Assembly (NCBI GenBank): GCA_965112735.1
Contig: OZ218950.1
Location: forward strand, 6,696,001 to 6,760,000
Reading direction: 5' to 3'
Origin: Phaeosaccion multiseriatum
Taxonomy: Eukaryota > Protista > Ochrophyta, other classes
Length of the DNA: 64,000 bases
This document shows positions 1 through 64,000 of this stretch, piece by piece. The notes under the pieces were generated by a model. The model was not told where the DNA came from. It did not search any database and saw nothing but the letters and a program-made list of their open reading frames with translations. The number at the start of each line of letters is the position of its first letter. Position 1 is the stretch's first letter. Made by a program: the position numbers and the translations under genes.

Positions 1-1097
1 CCTTTTGGCCCGTTGGACCGCTAAGCAGATTCTCCTCCCGATGGATGCTTTAGCCCTCGCGCTCTCAACCTTGGGAGATAGGTACGCTGAGTTAAGGGGG
101 GGGGGGGCACGGAGGGAGGGAGGGAGGCGGCTAGAGTCTCAGTCTTGTTTGCCGATCGTTTCCCGTTTGCTGTCTGTTCTTCCTTTACTCACCCTTCACT
201 CCTCCTCCTCCTCCTCCTCCCCCCTCCTCCTCCTCCACAGGCTGTCGTCGCTTGTGATGTTAGGCTGTCTGTCCATCCTCTACAGCGACTTCTACAACTC
301 CTCCTCCTCCTCCTCCTCCTCCTCCTCCTCCTCCTCCTCCTACACGGGTTTCTTTGTGGGTCTGTTGGTGCTCGATGTGAGCTCCTTCTGGCTGCAATTG
401 GCAGTGTACGCCCTCCTCGCCAACAAGCTCCGGCCGCCCACACGCAGAGAGGTGGAGACGGAGTTCATCGGGTACATGTGTGGTGCGTATCGTAACGTCA
501 GTATTTATACGTAGCGGCGTTACGTTTCAATTTCACTTGATTGGCCCACCTTATGGATATCGTAGACACAATATCGCAGAGCTCGATGTCGTGGCTGCCT
601 GATGCCTGGTGGGATCTCGTTCTCTGATTTGTTTCATGTTTGTTGTCCGTCCGCCATGCCCTCCCATGACGTTGTGATAGATAGTGATGTACTTCTACTG
701 ATGTATGGGTTGTAGCAGTACTTGTTTCGGGAGGAAGGACCGACTGCGATTTGGCTGTGCCACACTAATGTGGGGTGCATTATCTGATAGCGAGCGCCAA
801 CTTCCCTCCCTCCTTCTCCCTCCATCCTCTCCCTCCCCCCCAGCTCACTACCCCAAGCTGGTAACGGTCGTGTCCGTCTCCGGAGAGGCCTTCCTCCTGG
901 TCATGTACGCTCTCTCTGCCACTTCCCGAGGGGCGCTCTTCCCAACCCCCCTGGAGCTGCAAGGGTGAGTGAGTCGCAGCCCTCGAATCCAACCCCTAAG
1001 AAGAAGAGCCAAAGGGATGCCCTCGGAGGCAACCCCCAATAAGACCCCCAATCAGAGGAGCCAGGGGGATGCCCTCGATGGTAACCCCCATATATAT

Positions 1098-1140
<43 letters not shown>

Positions 1141-1337
1141 ATATTATATATGACCCCCTTTATGACCCCCAATAAGAGGAGAGGAGAGACAAGGGATAGG
1201 CCTCGAATCAGCCTCGGGGGGGGGAGCTCTGGTCATGTTGCTGTGTGCTGCTCCACCTCTGTTGGCGACCTTGCCTGGCCGACCGACCGACCGACCGACC
1301 ACCTGCTCTGCTGCGCCTCTCTCTCTCCTTCCTCTCC

Positions 1338-1377
<40 letters not shown>

Positions 1378-1915
1378 CTCACTCTTCTCTTTCTTCTCCC
1401 TCCCTTCCTCCCCTCCCTCCGTCCCTCCCTCCCTCCTGTGTTCCCTTCTCGCCGTCGCAGACCATCACTGGGTGTGGATAGGGGAGGAGAAGAAGGAGAA
1501 GGGGCTGGAGATGCGAGCGGTGGGATGGGCCATCAGAGCGCCCCCTTGCCCGTGCTGCTTCACTATCGCTACCTCTTCTTTCTGATGCTGTGCTTCGTTT
1601 TGCGTCAGATGGCAGGCTTTGTGCAGGTGCGATGGAGAAAGGCAAAAAGGCCCAGTGGCTCGGCAGGGGCAGGGAGGGAGGGAGGGAGGGAGACGGAGAG
1701 GGAGGGAGAGAGAGAGAGAGGCATCTTCTGGTCCTTTTCACCCTCCTTTTCATGTCCCTTACCCTTTGCTCTCCGGCTACTGTATCACCAACTGCTACGA
1801 TCATGTGTCCTGCCGTGTGCCAACAAAACAGGTGCTCATCAGCCTGAGCCGCCTGAGCTACGGTGTCATGGCGGAGGAGGCAGCTCGGCAGGTCTTGCAA
1901 GGCAAGCAGCAGTGA
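1..1915 (+). CDS. CDP-alcohol phosphatidyltransferase family, phosphatidylinositol synthase-like (5'-partial, degenerate active-site motif)
   Basis: Exons ~<1-81, 241-~482, 844-965, 1461-1627, 1832-1915. Translation ...LSTLGDR/LSSLVMLGCLSILY...LLVLDVSSFWLQL...GEAFLLVMYAL...CFVLRQMAGFVQ/VLISL follows PIS (TDR..LLxxL..Y, LDxxSHW, GNELF, LKQxxNxxQL). Confidence 0.6.
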
Positions 1916-2737
1916 AGGATGGCAGTGGACGGACGGAGGGAGGGCCAGATGGGGCAAGAGGAGGAGAGAATAAGAGAGAGGAGAGGGGAATAGAAAGGCC
2001 ATATAGGAAGGGTCGTACGAAATCTCTCTCTCTCTCTCCCTCTCTCTCTCGCTCACTTCAAATGTAGACATTCCTCGGGAGGTGTCCAGAAGCTAAAGAG
2101 AGCGCTCCAACAATTCGTGTCAGTTTGCTTTTCATCAAACAAAAGATGTTTTTTTATTGTCACACTGCCGTGGGGCATTCCCGATTGATTTTATGTGCAA
2201 AAATGGTGTTACCTCCTCGTCCTCCTCCTCTCCTCTCCTGTGAGTCAGTCTCCTCCTCCTCTCCAGTGAGTTCTCTACTGTGAGTGTGGCTCGCCATTGA
2301 GAACCACCAGGAAGCAGCCCCCCCCCCCCCCCCCCCCTTTCCTCCATCCCGACATACTTACATGACTCGCAGCATCGCGTTGGGTGGCAATTCACCCTTT
2401 CCCTCCCCCCACCCCCGAGTCTTCCCATTCCCATTCCCATCCCCTCGGGATAAGTGCGATATATTTACAAAAAGAGGGCTCTCTGGCGTATCCCCAGGGG
2501 GGGAAGGTTGATGTGTGTTGGGCAGTCCTTACGTGGCCCTCCCCCCCCCCCCCGCCCCTCTCATACATGTGAAACTGAAACATACACCCCCCCCACCCAA
2601 CAAGTCATTCACAAACCATTCACACACCCAAACTCCTTCACCCCTTCCCCAACATTCATCATTCACACACATCCCTTTCTCCTTCTCCTTGCCCTTCCCC
2701 CCCTTTTGTGCTTTGCCCTGCGCTTCTTTTTTACACC

Positions 2738-3357
2738 TTAAATTTCAAACTCTTTGCCCAGGGGCCCGTCTTGGTCCTCCTTGACCGAGGGCTCCACAGC
2801 GTCAATATGCCTCTTCTTCCTCCTCCTCCTCCCCCCCTTCCCCCTCCTCCTCTTCACCGCCTTCACAACCTCAACCTCCTGCTCCTGCTCCACCTCCTCC
2901 TCCTCCTGTCCCTTCTCCTCCATCACCGCCACCTCTCCCTGACTCTGGAGCTCCGCCAAGGCAACGGAGCGTTCGAAGGTCCACTCCATCATCTTTCGAT
3001 CAATTGCATCATGATCCTTCTGCGTGTCCTTGAGGAAGGCCTGCATATCTCTGCCCACCTTGGATCGAATGGCCATAAGCTGCCTCGCCATCTGCGCCGG
3101 CTCCACAAGCCTTTCTGTAACGCCCCTTCGCCCCGCCTTGGCCACCGCCCTGCCGTTCCACCCGTTCTGCGTGACCATCCTCGAGTTGACCACCACAGAG
3201 GGGTACGTCATCATCTTTTCGATCAAAGCGTCTCCAGTCAGTCCCTTGGCCTCCTTGGCGACCTCTGTCTTTTGCTTCTCAAGATCGCGTCTGTTCTTGG
3301 CCATGAAGCGCTCGAGCCAGTTGCATGTGAAGATGTCGCCCTGCTCTCTCAGCTCGG

Positions 3358-3421
<64 letters not shown>

Positions 3422-4926
3422 TGTGCATGTGTGCGATGAAAGAAAAGCAAGCAAACAAACAAACACAAGATAAAAAGAGTTTGAGGTCGGTTTGGTTGGA
3501 GGGAAGGTACACACTGTACAAACGGGTGAGGCAAAGGGCGCATCAAGAACAAGGGGCACCCTTACACTTCACCCACGCACGCACGCACGCACGCCCCCAC
3601 GCACCTCGTATCTCTCCATGGCGTAGTTGGTGGCCATCTCCATGAACATGTGCAGGTTTCTGTGGCGGAATGGAGAGGAGTCACCACCCGACGAGAGATC
3701 GAACACCAAGTGACGCTCGCGGTCAATCTCGTCCGTACTCATGCCCTTGCCGTTTCCTCCTTCTTTCTCACTGCTGATGAGTTCATGCATGCGCCACAGC
3801 TCCTCATGGCCCAGGTCCATGAGTTGTAAGTCCCGTGCGACCTCCTCGGCGATGAGGGTACGGCTCTGGAAGATGCGTTGGGCGATGTTCTGCGGGTTGA
3901 TGACCTGCTTGTACTCGTGGTAGGACGGGCTATTGTCCAGGAAAGGGTTGTTGCCCGACCCGCCCTGCGATTGGGTGGCGGTGGGGAAGGGGAGGGAGGG
4001 GAGTGAAGTGATTGATTGATTAGAAAGGGAGGGAGGGGAAGGGGTGGAGATGAAGACAGACACACAAACCCCCCTTCCCTCACACTCGCAGCACTCACTC
4101 ACCCTCGGCTTCTGCGCGATGCGCTTGACGATGAGCTCCTCGGGCTCCGTCCTCATGAGCTCGAGCATGAAGATGGCCCACGTGGTGCCCTGCCCAAAGG
4201 TGTCCCCGCCGTACTTCTCTCGCTTGTCCTCGATGCCGAGCTGCTCTTCCAGCCACTTGGGGGTGAGGTCGTCATGGAACTCCTTCATGTAGTAGATGAC
4301 GTTGTCGATGGAGCGCTCCGTCAGAAGCGTCTTCATCTCTCTGAGTGGGTCGGGGAGGGGAGGGACGCGAAGGGCAGGTGAGAGTTTGAGTGGGGGGGCG
4401 ACGGAACACGAGCGACGGGGGAAAAAAAGTGGGGCATTGCGCGGATTTCCGAGGTTGAGGGGAGAGGGGGGCAGCACGGGAGAGGCACAGTATGAAAGAG
4501 ACCGAGGGTAAAGGGCGGAGAGGGGCAGGGAAGGAGGGGGGGAGATGGAGAACGCCCAATTCTTTCAAAGAAAGAGGTTACTGGTCAACGCCAGACAGCG
4601 GAGATCTTTTCTTCCCTCCCGTTCATCGCTATACTTACTTGTGGAGGAAGCCATCGGCCTTCTCCTTGTGACCCTCCCTGCCCTTACTTCGCCGGCTGCG
4701 CGCCGACAGAGCGGAAGTATGCGATCTGGTTGCACTGCGAAAACATTTCAAAATGTGAGACAACTGCCGTGATCCAGAATGGATTCAAGACGCCTCAAAC
4801 TCACCTGCCGAGCCGAGGCTGCCTCGCTGCGGCTAGTGCGGGTCTCACCACACAGTTCGGGGCGAAGGCCCCACCTGTGCTCAGGCTGCCGGCCAGGTAG
4901 ATCGGCACAAGAAACAGCCCTCTCAT
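2738..4926 (-). CDS. Plastid-targeted protein with two internal RbcX-like repeats
   Basis: Phase-consistent exons 4926-4805, 4734-4639, 4340-4103, 3964-3605, 3358-2738. N-terminus MRGLFLVPIYLAGSLSTGGA-FAP-NCVVRPALAAARQPRLGSATRSHTSALSA is a signal peptide + ASAFAP-like motif + transit peptide. The gene model is well supported; the RbcX resemblance is inference. Confidence 0.8.
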
Positions 4927-5259
4927 CGTCGTTGAACAACTAGCCGCTTTTTACTTTTCCTCCCTTCCTTTTTCAAAGTCTTTCTTTTCCAACGGCCGCC
5001 GCCCCTGCTGCGAGTTGGTGGTGTGGGTGCCGTTGAAGTGATGTGTGGACAACAAGGGGGGGGGGAGTATGCCTAAACGCCCTCTCCTTTCGTTATTTTG
5101 GTGCGGACCTCCTTCCCGTTGCCGATCGGAACCCACCAGGGTTCGATTTTATTGACTTGCTAGGAATCAACCTAAGGATTACGTATGGGTATACAGTTTG
5201 CAGTTTCAGTGGCTTGTATCTGAGAGAGGGAGGGGGGCAAAGCGAGGAATAGAGTAACA

Positions 5260-8200
5260 ATGGCGCCCGCCGCCGCCGGTCCGAAGGCCTCTGCTGGGGC
5301 TGGTCCACCTCCCCGTGCTGGTGGAGCGAAAGTTGTTGGAGAGGGAGGAGGAGGAGGAGGAGGGGGGCCCTCTTTGGGAGAGAGCATCACGCAGCTGCTG
5401 TCCGACGATCAAGACCTAGAGTTCGAGGAGGAGCTGGCACGCAACCCGTACCGCCTCAAGACGTGGTGGAGGTACCTTCAGGCCAAGGAGAAGGCCAGTC
5501 CGAGGGCGCGCAACATCCTGCACGAGCGGGCCCTGCGCTTTCTTCCCCGATCGTACAAGGTGTGGCACCAGTACCTGACAGAGCGAACAAAGGCGGTGGG
5601 GGAGTGCTGTGTCACTGACCCGGCGTGCCAAGTGGTGGTCAATACATACGAGAGGGCGCTTGTGCACCTGCACAAGTTCCCTGTGATTTGGAGGGAGCTC
5701 TGCGCGCTGCTGGTGAAGCTGTGCCTGGGCAGCAGGGCGCGCCACACCTTTGATCGGGCTCTGCAGGCCCTGCCCATAACGCAGCATAAGCTCATTTGGC
5801 CACTCTATCTGCAGTGGGCCAAGGATCTCGGCGTGAAGGAGACCACCATTAGGGTGTATCGGAGGTACCTCATGCTGGAGCCGCTTCAAAGAGAAGGGTG
5901 AGTGAGAGAGTATCTTCCTCTACTCTCTGGCGCCGGTCCAACAATTAGTTTGTGCTATTTATGCACACGGGTGGCGTGGCCACACAGCCTCCGCTGTGGC
6001 TGTCTGCTTTCCAGTCTTCCTCCGTTTGGCCCTCACTTCCACCCTGGGAAGGAAGGAAGCTCACACCCATATCAGAACGGCGCGTGGTGTCTAGTGCCGG
6101 TGCCGACCATCCCCCCCCAACGTCCTCCTCCCCACCCCCCTTGTAGGAGGAGTATCCACCCGTCGCTATCCACTCCTACTCTTGTCCGTCCGCCTTACCG
6201 TTGTGTGCTCACTCACAAGCTCCCTCTCTCCCCCCCTCTACACGCAATCCCCAACTCGCCCCCCCCCCCTCTGTACTGTCGTACCTACCTACCTAACGTG
6301 CCCAAACCCCCTCTACTGCGGCCTACACAGATACGTGTCCTACCTGGAGGGGATTGAGCACTGGGAGGAGGCGGCCAAGCAGTTGGTGATCTGCGTCAAC
6401 CAGACCGACTTTGTGAGCCCCAAGGGAAACAGCAAGCATGCGCTGTGGATGCGCCTCTGCGACTTGTGTGCGAGAAACCCTCAGGAGGTGTCGAAAGCCA
6501 TCAACGTTGACGCCATCATTCGCAGCGGACTCAATAAGTTCACAGACGAGGTTGGTGTGGGGCCGTGCGGCTGTGCGTGTGCTCGGGGGGGGATGCTCTG
6601 GTGTCTCTCTCGCCTCCTCCCTCCTCCTCCTTCTCCTCCTCCTCCTCTTCCTCCTCCTCCTCCTCCTCCTCCTCCTCCTCCTCCTCCTCCTCCTCCCCAA
6701 GCGCTGCGCTGCTCGCCCCCCCCCCCTCCCACTTACCCTCAACTGACACCATCCTTGCCCTGGCAGGTGGGTCGGCTGTGGAGTAAGCTGGCGGACTATT
6801 ACATCCGGCTGGGGCAGTTCGAGAGGGCTAGAGATGTTTATGAAGAGGCCATAGGGGAGGTCATCACAGTAAGGGATTTCTCCCTCATTTTCGACGCTTA
6901 CACTCAGGTAAAGTGTGGTTTATCGATTGGTTGGTTTATTGATTGATTGGTTGGTTGGTTGGTTGGTTGGTTGCTTCGTTTGGTTGGTTTAGTAGTTGGT
7001 TTTACTTAAGTTTCATTTTGTTAGACGGAAAGGAAGAGGAGCAGTCGCCATCTGCATGGACTGACTCCTTCCGGCTTGCGCTTCTTCTGTGCCCTTCTCC
7101 ATGCCCTGCCCTTCCCTTCGCCTTCGCGACAAACACACAAACTCTCTCTCTCTTCTCTCTGTCTCTCTCTCTCTTTCTCCCTGTTTGGGGTCGTACATGA
7201 ATATCACTTCCCTTGGGGCCATTCATTTGATTGAATGCAACCAACACGAACACGAACAACCAACACGCTTAGTTCGAGGAGAGCGTGCTCAGCGCCAAGA
7301 TGCAGCTGGCAGAGGCCGAGGAGGAGGAGGGGGAGGGGGAGGAAGGCGACGATGACCTCGATGAAGACGGCAACGATGTTGATCTTCGCCTCGCTCGGTT
7401 GGAGCACATTCTCGAACGACGGCCCGTGCTTGTCTCCTCAGTGCTGCTTCGGCAGAACCCTCACAATGTGAACGAGTGGTTGAAGCGGGCGGACCTGTTT
7501 GCAGAGGAGCCGCTCAAGGCTATTACGTGCTACTCCGAGGCCGTCAAGACCGTACAGCCGCAGAAGGTCACGGGCAAACTCTCCAAGCTGGTGAGTTAGT
7601 GAGTGAGTGAGTGAGTGAGTGAGTGAGTGAGTGAGTGAGTGAGTGAGTGAGTGGGTGAGGGGGGGGAGAGGGAGTGAGTGAGGGAGGGAGGCCTCTCCCT
7701 GGTGAAGCGTGTGGTGCAGTGTGCTGACCCTGACCTTGGTCCTGACCCTGACCCTCTCCTTGGCCCTCACCCTGACCTTTGACTCTCACCCTTACCCTCA
7801 TCCTGACCGTGACCTTGACTCTGTGACCCTGACCCTGATCTTTGACTCTCACCCCTCACCCTCACCCTGACCTTGACCCTGTCCCTGACCTTAGTGGATC
7901 GAGTTCGCAAATTTCTATGTGAAGCACGATGACTTGGACAACGCACGAGTGATATTTGAGAAGGCCACTCTCGCCACTTACAAGAATGTGGGGGAGCTTG
8001 CCTCTGTGTGGCTGGCCTGGGCAGAGATGGGTGAGTGAGTGAGGGGAGGGGGGTGGAGAGGGGAGGTCAGGAGGGGGAAGAAGGGGAGAGGAGGGGAGGA
8101 GAGGAGGGGAGGAGAAAGGAGAGGAGAGGAGAGGAGAGGAGAGGGGAGGAGAGGAGAGGAGGAACAGAGGAGGGGAGAGGAGAGGAGAGGGGAACAGAGG

Positions 8201-11200
8201 AGGGGAACAGAGGAGATACGAGTATTTCTGTAGCTCATTGATCGTTGCGCCATTCGATCGGGCCTCCTCTGGACTGATGACCCACGAATAAATACCGACC
8301 CACCCACGCACCCACCCACCCACCCATTGACTTACCAACCACCAGAGATGGAGAAGGGGAACTACGACCTTGCTCGGAAGGTGATGCAGAGGGGCACCAC
8401 TGAGCCTGACGTGTCTGTGCAGAGACGGCGTATGACTGCAAGCTTCAGCAGGGACGAGAAGAGAAAGGCCTTCGCGAACGCGCCGCTGCAGGTAAGGAAG
8501 GGTGTGTGTGTGCGTGCGTGCGAGTGTGTATGCGTGTGTGTGGGTGTGAGGATGTGTGTGTGTGGGGGGGGGGGGGGGGGGGTTGGGGGTACGCGCGCGA
8601 TATGAGTGAAGGAGTGAGTGAGTCAGTGAATACGTGATTGTTTGAATGAATGAGCGAGTGCGTGAGAGAGTGATTGGCTGTTTGAAAGCCGACAAAAAAA
8701 ACAAGCAGAATCTATCTAAATTAGCTCCTCCTTCTCTTTATGTTCATATGCGTGAACAAAATGGCAAACACATTTAAACGAATCTTCCTCCTCCTCCCTC
8801 TCTCTCTCTATACAATATATATATATATATAATATATATACATATATGCCATACCTACCCCTCCACAGGAGCGAGTACACAAAAACGTCAAGATGTGGGA
8901 CCTCTTCCTCGACCTCGAAGAGTCCCTGGGCAGCGTGGACAACGCCAAGGCAGCCTACGAGCGCTGCATGGACATCCGAGTGGCCACACCCACGATAGTG
9001 CTCAACTTCACCGCCTTCCTAGAGGAGAACAAGTACTTTGAGGAGAGCTTCAAGGTGGGTGGGTGCAGGCATATAGGGGGTGGAGACATGTGGGGGGGAG
9101 GGATTGGGTGGATGGGCAGTATGGGTAGTGTGGGCGGGGTGGGTGACTCTCCTCTCATAGTACTGACATGCTTGTCTTGTCCCTCCTCTTTCCCTTCCCC
9201 CTCTCCTCTAAAGGTGTACGAGAAGGCCGTGAGTCTCTTCTCCTTCCCTCACGTCAAGCCCCTATGGCTCAAGTACCTCGACGGTTTCGTGGCCCGATAC
9301 AAGGGCACCAAGGTGGAGAGGGCAAGGGACTTGTTCGAGCAGGCCATTGAGAAGGTACGTACGCCAGTTGTGACTGGGGGGGGGGCATGGAAGTAGATGA
9401 CGGTAGGGGAGGGGTGGGGGGGGGAATGGCGGTGACTACTCGGTGGACTCCTCTCCCTCCCCTCCCCTCCCTCTTCTCTCTTTCCTCCCGGCCCGTACGC
9501 CTCAAAATATTCTCTTTCCTTTTTCCCCTTCCTTAACTACGTTCACCCCTTTGACAACCGCCGTCAACGTTCGTTACCCTCTATTACCAGGTGCCTGCCA
9601 AGGACGCCCCCGAGTTCTTTCTGCGCTACGGCAAGTTCGAAGAGACGTACGGCTTGATCAAGAAGGCAGCCAATGTATATGACAGAGCCACAGAGAGGGT
9701 GGCGGAGGGGGCAAGGCTGGACATGTTCAAGCTTTACGTGTCCAAGGTACGGTGGAGGAGAGGAGACAAAGACTAGAGTGGAGGCATATGGGGGTGGAGG
9801 AGGGAGAAGAAGGCATAACATATTGTTCTTTAGGGGAGGCAAGAAAGTGTTGCTTTTTGTGCTCGTCCGCTCCGAAACACCGTTCCAACAAAGTTCTCAA
9901 TCTCACACCCCACATTCCGACCCCTTCTCCCGTGTCCACCCGCTTCTTCCCGCATTGCCCCTCCCCCCTGCCATCCCCTGCCATCCCCTGCCATCCCCTG
10001 CCATCCAGGTGGAGTCTTTCTACGGACTGACAGAGACAAGAAAGGTGTACGAGAAGGCCGCTGAAGTCCTTCCCGATGACGGCGCGAGGGAGATGTGTCT
10101 ACTCTACGCACAGATGGAGCAGAAGCTTGGAGAGGTCGACCGCTCTCGGGCTCTGTGGACACACGGCAGTCAGTTCGCCGACCCACGGAGACATGCTAGC
10201 TACTGGAAGAGCTGGCATGACTTTGAGGTAAGTCAATGGGTGGGTGGTGGGTGGGTTGTGTGGATATGTGTGGGTGTGGGTGTGTTTGCGTGTGTGGGCT
10301 CTGGCTGCCTTCCGTGGGGGTGAAAGTGAAGTGCTGATAGAGGAGAATTTCTTCGGAAGTTTTGTAACATTTTGAGCGTCTCTTTGTTTCTTACTAGCAC
10401 GCACGCACGCACATGCACACACATACACACACATACGCACACACACACACGCACTCACCTCCCCCCCTCCCTCCCTCCTCCCTTCTGCTGTAGGTGGGGC
10501 ACGGAAACGAAGAGACCTTCCGCGAGATGCTCCGTGTGAAACGCTCCGTGCAGATGGCGTACTCGAATGCCAACTATATGGCGGCGGAGATGATGAGTGG
10601 GGAGGTGGCCCTCAAGAGCGACAGTGAGGCCTTTGGAGCACGGGGGATGCAAAATAGGTACAGTTTTCACTTTTCAATTTTCAGTTTATGTGACAAAAAA
10701 ATTGAAGAATACGTACGGGGGTTGGGTGGGTGGTAACTCAGTGGGTGGGTTGGTTTGGGTGTGTACGTGGGTGAGTGGGTGGGTGGGAGGGTGAGTAGAT
10801 GAGTGGGCGGGGTGTGTGGGTGTGTGGGTGAGTGGATGGGTGAGTGGGTGGATGGGTGGGCGGGTGGGCGGCTGGTGGGTGCGTGCGTGCGTGCGTGGGT
10901 GGGTAGATGCAGGCAAGTACGGCGCCTCCTTGCTCCTTGACTCATCCGAACCCGACCCTTCCAACCCTCCCCTCCTCTCCTCCTGCGGACACGAGCAGGG
11001 AAGCAGCTGCGGCTGGGCAGGGAGAGCTGACTCGGAAGAGGAAGGCGGCAGAGGGAGGCGCGAAGGAAACAGATATGGACCAGCTGGAGAGGCAGGCAGA
11101 CAAGATCAGGAGAGCGGCGCTGGAGGGGGCTGTCGAGGCAGCAGGGGAGGGGGAGGGCGAGACCAATCCCGAGGAGATCCAGATCGACGAGGAGGAGGAA

Positions 11201-11524
11201 GAAGAGGGGATGGAAGGAGGAGGGGGAGGTGCAGCAGTAGCAGCAGTGCCAGAAGAGAACCCCGAGGAGATTGATCTTGATGATATGGAGGAGGGGGAGG
11301 ACGGGGAGCAGGAGGAGGAGAAGGAGGGGGATATTCGAATCGTGACCAAGACGGTGCCTGACGCGGTGTTTGGCAGCGCAAAACAGGCGTTAGAGAAGCT
11401 CAACAAGGAGAAGGAGGAGGACGGGGGGGGGGGAGGGAAGGGGGCCAAGGGCAAGAGCAAGGGCGGCAAGGCGAAACCCAAGGGGGCGCTCGAGCGGATG
11501 AAGGAGAAAAAGGGCAGAGCGTGA
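5260..11524 (+). CDS. SYF1: Pre-mRNA splicing factor SYF1/XAB2 (HAT/TPR repeats)
   Basis: About 12 exons carrying hallmark peptides EEELARNPY, ERAL..LPRSYKVW, ALPITQH..IW, LLRQNPHNVNEW, DLEESLG, LGEVDRSR, HGNEETFREMLRVKRSV, and C-terminal NPEEIDLD and VPDAVFG. Confidence 0.96.
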
Positions 11525-12027
11525 ATGATTGATTGATGGAGTGATTGGTCCATTGATTGATTGATTGATTGATTTGATCGGTTAGTTGGCTTGGTTCTTT
11601 TGGTCGATGGAGGGAGCGGTTGCGCGGCTCTTATGGAGCGATGCAAGGAGAAGAGAACAAGGGCCGAGCGAGCATGACAGGACCAACGAACGAGCAGCCA
11701 GTCTGTGTTCATGACCAAATAGTACTTGGAGCTTTCGTCGTCTTGCTTCATGGTTTTGGGCCCCTCCCACCGCCCCTCCCCCATCTCTTGACATAAATCA
11801 TAAACCCTCTCTCCGCAAGCACAGACACACACCCCCCCCCTCACCGGCTGCTCGCCCCCCTCCTGCTTCCCCAGCGGTATTCGCTTCGTAATCACTTTGG
11901 CCACAAGCAGCGCAGTAAGGGCGTAAACCGCGGAATTGGTATCCCATCCTTCCCTTTCTTTCGCCCCTTGACCATGCCCCTTGCAGCCGCGCTCCACGCC
12001 TCTACCTTTCTTCTCTACAGCTCTTCT

Positions 12028-15000
12028 CTACAGCTCCACCCAAGCCTTCACACGGCCTGAAGATGCGTGAAACACCACCACGGGGGAGGAGAAGGGGGAG
12101 GAGGAGGGAGACGGAGAGGGAGAGTATCCACCCTCTCTTGTCTTGGCCCTACCCTCCCAGCCCCCCCCGTCTGTGCTGCCCCGTACGCTCTCTATCCTCC
12201 TTCTCCTCTCTCTACCCCCTCCATGCCGCGGCCCTCTTTGGCCTCCTCCCTGTGCTGGTAGACCAAAGAGACTCACTGGTACCCCAAAGAGACTCCTCCG
12301 GTTGCCCCAGCCTCTTTCTGGGGAAGTCGCAGCTGCTGTATCACCAACTGCTACTGCTGCTGCTGCTACTGCTGCTGCTGAAATGGCAGGCTCCTCGGCG
12401 CCGCTGTAGAAGGCCTCGGGATATGTCAATAAAGGATTGCCCCCCATCGGGCTGCTGGGCCGCCAAGACATCCCATCGCTGCTCCCTTCGTGCACCCCAC
12501 CCCCCCAGTCCCTCCCCTCCATCGCCCCCCTCGTCCCCTTCGTCGAGTGGATGGGAAAAGGGTTCGTCGCTGCCCCCCGAACGGAGGACCGATGGCTCAT
12601 CCTCACCCCCACCCCAATCGGGAAACCGAGGTGTGCATTTCGAAGCGAAGGAAGAACAGAGGCGAAACGTTGCTCGGCCTCTGCTGCTGCACCCCCCCTG
12701 GGTTCTGTTGCATCCCCCCTGGGTTCCGCGTCTCCCTCGGGCTCCGTCTCAGAGGAAGGACCAGCACACCACCGCTCCTCCCCTTCTCTCAAGGAAGAAG
12801 AAGCAGGCCCGTCACCCCCCTTCCTCAAGGAAGAAGCAGGCTTGTCCACCCCCTCCCTTGAGGAAGAAGCATACTCTGCCGCGCCGTGAGAACGAAAAGG
12901 CGGGAGGGAAGGACGACCAAGCTCCTCGCCAGCAATGCGACAGTTACAGAAAGCACCACCGCTAGCCAGCTCGACGCTAACACAGCACCAACTCTCACCC
13001 CCCTCGCCGCTGCCGTTGCCAACGAGCCCTTGGCCTTCCCAATCACCATCACCATCACCAGCAGCGACAGTCTCGAGGTGGCTCCGTAGGGGAGAGAAGG
13101 GGAAGCGTATTCTCGCCTGTTGCCTTGTTGTTAATGCTGCCGGTGCTCCAACACGTGTATGCGCATTTACATCGCTCCTTTTCCCCTCGTCTCCCTGCAG
13201 GGGCACCTCCTCCTCCTGCTCCTGCTCCTGCTGCTGCTGCTGCTGCTTCCTTTGACCCATACAGTGCTCCTGCCCCTCCCCCTCGTCTTCCTCCTCCTCC
13301 TCCTCCTCCTCCTCCTCCTGCGGCTCCTTCGTATCGACCTCCTCCTGCTCCTCTTCCTTCACTTCCCACTTTTCGGCCTCGTCCTCGTCCTCCTCCTCTT
13401 CTTCTTCCTTCTCCTCATGCTTGCTCCAAGCTGCAAGCCGTGGTGAAGCCCCTGACGCTTGGCTTCCTTCCGCTGCCATCCGGTCTTCTTGGCTATACGC
13501 CTTGATCCCACTTATTCCTCCCACGGGTTGCTCGAATGCTCCTACGCCCTCTTCTCCGTCTGCGTGGTCACCCCCCTCTGCGCCTACGGTCTTCAGCTCC
13601 TCTTCCTTCTCTACCACCACCACCACCACCACCTCCTCCTCCTCCTCCTCCTCTCCTTCCTCCTCCTCCTCCTCCTCCTCCTCCTCCTCCTCCTCCTCCT
13701 CCTCCTCCTCCTCCTCCTCGTCCTCGTCGTCCTCTTCAGTACCTCTCTTTCCTGTGCCACTGCTCCTGTGGCTGCTGCAGACCTCCTCCCCTGCCCCCCC
13801 CTCCTCATCAGCTAGCCCTGCCTCCCGCTCCTTGCCCGCTACCACTAGCGCCAGCATCCCCAAAGAAGACGTCTCCGGCCCTGTTGCTTCTTGCCCACCA
13901 GCATAGGGGGCCATTCTCTCATGTCCACCAACTGCTGCTGCTACTGTATCACCAATTGTTGCTGCTGCTGCTGCTGCTGCTGCTGTATCACCAACTGTTG
14001 CTGCCTCTTTCTGCAGCTGGTTTGCGGATCCTTCTCCTCCCCCCCCTCCTCCTCCTCCTCCTCCTCCTCCTCCTGCTGCTGCTGCTGCTGCTGCCACTAC
14101 CATTTGCTGTTTGTTCCTCCCCGCTCCTTCTACGGACTCTCGCCCTTCGAACGTCTCGGTTGTTGCCACCGTGTTTGCTGCTGCTATACCACCAACTCCT
14201 ACTCCTGCTGCTGGCTGAGGCGCTCTAGCTGTCCCTTGGTCTTCTCCTGCCCCCGTGCCAACTCGACTCCAACCCGTCCAACAGAAAGCCCCGCTTGAGC
14301 CACCTCCCGCACCAGCAGCGACGGTGACGACACCATCATCACAATCATCATGATCATGATTACCATCATCATTACCATCGTCGTCCTCGGTGGCCAGGCA
14401 AATCGCGACGGAGGAGGTGGGGTCAGCCCTTGGGGGGCACAAGGTCATTCCCGGGGGGTCAAGCAGGCCCAGGGGGGGAGACGACACCTGCCCACAGGTG
14501 AGCACTCTGCACAGCCTCTGCATACGGCGCTGCAGCTGGACAAGCACACACCTGCGCCAGAAGGCCTGCATCACTCTCGCAGCCCTCCACTCCACCTCCA
14601 CCTCCGTCTGCGTCGCCAGGCGGCGCTCAAAGGCACGACGAAGACTCCGTTGCTGGTCGCCGTACCCTCCTGCTTCTATTGCTCCTCCTTCTTCTCCTGC
14701 TCCTACTTCTTCTCCTGCTCCTGCTCCTCCTCCTCCACCACCACCACCACCACGATCACCTCCACCATTGCTTCCATACTTCAAGGCCTCTCTCTCTCTC
14801 GTCTCCTCCTCCTCCTCCTCCTGCTGCTCCTGCTGCTGCCGCGTCTGTGGTCCCTGGTGCTCCTCCATCTCCGCCCCACTATCGGCTCTGCCAAAAGAAA
14901 ACGCAGAGCCTCCATCCCGCAAAGCCTCCTCAAGCCCATCGAGTCGATCGTGCGCATGCTGCCCTCTGTCCTCCTCATCCTCCGGTGGTGGCGCCGGCGG

Positions 15001-15420
15001 TCCTCGATTCGAGAGCCTTTCTCCTCCTTCTCCTCCTCCTCCTGCTCCTCTTACTCCTCCTTCCTCTTCTACTACTTCCCCCCCTCCTCCTCCTCCTCCT
15101 GCCCCTCTTACTCCTCCTTCCCCTTCTACTACTCCCCCCCCTCCTCCTCCCGCTACTGCTGCTGCTGCCACTGCTTCTTGTCCATTGCCTCCGTGTCCTC
15201 TCGATGGCGGGGTCCTTTCCCGGTCTTCCCTTCCTCGACCGTATCTTCGACATGGGGAGCTTTCGCCGTCCCACCGCCGTCCCTCGCTGCTGCTGCTGCT
15301 GCTCCTGCTGCTGTTGCTGCTGTCGTCACCTGCACGTACTCTTGATGCAGTAGACCCAGGAGGATGGCTCAGGAAGCCAATACTCTCAGCCTCTCTTCCT
15401 CCATGTCCAGCAACAGCAGT

Positions 15421-15452
<32 letters not shown>

Positions 15453-16494
15453 GAGGGCTTCCGGGTCGGCGAGCAGGCAGAGGTGAGGTAGTGCTGTACG
15501 CAGCTGCCAAGGCTGCGTTGCACTCCCTCCGTATGTGCGCAACCTTGGCAAGCTGGTGCAGCTCTGCCGCCAGGAAGAGATGCGAATCATTCTGTTCGGT
15601 AATGTCATCCTCTTCATCTTCATGTTCTGTTTCGTCTTCGGTAGCGTCATCGCTTTCGCAAAACAGAGACGCACTTTCGGAATCAGAATCACAATCCTTG
15701 CCGCTGCTGTCACCACTTGCTGTGGTGTGCCTGCTGCCGTCCAAGCTATGTAGCTCAGCGCTAGATGGCGAGTATCGGCTGCTGCTTGAGCCTTCTGATG
15801 AGATGCTCTCACCCCGGGTCAAGCTACGCCTTCCACTGCTGCTGGTGACACTGCTACCTCTGGCACTGCTAGTACCACTGCTGCTTCCGCTCTTGGCATG
15901 CTCACGATTCTTCCTCCTCCTGAAGCTGTTCTCACCACCACTGCTGCTCTCGACATCCTCAGTCCTCCTCATCCTCCTCCTTCTCCTCCTCACGCTGCTG
16001 TCACCGATACCGCTGTTTTCGCTCTTGCCACTCCCAGGAGTCCTTTTGGTCCTCCCTGAAGCACACGCGCCTCTTCTTCTCTCTCTTTCACCGCCCCCAG
16101 AGTCTTTCCAAGCCCCCCCTCGTCCTTCTCCTGCCACAGCTGTCCCTGTCGCTCCTCGTTTGTTTTCCCGTGTGGCGCGTTCTGACCCCTCTGTTTGGTA
16201 TACTCCATCCTGTCGCCATCGATGCTCACCCTTAATGCCATGATCGTACGACTGGAGCCACTGCGGGGTAGCCCTCCCTCGATCGCCCTCTCTTAATCCA
16301 CATGCCCCAGTCTCCCTCTCCCGGCTGCCCTCCCTCACGCCGACCTGGGAGAGGTCTACTGCTTCATGTGCCACCTCTTGCTCTCGATGCTGCGCGCGCG
16401 ATTTGGCCTGTCTGGTCCTCTTTCTCTGCTTCAGGGTGGTCAGCAAGAGAGGGAGGTCGACTGGCCGCCCTTCGAGGCCAGATGCTACGGGCAT
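12028..16494 (-). CDS. Large low-complexity (E/G/S/A-rich) protein with one IQ-like motif; single long exon
   Basis: Stop-free frame of about 4.5 kb; IQ-like AARVMQAFWRR near 14580-14550. First ATG is at 16494 (the track starts at a GTG, 16530). The true start is uncertain. Confidence 0.55.
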
Positions 16495-16536
16495 TTTCAC
16501 CCTTCGTGAGTCACCCGTTGTGCGCTTCACTTCTGC

Positions 16537-16800
16537 TTACTGCTGCTGCTCCTTCTCCCTCTCTTCCTTCTCCAACTGCGCCTTATACTGCTCGATCTGG
16601 ACGGTTCTGTTCATCAGCAGGGCGGCCGATATGACAGACTGGGCGGCAAAGAGCATTCGATACCGAAGAGGGATGCGCCCAATCCCTCTAATCAACCTCG
16701 TCTGACGCACATACTCCTTGAAGCCCTTGAAGCTCTTCCCCCCGCCTCTTGCTGCTCCCGCCCCCCCTGACTGCGCACCAGAGCCCGGCTCACTCTTCAT
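16537..16800 (-). CDS. Small hypothetical protein (87 aa, one hydrophobic segment plus coiled tail)
   Basis: MKSEPG...FKEYVRQTRLIRGIGRIPLRYRMLFAAQSVISAALLMNRTVQIEQYKAQLEKEEREKEQQQ*. Non-repetitive, protein-like, divergent from the SNARE gene. Confidence 0.55.
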   Translation of the reverse strand: MKSEPGSGAQSGGAGAARGGGKSFKGFKEYVRQTRLIRGIGRIPLRYRMLFAAQSVISAALLMNRTVQIEQYKAQLEKEEREKEQQQ

Positions 16801-17086
16801 GTCTCGCGGGTGATTATTGTTAAGCTTTTTGATCGCTCTGCGCTCGGTGTAGGATCGCCCCCCCAAACTGAAACTGCGCAGAGGCGGTTCACACTTCGAT
16901 TCTCTTCCCTTCCCTCCTCTCCTGCCTTCCCCTCCACCACCCCCTTCTTGTGTGCCTGCATACTTGTCGCCGTGAGTCTCGTGAAGAAGGTTGTGTCGTC
17001 GTAACGGGTCCGAAAGGCCCATCACTTGCGCACTTCTCTCCTCTCCTCTCTCTCTCTCTCTTTCTCTCCTCTCTCTCTCCAACCTC

Positions 17087-17789
17087 ATGACAATGAACCT
17101 AACTGCGTCGGAGTGGCTCAATGAGTACGACCGGGCCCAGTCGTTGGTGCTGCAGGCCAAGACGATGGGTCGCGGTGCGCCGTCCTCGCAGGTCAGCCAC
17201 TTTTGCTTGTTGTTGTTTGTCCGCCCGGTACCAGAACTAGCGCGTCTGCTTGCAGAACCCCCTCCTTCCCCCCCACCTTTCTTGGTCGCCTACTTCCTCT
17301 CTACCGCTGGTTTTCTTCCGGTGTCGTTAAAGCCCTCCCACTCTACTCCTTTGATCCGCGATTCCCCCCCCCCCACACCACCCCTCCGCTCTGCCCGCCA
17401 GATGGGCGAGGCGTCTCGCCTCCTCGAGGTTCTCACCTACACCATGCGCCAGATGGAGCAGCGACCCGTCGACTTTAGCCTGTAAGTCGGGGATTCGGCG
17501 CCCCTTTCTTTCTGTCGAGATCGGGCGCGGAGGCCGTACCCCCCTCCTCTGCCTGTCTAAACGTGCTGCTGCCACTGCTACCGCTCCTCCCGCTATGTTC
17601 GCATCCGATGCTCCCCAGCACCCAAACAGAGCTGTCGAGGCGACGCATTCTGCTACAGCGTCTCCGTGGCTCCTTCCAAGAGATCAGTCCCAACAGCTCC
17701 GGGGGGGGGGAGGCCTCATCAGCGGCATCCAGGATGGAAAGCGGAGGTACGCTACTGCTCTATCACCACCTCTATTTTACTTCTGCTGC

Positions 17790-17821
<32 letters not shown>

Positions 17822-18937
17822 TTTCTGTCTTGTTGCTTACGACTTATCTCCTCACGCATCTCTGGGTAGGCCGGTAACGCCGTCTGTGGTCCACGAGAGG
17901 GAACGGACAAAAAGGGAATGGGACCGACGGGTCAGGCAAAAAGGCATTGTAGCTCAGCCCACCCATCAACACCACCACCCCTTCCCTCCCCGCTTTTCCG
18001 TCCCGTCCTGTCCTACAACTGCAGGAGGAGGCGCAAGAGGAGGAAGCGGTAGGCTGATCTCTCAGAAGGAGCAAATGCGAGAGCAAGACCGCATGCTCTC
18101 TGCCCTCGGCCAGGGGGTGGGCAGGCTGCATCAGCAGACCATGATGATCAACGAGGAGGCCAACCTTCATGTGCGCTTGCTCGGAGACATGGACCTCGAT
18201 GTCGACAAGGCCTCCACAGGTGAGTGAGTGAATGAGTGGGTGGGTGAGTGGGTGAGTGAGTGGGTGAGTGAGTGGGTGAGTGAGTGAAAGAGTGGGTAGG
18301 TGAGTGAGTGAGTGGGTGAGTGGGTGAGTGAGTGAGTGAGTGAGTGAGCGGGTGGGTGAGTGACTTGAGTTGGTCAAAGCGTTCTGGCTCGGTCGCTTTT
18401 ACCGTTTTGCTCCAGTACGGGCACTCGAGTAGCCATGTGGGTTGCTGGTTGTGCTTCTGTTGTGCTGCTGTGGTGCTGCTGTGGTAGTCGGTACTCGTAC
18501 CTCTGAAATGGATGCTTGAGAGTCAAGTTGGTCAGAGCCATTTGGTCGCTCAGGCAATCGGGCCTAAGCGTGGGCGAGGCGGGGCTGGAGGGTTGAGAGT
18601 GGGCGGGGCTATTCAATGAGTGGCCGGGTGACTCGCGAAAGAGAGATTTACGCGAAGGACGAATGAATACAGAAAATGAGCGGTATCGCACTTTTCCCCT
18701 ACATGCCCCGTAACCTTCCCTCTGAACTCCCCCACTCCCCCCCCCCTCTCTCCCTCTTCTCTCCCTTCTCCTCTCATCTCCTACCCTCTCCTCTCCTCTC
18801 CCCTCCTCTCTGCAGGCCTGCGTCAAGAGGCAATGCATGCTCAGACGCTACGCAAGAAGAACAAGACTTTCTGCCTCTACGTCATCATCTTCGCTCTCCT
18901 CGCCGTCCTTATCCTCCTCCTCATCCTCGGGGTCTGA
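17087..18937 (+). CDS. Qc-SNARE, syntaxin-8/SYP5-like
   Basis: Five exons: N-terminal helices (W..EY, ELSRRR..L), SNARE motif QMREQDRMLSALGQGVGRLHQQTMMINEEANLHVRLLGDMDLDVD, C-terminal TM FCLYVIIFALLAVLILLLILGV*. Confidence 0.9.
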
Positions 18938-18963
18938 GGAGCCACTCGACCACACCGCCCCCC

Positions 18964-19004
<41 letters not shown>

Positions 19005-21184
19005 CGCCTTTCTTCCGCCCCTCCTTGGTGCCTCCTTGAGGGGAGGGAACAATACGTGTGATCCTTTGTGCTGAGAGAGGGGCAAAGCACTTGGAACCCG
19101 AAACCGAAATGAAACTGAACCGGGGGACGAGCGAGGAGGGCGTCGTTGACATGACAAGGGCAGGGAAGGATTGCGGTCAGTCAACCCCATGACCTCCTCC
19201 TCCTCCAACCTCCAACAGCACCAGCAGTTGATGGTACGGCTGGAGCAGCAGTAGCAGCAGGAGAGTAGTTGGTGATGCAGCAGCAGATGGGGCAATTGGT
19301 GCTACGGCAGCAGCAGTTGGTGATACAGCAGCCATCACAACTGGACCTCGCTCGTCTATTGTCTTGGGCAGGGGTGCCGGTACCGCGGGACGCCTCCCTC
19401 CCCTCCTCTCCCCTCCCCTCCCCTCTCGCTTACTCGGCAGTCGGGGTGGGCAGGTGGGCAGGGGGGCGCTACTGCATAAGTGCCATTCACTCTTGCGCTT
19501 TCATGCATTCTCGCTGCTAGGAGGGCTTCGAGATGGGCTGCTTTTTGGGGAGGTGGGGTGGGGGATAGGGATCAATCTCCTGCGATTACTTTGCCTTTGT
19601 ACAGTAGAGGATGGTACAGCCAGGCCCCTTCTTCGGACCAAGGGGAGGCCCAACGCCCTTGAGAGTCAGTGCCAGCAAGACAATAGTGATTGGGCACGGA
19701 CGGACGCTCTGGTGATCTGTGGACACGGCATCCCCCCCCCCCCCCACCGAGGTTGGCCAAGTTGGGCCCCAGATTTGGGCCCCACACTCCACTCAGGGGC
19801 GGTGATGATAGAGAGCATCGATCCGACCCTTTGCTACGCTTGAACGCTTGCTTCTGTACGCACGGAGGGTGGAAGGAGGGCGAGGCAGGCCGGGGGACGC
19901 CTCACCCCACCCCATTCGCGCCCTGATTGAGGCGTCTGCTGGGCAGGGCTTGCTCCGAAGGCGTGGCTTTCTGCTGGGCTCCCCGTCTGATGGCAAGAGC
20001 TCAAGAGCTCAACTTGGGGGGGGGGGGGGGCTCCTGCGAAGGGCGAGACTGACTGTCGGTGATGAAGGTGATGAACTTGAAAGTAATTAACACTCGAGTT
20101 TAAAAAAAAGTGGCTCTAAAACCGGTTTCATGGGTTTCCGGGCCGGGGTTGATGGGGGTTGGATGTTGACGATTGAAGGGCAAAAAACGTACTTTTGGTA
20201 CTTTTTTTCTTTTGTGAGTTTGTGACGAGCACTCCTTGTGTTTTCTCTGAAATTCAACCTCACGATGGCTACCTGGATGCGCCGATGCGCGGTGAGTGGA
20301 GCAGGCCATCTGCGGATGCCGCTGGAGAAGCAGTCAACCACAGCCGTGACTCGTCGCAACGCCCTCTGCCTCGCAGCATTGGCCTTTGGAGGAGGGACGA
20401 CGGTCCAGCAGCAGCAGGGGCAGCATCAGGGGCAGCATCAGGGGCAGCAGCAGAATGGTGCCGGAGCCGCGAAAGCAATGAGATCACCGGTGGTGGCCTT
20501 GCCACAAGAGCGGAACCATCGGCTTCCCTAGATGGATGCCTCTGGAGAAGCAATCGACCGCCGTTGCGAGACGAGGCGGCGGAGAGAGTCCAGTAGCAGC
20601 AGAGCTGTGAGAGAGCTTCATCACCAGGGCGGATGTGGAGGGATGAGCAATACCTCCCCCCACAGGCCACCACAAACTTGTGGCGGCTGTGAGATGATAT
20701 GGGCGTCAAGGTCGATACACAAGGCAGCTCGGACGACCACACCACACCTGCTGATGGAGTTCATTGTCAGCCTCACCACCCACCACCGGGGGAGTGGTGG
20801 GTGCTTCTGGCCACAGACGCACCTTTTTTTTTGAGAGAGCTGGCACGCGGACCACCAGTGGAAGCCGCGACACTGGCAGGCACCCCGACGACTTTCCTCA
20901 TCGGTGGGTGAGGAGCTAACAGATATGGAAAAGCCCTGGCATTTTTGCGCTGCGTTTGCACGGCACGGCCATCGGCATCGTCAATGAGTGCCGAAAAGAC
21001 CACCAGCACCTCCACATCACACTGGCGAGGGCTTAGCTCGACTCACTGCCATCGGGCCCTACCCAACGCCGAAAAGCGATGCCGTCACCGCCGCCTCCAG
21101 AGCATCAAGACGCGTCGAGAATTTTGAACCAATTTTGTGTGTATAAATAACATAATTGACGACAAGATACGTATATAAACTCCT

Positions 21185-22479
21185 CTACCTGCCCTCAGCC
21201 CCCCTCCCTGGGCACCTTGTCGAGCAGCTCCGCCCACCTCGCGGCCACCTTCCTGTCCCGCTCCTTCTTACTCATGCCGCCCAAGCTCTGCACCTGGAGG
21301 GAGAGAGAGAGATGGGAGGGGGCTTTAGGCTTTGGGCAATGTACTGACCCCCACACTCACATGGGAACCCCAAGCGACAGATAGAGATAGATAGAGATAG
21401 ATAGATAGATAGATGGATGGATGGATAGGCAGACGGGATGCAATGCATCTCGCGGAAAAGGGACCACCCACCCCTTCTCCTCCCTCCTCCCATCCACTGC
21501 CATCCCCTCACTTGCCTGCAACACAAGGCTGTAGCCGGCCTCAAAGTCGCTGCGGCTATTCATGAGGCTGTAAGGGGAGAGCACGCACTGCAGGGCACTC
21601 GCAGCCGTCACCAGCCCGCGGAGGAAGCTTGCTGCGAATGTGTACACGAGGAGCACCGCCAGCCCGACAGCCACACTCACGCCTGTTGCAGTAGGGCCGA
21701 GGAGGGAGGAGGGAGGGAGGGAGGGGAGGGGGGGAGGAAAGTGGAAGGAGGAGGAGGAGGAGGAGGAGGAGGAGGAGGAAGAGGAGGAGGAGGAGGAGGA
21801 GGAGGAGGAGGAGGAGGAGGAGGAGGGGGAGGAGGAGGAGGAGGAGAAGGAGGAGGAGGAGGAGGAGGAGGAGGAGGAGGAGGAGGAGGAGAAGGAGGAG
21901 GAGGCGGAGGCGAAGGAGGAGGCGAAGGAGGAGGAAGAGGAGGAGGAGGCGGAGGGAGGGACGGGGCAGTGTGCGTGGGATGTTGGAACGCCAAGATTGG
22001 GCAGGAATGGACTTCCTTCAGTGCATCCAATCCGTCAGCTTCTACCAACTCACCCCCACTCCACCCGACCCCACGCCTCCCCCCCCCCCCCCCTCACCTA
22101 TCCAAAACAGGCCCCTTGCCACGCTAACGTCGTTAATTGTGTCGACCATGTTAACCCTCTCCACACGCACGAGGTAGTACAGAGTGCTTGCGCTGTTTCC
22201 AGCGGCGTCTTGCACATTGTACGCCACTTGCCATGTGCTGTCTCTATCTGGGCTTTTGGTGAGATCACCTTTTGGGGTTGTTTGCAAGAGAGGCATGGGG
22301 GTGCAAGAGAGAGAAGAGGGGGGGGTGGGGGGAGGTGAGTGGAGGAAGAGGCGGAGGAGGAGGAGGAGGAGGAGGAGTAGCCAGTAGAGGAATGGACGGG
22401 AACAGACACGTGAGGCTCGCTTCCTTGCCTTTCCACCTTGTTCCTTACACACACACAAACACAGACAGACAGACAGACA

Positions 22480-22516
<37 letters not shown>

Positions 22517-25500
22517 GCGCACACACACACACACACTCGTGGTACCTCACCTCTGGTGATGTTGGGGGTGAGGTCAACAAGGCCGTTCGCGGTGCTGTCT
22601 GTGGCTCTAAAGCAATCACTCGACGCGTACACTGCCTCTCCCAACTGTTGCAAGAGGGAGAGAGTGAGAGGGAAGGGAGGCAGAGACAGAGCGAGAGGGG
22701 GGAGGGGGGGGGGGGGAGGCAGGAAGGCAGGAAGGCAGAGAGTGGGAGGCAAGGGTTGGAAAAGAAGGGATCGCCTCCTGCACGCGCCTATTCGCCTCCT
22801 GCGCACACCCACAATGCCTGCCCATATGCCTGCTGCCCATATGCCTGCCCATATGCCTGCCTCTGCCCTGTATGCCCCACCTTTCGCAGGAAGGCCTCAA
22901 TGATGCCCTCGTCAAGCTCCTCGCTCACTGCCTTATGCAAACCGTCCGCGCTCACCACCCCCACGCTTCCAAAGGCCTTGAAGAGCCCCTCCCCACACCC
23001 CTTACGGCTCAACGCCTCTAGAGACGGCGGCTGCACGTCCACACACCCCTCACCGCCCATGTCGACGCGTCTGTTGGGAGGGGGGTAAGCATCAGGTATC
23101 GAAGGTTGGTTGGTTGGTTGGTTGGTTGGTCGGTTGGCCGGTTGGTTGGTAAGTAGGTAGATTGGCAGATAGGTGGGTCTTCTCGCAGGCATCGAGCAGA
23201 AGAGAGGAGAGGAGGGGGGGAGAGTGAAAAGCGCAGCAAAGAAGGGGACATCGAGATTGAAGTGGAGCAGGTCTTTCCAACGGTGCTATGCGAGAGAGAC
23301 AGAGACAGAGACAGACAGACAGACAAGACAGAGGCGAGAAGCCCGCGTGGGTGCCACGTCCTCCTCTCTCACCTCCCGTCTCCGGCATACCCCGGGGGGC
23401 AGGTGCAGTGGAAGGACCCCTCTGTGTTGACGCAAGCTGCCATCTCATCGCAGTTGTGGTGCAGCTCCAAGTGAGGGCCTTCGTACGAGCACTGATGACG
23501 ATGATGGAGGAGGGGAGAGAGGCAGGGAGATGAGGGACTGAGATAGAGAGGAGCACTGACACCAAGGTGCCATCTCTCCCTCCCTCTCTCCACTCGCTTT
23601 CTTCAACCCCACTCTCTCCCTCTCTCCCTCCCTCTCTTCTCTCGCTCACCCTTGCCCCTCCCCCCGTCCCCCCATGCCTCCACTCCCCCATACCCCGCCC
23701 TCGTCCTCTGAATTGTACTCACCTCATCAGTGTCCAACACATGCACCTCCCTGACCTTCTCTATGGCGTCAATGTGAAGCCACGGTGTCTCTATCGAGTA
23801 CAGGACTGAGTACTCCCCCACCTCCTTCATCCACGCCCCGAAGGGCTGCGAGTATCTAATCTTGACCCTTCGCTCATCGTCCTACCGTTACAGCCACGGA
23901 GGAGGGGCCAGAGGGGGGAGGAGGGGCAGGAGGGGCAGGAGGGGGAGGAGCGAGTATCAAGCCAGCAAGGCAAGCAAACAAGCATCACGTTAGTGAGCAG
24001 CAGCAGGATTATGTCGATGAAACTCAGGCTCAAACTGAAACTGAAACCGTATCATCTCAAGCTCACCTCTTGGTTCTCATCGACAACTGTGACCCCGTGT
24101 TCGGTATAGGGATCGCCTTGATTGAGGTAGAGGGGGGAGGGCCCGTTGATGAAGATGTCGGGCACCGATCCACTTAGGCAGTTGGTGGTACGGTCCAGTC
24201 TCCGTCTGCCGGGAGCGCCCATCAGTAGATCGCCACCAGTTGTGCTGCCCTGCTTCTGCTGCCATGACACCGTCGGAGTGGAGCATGCGAGGGAGAGGTA
24301 GGGAGGGAGGGAGGAAGAGAAGGACGCAGGGAGGGAGTGAGGAAGGGAGGGGGGGGGGGGAAGGAGGGAGGGAGGGATGGAGGATGAGAACGGAGGGCAG
24401 GAGAACGGAGGGAGAGGCAGGAGGGAGGGAGAGAGACGCGAGGGAAAAAGGTAGAAAGCCCTGCCCGGCAGGTGTCACATCGCCACGATCGAGTGCTGCC
24501 TGTATATCAATCCATATGCCATCCTCACCTTCTCCTCGCCCTCCCCCTCTCCCTCTCCCTCCGCTGCCCCTGCCGCCGATGCGGTTGGGAAGCCAATGAA
24601 GTCCACTGGCAGGGGTTCTGAGGGGCTGCTGTAGGCCTGATAGCCCGGCTTGGGCACGCATTCGTAGGCCTTTCTCTCGGCCTTGCGGAGGCACCTGCAG
24701 TTGAGGATAGTCGAGGAGGAGAGGAAGTGTGCTTAGATTGGTTGGTCTGTGGGAATGAGTCATGTGGGCAGCAGTCCGGTACGTAAGTGATGGATGGTAC
24801 TCTCCTCGCAGTAGGCACGCACTGTCAATACGTAAGAGGCGCACACTACCTGCAGTTGGTGGGGCAGGTATGGTCCGCGCAAAAGTCCTCCGTGACGGGC
24901 ACGTCTTTCTCGCACACGCCCTCCACCAGCTTGTAGCCCTGGGGGGGTAGAGAGGGAGGGAGGGAGGGGTTGAGGAGGAGGGCGAGGGTGACCACAGAAG
25001 CATTTGACACCGATCCCTACATTAGTTTACATGTACTATGGCCCTGGAAGCTGAACCTGAAACTGTTCTCCCACGTACCTTATGGCACTCGCACGAGAAG
25101 CTGTTGGGCCCCCATCCTCCCTCCCCCCCCCCCCCCTCCTCCTTGTTCCCGGCCTTGCACGAAGAGTGCGGCCCACAGACCACCCCCTCGCAGGGATCGG
25201 AGGTGCAGCGGAGGTCCCTCCGGCAGGTTTGATAGCACTCCTCGGGCTGTTAAAAGAGAGAGAGACGCACCGATGAGCCCATCGCTAACGGAAGGAAGAG
25301 GAAGACAAAAGGAGCGGAGGGGAGAGGGAGGGGAACCAAGCACCTTTCACCGTTCTCCCGTCCTTCCTTCCTTCCCCACTCACTCACTCACTCACTCACT
25401 CACATCTTCGCAGCTGCTGCTACTGAAGCCCCTGCAGCACAGCCTGGAATCGCTGCTGTCGCTTCCCTCTCCCCCGCCACACTTGCCCGGGATAACGTTC

Positions 25501-26728
25501 TTAGTCATACGCCCCCCCGTCCTTCCCGGACTACCACAGCCAGGCACCCCCCACGCCCCTGCTGGGCAGCTACACTCGAAGCCCCCTGCATTCGAGTACG
25601 GCCGGGTCAGGGGCGAGGGTGAGGGTGAGGGTGTGAGGGTGAGGGTGAGGGGGAGGGTGTGAGGGTGAGGGGGAGGGTGAGGGGGAGGGTCGGGGTGAAG
25701 GTGGGGGTGAGGGTGAGGGTGAGGGTGAGGGTCGGGGTCAGGGCCACGGCTAGGGTCAGGGTCAGGCCAGGGCTAAAGGGTGAAGGCGATGGTAAGGGTC
25801 AGGGGTTTCTGTACCTGGCGTGTTGACGCACTGCGCGCTGCTGTGGCAGGTGTGGTGCCATGGGTGAGAGGTCCCCACTGAGCACTCGTCCACATCCTAA
25901 GGGGCCATGTATTGATGTATTTGCAGCGGAACAGGGAGTGAGACAACAGACAAGACAAAGAGCAATTGATACAAGGGGGGCTGTCAATACATCGTATGCG
26001 TCCAAACACTATGTGAGGAAGGGGAGGATTGATTCAGAGCAGCAGAGGGAGAGAGAGGAGAGAGAGAGAGCGAGAGAGAGACAGAGTGCGATAGCGAGAG
26101 AGAGTGCGAGAGAGAGCGAGTGGGGATGAGAACCCAGCCTGCCGTACCGTAATCTCGTAGGGGATGACGTAGCAGCCCGACGCCATTTGTCCACCGGCGG
26201 TGAGGCGGGAAATACGAGCTGTGACCTGGAATGAACCGACCTTTATAGCACCGGTACATCGAGGGTCGGACAGGGAGGGTAACGGGGAGGGACGTCGGAG
26301 AGGGGGAGGGGAGGGGGGGAGGGAAGGGGAAAGAAGGTCAGAGAAGAGGAAAAGGTGGTGGACGACAGAAGGCATAGAAGGATGTGCCGTACCTGTCGAT
26401 GCAAAGAGTCTCCCCTGAGCCCAATGTCTACGCTAAGCACGCCGTCAATATGCTGATTGATAAGCTTCATCAGCTCCCCCATGAGCAGATTATTGCTGTC
26501 TTGTGCGTCCATCTGAGACACCACTAAATGTTCCCCGGACAGCGTCGTGCATTGCGACTCCGTTTCCTCCGTGCCTTCTCCTCCTACTTCTGTTTCTATT
26601 GCTGCAATTCCTCCCGTTGAGGAGGCAGGTGCTGACTCTCCGAGAGCCGTGGCAAGCACCAAAAGCAGCACCAACCACCCCGTTTGGGCCGCCACGCACC
26701 ATCTCGGTCGTCTAGCAACGCGACCCAT
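21185..26728 (-). CDS. Single-pass membrane protein with signal peptide, Ca-binding EGF domains and Ig-like (DUF5011/HYR-type) domains
   Basis: Signal WLVLLLVLATALG; EGF DVDECSVG..HTCHSSAQCVNTPG/GFECSCP; Ig-like IFINGPSPLYLNQGDPYTEHGVTVVDEN...GEYSVLYSI; second EGF DTDE/CS..HNCDEMAACVNTEGSFHCTCPPGYAGDG; YNVQDAAGN; TM VAVGLAVLLVYTFAASFL. Not every internal junction was resolved. Confidence 0.8.
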
Positions 26729-27006
26729 CGTTCCCACGGTCCCACTCCCCGCTGTGGAGCTCCTCTATAACGCCTAACGGAGACACGGTTGGGGGCACAA
26801 GGAACAAGGTGAATTTCTACTTCAATTCCTTCGCCCCCCCCCATCCGATTCAGCACTCCACAGTGTTAAGGAGCGCAAGGGCTTGCGCAGGAGCAGCGCC
26901 ACTTGCTTGAGGGATCCTTCTCTCTAGGTGGGTGCTCCTTCCCGCTGAGGTGCCGAAAGCATCCGCAGGAAGGGGCGAGAAAGGGAGCCGAAAGTATCTT
27001 GCAGTC

Positions 27007-30000
27007 ATGCGCAAGGAGCTGCCCCAAGAGCAGCCGCAGCAGAGCGAGGACGAGGCCGCCCAGAAGCTCGACAATGAGTTCGATGTAAGTGAAGCTCAGA
27101 AAAGCTCTCCTGAGGGGATAGTGGCAGCGACCTGCTTCACCAGGCCAACACCAACAACATAGAGGAGGGAGTATTCGGGAACGCGGGAACGAAAACCCCC
27201 GCTCTATTTTCGCGTGCAATGTTGTAAGCTGCCTCTCCTTTTCAGTGCCCGTCTCCTTCTCTGTCAAGATTTTTTCCCCCTCCAACAGTCGGAGGGCTTA
27301 CAGTCGGAGGGCTTGTGGCTTTGTTGTCCGGGGGAAAGCAGGGGCGCGAATGAAGCACCACCTTGACAAACGCCTTGGCCCCTTCTTGCACGATAGGCTG
27401 CCAAAGCGGCGGTATGGGACTGCCGCTACACCAGCGCCTTCCAGAACAGCAAGATGCGCCTCTACGGGCTCTTTAAGGCAGCGGAGAAGGGCCCTTGCGA
27501 CACACGGAAGCCGCCCAAGCTGCCCGGGCAGGGTGAGTGACCGGAGGAGGACGACGACGACAACGAGGGCGAGGAGGAGGAACGAAGCGACTCGATATCA
27601 ATGTCTGAGTCGGAACCTCTGGAGGGAGGGCGGGAGGGAGGAGGGAGGAGGGAGGAGAAGCGAGAACGGATTCACTGCTTTGGAGAGAGAGGGCGGTCTA
27701 GAGGAAGGAGAAGGGAGGGAGATCTCTTGCTGCAAAGTCAGCCAGGGAAGAGGTGCCAGTGTCCGAAGCAACGGAGGCACGTCCCTTACCCCCCCATCCC
27801 TCTCCCCTCGCCTTGACGTCACCTCCGCTCCTCCATCCCTCTCCCTCTCCCTCTCCCCTCACCCTCCCTCTCTCTCTTCCACTGTCCCTCGCCGTCACCA
27901 ACCTGTTGTAGAGTACCACCGTACCAAGTGGAGCGCGTGGAGAGAAGCGTCCACCTTCCCCAGAGCGGAAGCCAAGAAGAGGTACATCGCTCTCGCTTAC
28001 CAGGTAGGTAGGTGGGAGGGAGAGGAAGTGGGCTATCGGTAGGACGGAGGAGGTGGGCTCTCCCCTCCTTGCTCCTCCCCCTCCTCCTCCTCCTCCTCCT
28101 CCTCCTCCTCCTCCTCCTCCTCCTCCTCCTCCTCCTCCTCCTCCTCCTCCTCCTCCTCCTCCTCCTCCTCCTCCTCCTCCTCCTCCTCCTCCTCACCTCC
28201 TCCTCCTCCTCCTCCTCCTCCTCCTCCTCCTCCTCCTCCTCCTCCAGATTATCTCGGAGAGCCATGCAGAGATCATCGCCCTCGAGGACGAAGGAGCTTC
28301 AGCTGCAGCCGGTGCCAGCACGGATGAGACGGAAGGGGGGGCACAGGAGGAAAGCAGCCTAAACGGTAGCGGCCCGGCCCCTTCCACAGAAGGAGGAGGC
28401 GAAGGCGAAGAGCAAGACGTCGACAGAGAAGGAGGAGGAGGAGGAGGAGGAGGAGGAGGAGGAGGAGGAGGAGGAGGAGGAGCAGCAGGAGGAGGAGGAG
28501 GAGGAGGAGGAGGGGAAGGGGGAGGAGCCCCCTTACCGCCGAAGGGCAAGAGCACGGGCCGCATGCGAAGGCTTGTGTCGAAGGTGACGCTCGTGCACGA
28601 CCCTGCCTCACCGCACATGCAGGAGATCAGGCGGCTCAATGACCGCAACAAGGAGCTGGAGAGCTACCTCAAGGACATTCACAATGAGTTGGAGGAGGTG
28701 GATGATAAGCTAGGTACGCAAGGAGGGAGGGAGGGAGGGAGGGATGGTATTCTTGGCTTCACTGCTGTCGCTGTTCGGTGCTTGCTCTCATTTATCTCTC
28801 ACACACACCCTCTCTCTCACACACCCTCTCTCTCCCTTCCTCTGTTTCTCACTCTCTCTCTCCTTCTGTTTCTCACTCTCTCTCCCTCTGTTTCTCACAC
28901 ACTCTCTCTCCCTCTGTTTCTCACATTCTCTCCGTCTCTCTCTCCCTTCCTCCCTCTGTTTCTCAAACTCTCTCCCTCTCTCTCTCTCCCTCCCTCTGTT
29001 TCTCACACCCTCTCCCTCTCTCTCTCTCTCCCCCTCTGTTTCTCACACTCTCCCTCTCTCTCTCTCCCTCTGTTTCTCACACTCTCTCCCTCTCTCTCTC
29101 CCTCCCTCTCTCCCTCCCTCTCTCCCTCCCTCTGTTTCTCTCACACTCTCTCTCCCTCTCTCTCTCTTTCTCTCTCTCTCCCTCTCTCCCTACCTCTCTC
29201 TCACTCCCTCCCTCTCTCAAACACAACACACGCTCCCTCTGTCTCTCTCTCTCTCCCTCTCCCTGGTGCAGCGGGCAAAGAACTGTCAGGGTGGCTGTAC
29301 CGCTGGTCCGAGAAGGACGCTTCCATGTGGGGGGGCAGCGTGTGGGAGAGGGGCTTCTTCTGCCTCCGAGCCAACACGCTCTCCATCTACTCCTCTGACA
29401 GGTACAGTCACAGGGGAAGCGATGGGAGGGGAGAGGAGGAGGAGGAGGAGGGGTGGGTGGGGTGGGGTGGGGAGGGGTGGCAGAGAGGAGGCGTGGCTAA
29501 GCAGCCTCGAATGTCCACGCCACCTTGGAAATCTATTCCCTCACGTCTGTTCCAAGGCCTCCCAGTGTCTCCTGCCCCATCAAATCAATCAATCAACAAA
29601 CGAACCAACCCATAGAACCAACCAACCACAGACCCACCCACCCACCCAACCAACCAACCAACCAACCAACCAACCCCCACGCAACCAACCAAAAGGCTCG
29701 ACAACTCGTTCTCCACACCGCTCGAGCACCTTCCTCCTGCCTTCATGGACACTTAACGAAACCGCGCCTCCCTGTCTCCTTACCGCCCCCTCTTTCCTGC
29801 CACCCCCTCCACTCCCCCACCCGTCCTCTCTCTCCCCCCTCCCTCCCTGCCAAACCCCAATACAGAGAGTCGACACCTCGCAGCGTCATCAACGTGTCCA
29901 GCCTCGTGCTGAGGGACGAAGGCGTCAAGGTAACAGCGATAGGAGCCATGTCTCTTGTGGTTGGCTGACTGACTGGTCGGGATGGGATATAGGGGTAGGA

Positions 30001-33000
30001 GCCTATGAAGCGGACAAACAGATGGGCAATCTCTCCTGTGGCTGGTACTGTATGACGGGGTAGGGTGTTTGATGAAATACTGAAACCGAAAAGTGAACTG
30101 AAACTGTCAACAGGTGGGCAAGAAGCTCAGCATGGGGCAGAAGAGAGACCACGAGATGCGGCTGCAGGAGGACCAGTCACAGAGGGGAGAGAGGGCAGAG
30201 GAGGTGGCTGGGCATCTGAGTGGCCAGGCGACCTCAGGTGAGTGAGTGAGTGAGTGAGTGAGTGAGTGAGGGAGGGAGGGAGGGAGGGAGTGAGTGAGGG
30301 AGGGAGGGAGTGAGTGGGGTGAGGGGTTGGGTGGGGCAGGGGGGGGGGGGGGGTTGTTGTTGTGCTTTCTCTACCGTGCATGTCCTTGCTGCTCTTGTGC
30401 CATCCTTCTTCGATGTTGTTTGGTTGCAAACAAAATGGGGAGGTCTTTGAACAACCTGCATTCAAGAGGAAATGAGGAAGGATAGACTCATTTTTTTTTT
30501 GCTGCGTTACTTGCTGCTCTTGTGGAATACCGCCCACCCCAACAGAACCCACTGCCTCGCAGCTCGACGGCGGGAGTGGCGGTGGTGGTATTCCTGGAGG
30601 AGGAGGAGGAGGAGATGGAGAGAGGCCTAGGTACCACATCTTCTCACTCTACATGCCGGGGACAGACCAACGGGTGAGAGGGGGACAACAAAGAAGAGAA
30701 GGCAAAGGGAGGAGAGCAGCAGCAGGAGGAGGAGGAGGAGGAGGGAAAGGGGATAAAATTGTTGCTTACTGCTCCGTCCAGCTCCCGCTCTACCTATATC
30801 TAGCCGCTCTACCTCTATCTAGCCGCTCTACCTCTATCTAGCCGCTCTACCTCTATCAAGCCGCTCTACCTCTATCTGGCCGCTCTACCTCTATCTAGCC
30901 GCTGAACCCATATCTAGCCACTCTACCTCTATCAAGCCGCTCTACCTGTATCTAGCCGCTCTACCTCTATCTAGCCGTCCTACCTCTATCTAGCCGCTTT
31001 ACCCAAGCCTTGAGTGGGCGATAGTCCGAGGCTGTGAAAGTTTCTCCTCTGCCGCTGCTGTGTCTGCTGTATCACCATCTGCTGTGCTTTGTGGAGGTGT
31101 GGCATGGTGATGGGTGATGGGTGTTGTTACCCTGACCGGACGATCCCTCCTCCCTCTCTTCCTCTTCTCCTCATCCTCGCACCCTCTCTCTCCCCCCTGC
31201 GCCCTCTCTCTCTCCCCTTGCACTCTCTCTGTCCCTCTGTCCCTCCCCCTCTCCTCTCTCCCTCCCTCTCTCTCCCTCCCTCTCTCTCCCTCCCTCTCTC
31301 TCCCTCTCTCTCTCCCTCCCTCTCTCTCCCTCTCTCTCCCTCCCTCTCTCTCCCTCCCTCTCTCTCCTTCCCTCTCTCCCTCCCCCTCTCTCCTTCCCTC
31401 TCTCTCCCTCCCTCTCTCTCCCTCCCTCTCTCTCCCTCCCTCTCTCTCCCTCCCTCTTCTCCCTCCCTCTCTCTCCCTTCCTCTCCCTCCCTCCCTCTCT
31501 CTCCCTTCCTCTCTCTCCCTCCCTCTCTCTCCCTTCCTCTCTCTCCCTCCCTCTGTCGTATCTTCAAGATTCGCGGCCCCAGTGCAGGCGTCGTGATGCG
31601 ACTGAGCAGCGAGGATGAACAAGCCGCCAAGATATGGATGGACGCCCTCCTGAAAGGTAGTACGTAGTACGACTTAAACTGATGCCATAACTTACCGACT
31701 TACTTTGTCCTGACACCTCGCTCCCCCCCGCTCCCTCCTCCCCTCGTTGTCCTGACACCCGGCAGCCTCCGTGAACCCGGACGATAGCGATACCTCCTCC
31801 TCAAGCAGCGGTGACAGCGACGGCGAGGATAGAGAAGAGCGGACGGGAGAGAGACCCTCGGTAAGTCAAGGAAGTTGGAAGGAAGGGAAGAGGGGATAGG
31901 GATGGGACAGGGAGGGGACACGAAACGAAAAGTAGAGGTACACGAAACGAGAAGTAGCGGGACCATGTGCCTACCATCGCTATCGCTCTAACTCACATCG
32001 CTTCCGTAACTCTTTCTTCTTTCTCTGTGTGTCTCTCTGTGCCTGTGTGTGTATGTGCGCGCCTGTGCTTGTGTGTGTCTATGTGCGCCATGTGTGTTTG
32101 TGCGTGTGCGCGTGTGTTCGTGTGTGTGTATGTGTGTGTGTGTGCGTGTGCGTGGTAGGCCGCTGCAAGTGCTGCAGCCCCCCCCCCTGCCAAGAAGGGC
32201 TTCTCTCCGATCAACTTCCCCGCATCGAAGACCATGCACACACAGGTATATGGGCACATGTTTGCCCTTCGCTCACGCCCCCACCCACCCACACAACTCG
32301 TGCCCCCTGTCGCTCCTCCCTTCCGCTCCAAGATAAGATAAGAGAAGAGAAAAGGCAGGAGGTGTCAGGAGTCGGTAGTATCAGGTGTCAGGATATTCGA
32401 TCAAAGTACCAAGTGTCAGGTGTCGGGAAAGGTCCATGTTGCCCTTCCCTCCCGCTCCGATCCAGTTAGAGGGGGCAATACACGCACCACTCACCCGGCT
32501 CCGCCCCTCGGCAGTCACCGCCAAGAACACTTGCCCGACCTCCTCCACCACCCTCCACCCTCCCCGCCATCTGTGACCCATCTGTGACTGACCACTCTTC
32601 CCACTCTCTCTCTCGTGTCTCTCTCATACGCTCTCTCCTCTCTGCCTCCCTCTCCTCATGTACCCTCTCTCTCCCTCTCTCTCCCTCTCTCTCCCTCCCT
32701 CTCTCTCTCCCTTTCCTCATATACTCTCTCTCTCCCCTCTCTCTCCCTCTCTCTCTCCTCACGCATCCTCTGCTCTCCCACTCTCTCTATCTGTCTCTCT
32801 ATCTGTCTCCCTCTCTCCCACTCTCTCTATCTGTCTCCCCCTCTCTCCCTCTCTCTCTCTCCTCATGTACCCTACCCACAGGTGCAGCCGAGTGTGCTGA
32901 GTACAGACTCTCCCGAACAGAACTACAGAGGCTTCCTGAACCTCATGGCCATACTCATGATCGCTTCCAACCTTCGCAACATCATCGCCAGCCTTCGCCT

Positions 33001-36000
33001 CTACGGCTTCCTCCTACGGATGCCTCGGCCTGTGAGTGACTTTTCTGCATGACTGACGGACTGATTGACCGACTGATTGACTAATCACCTCATTAGCTTG
33101 ACTGACTGACTGGCTGACTGACTGGCTGGATGACTTACTGACTGAGTGAGTAAGTGAGTGAATGAGTGGGTGAGTGACTCACAGGCTGACTGACTGACTG
33201 ACTGACTGACTGACTGACAGTCTGACTAGCAGCCTAACTGACTCCCTCTCCCCTCCACTTTTCTCTCCCCGCTCCCCTCTCCTCTCCACCCCTCCCTCCC
33301 CTCCCTCGCCTCCCGTCCCCTCCCCTCTCCTCTCTTCTCCTCTCCTCTCCTCTCCTCTCCTCTCCTCTCCTCTCCTGTCCTGTCCTCCCACCCCCAGTCA
33401 GAGGAGACCTTCCTCGAGTGGCCCTGTCTCTCAGGCACTTGCGCACTCACCATACACGTACTCATCGCTCTCGCCATCGAGAAGGTCAGTCAGTCACAGG
33501 GGTGCAACAGAACCACCGCCTCTTATCGTTCGACTTTTCGTAAACCAACTGAGCTGAACTGAGCTGAACTGAACTGAGCCTTTGGTGTCTATGAGTCAAG
33601 CATGACTTCTGAGAGGTCTCAGTTCGATTTTTGCGCCGGGCTGCCTCCCACCCTTGAACACATGCAATGCTCTGCCCTTCGACACATGCAAAACCCCAAT
33701 AGCCCCCGATACCCAACACCTAATACCCAATATATACCCCCCTTCCTCCCTTCCCTCTCCCATCCCTCTCCCCTCCCTCTCCTTGCCCATGTGCTTGACA
33801 GGCCTGCATGCCTCGACCTCGCAAGGGGCGTGGCCGTGGCCTGTACATTGGGGGGAGGCTGAGCTTGCTTCTGCACTCCATCAATATCTTGGTGGAGATC
33901 ACCATTCCCACCTACGTTGTGGTGAGTGAGTGAGGGAGGGAGTGAGGGAGGGAGGGAGGGAGGGAGGGAGGGAGTGAGGGAGGGAGGGAGGGAGTGAGGG
34001 AGGGAGGAAGGGAGGGAGGGAGGGAGTGGGTGAGGGAGTGAGTGAGGGAGAGAGAGAGGGAGGGAGGGAAGGAAAGAGGGAGGGAGGGAAGGACGGAGGG
34101 AGGGAGGGAGGGAGGGAGTGAGGGAGTGAGGGAGGGAGGGGGGGAGGGGAGGGAAGGGAGCTCCAACAAGGAGAGCAAACACAGAAGCTTGATATCGACT
34201 TCATTTATGGTGTTCCATATTGACAAAGGTCACATAACCTGAAGGGGAGGGAAGGAGAGCGTGAGCGTGAGTATGTGAGTGAGTCAGTGAGCGAGTAAGT
34301 GAAAGAGTGAGTATGTGAGTGAGTCAGTGAGTGAGCTCCCTCCCTTCCTCCCCCTGTCCCTCCCTCTCCCCCCCCCCTCACAGTGGCACAACAACGAGAG
34401 CCCGATGTTTGGGTTCGGTTACCTCTTCACGGCAACGGTGAGAAGCATAAGAATAAGAGTAGTGTTTGTGTGTGTGCGTGCGTGTGTGTGTGTGCGCGCG
34501 CGCGTCAATCTCCTCTGATCCTCCCCCTCTTTTGTCTTGTCTTTCTGCCTTCCTGCCTGCCTGCCTGCCTGCCTGCCTTCCTCCTGCCTCCCTCCCCTCC
34601 CCTCTCCTCCCCTCCTACCTCCCCCCCTTTTCTCCCTTCCTCTCCCCCTCCCTCTCCTCCCCTCCCCTCCCCTCCCTCTACAGATCCTGTGGATGAAGCT
34701 CGTGAGTTACGCACATGTCAACAGAGATCTCCGCCTCGCTTGGCAGGAGGCGGCAGCGGCAGCGCTGGCCAAGGACAAGGATGCTGACGTACGTGCTCCT
34801 ACTCAACTCAAACCCAAAGTAACGCTTGTCTCTCTTACTAAGCGCTGGCCTCTCTCTTTCATGTTCCGTTTAGCTTGTTGCAGAGTAAAGTGCAACCCCC
34901 CCCCCCCCCCGCAAACACACACGCGCTCTCTCTCTCCCTTGCCCCTCTTCGGGCTCTGACTGACACTCTGCCTCTCTCTTTTGTTGCTTCCCTCTCCTCC
35001 CCTCCCCTCCCCTCTTCCCCCCCCGCCTCCCTGCCCAGCCCGCTTCCCTTGACACAAACGATGCGGCTGCGGCGGCAGGAGCGGCGGCCACGGCGGAGAG
35101 GGTAAGTGAGTGGGACGGCACACAGTGAGTGGGACGGCACACAGTGAGTGGGACGGCACACAGTGAGTGGGACGGCACACAGTGAGTGGGACGGCACACA
35201 GTGAGTGGGACGGCACACAGTGAGTGGGACGGCACACAGCTCTCTCTCTCTCTCTCTATCTGTCGACCTGTCTCTCTCTCTCTTTGGAGGGGAAAAGAGG
35301 AGTAAGATGTGTGTGTGGAGGGCTGCTCTGACTCTGTCTCTGTGCGTGTCTTGTCTAACTGCCTGCCCATCTGCCTTCGTGCCTGCCCATATGCCTTCCT
35401 GCCTGCCCATACGCCTGCCTGCCTGCCCATATGCCCGCCTGCAGGCTATCCAGCTGGAGAGGGTCAAGTCCATGCGAGCTCTCTCCTCCTTCTCTCCCGA
35501 AGCAGCCGCCCCAACTCTCCGACGGCGGGCAAGCAGTTTCATCGTGCCCAATGCTTCGAGGCAGAGGGGAGGCAGAGGGAGGGGGGAGACTTTCGACGCC
35601 GCGAGGGGAGGCGGGGGGGCGGGGGCGGTGGTGTACCCTTTCCTCACGGAGTTCGCGAGGAAACATGGGGGCAGCGAGGGGGGGGGTCCTCGGGTGGTGA
35701 GGATGGCCTACCCCGCCAACATCACGCTTTGTGAGTTTCAAGCGTTGTTGTTGTTGTTGTTGTTGTTGTTGCTGTATGTTATTAGCATGCATCACCCTTT
35801 GAGAGTTTTTTAAGTTTTGTTGCGTGTTGTGGTGTTGGACTCCCCTCGCTCAAGCAAGAGGGGAAAGGAGAAGGAGGCGGGGTGTTCGAGCTTGCCCCTC
35901 CCCTCGCCCCTCTCCCCTCTCCCCTCTCCCCTGTCCGCGCCCTTTTTGATCGCCTTTCTCAACCTCTCTTCTTGACTTCCCTCTCTCTCTCTCTCTCTCC

Positions 36001-38398
36001 CTCCCTCCCTCCCTTCCTCCTCCCTCCCCGCACCACAGCCAACTTGCTCTACTTCTGGTTCGGTAAGTGGTGGTTCGACTAGCCATCTGTAAAAGGCCAT
36101 TTGTGTAAGTGAGGGTCTCGTAGTATTGTAAGTGGGCTACATCGGCACCCATGGACACACACTATCTCCCGCCGCCTCCCCTCCAGAGACAGAGAGAGAG
36201 AGAGAGGCCTCTCTAAACCCGCACGTGGGCCTTTGAGACCACACAATCAGTTACAAGATGGAAAGATTGTTTCTGGCCCTGATGACCACACACAATCACT
36301 CACGAGGTCTTTCTGGCCCCTCTGCCCTTACATCCCTACGTATACATATGTACTTAGTAATGTAAATACACCGCCTGTCTGTGTGCCTCTGCGCAGCCCC
36401 GACGCTCTCCTATCAGATGGAATACCCTCGAACAGAGAGAGTCTCGTGCCGGAGAGTGTTCGGCCTGCTGCTCCGGATGATCCTGTTTGGAGCTCTCACC
36501 ATCTTTATCATCGGGCAGGTGAGGGAGTTGGTGATACAGAAGGAACATGGACTGAGTTGGGATGAGATGAAGGGAAGGGAGGTGGGGTGGGGTGGACAGG
36601 AGAGGGAGCACGACTGATGAATGACGAGAGATGAGGTGAACATTGGATGGGGTGCTTTGTGTGTGTGGCCTGCGTGTCCTGCGTGTCCTGCGCCGCCCCG
36701 CTTCTTCCTCAAGTGCGCTCCTTCTTTGCCTCCGTCCACTGCCATCCACTGCCCTCCCTCCTCCCCTCCTCTGCTTTCCCTCTCGTGCGTGTGACTTGTG
36801 TGCGTCCGTGCGTGCGTGCGTGCGTGGGTGCGTGCGTGGCTCACCTCACACAGAGCATAATGCCGACAGTGCAGAAGACGTACTTGCCCATCGAGGAGTC
36901 TGACTATATCAGCACGGTAAGAGAGAGAGACAGAACACACACACAGCCGCACCATATACCTCCATGCTGACCCTCCATGCTCCTCCTGTAGGCCTCCCCT
37001 ACTGCTGTATCACCAACTGCTGCTGCCGCTGCTCTCCTGCTTCCCCTTGACTCTTGACCATGCAACGCAATGCAATGCTTCTCTTGTCTACCCTCTGCCC
37101 ATATGCCTGTCTCGTCGGCTCTCTGCCCATATGCCTGCCTCTCGCCTCTCTCCCTCATGCCCACATCCAGATTGAGCATCTCCTGTCTCTCGCAGCCCCC
37201 AATACATACGTATGGCTCCTGGGATTTTACGTCTTCTTCCACCTCCTTCTCAACCTCCTGAGTGAGGTGTTGCGCTTCGGAGATCGCATCTTCTACAGGG
37301 ATTGGTGGAACGCAAGAGACATTGAGGTGGGTGCTAGGGGGAGGGGGAGGAGGAGAAGGAGGAGGAGGGAGGGGCAGGGAGGAGGAGGAGGAGGAGGAGG
37401 AGGAGGGGGGAGGGGCAGGGAGGAGGAGGAGGAGGAGGAGGAGGAGGAGGAGGGGGGAGGGGCAGGGAGGAGGAGGAGGAGGAGGAGGAGGAGGAGGAGA
37501 GGCGGGAAGGAGGAGGCAGGAGGACGAAGACCGAAAAGAGGAGGAAAGGAGGTGCTGAGGGGTTACGGGAGCTTTGGTGATGGTGATGGAAGGGGAGGGT
37601 GAGGGAGCCTTGGTGATGGTGATGGTGATGGAAGGGGAGGGTGAGGGGCGACTTATGTTTTTGTGTGTGCCTTTCCTACTGTCCTCTCTGCCGATGCCGA
37701 CCTTTGCTTGCTCCCCCCCCCCCTCCTTGTCCCCATCCACTGCCATCCCCCCCCTTCTCCCCTCTCGAGCAGCAATATTGGCGTTTGTGGAACGCTCCCG
37801 TGCACTTGTGGATGGTGAGTGTGAGAGGGTGTGAGTGGGGGTGAGTGGGTGTGAGTGGGTGTGAATGAGTATGAGTGGGAGTGAGTGGGTGTGATTGAGT
37901 GTGAGTTGGTGTGAGTGAGGGTGAGTGTGAGTGTCAGGACAGTGGGACTGCAATGAGTGTGATTGGGTGTGATTGAGCGTGAATGCGTTTGATTGGGTGT
38001 GATTGAGAGGGGCTTGGGAGGGGGGGGTGGGATCGGGTCATATGAAGCGCACACATGATGCAGGTGTGATGTCAAGCACGGGGTGCGCATGAGGACACCC
38101 TTCATCTGCTCCCTCCTGTCCCTCCCTACCCGTACCCCCCCCACCCACCCATCCACTCCATGTTGTGTTCTCGTCCTCGACGGCCGCTTTCCCACGCCAC
38201 CCCCGTCCTCTCTCGAATACACTGAAACCGAAACTGAAACTGACACGGAATCCCCCCCAAACTCCTTTTCTCTGCGACAGGTCCGGCATCTCTACTTCCC
38301 GTGTCTAAGAGCAGGTGCGGTGCAATGTGCAGTCAAGGGCTACGCATGAGACAAAGTGCTGCAAGTGAGCCTGCTGCTGCTGCTCCTGCTGCTTGTTG

Positions 38399-38429
<31 letters not shown>

Positions 38430-38971
38430 CGCTGCTGCTGCTGCTGCTACTACTGCTATTGCTACTTCTACTACTACCGCTGCTGCTTCTACTGCTGCTG
38501 CACTCTTTGTCTTGAACCACGGATCAGCCCTCGAGTTTGAATTCCAGTTCCAGTCCAGCTCTAAATATATTCCCACACCTTACTCCCAACCCTGCCGCTG
38601 TATCACCCACTGCTGCTGCTGCTGTATCACCAACTGAAGGGCTTGGCAAGAAGACAACTAGCGCCCTCTGCTTCATGGTCAGCGCCTTCTTCCACGAGCT
38701 CCTCATCTCAGTGCCCTTCCGAATGATCAGGTACGTGCGTGCGTGCGTGCGTGCGTGCGTGCGTGGGTGTGTGAGTGCGTGCAAGCAGTCACAGTTGTCG
38801 ATTGCCTCTTCCCTTGGTGGTGATATGCCTTGGTTGGTGGTGGTGTGGCGTCAGCCTCATGCCTTGAAATGGTCCTGCGCCAGGGAAGCGCCATTCTCTC
38901 TTTGTTTGCCAGCAAGGAAGTATTCTATCTACCCACCCACAGAATCCACCTTGTCACCCCTCTCTGTCTGT

Positions 38972-39008
<37 letters not shown>

Positions 39009-39852
39009 TGTCTATCTGTCTGTGTGTCTGTCTGCCTGTCTGCCTGTCTGTCTGTCTGTCTGTCTGCCTGTCTGTGTGTCTGTCTGTCTGTCTGCCTGTC
39101 TGCCTATCTGTCTGTCTGTCTGCCTGTCTGTCTGTCTGTCTATACCGTCCCCTGCTCCCGCCCCCTGACGTCACTCGCTCTCTCCTCTCTGTCTCCCTCC
39201 CCCTTACGAAACTTCCTTTCCTTTCTCCTCTCCTTCTCTCTCTCTCGGTGTGTGTGTGTTTGCAGGTTTTACGCCTTCTTCGGTATGCTTGCCAACATCC
39301 CTTTGGCTCCAATCACGAAGAGCCTATCGAATCTCAGCCTCTTTGGAGGGGACAGCCAAATCGGCAACTGGTAAGTAGCCGTGAGGAACGGCACTCCGAG
39401 ATGCTTGACATGGGGGGAGGTGTAGATGACTGCTTGACATGGGAATGGGTGTCAAGTGAAAGTGAAGCAGATTGTGAGGGGAGTGACGTGAGAGTGAAGT
39501 CAGTCAATGAATGCGAGTTGAGCGGTCGGCTCCTCGCGTTGGCCCTCATTCGTTCCTCCTCCTCTCCTCATCCTTCCCCTCGCTGCCCTCTTCTCTTTGT
39601 TGCTCCGTACTCTCTCTCTTGTTTTTGTTGCTCCTTTTGCCCTCTCTGTTGCGATGGCAATCAATGTGTGGCAGGGTGTTTTGGCTCGCGTTTTGTGTCC
39701 TCGGTCAGCCCATGTCCCTCTTGCTCTGTAAGTGGCGGCGCAGCTGCGAGGGGTGATTCGTGTTGTTGTTCGGGCCTTGCGTGTGCCGTTAACCCAGAAC
39801 ACAAACATAAAAACACACACGCACACATGCACACACACATACATACACATAC

Positions 39853-39919
<67 letters not shown>

Positions 39920-40123
39920 GGGCAACTCTGGCTAGTACCACATGTAGGGTCGATTTCACCCTCCTCCCTACCTCTCTCTCTCCCTCCTTCTCACTCTCTC
40001 CCCCTCCCTTTCTCTCCCCCCCCCCTTCTCTCTCATACAGACTACTACGACTACTGCTCCGTACACACCTGCGACAACCCCTTCCTCATGGGAGGACAGC
40101 TTCACGCTCAGACTCTAACCTGA
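27007..40123 (+). CDS. DGAT1: Acyl-CoA:diacylglycerol acyltransferase 1 (MBOAT) with N-terminal ACBP domain, coiled coil and PH domain
   Basis: More than 25 short exons. ACBP: RLYGLFKAAEKGPC...KWSAW...AKKRY. PH: LSGWLYRW...WERGFFCL...LSIY...RLSSEDEQAAKIWMDAL. DGAT1: SVLS..QNYRGFLNL, LWMKLVSYAHVN, YPANITL, APTLSYQMEYPR, FGDRIFYRDWWN, YWRLWNAPVH, RHLYFP, SAFFHE, GQP. Confidence 0.93.
30790..30997 (+). repeat. 19-bp minisatellite (CTAGCCGCTCTACCTCTAT), about 11 copies, intronic
   Basis: Tandem units read directly from the sequence, with a few variant copies. Confidence 0.9.
35105..35239 (+). repeat. 19-bp minisatellite (AGTGAGTGGGACGGCACAC) x7, intronic
   Basis: Seven perfect units starting inside the GTAAGT donor of a DGAT1 intron. 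Confidence 0.95.
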
Positions 40124-40811
40124 CACTGACACCAAGTGACACAGAGGCCTTCAGAGGCCTCCAGAGGCGGAGGGCGCTGCACCCGACGAGGTCCCTAGGG
40201 TGGGACAGGCTTATCATACCCTCTCTTTCAAGTCTGAGTCAGACTGAGGGAGAAAAAGGATTTTACCATCAGCAGCGATTGAAAGAGAGGCACACATCAT
40301 CATGGATCGGCCCAGCTGAATCCATCCTGTGCTTCTCTGCTGAACTGGTGTGTGTGTGTAGGGGAGGGGCTGATTTAGTCTCCATAATCAATGGTATGAC
40401 ACTCCTCCCTGAGTGTCCCTACAGAAGTTTCCCTTCCACCCGATTGATTGTTGGGTCTGGTCTTGTCACACGGGGTCCTCAGAGCCTCACTGTCTGGCGA
40501 CGCCTACATCACAGGCCACCTCACACAGCTTATTGGAGGAAAACATTATTGACTTGATAGGAATGAGTATCACAAGGATTCGCCCTACACTAGTTCACGC
40601 GTTCCCCCTCCACGTTTCACACTTGGCGAGTGCCCCCGCCCGATGGCCTCCATCCTATCGTAATATACAACAAGCCTCCATCCTCTGCTCTTCTTCCTCT
40701 CGTTCTTTGTTCCCGTAGTAAGGACCTTGGGTAGAATAACACTGGCGTGAGTTTTGACAGGGGTGGCAGGAGGTCGTGGCGAGGGAAGGAGGCAGCACCG
40801 CCTGCGGCAAA

Positions 40812-41405
40812 ATGACTCCACTGTGGGCGGCAGCCGCAGCCCCGAGCCCCTCTCCAACTAGGGTGTCGCTGCTCATCGTGCTGGTCTTTGTGGTGTTTCC
40901 AGGGCATCTACTGGCCTTCCTTTCGTCACCGAGAGCGGCGGCAAAACTGGTGCGATGGCCACAGAATGCACTCCAAAGCGGGGAGGGAGGGGCCACGAGA
41001 ATAAGGACGAACAACAGCAGAAGCAGCAGCAGGTGTGGACTACGAATGAAAGTCTTTGAAGGTGCGAAGACCATCGCGGTGGACTATGGTACCAAACGTG
41101 CGGGCTTGGCCATCAGTATGGGCATGCACCCGCGGCCCGTCACGACCATTCCCAACCTTAAAGGAGACCGCCACTTGGCCAAGAAGGTCATGCTGCACGG
41201 GCGGGTGGAAGACACCACCAACTTCATCGTGGGGCTCCCCCTGGACGTGGACGGGGAGGAGAACTATATGACGGAGTTGACGAGGGCCTTCGCCCTAGAG
41301 CTTGCCAATTCACTGGCCCTCGCAGGCACCAAGGCGAAGGCAAGTAGAGCGGGGGTTTTGGAAATAGGAGGGGGCGCAGACTCACTCCATAGAGAGCTTG
41401 TTCGC

Positions 41406-41445
<40 letters not shown>

Positions 41446-42581
41446 GTGGTGGTGGTAGTGATGGTCCTTCCTGTCGGGCCCTTTAGGTCTTTGTTTCTGC
41501 CACTCTCCTCTGTGAGAGTCCTCTTCTGTACCCTTTCTTATGTACCCTTCCCTACAATCCACCAAGATGCTCGCACTATCCTGGACGCCGAACCCTTGAC
41601 CGTGACCCTGACCCTCTGAGTCCTCACCCTCACCCTCTCCCTCACCCCCACCCTCACCCCCACCCTGACCCTGACCCTGACCCTGACCCTGACCCTGACC
41701 CTTACCCTCACCTTAACTTGTTTAGGTGTACATGTGGGACGAGCGTTACACGTCTAAAATGGCCGAGGCGTGGGCTGAGAATAAGGACAAGAGCTCCGGC
41801 GACAAGGACTCTCTAGCCGCCGTCAGCATGCTGCAGGACTACTTTGAGGTGCGTCGCGTGGGCCCGTGCGTACGTTTTGTGTCTTATCTTAGCCGGCTGG
41901 GCGAGTGTCGGGGTGGAGAGAGGGGTGGGGGGCGAAGAGAGTGGAGAGAGGAAGAGAGGGGGAGAGGAGAAGAGGGAGGAGGCATGAGAGGGAGAGGGGT
42001 GGAGAGAGGGGGGGAGGGAGAGGGAAAGACAAAAATGGGAGGAGAGAGAGAGAGAGAGCGAGAGAGGAGGAGATGGATATGTATTGAGAGGGAGAGAAAC
42101 AGAGGAGGGGAGAGAGGTATACAGAGAGAACGCAGAAAGACGAAAGGACGGAGAGAGAGGGGCAAGCCTGAAACTGAAACTGGTCGCTACACGGCCCCTC
42201 CCTCACCTTTCCTCCCCTCCCCGCCTTCTTCTCTCCTCCTGCCCTCCCCAGACGGAGGGTCGAGGGGCGGAGCGTGTGAAGGTGGACGATGCCACGCGAG
42301 AGATTGTGACCAAGAGGCTGCTGGCGTCGGCAGCGAGCGCCAAGGCCGGCAGACAGGCAGAGAGGAGGAGGGAGCGGACGCTGGAGAGAGTGGACAATGG
42401 AGGAAGAAAGACGCGCCTACCAAGGGGGGCGGCTCCCCCTGGATCGGCCACCGGTGCGGCCATAGCAGGTAGGGGGGCATCAGCGGCGGTGAGAACAAAA
42501 GCAGCAGCAGCAGCAGCAGCAGCAGGAGCAGCGGCAACAGTTGGTGATACAGCTGGGCAAGAGCAGCATGAGCAGACCTGA
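40812..42581 (+). CDS. yqgF: YqgF/RuvX-family nuclease (RNase H fold; putative pre-16S rRNA maturation), probably organelle/plastid-targeted
   Basis: TIAVDYGTKRAGLAIS, FIVGLPL..DGEE, VYMWDERYTS, DSLAAVSMLQDYF. Hydrophobic presequence ending LLA-FLSS. Exons 40812-41339 (GC donor), 41726-41848, 42252-42581. Confidence 0.88.
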
Positions 42582-43585
42582 CTAGACTAGGTACAGCGGA
42601 TGACGAGGGCCATATCATGCATGCAGCAGAAGGACTTGACTCTTCCTTTGACGGACAGAGCGTACGGCAGCGGCGGCGGCGGCTGCGGCTGCCAAAGAGC
42701 GGTGGAACCCCGCTCGTCGGGAGATGTGTGCGTTGCGCACCCACCCACCCGCCCATCCACCCACCCACCCACCCATCCACCTCGACAGCAACAACAACAG
42801 CGACGAGGAGAGGGGAGAGCAGCGCCCAAGAGTTCCGCAGGGCAGAGAGAGAGATAGAGAGAGAGGGGGAGAGAGACAGGGGCAAGCAAAGTGAGCGCTT
42901 GAGCCAGGAGCTCAACCCAGAGCAGAACGAGCCGCAGCCACTGCAGATGGCACTCGATGGAAGAAGAGGTGGGGCGTCCTCTGACGCTAGCGCAGAGCAA
43001 CCGAGGCCCGTGCGCACGCTTAATGTACGCAGGTACTTCTGGCCCTGACGCACGCTAATGCACGCAAGAAGTTGTGGCCCTGAGGCACTAGCCAGTGGGG
43101 ACAACAGCGCTGCTTCGCGTGAGGAAGGGTCGTGAAAGAGAGGGAGGAAGACGGCGACCCCCTTGCGTGTGTGTGTTGAGAAACGCCAGTCCCACTGCCG
43201 AAAGGGCCAAAGGGTGCTTGGCCCTGCATCGACGCCTCTGCTGTTCTTGGGCGTCCCCGCGCGGCGACCCAAGCACGAAAAGGGCGAGGCGTGCCATGCT
43301 CCACTGCCGTCACGCAGCAACCAAAACCCTCCTCCCAAAGTGCATTTTTAATAATCAAAAATCAAAAATCAAATGTGTTGATGCTGTTGCCCCCTTCCTT
43401 CTCCCCGGGATGATGAAACGGTACAGAGAGCTCAATAGAAACCGAGGCATCGTCGCGTGGGCGAGGGAAGGTTCTATTCTATACAAATCAGCCATATCAT
43501 GTGATACTTAACGAAGTCCCTGCTGCGTGTGAAGCTTGAAGCTCATGCAGTGTGCTGCTATCTACCTTGTATGAAGTTTGACACT

Positions 43586-44287
43586 CTATGCAGAGCCCAG
43601 GGCCTCGGCAATCTTTACTGCCACGGCCATCGACGACTGAGGGTTCTGACCTGTGATGAGCTTACCGTCGACTACTGCATTCACCCCCCAGGCATCAACG
43701 CTCTCGTATATACCGCCAAGCCCACTCAGGGCCGTCTGGGTGAGCAGCGGCACCTTGTCGGTAAGGCCGACCTGATCCTCTTCGATGTTGCTGAAGCCGG
43801 TGATCTTCTTGCCCTTTACGATGGGCTCTCCAGAGGCCGGATCGTTGACGCCGATGAGGCCACAGGCACCGTGACAGACAGAGGACACAACACCGCCCTG
43901 GCTGTAGATTGCCTCGGCGATCTCCTTCATAGCAGCGTTGTTGGGGAAGTCGAAGCAGGTGCCGTGGCCTCCAGGCAAGAAAACCGCGGAAAACTCGCCG
44001 GCCTTGGCCGCGTCGATGAAAGTCGAGGCAGCCTTGGTGTCAGCGACAAGGGCCTGCGCTGCAGCATCAGCCTGGAACTTGGCAGTCTCCTCGCCGATGT
44101 AGGGGTCGGCGCAGCTCTTGGCATCCCATGGGACGGCACCACCCGCAACAGAGGCGATGGTCACCTCAAACCCCTGGGAGGAGAGATGATTGTAGGGCGC
44201 AGCCACTTCCTCAAGCCAGCATCCTGTCTCTTCATCAGGGATGCCTTGGACAGCGCTTGTGCAGATGAATAGAACCTTCTTGGGCAT
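43586..44287 (-). CDS. DJ-1/PfpI family protein (Hsp31/glyoxalase III-like), intronless
   Basis: KVLFICTS, TGCWLEEVAAPY, VFLPGGHG, SSVCHG (catalytic Cys-His), ITGFSNIEE, LITGQNPQS; 233 aa. Confidence 0.93.
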   Translation of the reverse strand: MPKKVLFICTSAVQGIPDEETGCWLEEVAAPYNHLSSQGFEVTIASVAGGAVPWDAKSCADPYIGEETAKFQADAAAQALVADTKAASTFIDAAKAGEFSAVFLPGGHGTCFDFPNNAAMKEIAEAIYSQGGVVSSVCHGACGLIGVNDPASGEPIVKGKKITGFSNIEEDQVGLTDKVPLLTQTALSGLGGIYESVDAWGVNAVVDGKLITGQNPQSSMAVAVKIAEALGSA

Positions 44288-44435
44288 GGTACGAAGTGGT
44301 GGAGAGAGAGGAGGAGAGAAGAAGGAGAGAGAAGAAGGGAGGGAAGAGGGAAGGTATCCGACGACGGAGAAATTGAGGGGAATCAAAGACGCACATATAT
44401 ATGTTCAGGACGGGCAGGTGTCTGATACCAAAGTG

Positions 44436-47400
44436 ATGGAGGACGTAGACGCGCAGCAGCGTGCAGTACTCACAGCCTTTTTCCACGCCACGAGCGGACC
44501 CGGCTGGTCTAACAGGGCAGGATGGAACACCGGAGCACCTTTAGAGAACTGGGTCGGAGTGACAGTACAGAATGGCTATGTGGTGAAGCTCAACCTGCAA
44601 GAGAACCGCCCCAAATGTGAGAGACACGTGATTATGGTTGTTCCGCCTGAGGTCCTGAAGAGTATTCTGAAGTAAAGAAGGCTTGAAGATGTGATGGGTC
44701 TAGAATATTCGGGAAGGACGATGCAAAGCGGGACAAGAGAAGGCATGAGGCGTGGCAAGATGTGAGGCGTGGCAAGATGTGGCAGTCCAGAGACCCGTTC
44801 GTGTCCCTTTCACTTAATGTTAGTGTGACCAAAGAACTTTCCTTCGCTCCGCAGGGAGCATTCCACCCGAGCTTGAGAAATTGAGCCTCTCCGGCAACGC
44901 TCACTGGTAAGTGGTACGCATACCCGTTCGCGTCCCTTTGACTTGATGTAAGTATGGCTGAAGAACTTTCCTCCGCTCCGCAGGGAACATTCCGCCCGAG
45001 CTTGGAAGTCTTGAGAACCTGACGGTGCTCAACCTACAAGGGAACCAGCTCACTGGTAAGTGGTACGCACACCCGTTCGCGTCCCTTTGACTTGATGTTA
45101 GTATGACCAAAGAACTTTCTTCCCTCCACAGGGAGCATTCCGTCGGACTTCGGGAAGCTGGCAGAGCTTCGAGAACTTCACCTGGGTTGGAACCAACTCT
45201 CCGGTAAGTGTTCGCGTACCCGTTCGCGTCCCCTTCGCTTGATAAGTCGTATGATGAAGAACTTCCCTCCGCTCCGCAGGGAGCATTCCACCCGATCTTG
45301 GAAGTCTGAATAACCTTACGCATCTGCACCTCGACAACAACAAGCTCACTGGTAGGTGGTACGCGCACCCGTTCGCGTCCCTCTCACTTGATATGAGTAT
45401 GACCAAAGAACTTTCCTCCCATCCGCAGGGAGCATTCCATCAGAGCTTGGAGGTCTCGTCCAGCTCACCTCTCTGTTCCTCCACAGCAACCAGCTCTCCG
45501 GTGAGTGGTACGCACACCCGTTCGCGTCCCTTTCACTTGATATGAGTATGACCAAAGAACTTTCCTCCCATCCACAGGGAGCATTCCATCAGAGCTTGGA
45601 AGTCTTAAGAACCTTGAGAGACTGGACCTCAAACAAAACAGGCTCACTGGTAAGTGGTACGCACACCCGTTCGCGTCCCTCTCACTTGATATGAGTATGA
45701 CCAAAGAACTTTCCTCCCATCCGCAGGGAGCATTCCATCAGAGCTTGGAGGTCTCGTCCAGCTCACCTCTCTGTTCCTCCACAGCAACCAGCTCTCCGGT
45801 GAGTGGTACGCACACCCGTTCGCGTCCCTTTCACTTGATATGAGTATGACCAAAGAACTTTCCTCCCATCCACAGGGAGCATTCCATCAGAGCTTGGAAG
45901 TCTTAAGAACCTTGAGAGACTGGACCTCAAACAAAACAGGCTCACTGGTAAGTGGTACGCACACCCGTTCGCGTCCCTTTCACTTGATATGAGTATGACC
46001 AAAGAACTTTCCTCCCATCCACAGGGAGCATTCCATCAGAGCTTGGAAGTCTTAAGAACCTTGAGAGACTGGACCTCAAACACAACAGGCTCACTGGTAA
46101 GTGGTGCGCGTACCCGTTCGCGTCCCCTTGACTTGATATGAGTATGACTAAAGGGCTTTTCTCCCATCCCCAGGGAGCATTCCACCCGAGCTTGGAGGGC
46201 TTGAGAACCTTACGGAGCTGTACCTCCTCCACAACAACCTCACTGGTAGGTGTTACGCACACCCGTTCGCGTCCCTTTCACTTGATATGAGTATGACCAA
46301 AGAGCTTTTCTCCCATCCCCAGGGAGTATTCCACCCGAGCTTGGAGGGCTTGAGAACCTTACGGAGCTGTACCTCCACAGCCTCACTGGTAGGTGTTACG
46401 CACACCCGTTCGTGTCACTTTTACTTAATATGAGTATGACCAAAGAGCTTTTCTCCCATCCCCAGGGAGCATTCTACCCGAGCTTGGAGGGCTTGAGAAC
46501 CTTACGCGACTGTACCTCGGCAGCAATAGCCTCACTGGTAGGTGTTAGGCACACCCGTTCGCGTCCCTTTCACTTGATACGAGTATGACCAAAGAGCTTT
46601 TCTCCCATCCCCAGGGAGCATTCCACCCGAGCTTGGAGGGCTTGAGAACCTTACGGAGCTGTACCTCGGCAGCAATAGCCTCACTGGTAGGTGTTACGCA
46701 CACCCGTTCGCGTCCCTTTCACTTGATATGAGTATGACCAAAGAGCTTTTCTCCCATCCCCAGGGAGCATTCCACCCGAGCTTGGAGGGCTTGAGAACCT
46801 TACGAACCTGTACCTCCTCCACAACAACCTCACTGGTAGGTGTTACGCACACCCGTTCGCGTCCCTTTCACTTGATATGAGTATGACAAAAGAACTCCTT
46901 CCTCCCATCCACAGGGAGCATTCCACCCGAGCTTGGAGGGCTTGAGAACCTTACGGAGCTGTACCTCGGCCACAATAGCCTCACTGGTAGGTGTTACGCA
47001 CACCCGTTCGCGTCCCTTTCACTTGATATTTTAGTGTGACCAGCCAAAGAACTTTCCTCCGCTCCACGGGGAGCATTCCCAAGGAGTTTGGAGATCTGAC
47101 CAACTTGCAGTTTCTTCAACTCCACCACAACAAGTGGTACGCACACCCGTTCGCGTCCCTTTCACTTTTCGCGTCACTTTTACTTGATATTAGTATGACC
47201 AAAGGCTTTCCTCGCATCCGCAGGGAGCATTCTTCCACCCGTTCTCGTCCCTCTTGACTTGATATTAGTATGACCAAAGAGCTCTCCTTCCATCCACAGG
47301 GAACCTTCCCAAGGAGTTGGGGGATCTGACCAACTTGACGTGGCTCTTTCTGGGGGACAACAAGCTCACTGGTGAGTGGTGTTACCAACGTGCGACTCCG

Positions 47401-50400
47401 CTGAGCTTGGAAAACTCTTGGAGCTTGCATCTTTTCTATGTGAAAATCGGGTTTGCGTAAGGAAGCTGTCGCAACATGCCGCCCGCCTTTACCTCACATC
47501 ACCGCTCCAAGTGTGCACTGACTTCCTGTGCCGCGCCACCAATGTTTTCCCTCTTCTTATTTTCTGTGCTGTTACGCCTCGCACAGGGCTTTGGGATCCA
47601 AGCTGTGATGATGCCGCTGAACAGGAGCAGGAGGTGGAAGGCCTCATTGCCTTCGCTGCGCGGCACGGCACGAGAGGGGGCTTCGATAGGAACCCGTTCG
47701 ACTTCCCCCCTCTCGGCGTAGCTAAACAAGGCAGCGCCGCCCTCAAAATTTATTATGATTCCGTGTTGGAGGGGCGTGGCGTGTACAACACCATCAAAGT
47801 GGTTCTGCTCGGTGCATCCGGTGCTGGAAAGACGAGGTATGGCTTGTATTCTCGTTGCTCTCTCGGCTGCTTCGGTTGAACTCTTCTGCAGACAAAGACT
47901 CCAAAGGCTTACCCCACGCCCTGCACCCCCGACCCATGCACAGCTTACTTCGCAGCCTACAATGTCGACGGGCTGCCCTCACAACGGGCGCAAACCCCTC
48001 AACTACAGGGGTTGAAATGGTGTCCTGGGAGGCAACGGGACCGAGGGATGAGCCCATCACAATGCGATTCTTTGATTGTGGGGGGCAGATTTTGTACCGC
48101 AGCTTGTACTCCTTCTTTTGTCCGGATGGCGCAACTTACCTGTTGCTGTGGAGGGCACGTGAGTTTTGTGAGAGTGGTGGTGAGGAAGGCTTTGACAACC
48201 GAATGCGGCTCGACGTTGAACCCTTCGTAGAAACACTGCGGTACCAAAGTGTTGCGACAGGACCTTCTCGTTTGGTGCTGGTTGGTTCCAAGTGTGACAA
48301 AGTGCCCGTTTGGGGACGAGTGACACGCGTGTTAGAGCAGGCCGACCGTATCCGAAAGCGCGTGGCTGGCATACTCACGATATCACTGGAGAACGAAGAG
48401 GGGGAAGAGGAAGAAGAAGAAGAAGAAGAAGAAGAAGCACATGGACGTGCTCGTGCTGGACGTGAACGCTTTCTAGATGCCATGCGCTCCCTACCCTCCT
48501 ACCTCGTGAGCTGCGCCCCGTGGTACAAGAGGATTCTTGGAATCCTCAGCGGAGGGTGGAGTAGGTTTGATCCATCGGGTGCCCTCCTTCAGGAACTGTA
48601 CGCGAAGGGCTGTAGGAAGTTTGTGGTTGGTGTGCCTTGGCAGGCTGCCCTCATCATGCTGGAGACTCTCTCTCTAAGAGGTACCACAGACGAAGTCTTG
48701 TGCGACACAGTCATCAAGGCGTTGTCATCTTCATCCACAGCACCGCAAGAGAGCAGGCCCAGTGTTCCCTACATCATGACCATGGGTGAGCTACGAGCCC
48801 GGTGGGACGGTCTATGCGACACGCTGCGTGGGAAGGAGCAAGAGCTGGGGGTGGACAAGGCATCACTTTTTGAGGGTGATTCGGCTACCTTGCAAGGTGT
48901 TTTGCACTGCGTCGTGAGGATGATGTAAGTCGCCGGGAACGCTAGTCTTTCCCTTTGTAACTGCCTACAACTGACCTTGCTTTCGCATATACTCTCTCCT
49001 TTCCAGGGTCCACAATGCTGTGCTCATTGTAGTAGGGGACATTGAACACGATAGGACACTCATTGTTCTCGACTCGGCTTGGTTCGCACGGATCGTTAGC
49101 CCGCTGCTGACTCCATTGGACAAGATGATCAAAAGTGGACGTGGCAATGCCCAGAGGATTGTGGTAGGCGAGGTGCGTGCCTTTTTTTCTCCTGGACAAG
49201 CTGAGTGAGGCACTGTTCCCCCGGTATGGTTCATAACATTATCATGGATGGGATCGCTCCTCGGTTGCCACTCTCGACAGGTGACACCGCAAGAGCAAGT
49301 ACGAGGAGGGGGTCAGGGGCGCTCCGACGACTTCAAGGGAGCGCTTGACTTGCTGAATGGAGACTTGACCGAAAGGTTCGCCAAGTCGTTGTGGGATGGT
49401 GTGCTCGTAAAGTGGGGGCGTGCGGCGGAAGACACGGGGATCCACGTGTTGGAGGAGAGCGATGTTAGAGCTATCCTTGAGAAGCTCGAAGATCTAGGCA
49501 TCCTGTTTCCGGTGGAGAGTTTGGAGGATGGCGGCCGACACTATCAGATCACCCTCAGAATACCAGATGAGAGCATTCCTGACGGAGAGGGCTGCCGTCA
49601 GCGAGAGCAAGCAGTCAAATGGGCAAAAGCATTCGAGAGGTGGGAGCTGGTGGTTACATTGGAGTGGAAACACCATCCTCCCTCTTGGAAGATCGGGTCC
49701 CTTGTGAGCGCGCTGGTGAAGGCTAAGCTTGGTGACACCGTTTTGCGTTGGAAGACTGGGGCTTGGCTGGCACCGGTGCGGGCCTACACTGGCTCTCCCT
49801 TTAGGGCCTACATAAACTACGACGTCGGAGAGAGAAAGCTGACCCTTGCGGCCTTTGGGGATCCGAAGGTAGCCTTGGGCAATGGGAGTGTGGCGGCGAG
49901 CGCCCTTGGCTTCATGTTGGGGACGACGCGTGAAGTCTTGTGGGACGTTGCACAGGAGTGCGGAGGATGTCGTCTCACTTGTCCGTTTTGCTCCTTGGAG
50001 ACAGTTCTTTTGTGGGAGGTAAGAGAAAACACGTGTCAAGCATGTTTTGTTTGTGAAGTGACTGCCTGATAGGTGGCGGGCTTCTGTGCTTCTGACGTTC
50101 AATTTTTTTCTTGTTCCTTTTAGGATTCCTGGCTCGGATTCAGTCGTGACGAGAAGACACTTGGAAGCCTCAACCCGAAAGGATTCAGGTGTACTCATTT
50201 GTGTCTTGACGACAATAAAGACTTGTGGGAAGCACTGGGAAACATTGATATCCAGGTGGGAAGGAGATTTGAAGCGCCGAAGCAGGAAAATGCCCAAAGC
50301 AGCTCGGGGGAGACAGAATTCGAGAAGGCCTGGAAGAATCAGCTTGACGAGGAGAACGAAGAGAAGAAACAGCAGAAGGATCAGAGGAACGATCATTTGG

Positions 50401-50889
50401 AACGTTGCAAAGAGGTATGTTTTTGGCCCCTGCCTGCCCCGTCCTTTCCTCCGATGGTGACGTATGTTCTTGTTACTTGTACGATACCGTGTGCAGTGGG
50501 CGAAACGGGTGAAGACTCACTTCGATGATGCATTCTCCCCCGTCCCGTCCCGCCGCTTGTATCGAATCCAATCCTCTTGACAGGATGTGGACGGCCGAAG
50601 TCAAGCGTCACCGCCAGGGTCTTGGGGTCGCTGGTACGCATGGTACACATCCAAGCCCTGGCAGCGCTGTTACAGCCAAAGGGGAGAAGCGTACAACGCA
50701 GCAAGCTTTGCCGCCATCCTTGGACCGGTGCTTGGGGAAGTTTTGTCTTTTGTTGTCGCGCTGTTTGGGGGTTCTTTCAAGTATACATCGCTGGTTGGCC
50801 TTGTGATTGCCTTGGTTGTGCTTGTTGTGTTGTGGGGTGGTCGTATGCTGTATGAGAAGAGGTGGTCTTCGAAGAGCAAGGAGCAATGA
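44436..50889 (+). CDS. LRR-ROCO protein (LRR N-cap, up to 15 LRR exons, Roc GTPase, COR-like region, Cys cluster, two C-terminal TM helices)
   Basis: Cap AFFHATSGPGWSNRAGW...NWVGVTV..VVKLNL (44436-44616); LRR exons GSIPxELGxLxxLxxLxLxxNxLT; NPFDFPP..V..QG linker; Roc motifs KVVLLGASGAGKTSL, STTGVE, FFDCGGQ..Y, LVGSKCD; COR-like VLDSAWF and LEDLGILF; last exon 50584-50889. Cassette 1 is frameshifted, so it must be skipped or this allele is decaying. Confidence 0.88.
44793..47371 (+). repeat. Tandem array of about 18 x 149-bp cassettes (conserved 76-79-nt intron + 72-nt LRR exon)
   Basis: Intron consensus GTA[A/G]GTG[G/T]TACGCACACCCGTTCGCGTCCCTTTCACTTGATATGAGTATGACCAAAGAACTTTCCTCCCATCC[A/G/C]CAG. 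Exons start at 44855, 44984, 45132, 45280, 45429, 45578, 45727, 45876, 46025, 46174, 46323, 46466, 46615, 46764, 46915, 47070, 47224 and 47300. Confidence 0.97.
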
Positions 50890-52737
50890 GGAGGGTCCGA
50901 ACCTGCGGAGGAAAGCAATCAATTGTGGACTGCCCCACAAGGTGCTGTTCGTGTTGCTAACTACCGGAGGAAAGGAGCCTCTGGCACGTATCCCTTACTA
51001 CGGCTCGTGTCACGCAGGACTCTACGAACAAAAGGGCACACTTAAAATGCAAGGCGTTGGTGGTCTTGCCGTTGGCCTTCGGGCGGCAGAAGACCAGTTG
51101 TTCTCTTGTCTTGAAGCGCTTTTGACAGTGTCCCCGGGTGCGCCAAGGGCAAGGGCAAGGCGACCGCCTCCATTAGTCTTTCTGAGTAAGAGACTGAGGA
51201 GCGAGAAATCATTTACTTTTAGTCTTCCCCTTCCTAAGCCGCTCGACCGAAAGAAGTCAGCTCTAAAGTACATAGAAAATTGGGTGTGAGAAAAATATTT
51301 GCTAAGGCCTTAAGCTATTTGCGTCCCGGAGGGGGAATGGTCAAGGTTCGGTTCAGCGGTCGGGGAGGGGCTTTATTGACTTAATAGGAATCGGTCGGGG
51401 AGGTGGGGGTGGGTAGGGATTGTGGAGGGTGTGGAGGAGAGGGTGGGGTGTAGGGGGTGTGGTGGCTGGTCCATCAAGTAGTGGGAAAACAGAGCACAGG
51501 GCGAAGTCAGCGCTGTTGTGTCCGCATCCCTCCTTCCCCGAGAGGCCCTTCCTGGAAAGGCTCCCAAGTAGTCAAGCAGTCCCTCAAGCAGTCAAGCACG
51601 CCAGGGACTTCCGGACTGTGGGCCCCGACCGCGCTTCCTTCACTCGCTGCCACCGCCACTGCTGCTGCTGCTGCTGCTGCTGCTAGTGCGACTGCTGCTA
51701 CTGCTGAGCTGCTCCCGGCTGCCACTGTCCCTCTTGTGTGCCTCCCCAACGGGAGGTCATCCATCCCAGTTCCCCAAAGGAGCTGACGACGTCCCTGAGT
51801 TGCAGAGGGGGTTGCTCTCACTCAGGTCAGAGGGTGGTCGCCCGAAAGGAGATGGAGGATGGAGGGTAGCCACAGTGCAGGCACTTGGGTAGTAGTAGGT
51901 ATATCTCCAGCACCGCCAAGGCCCAAGCCCTCGAGAATAGGCAGGTGCACCAGCGTAACGGCTCCTGCTCACAGGGGAGAAGAAGGGGCAAGGGGTGAGG
52001 CGGGGAGAAGACATAAGAGGGAGTATAGGGAAGGAAAAGCGCAGAGAGAGTGAGAGAGAGAAGGGCACGAGCAGAGAGAGAGTGTGTGAGAGAAGGAAAA
52101 GAGCAGAGAGTGTGCGTGTGAGAGAAGGAAAAGAGCAGAGAGAGTGAAAGAGAGAAGAGAAGGAAAAGAGCAGTGTGTGTGAGAGAGAAGAGAGAGTGAG
52201 AGAGAGAAGGAGAAAAACAGAGAGTGAGAGAGGGGGGGAAGGAAAAGAGCAGAGAGAGTGAGAGAGAGAAGGAAAAAAGCAGAGAGTGAGAGAGAGAGAG
52301 CACAAGAGGAGGAAAGGCCAAAGCGCAAGAGAGAAAACGAAGACATCACGAGGGCAGGTAGACGATGGCACCGGACGCACCTCAACAGCTAGCAGGTAGC
52401 GAGGTCACTGATCATCGTCGCTCAGCTTTGGCAGATGGATGATGTATGCACATCATGGACACTCCCTCATACATCATGGACACTCCCTAGCCGAAACCTC
52501 TCCTCGGCCTCCGTCACCGGCCCGCCGCCCGCCAGCGCCAGCAGTACCAGCACTAGCACTAGCACTAGTACTAGCACTGGCAGCAGTACTGGCAGCAGTA
52601 CCAGCATCCAGCACCAGCACCAGCACTAGCAGCAGCAGCGGGGCCGTGTCAGGACCGGCGAGGCGGAGGGGGGGGGCACGCACACATAGCCACATCGCTT
52701 GTACATCGCTTGCCCTTCGTATGGGGAAGTAAACAGC

Positions 52738-55559
52738 TCACTTGGCCTTGAGATAGGCAGCCGCATGGTCCATGATGGGCTCCCCTGCCTTCCACATTGC
52801 CTTCGTCAGCGGCGTGCGGCTCAGGGCACAGATCTTGTTGTGGCTGAAAGGGAGGACGCCTGGCGCAAGGGAGGGAAGGGAGGGAGGGAGGGGAGGGAGG
52901 GAGGGAGGGAGGGAGGGAGGGAGGGAGGGGTGGTTACGGATGGGCAGACAGAGAGGTGGGGTACAGAGGGGCGGATGCAAAAGGCAGGGAGGCGGGGAAG
53001 TCAACAGACTTGACAAGAGGCGGGGAAGTCAACAGACTTGAGGCTTGGGCAAGAGAGGAAGCAGAAAATGGTACCAGTAGTGCGAGAGCTGAAGCAGTCT
53101 CATGCCCCCCTCTTCTCTGATTCCCGCCTCATGTCGTTCCACACAACACACCCAACCACGCACGTCCCCACGCTCCCACGCACGCACGCACGCACTCACG
53201 CACACACGCACCCGCAAAGTCCACGGCGACCTTGTCCCATCCGCAGCTGTTGAGCCCCTCCGACATGGTCTGCTCCATCTGGGAGGGGCTCCCGGGGGCG
53301 GGCGGTGAGTACTGAGAGCAAAGGGGGGGGGGGCACGGCACAGCAGCGGAGAGAGGAGATAAGTTGATAGCAAGGCAGGCACCACACCACACCACACACA
53401 CACTGAGGGAAGTACGCACACACACACACAGGCAAGTACAGCAGGAGAGGTAGAGAAAGACGGCCCTGCTCACTCCCTCGCCCCATCTCCCGTCCTCTTC
53501 TTCTCTCCTTCCTTCGCCCCTGTCCCCTCTCCTCTGCCCCCAGCCGAAGTCCGCCATCCTCCTCCTCCGCCCCCCTCCCTGCCCATATACCTGCTCCAGC
53601 GGGTCCACAGTCATTTCCCATGCGATGCGCCCGACTTTGCTTCCCAGGAGCCGCTCCGCCACAGGCAGCTGCGCCACGGCCCCCCTCCCTCCTCCCCCTT
53701 CGCCTCCCCCCGCCGTTCTGGTAACTCTGTGCCTCGCTTTGTGTGCCAGAAAGAGTGCCGTCCCTCTGTGCGGCGGAACAGGGGTAAGAGAGAGGGAGAG
53801 GGAGAGGGAGGGAGGGAAGGGGAGGGAGGGAGAGAGAGAGGGAGGGCGCGGGAGAGAGGGTGGTGAGAGAGGGAGGGGGAAGAGTGGAAGAAAGACACAC
53901 GGTTTGGGCGGATTGTAGCTGCGGTTCGACTCTACTCGAGGAGGCTGGGGCTTGAGGGGGAGCTCGAAGGGAGGGAGGATGTCCACAACACGTCAGCGTA
54001 CAAGGTCAGAGAAGAATGTCACAAGTTAACCTTTTGTCATACCGAAACCTCCAAACCTCTGTAGGGGTGACTTATGAGAAGACGGTCGAGACATCGCGTC
54101 TTCCTTCCTCTCTTCCTTCCTTCCTTCCTCTCCCCGCTCCTTGCAACCTCGCTGCTGCTACCTACTGAAGTACCAACTGCCGCAGCGCTGCGTATGGTTG
54201 CAGTCCTCTCACCTAGGCACCATGAAGTCTCCATAGTCATTGCCATACGCCCTCCTTCGGTCGAACGCCCTCAGAGGCTGCAAAAACTCGTTCGAAGTGG
54301 CCATTGTGTACAGCAGCGGAGCATCTCCAAAGGTCTCCACTCCTTCATCGGCTCCTCCTCCTCCCCCCCTGCTCCATCTTCCCTTCCTTCCTCCCCCCTT
54401 GTCATCCAAGAAGAGGTCCTTGCCGGTCTGGCCCATGACCACACCCGCCAGGGGGTGTAGGGAGGTGGGCAGAGGAACGAAGGTGAACCTTCTTACGCCC
54501 AGCATCGGCGAGGCGATGCTGAGGAAGGTGTGCGGTTTGAGCCCACACATGGAGCCCTCTTGCTCATCGTACAGCAGTCGGATGGCATAGCGGCTGTACA
54601 AACCTCCCAGCGAGTTACCCACGATGCTCAAGTACTGTCACAGCAACAAAAGGGGGGGGGTGCAGAGGGCGGTGCGGATGAAAGGAGGACTAGGTGCGTT
54701 CAGGGCAGAGGAAGCGATGGAGCTGCTAATGCTGGCTTACAAGAGTAGAAGGAGGAGGGCTGGGGGAGTGACGATCTGAGTACTACTGTACTCTTGTATT
54801 AGCAGCACGATCGCTTCCTCTTCCGTCAATACCTCCTTCTACTTCTACTCTCCAGACTCCCTCCCGAGGGCACCGCAACCCAAAAGACCCAACTTATTGC
54901 ACACCTTCAGCGACGGCTTCTTCGCGACAATGGCTCTGATCTCCTCCGCCAGCCGCATCCCTCCTCGCACCACTCCATCCTTCGTGCCGCCTGGTTTGCT
55001 ATTCGCTCGGGCCAGATGGACATGCACCTTTGGGGGGGGGTCGCTGCCGCTGCTGTCTTCACTCTCAATGCTTTCCCGTAGGTAGTTGAGGTCTTCAGGG
55101 CTGCCTACCAGCCCGTGGACTTATAATAGGGGAGACACAGGCGGAGGGCGGAGAGCTGAGTATGGGGTGGTGTCGAGGAAAGGAGGCGAGGAGAGGAAGA
55201 GAGGAGCGATTCGTACCTAAGACCAGCAGATGCGAGGGATCGGCCCCGTTTGTAGAATCACCGGGAGAAGGAGAAGGATCTCTACTACTACTAGTAGTAA
55301 CAGTGGTGGTAGTAGTAGCAGCAGCAACAGCAGTAGCGGCTGTAGAAGCAGAGCGTCCTGCTCCCATTGTGCTGAGACTGCGTGCTGTGTTTAGCATGAG
55401 GAAGGCGGAGGGGAGAAGCGCGGCCTTGCTGAGGAGAAGCAGTAGCAGCGCTCTCGGAAGACTGCAGGCACGTCGGCGACAGCCCTTCATACAAACACCC
55501 AGCAGAGAGAGAAAGGAGTGGGCAGGGCGAGAGGATTCGAGAGGCGTGAGAGACGCCAT
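52738..55559 (-). CDS. DUF676 putative serine esterase/lipase (alpha/beta hydrolase)
   Basis: HLLVL/VHGL.GSPEDL, TKDGV..GG.RLAEEI, SIVGNSLGGLYSRYAI (nucleophile elbow), FLSIASPMLGV, GQTGKDLFL, FLQPLRAF.RRRAYGN..GDFMVP, SHNKICAL. Start may be 55559 or about 55489. Confidence 0.88.
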
Positions 55560-55651
55560 CCGGTGCCATCTGAACGCCTCTCCTTTTCGATAATCCCCTT
55601 TCCCCTCCCTTCCCTCCTCTTCTCTTCTACAGCACACTCTCTCTTATCAGT

Positions 55652-57444
55652 ATGAGTAGAGCTCCCGGAGGGTCTACGAGTGCCAGCGGCAATGTGGCCG
55701 TGGTTCCTTCCTTCGGTCGCAGGTGAGCTAGATATTGGAAGCTTCGAGTTCCCTCCGAAAGCCAAAGAGCTGCTGCCGCCTTTGCTGTTGCTTACGTCGT
55801 TCGCTTGCGTCAATCATTACCACATTCAACCCTCTCTTCTTCTCCTCTTCCACCTCTTCCTTCTTACAATCGTCGTACCATCCTGTCGACAGATACTCGC
55901 TGGATGTGACTCGAAGGCCTGAGACCTTGGAAGCTATCAAGAGCGCTCTCGCCTCCCTCAACCTCGAGTTGGACAAGGTGACCTCTGCAGAGCTGTGCGC
56001 CGTCTCGGGCTCTCTCATTGAGGTTCAGGTCACGGCACGAGACCTTAGCGGGGCAACCGCGGCGGGAGTAGCAGGCGCAGGAGCCGCTGAGCCGCGGAAG
56101 GTCTTGCTGAAGCTGTTTCAACATGAAACCGCAATGCTCCCCGCCAAGGGTGCCAAGGGAGCAGAGAAGGGCAGCCGGTACACGAGAAAGCCAGCCGAGA
56201 AGCCGACAATGCACTACTTGTACACCCTTCTCTCAGCCACGTATGTGGACGTGGCGGAGGCGGGGTCGACGTGCATCGTGGGCGAGTGCGAGGGCGAGAG
56301 CGTGTGGAGTGCGGGCTTGACGACGGAGCAGGTGGAGGCGGTAGGGGTGGCGATGCTACTGCAAGCGGCCTCCATCGTCAGCGAGGCCTATGGATACAAT
56401 ACGTTGCTGGAGGTGAGAGCTGATGCCTTGCCTGCTGAATGATGATACTATGCATGGTCCGAGCACCCTACCTGCAGTGTTACTCTTGGGCCCCTGGGGC
56501 ACTGCTTTCACTCACTCCCTCTCTCACCCACTTACCTCCCTCATTCACTCCACTCTACTCACTCCACTCCAGCTACCCCCTCACTCCACTCACTCACTCA
56601 CTCACTCACTCACTCACTCACTCACTCACTCACTCACTCAATCACTCACTCACTCACTCACTCACTCACTCACTCACTCATCCACCCAATGCCCCACCCA
56701 CTCTCTTCACGCACCTTCCGCCCTCCGCGTATCCTTCGCTCCCACTCGTGCCAGGTGGTGAGTGGTGAGGTGGCAAACATTACTCCTGCATGGGGCAAGA
56801 GCGAAGGGTGGACAGGGGAAAAAGACCTGCAGCTCTTCTGTCTCGTTGTGCGAGCAGGAAAGCGATGTAAGACAGTTCTTGGCACCCCGGATGTACTCGA
56901 CCCCACCCCGTCCACAGCAGCAGCAGGAGCACCAGCAGCAGGAGTAGAGGCAGAAGCAGCAGCAGCAGCAGGAGGAGGAGGAGGGGGAGGAGAGGATGGA
57001 GATGGGGGGGAGGGAGAAGAACAAGCGGGGGCGCCATGGGTCCCCATCGACTTGTATTGCGTGTTGGAAAAGACGCTCCGAATGGACATGCTCATGGGAA
57101 GTCGAGTCATGGCACAAAGTAGCAATAGCGAGGTCATGGACCAGGACAGTGGCGGCGGTGGTGTTGGGGGAGGGGCGATGACTATGGGAGCACGAGGGGG
57201 CCTCTCGGGGCCGGTGCCGCCCTCCCTCCTCTCCATACAGGAGCTGAGAAGGCCTACGAACAAGGACAACTCTGTGCCCGAGCCGGAGAGAACGTACAAG
57301 TGGGTGGTGGTGATTGCCGTCCTCGCAGCGCTGTACTTCATCAAGTATGGGAGGAGAGGGGGGGGGAGGGGAGTCACAGTGGGCTCCAGCACAGGGGGAC
57401 CAAGGTCGGCCGCAGCCGCCGCCGAGAGTCGATTACAACGATAG
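55652..57444 (+). CDS. Hypothetical C-terminally membrane-anchored protein, possibly two degenerate cystatin-like folds
   Basis: Phase-consistent exons 55652-55722, 55893-56412, 56755-57444; TM WVVVIAVLAALYFI near the C-terminus. Confidence 0.6.
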
Positions 57445-57549
57445 CAGCCATAGTACAAGGGTACTTAATAGACGCTCCTATTTATGTGACTATTTCTTGA
57501 TAGTTCAATGATTCACTATTGCCCTGCTCTCGACTCCTTCTCACCCTCC

Positions 57550-58003
57550 TCACGCAGCGCTCTTCCGCCTCTTCTTCTTGTCTATGTGGGTGCTTGCCTT
57601 CCTCTTGGTGGACGTTGCAGCAGCAGCTTGTCCAGACACCTTCTTTGGGGTTGTTTTGGCTACCTTCGCAGGCGGCTGCTCCTCCTCCTCTTCCTCCTCC
57701 TCTTCGTCATCGTCGTCGTCGCTATCATCGTCGTCGCCAGCATCTTCACCACTTTCCGCCTCCTCGTCCTCCTCCTCCTCCTCCTCCTTGTGGCCCTTCT
57801 TCTTTTCCTTATCCTTCTCCTTCTTGCCTGCCTTGCTCGGTGCATCACTCTTCTTTTCACTAGCGGCCTCGGCGTCGGCAGCGGTGGCAGCAGCAGCTGC
57901 AGCAGCCGAGGCAGCAGCAGTTGGTGATACAGACACGAGGGTGGCCTCTAACGCCACACACATCTTCCTGATGGCTGGGCTCTCCGTAGCGTCCTGAAGC
58001 AAA

Positions 58004-58042
<39 letters not shown>

Positions 58043-61000
58043 CACCACAAGGCAAACATGGAAAGAGCAAGGAAAGACGGTCAGAGCAGGCCGGGCAGCA
58101 CATGAATGGCAGTCAGAAAGAAAGGTCAGAAAGAAGCAAGCTCCGAACAAAGAGGGCAGACAGCGCAGGGAGTGCAAGACACGTGTACAGGCAGCACAGG
58201 GAGGGGAGGGGAGGGGAGAGGAGTGGCGGACACAGACAACAAGTCTCCACAATGCACACAACGGTTAAAAGAAGGACAGGCACCGACAGACTGACTTTGC
58301 GGAAGGAAGACAAAACTCACAACACGACTCAACGACGTGAGACCACGGCGTTACAAGACCAAGGCCAAGCCATGGCAGTAAGTAACATGTCCGTTAACAC
58401 ACGCTAAGGCCAAGCCATGGCAGTAAGTAACATGTCCGTTAACACACGCTCACCTTCGTTGCCCCGAGCGTCTCGAGAAGAGTCACCGCATCGTACTTCG
58501 CCGCCATTCGCTCCATGCCTGCAATAAGAGAGGCAACACAATACACACAAACACACACACACACAGAGAGAGAGGAAGGACGCACACAGGAAGGATGGCA
58601 GAGACAGGGGCGGTACTGAGTGTCAGGACAAACGTGTGTGTGTGAAATCAGCGTTTCCACGAGGCTCCTCCACGAAGCCGAAGCGCAACCTCAAACTCTC
58701 TCTCGTGGTTGGGGTTGGGGGCTCCTGGTACGTCATCGCCCCCCCCCCCCCCCCCGGTCTCATATACTTCTCCCTCCTCCTCCTCCTCCTCCTCCTCCTC
58801 CTCCTCCTCCTCCTCCTCCTCCTCCTCATTCCACATCCACCCACGCCACCTACCTGGCTGCTTGAGTAGTTTGAGCGCAGAGCCGCAGCACTGCAGCAGC
58901 GGTCGTGCCCTCTTGGCCTTGGACCCCACCCCTCCCTCGGCCACGGAGGACGAGAGCGCCTTGGTCAATGCATCCAGCACAGCGGCGCAATGGTCCTTAC
59001 CAAGCGCCTGCCGACTCTCCTTACACAGGGCACCTCCTTGGGCCACCACGTCACCCAAGAGTCGGAAGGCCTCTGCCTTGAGGTAGTCGCTCTTGGCAGT
59101 TACACACGCCTCCAACAGTTGAGGCGTGAGGAGCACGCCCTTCTCTGGGAAGCGGCGGATGAAGTGCGTGAAGAGGTCGCCGCTTGTAACGGACTTGCTT
59201 CTCTTCTTGTCCATAAAGTCTTTGAGACACTCTGAAATGCCCTCCGTCACGGTAGCCATGGTCTCCTTCTCCTCCTCCTCCTCCTCCTCCTCTTCTCCCT
59301 TGTTCTTCTTCTTCTTGCTCTTCATCTTCTTCTCCTCCTTCTTCTCCACCTTCTTGCCCCCCTTCCCCTCTTCCTCCTTGATGAGACGAATGGCACACAG
59401 CAGTCCGTCTGTAGCCAGGGAGCCGATATCCACCTTCCCACTGCCGGTGCGCCCCCCCGCCCTTCTGCACTCTGTCAGCAACTCAGCGGCCACCTTAGCT
59501 GCATCCATCAATCCATCTGCTGCCATCTCCTCCGGGCTGGCCTTGCACCTGCACAGGCGGTTTCGGTACAGACCCTGGCGGGGATGGAGAGGGGCAGACA
59601 GGACGGCATATGGGCAGGTAGGTAGGTAGGCGTATGGGTGGGTAGGTAAACAGGTGGCGTGGATTGGGATAGGCCGCGCGAAGGATAGGTGGAATGGGCG
59701 AGTAAGCCGTTAGTGCTACATCAGACGCAGACAGGCACAGGAAGGGAACTAAATGAACAGCAGCGCACTCTCTCTCTCTTCCTCTCTTCTCTCCCTCTCT
59801 CTCTCTCTCTCTTCTTTGCTTCCCCCTTCTTCTTCACTATACCTGCAGACGTTCAAGGAGGGCTCTTCCCTCCGAGCTTCGCGTCTCTACTGCAAGGCGT
59901 TTCATAGAACGGTACACGGGCATCAGCATGTAGCCACACAGTGGGGAGGAGCCGCAGCGAGAGGCAAACACCTCAATCAAATCCAACGCGCGAAGGCGAA
60001 TCTGCATCTGTTGCCTCTCCAGCTCGATCCTGCCAGCCTTTGTGCTCTGTTTCTTGAGCCCGATCAGCGACGCCAAAGCTGCGTCTGCCCCCGCGTGATG
60101 CGCCAAGCCCTCGCCCTCGTCCCCATTGAGCAAGTCCTCCAGACCATCAGCGTCCACCATCTCGTCATCCGAGTCGTCGTCGCCGTCGCCATTTGCTGCG
60201 CCCCCTTTTCCCTTCCCCTTGGCTGCGTCTTCCTCTTCTTGGTCGTCACTGTCGCTGCTGCTGCCACTCTCCTCATCCGTCTCGCCGGATTCCTCCTTCC
60301 CTGTCTTGTCGTCTGCCCCCTCTCCATCCTCTCCATCCTCGTCGCTGCCATCTGCACTATCCTCGTCATCCTCTCCATCCTCTCCATCCTCCTCATCATC
60401 CTCCTCCTCGAAGCCGCACACATTGGCCAGAAGGCAGTCGATGGCCGCCTTGGTCATAGGGTGCTGCTCTCCGTCCCCACACACCACCGTCCAGCTCTTC
60501 TTTGCCGTCTCTCTCATCCCCCTCACCGAGTACTGTGCCCCTGCCTGCTCTGCCACAATCGCCACCAGCACATCTGCCAGCACCGCCATCGGGTCGGCGT
60601 CACCATCCTCATCATCGTCCTCATCATCCTCGTCGTCGCCGTCCTTCGCTCCTGTGAGTCTGCTGTGAGTCTCAATGAGGTCTGTGAGGTGCTCCCCCAT
60701 GTTGTGGTAGTCGCCAGTCAAGCCGCGTAGACCAACTTGCATAATCACCCCGGCAAGCGCACAGCTCAGCTTGTCGCTGTTGCCCTTGCCCTCCGCTGAG
60801 ACCTCCTTACCCTTTCCTTTCTTGTCCTCCTTCTTGTTCTTCTTCTTGTTCTCCTTCTCACTCAACTTGGCGCCAGCGCCCCCACCCTCCTTCGAAGCAG
60901 AGCAGCTCTCCTCTCGTATCCTCCCCACGACTCGAAGCATCATCTCCCTTGCCTCCCTCCCTTCCTCGTCCAGCTCTGCCAACAACTGGGCCCCCTGCTC

Positions 61001-63377
61001 CTCCTCCAGCGCCGCCCACTGGCTGTGCAAGCTCCACAGAGTCTCCAATACGCCCTCCTCTCCTTTGGAGCCCTTAAAGTAAAGAGGCTTGCCGGAGATG
61101 TCCGCGAGCATGCTGAAGAAGCGAGACCGGCACGCCTCTTGCACCTGGCGCGGGATGACGACGTCTGCCGCCGTATCACCAACTGCTGCAGAGGCGCTGT
61201 CCTTCTTGCCCTTCTTCGCACTCTTCTTCTTCTTCTTCTTCTGCTTGTCGCTCTCCTTCTCTCCTCCCGCCCCCGCGTTGTCAAAGAAGCCCACGCGCAG
61301 CAGGAAGGACGACACCCTCGAAAAGAGTAGCTGCTGACCGTGGTCCAGCCCTCCTCCGCCCGCGGCTTTTCCCTTTCCCTTCCCCTTCCCCTTCACACCC
61401 TTCCCTCGCTCCTCCCCGCCTTGATCAGCATCGTTGGCGGCGCTGCCGATACCCATGAGCCTCGTGTTTTTGGTGAGCGAATGCAGCACCTCCACCGCCC
61501 ACACGCGATTCATCAACACCTTCTCCTCGTCGTCTCCTGCCCCTTTCCCCTCTCCCTCCTCCCCCTCGTTGCTGGTGGCCTTACCCAGCACGCAGTCCTC
61601 AAGCATGCCAATGTACTGCTCCACACACGCACCGTCCATGCCCTCCACCAAGCTGCCCACCGTCCTCGTGCCCGTGCGAGAGTCAAACTTGACGCCGCCC
61701 CGAATGACCAACACGCTCACCAACTCCAGCTGTACCTGGGGACTGTCGCTCGTCGCTGCGGCCAGCCCATTCAGAGTCTTTCGAGCGAGCGTGTGCAGTG
61801 TGGCATCGGCGCTGCAGCTGTGATTGAGCAAGACTCGCATCAGAGTCTTACTCAGCACCACTTTCACCGCTTCAGGAGGCACGCGCTCCATAACCTTGAG
61901 AGAGACAAGGCAAGGCGAGGGTATGTGAGCGATGCGGGTGTCAGTTTCAATCTCGAAAGGGTGTGTGTGGGGGGCGGGAGTGTACACGGAGGAAAGGCTC
62001 GGGCCGGGGAGGAAGTCGCGGTGCCCGTTTGAGAACACCCCAGGGCAAAACGAGACAGAAAATAGAGGCGAGGCGGACGTGCTCCTCCCCCCCTGGGCCT
62101 CCCGCTTGTTCGTCACGGTATGTCACTCAAGCATTCACTCAACTCACCTGCGAGAGGAGGAGGAGCGCGAGGCCCTTGGTGGTGTTGGTGCCGTTGGCCA
62201 GGCCCTCGTCCACCACAGTAGTCCACAGCTCCTCCAGCAGCTTCAGACGCTTCGTCCCCAGGCCGGGGGAGGAGGCAGCGGGGCGGGGCAGGGTAAGACC
62301 CAAGTCCGCCCACAGCCGGGGCCAGGCGGCGTGCACCTTGGGGAAGCAGGAGGAGGAGGCCCGCAGGGGGGGGAGGAAGGCCGCGCACTTGCCGGCTCGG
62401 GCCACGCGCTTGTGTCGGGCGCCTTTGGGGAGCAGTGCCAAGGCCTCCCCCACGGCGCCTTCGTCAGCGCCCTCCTCCTCTCCCTCTGCCGCCCCTGCTG
62501 CCGCCTTGGAGCGAATGAGTTGGTGGATGCCGAGGAGCAGCAGGAGCTGGTCCGGTTGCAGCGCGTCAATGCTTAGCTTTGACTTGGCCTTGGCGGACTG
62601 CTGCTCCTCCTCCTTCTCCTCCTGCCCCCCTTCTTCCTTGGAGGACGGATCGCCGGTCACGAGCGGCAGCAGCACGGGAAGGGCCCGCTCCTGGAAGACG
62701 TCCAGACTGAGCGGTGCAGCGATCGCCAGAGCGGCTTCAGAGGCCACCTGCCTTAACCACCGGCGCTTTCCATAGAGAGCCACTACCGCCTCAAGCAGCC
62801 GGAGAGCCCGCCCCGACACATCGTCCTCGCCCTCGCCCTCATCCCCAGCAGCGGCTCCGCTATCCAACCTTCCCGATCGTGCGATGGCCACGCACCCGAA
62901 CATCCGCCCGAAGAAGAGGTCCCGTTCCTCATTTCCCTTGATGTTCCCCGTGCTCTCGGTCACCTTAAAGAGCTTTTCCTCGACCTGCGCGGTGGAGACT
63001 TGGCTGGTCGGGAGCAGCCGCAGCACTTGGCTCAAGCACGCTGCGAACCCCAACCGGGCGGAGTCGCGGGAGGAGCAGAGCCCCTTGACAAGCCTCTGTA
63101 CGGCGTACTGGCCATCTCCCGCCGCGGCTTCACTTCCTGACAAGTGGCGGACGACGGAGATGGCTGCGGCGTGGCGTGTGGCTCCATCGTTGCTCGCCAG
63201 GTCCCAAAAGGCCTGCATGAAGGCCGAGAAGGCAGCTGCATTCTCCCTCTTTGGAGCTTCTATTTTGTTGGTCGCTTTCTCCTCTTCGTCCTCCTCCTGC
63301 TGCTGCTGCGGCTGCTCCATCTCCTCCTCCTCTGAGGACGAAGACGCGTCCGAGCCGGACGTATCCATTGCTGCCAT
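57550..63377 (-). CDS. POL5: DNA polymerase phi / Pol5 / MYBBP1A family nucleolar protein
   Basis: FWDLAS..R..AA, YAVQRLVKGLCSSRDSARLGFA..L, EERDLFFGRMFG, FDSRTGTRTV, D.ALA, ARM-like helices with acidic insertions and a basic C-terminus; about 6 exons. Confidence 0.9.
58361..58450. repeat. Perfect 45-bp tandem duplication in a POL5 intron
   Basis: AAGGCCAAGCCATGGCAGTAAGTAACATGTCCGTTAACACACGCT x2, abutting the donor site. Confidence 0.9.
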
Positions 63378-63638
63378 CGCCGTCCCTCACAGCCCTAATA
63401 TCGACGCGGTCCTGTCTCTCTTCTTCTCGCTGACCGCTGTTCCTTTTAAGGTTTCCACTGCCCTCAACGTCTGGCTTTCTCTGGCTGGAGATCGGCTGGA
63501 CCATTGAGCGTAAAAAAAAAATCTAAGAAACTGAAACTGAGGAATACCCCATCCATTGACTTATTGAATTCCAACTGCTTGCCATTGCAAAATCTTGCCC
63601 CCCATACGAAGCTCATCAGACGAGGCTACGAGGCCTTA

Positions 63639-64000
63639 CATGGAGGAAGCCTCCCGATGGGCACCCGCTCTGGAGCTCGAGAAGACGAGCCGCGCGTCTC
63701 AGCATGCCATCGAGGCAGCCATTGCCGCCAAAGCCTCGGCACAGACCACGGCCGCGGCGGATGCTTCTGCTGCTGCCATCGCTGCTGCAGACGAGCACAC
63801 GGGCGGGGGGGGGGGACGAGGGCGATTTATCATCCAAGGTGGTTGGAGGGTGCCAACAGCACGCTCTCGCACTACCGAGATTGGAGAAACTTGGAGCAGG
63901 CCCTTACGGCGAGTCTAGAGGACGATGTACTGACGGCGCTGGGGAGGATGAGCAGCGACCACGAGATCGCCAAGCAGGCCATGGTAGCTGCCATTGGGGA
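63639..64000 (+). CDS. Probable 5' part of an unknown gene (truncated by window edge)
   Basis: MEEASRWAPALELEKTSRASQHAIEAAIAAKA..., placed divergently from POL5 like the other gene pairs; no recognisable domain. Confidence 0.35.

Follow-up and report, generated by a model that had tools for sequence, protein, structure and literature searches.

How does a gene come to carry a row of single-repeat exons whose introns resemble one another more closely than the exons do, and does such a layout serve to rearrange a receptor? We addressed this question in a window of 64,000 nucleotides of the Phaeosaccion multiseriatum genome (the whole stretch of DNA that was analyzed), in which tandem units of about 149 bp follow one another on the forward strand. 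The gene that holds them is an LRR-Roc (ROCO-type) candidate receptor, homologous to the ROCO genes of brown algae. We consider it probable that the array is a young germline array, grown by unequal crossing-over and diversified by selection on binding residues, within an expressed LRR-Roc gene.

Tandem Repeats Finder reported a single array at 44899-47079, with a period of 149, 14.6 copies, 84% matches and a score of 2494. Our own parse reached beyond this span and gave 18 tandem units between 44793 and 47385, in agreement with the first-pass annotation of this DNA, which had described about 18 units of 149 bp. Each unit is composed of a 72-base exon, encoding a single leucine-rich repeat (LRR), and a 77-base intron. 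The count of 14 intact 72-nt exons of phase 1-1 in that annotation was likewise reproduced: units 2-10, 12-15 and 18 have exons of exactly 72 nt, and an AG acceptor and a GT donor are present in 14 of 14. These exons are symmetric, both flanking introns splitting a Gly codon after its first base, and each encodes one 24-residue LRR. The exon of unit 11 has 66 nt and stays in frame, that of unit 1 has 52 nt and causes a frameshift when included, and in units 16 and 17, both located within one 313-nt intron, the splice sites or most of the exon are gone. Across the 64-kb window no LRR cassette lies on the opposite strand, and no orphan cassette occurs outside the array. The short array introns measure 76-79 nt. 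Their contrast with long introns, emphasized in the first-pass annotation, was overstated; it fails inside the gene, whose other RNA-supported introns are only 82-238 nt long.

We assembled the gene model from the parse, alignments and the splice joints of RNA contigs; RNA and DNA evidence consisted of short assembled contigs of public runs, which cannot span the 149-bp repeats and include paralogues. The first coding exon (44436..44616) encodes an LRR N-terminal cap; its start codon is placed at 44436 by prediction and its donor at 44617 by an RNA joint. This exon shares 41% identity over 49 aa with residues 35-83 of an Ectocarpus LRR-GTPase of the ROCO family. It is followed by a 238-nt intron (44617..44854; RNA joint 44616>44855, GT..AG), the last 63 nt of which (44792-44854) reproduce part of the array intron, starting from the 16-nt core motif common to the array introns (core match at 44792); local alignment of this intron to the array intron consensus scored 44, against a random mean of 8. 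Cassette 1 (44855..44906; parse and alignment) is a decayed exon of 52 nt, 20 nt short. One RNA contig joins 44616 to 44855 and thus includes it, with 29 nt on the shorter side. Its inclusion leads to a stop in cassette 2, and the reading frame is open only when cassette 1 is skipped. Cassettes 2-15, i.e. thirteen 72-nt exons and cassette 11 (66 nt, 46323-46388, from the parse), occupy 44984..46986 with GT..AG introns of 76-79 nt between them, as delimited by Tandem Repeats Finder, parse and alignment. The 313-nt intron that comes next (46987..47299; parse and RNA joint 46985>47299, GT..AG, shorter side 72 nt) contains the two dead cassettes: unit 16 starts at 47070, its acceptor AG has become GG and its donor is deleted, and unit 17 starts at 47224 with most of its exon gone. 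Cassette 18 (47300..47371; parse and alignment, with RNA joints on both sides) is the final 72-nt LRR exon, of a divergent type related to dead unit 16.

Downstream of the array lies a 215-nt intron (47372..47586; RNA joint 47370>47586), in which the first 14 nt or so are array-intron-like and the remainder is unrelated. In the spliced model the next exon (47587..47836) encodes a linker and the Roc P-loop (GASGAGKTS). The following one (47944..48924; RNA joints 47834>47942 and 48924>49007) encodes Roc switch II (DCGGQ), the SKCD motif, a poly-Glu tract and part of the C-terminal region, and further C-terminal exons (49007-49170 and from 49279, together 49007..50069) are set by RNA joints. RNA contigs of run X4 support the GT..AG joints 46985>47299, 47370>47586, 47834>47942, 48924>49007 and 49170>49279, and an RNA contig extends about 2 kb of mRNA past 49400. 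With cassette 1 skipped, an open frame of 1211 codons runs across 15 cassettes and on into a complete Roc domain, and the gene model stays open until a stop at 50067. The LRR-Roc gene is expressed and spliced as predicted.

The earlier proposal of an LRR-ROCO-type gene with 72-nt LRR exons was borne out: N-terminal cap, exon design and Roc domain match brown-alga genes, at 28-41% identity. The Roc domains of 9 ROCO proteins gave a profile that matched residues 554-685 of the spliced model over all 117 positions (E=3e-25 in a single-sequence search), and the P-loop, DxxGQ and SKCD motifs are all present; Pfam Roc searched against single exons stayed below threshold (E=1e-3). The product of the exon at 47944..48924 is 28% identical over 120 aa to an Ectocarpus ROCO protein. 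The two longest-aligned matches among 1.8 billion representative proteins came from Scytosiphon (the best overall) and Ectocarpus, with E=1e-6 and 28-35% identity; their protein family includes the annotated Ectocarpus 'LRR-GTPase of the ROCO family', and this collection contains no close relative. The same scan detected 72-nt cassettes with the same AG..GT boundaries and phase in two brown-alga ROCO loci, of Ectocarpus and Scytosiphon, which we used as comparators (L003 and L004), setting aside L001 and L002 because these brown-alga loci have no LRR cassettes. The COR region was less distinct. Neither Pfam COR-A nor COR-B matched the gene product, home-made COR profiles gave 5 bits for COR-A (E=1e-3) and no match for COR-B, and the C-terminus aligned to the Ectocarpus ROCO protein only in weak collinear BLAST pieces. 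A single-sequence AlphaFold model of the Roc/COR exon was unusable (pLDDT 35), and a sequence search of the PDB returned chance-level matches only, plus a weak match to an archaeal Roco protein (E=0.24). The array gene may act as an immune receptor. The neighbouring DJ-1 gene shares only 49-56% identity with its best named relatives.

Comparison among the units revealed a recent history of copying. Cassettes 5 and 7 are identical as whole units, cassettes 6, 8 and 9 are near-identical, and cassettes 10-15 form a second subfamily. Only 2 of 298 positions distinguish the unit pair 5-6 from the pair 7-8, intron 10 has the same sequence as intron 13, and units 1, 11, 16 and 17 are truncated or dead. 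The 5′ part of an intron follows the type of the upstream exon and the 3′ part that of the downstream exon (Mantel test, r=0.50, p=0.04 for adjacent intron parts; r=0.32, p=0.13 for the far halves), with the exception of intron 14, whose halves do not travel with the neighbouring exons. Duplication joints therefore lie inside introns. Together, the identical copies of 149-298 bp, the dead cassettes and the chimeric introns indicate recent duplication. The claim that cassettes can be duplicated or deleted in frame is thus in line with the duplication, truncation and inactivation of units seen here. Over the array the depth of DNA words shows a 10-40-fold excess, accompanied by paralogous cassette contigs. 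This is an indirect hint of related arrays elsewhere in the genome, which the young age of one array would not on its own account for.

Introns are indeed more conserved between units than exons, as had been noted: mean pairwise identity is 87.6% for introns and 73.5% for exons, and in 61 of 66 unit pairs the introns resemble each other more than the exons do. The exons that had been singled out as lying between very similar introns were a less fortunate example, since exon 3 precedes the most divergent intron of the array (65-73% identity to the others). Diversity per site is 0.36 at exon nucleotides 24-64, 0.12 at nucleotides 1-23 and 0.13 in the introns. At the variable codons 9, 11, 12, 14, 15, 17, 19, 20 and 22 pN reaches 0.46-0.51, compared with 0.04-0.06 at scaffold codons, an intron p-distance of 0.09-0.14 and 0.15-0.33 at synonymous sites. 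These nine codons correspond to the ligand-face positions of the LRR, on its concave, beta-strand face. When units 6 and 10 are compared, for example, 9 of 24 residues and 6 of 77 intron sites are different, and all 10 four-fold sites are the same. The contrast with the exons thus arises mainly from nine hypervariable codons and does not confer a special status on the intron. The pattern over 24 codons and about 10 related units suggests selection as the cause of the hypervariability; hypermutation or templated exchange of cassette cores is an alternative source, which we do not favour over selection.

The first-pass annotation had named equality of intron and synonymous divergence as an observation that would speak for plain tandem duplication. 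Among units 4-14, pS was 0.19 (95% CI 0.09-0.31) and intron divergence 0.088 (0.05-0.13; P=0.03). Synonymous divergence is thus about twice that of introns, a difference that is marginal (P 0.03-0.09) and not significant on event count. A pairwise Fisher test on Leu third positions (p=1e-4) was discounted, as it amounts to three substitutions in two units. Given the roughly two-fold difference, some extra homogenization or constraint of the introns may exist. Within introns, diversity at the splice signals is not below that of the intron middle (0.12, 0.14 and 0.12).

The 16-nt intron core had been proposed as a recombination signal with an imperfect hairpin. With up to 2 mismatches it occurs 18 times in the array; elsewhere in the window there are three matches with 3 mismatches, about 0.6 matches in total being expected by chance. 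When all 12 distinct short introns are considered, no invariant run exceeds 9 columns, which is not longer than column shuffling gives (P=0.054); a signal of this kind found no support. Among 11 distinct exon-plus-intron units 15 columns are invariant, and the three CpGs of the core are retained in a window with a CpG observed/expected ratio of 0.60. The hairpin fared no better: four introns fold no better than their shuffles (z -0.7 to +0.7), and we rejected an intron hairpin or RNA structure, since variants of the left arm are one-sided, break pairs and are uncompensated. An inverted-repeat scan found no arm common to all introns, and no Rfam family matched 44000-48000 at E up to 1. Docking or selector pairing was also rejected, because a search allowing up to 3 mismatches found no reverse complement of the core in the gene. 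Neither the Ectocarpus and Scytosiphon ROCO loci nor, apart from the partial copy in the 238-nt intron, the other introns of the gene contain the core; JGI metagenome contigs gave zero matches to the core with the downstream CTTGAT motif.

Several other explanations of the array can be weighed against these observations. Uniform mini-introns could provide equivalent splice sites and hence many in-frame isoforms by combinatorial exon skipping, the introns being kept alike by selection on splicing and not by recombination. The symmetry of the cassettes suits this idea, a productive mRNA must omit cassette 1, which one RNA contig nevertheless contains, and for Ectocarpus ROCO genes splice variants are on record and have been put forward as the simpler explanation (PMC11378527). 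Omission of cassette 10 would fit one RNA contig joint, 46095>46322, but this joint depends on 23 nt in a repeat with a word depth typical of shared sequence. As splice signals are no less diverse than the intron middle and the identical 149-298-bp copies are left unexplained, we regard skipping as rather unlikely. A core acting as a functional element under purifying selection, e.g. an intronic splicing enhancer or a protein-binding site, would account for intron divergence at about half the synonymous rate, and it could draw on this two-fold deficit, the 15 invariant columns and the retained CpGs. Against it stand the borderline invariant run, the lack of an Rfam match or fold signal, and the absence of the core from the brown-alga loci, the metagenome contigs and the other introns of the gene, so we judge it unlikely. 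That the array is an assembly artefact, its order collapsed or expanded, or a decaying pseudogene is highly improbable. Short-read contigs cannot span the array, the cover by DNA contigs has holes at 46462-46635, and the frameshifting cassette 1 is present in one RNA contig; however, DNA contigs match unique parts of the array exactly (e.g. 45101-45267 and 47002-47160), an RNA contig links cassettes 15, 18 and Roc exactly as assembled, and the 1211-codon frame is intact across 15 cassettes.

Programmed, possibly somatic rearrangement, in which the constant intron or its core is a recombination signal and cassettes are swapped, deleted and duplicated during the life of the alga to yield a receptor repertoire, appears equally remote. 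The constant/variable layout of the units is real, the exons are symmetric, the joints lie inside introns, the cassette family is amplified in the genome as judged by word depth and paralogue contigs, and a somatic hypothesis has been published for the homologous Ectocarpus genes (PMC3341825). Yet the gene is complete in its germline form, its transcripts keep the genomic cassette order where RNA contigs span the cassettes (15>18>Roc), the invariance of the core is not significant, the hairpin is neither stable nor compensated, and the core has no complement elsewhere in the gene. Joints seen in the DNA run were not accepted as a sign of rearrangement. The contigs concerned are short, extend 22-41 nt on the shorter side and have foreign letters between the two sides, which marks them as paralogues. 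According to a study from 2024, neither somatically recombinant ROCO loci nor a matching recombinase have been found in brown algae (PMC11378527). It is also very unlikely that the constant segment of about 118 nt is the substrate of a dedicated exchange that moves hypervariable cores of 31-41 nt within and between arrays, either in the germline at a high rate or somatically; if true, this would be cassette-based receptor diversification proper in a eukaryotic alga.

For the germline origin that we favour, the array would expand, contract and reshuffle in the germline through unequal crossing-over or replication slippage between 149-bp units, crossing-over being the mechanism that the copy pattern suggests. 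Joints would fall in the near-identical stretch of about 110-120 nt, consisting of exon 3′ end, 77-nt intron and exon 5′ end, because homology is best there. The intron would act by passive homology only; this part of the earlier view of the whole intron as homology arm or recombination signal fits our data, and a dedicated signal or hairpin is without support. Symmetric 72-nt exons would keep every recombination product in frame. After duplication, diversifying selection would rapidly alter solvent-exposed residues on the beta-strand face, and introns and scaffold codons would be nearly unchanged because they are young and partly needed for splicing such short introns.

The closest known system is that of the brown-alga ROCO genes. 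Ectocarpus LRR-ROCO genes carry a 72-nt 'type I' LRR exon, GxxPxxLxxxxxLxxLxLxxNxLx (Zambounis et al. 2012, PMC3341825), and in four brown algae nucleotides 3-71 of such exons encode 23 residues, a layout termed phase 2 that is the same as here (PMC11378527). The Phaeosaccion gene shares with them the type I exon with identical boundaries and phase (nucleotides 1-2 finish a codon and nucleotide 72 starts the next), the N-terminal cap, a Roc domain downstream of the LRRs, hypervariable concave-face positions, and dead cassettes inside introns, here units 1, 16 and 17 on the coding strand. A COR domain, if the gene has one, is as hard to detect with Pfam as in the brown-alga genes, whose COR domains are missed by InterProScan as well (PMC11378527). 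It differs in its sequence, only 28-41% identical, in its strict 149-bp tandem array, in having no opposite-strand cassettes, and in its introns, which are 77 nt long and 83-85% alike, compared with 289-2407 nt and 52-55% in the Ectocarpus and Scytosiphon loci and 46% for random 38-mers.

Near-identical successive introns within one gene are shared with spider silk genes (Nephila Flag, Argiope MaSp2), where they are taken as an accepted sign of rapid intragenic recombination and concerted evolution (PMC1885213). Silk genes encode structural proteins of long repeats, lack hypervariable ligand-face codons and are unrelated in sequence and function. With Dscam-type arrays of alternative exons, which use docking and selector RNA pairing (cf. 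PMC6071210), the gene has in common tandem similar exons that arose by duplication of exon and intron, with a conserved intron element per unit; unlike them, it has no docking sequence complementary to the core and no intron fold signal, and its cassettes are spliced together one after another instead of being selected singly. The brown-alga literature has drawn an analogy with the variable lymphocyte receptors (VLR) of lamprey and hagfish (PMC3341825). LRR modules are the units of diversity in both cases. In the germline the VLR gene lacks parts, which are supplied by copying from flanking cassettes. Unlike in VLR or V(D)J systems, the germline reading frame here is complete, with 15 cassettes leading into Roc, and is spliced in genomic order; no somatic variants are known. 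As its design is already described in brown algae, the gene adds a further, compact case to a known receptor design and does not represent a new kind of system. Somatic recombination of brown-alga LRR-ROCO receptors has been an open idea since 2012 (PMC3341825), hard to test in Ectocarpus, where the cassettes are scattered among long, dissimilar introns across 10-20 kb. The whole Phaeosaccion array measures 2.6 kb, and a single PCR amplicon or long read therefore covers its cassettes. How exons are shuffled in this family, probably by homologous misalignment through introns that are nearly identical, also shows more clearly here than in the older brown-alga loci.

The tandem array was recovered by Tandem Repeats Finder as a single array with a period of 149 at 44899-47079 (14.6 copies, 84% matches, score 2494). 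Reading of the sequence and a splice-site parse placed 18 units within 44793-47385, in agreement with the roughly 18 one-LRR units of 149 bp described in the first-pass annotation. Fourteen exons, or cassettes (units 2-10, 12-15 and 18), are exactly 72 nt long, all with an AG acceptor and a GT donor. The short introns of the array measure 76-79 nt, and the array introns interrupt a Gly codon after its first base. Each exon encodes one plant-specific-type LRR with the consensus G-S-I-P-x-E-L-G-x-L-x-x-L-x-x-L-x-L-x-x-N-x-L-T/S. Unit 11 is 66 nt long and keeps the frame, unit 1 (44855-44906) is 20 nt short at 52 nt and shifts it, and units 16 and 17, which lack splice sites or the greater part of the exon, both lie within one 313-nt intron. 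In the first intron, a 17-bp sequence is repeated perfectly in tandem (2.1 copies, 44746-44781) directly 5′ of the start of the array-intron copy. Cassettes 5-9 (45438-46047) open with a 14-nt stretch that shows 93% complementarity to the first bases of the post-array exon (47597-47610); this exon-exon pairing potential is probably due to chance.

The array belongs to an LRR-Roc gene (ROCO gene) on the forward strand, whose first exon (44436-44616) encodes an LRR N-terminal cap and whose Roc exons begin at 47587. Spliced without cassette 1, the gene model is open for 1211 codons, and its residues 554-685 match a Roc profile, derived from nine ROCO proteins, over the full profile length (E=3e-25). 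P-loop, DxxGQ and SKCD motifs were found. No COR domain was detected in the model by Pfam or by small custom profiles, and weak collinear matches connect the model with the C-terminus of an Ectocarpus ROCO protein. A search of the 312-residue Roc exon against 1.8 billion representative proteins returned only 11 matches, all weak and all to Roc or LRR-Roc-COR proteins. The two with the longest alignments are from brown algae, Scytosiphon (the best overall) and Ectocarpus, and their family contains the "LRR-GTPase of the ROCO family [Ectocarpus siliculosus]". To this LRR-GTPase, the N-terminal cap is 41% identical at the same position and the Roc domain 28%. The Roc profile match, the brown algal closest matches and the shared 72-nt cassettes uphold the earlier assignment to LRR-ROCO-type receptors. 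The ROCO gene has a head-to-head neighbour, a DJ-1/PfpI family gene (43586-44287, reverse strand, Pfam E=2e-17), whose named relatives are all at 56% identity or less. The likely start codons of the two genes are about 150 bp apart, and a single 1767-nt RNA contig spans both. Within the exon downstream of Roc, a (GAA)11 microsatellite (48404-48437) codes for a Glu run; public-run contigs are apparently cut around it (48393-48459), pointing to length variation or a problem in assembly.

Contigs of one public run (X4) behave like RNA and contain GT..AG joints at 44616>44855, 46985>47299, 47370>47586, 47834>47942, 48924>49007 and 49170>49279. Splicing thus follows the prediction for the 313-nt intron that contains both dead cassettes, for the last cassette and for the Roc exons. 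The first of these joints, seen in one contig, leads from the first exon into cassette 1, which shifts the frame. Inclusion of cassette 1 leads to a stop codon in cassette 2, and a productive mRNA must skip it; cassette 1 may simply be decaying, or may act as an off state at the level of splicing. A short joint, 46095>46322, with 23 nt on its shorter side, is compatible with skipping of cassette 10. Three other runs (X1, X2 and X5) are DNA; summed over these runs, word depth across the array is 10-40 times that of the flanks. Among the short DNA contigs, many have a foreign cassette core with identical sequence on either side. Both observations indicate paralogous cassettes elsewhere in the genome.

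Mean pairwise identity is 87.6% for introns and 73.5% for exons, and in 61 of the 66 pairs the introns are more alike than the exons. Counted by column, diversity is highest in exon nucleotides 24-64 (0.36); it is 0.16 over the final 8 exon nucleotides, 0.13 in introns and 0.12 in exon nucleotides 1-23. By the Nei-Gojobori method, pN reaches 0.46-0.51 at nine variable codons (9, 11, 12, 14, 15, 17, 19, 20 and 22) and 0.04-0.06 at scaffold codons. Synonymous divergence is about twice that of introns (pS 0.15-0.33 versus intron p-distance 0.09-0.14), with a bootstrap P of 0.03 for units 4-14 and a site-permutation p of 0.065; by event count, 11 sites carry 4 synonymous changes where about 1.7 are expected. 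Between units 6 and 10, 9 of 24 residues, 6 of 77 intron sites and none of the 10 four-fold sites are different. The higher conservation of introns reported in the first-pass annotation is therefore real as an identity contrast, but reflects mainly fast amino-acid change at the nine ligand-face positions. Any extra conservation of the introns is at most modest.

The same annotation had read the intron as a constant homology arm or recombination signal, with a 16-nt core and an imperfect hairpin (GGtACGC/GCGTcCC). Within the window the core occurs in the array only, and its invariant run of 9 columns has a P of 0.054 by column shuffling of all 12 distinct short introns, which lends no support to a dedicated signal. 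We found no docking site complementary to the core, no Rfam match, and no core in the two brown algal ROCO loci or in JGI metagenome contigs. The hairpin is likewise unsupported: the introns fold no more stably than shuffles, and left-arm variants lack compensating changes. CpG is depleted across the 64-kb window (observed/expected 0.60); three CpGs are kept in the core of most units, and the two core variants are CpG-to-TpG changes. The proposal that joints lie within introns does hold. Unit 7 repeats unit 5 exactly, the pair 5-6 differs from the pair 7-8 at only 2 out of 298 positions, unit 9 is a copy of unit 8 with one exon change, and units 10-15 form a second subfamily (B). Except in intron 14, the donor-side part of intron variants tracks the upstream exon type and the acceptor-side part the downstream one. 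Exon distances correlate with adjacent intron parts with a Mantel r of 0.50 (p=0.04), versus 0.32 (p=0.13) for the far intron halves. This pattern of copies and correlations is the one expected from recurrent unequal crossing-over whose joints fall within introns. Cassette 15 (46915-46986) is an apparent mosaic of two subfamily-B endings, with a Gly like units 12 and 13 and a His like units 10 and 14; its origin requires either a micro-conversion or base changes at two neighbouring positions.

In Ectocarpus, Zambounis et al. described 72-nt type I LRR exons, dead intronic cassettes and exon shuffling, and put forward somatic recombination as a hypothesis (PMC3341825). A 2024 study carried this work over to four brown algae, favoured alternative splicing and pointed out that no somatic recombinants had come to light (PMC11378527). 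In spider silk genes, near-identity between successive introns is an established sign of intragenic recombination (PMC1885213). The cassettes of the Ectocarpus and Scytosiphon ROCO loci compared here are the same as those of the array. However, introns in these loci are 289-2407 nt long, compared with the 76-79 nt of the short array introns, and their flanks are 52-55% alike (random 46%) with exons at 59-63%, whereas the array has 83-85% and 72%, respectively. The array differs from brown algal ROCO genes in compactness and youth, not in design, and its main use is as a compact test bed.
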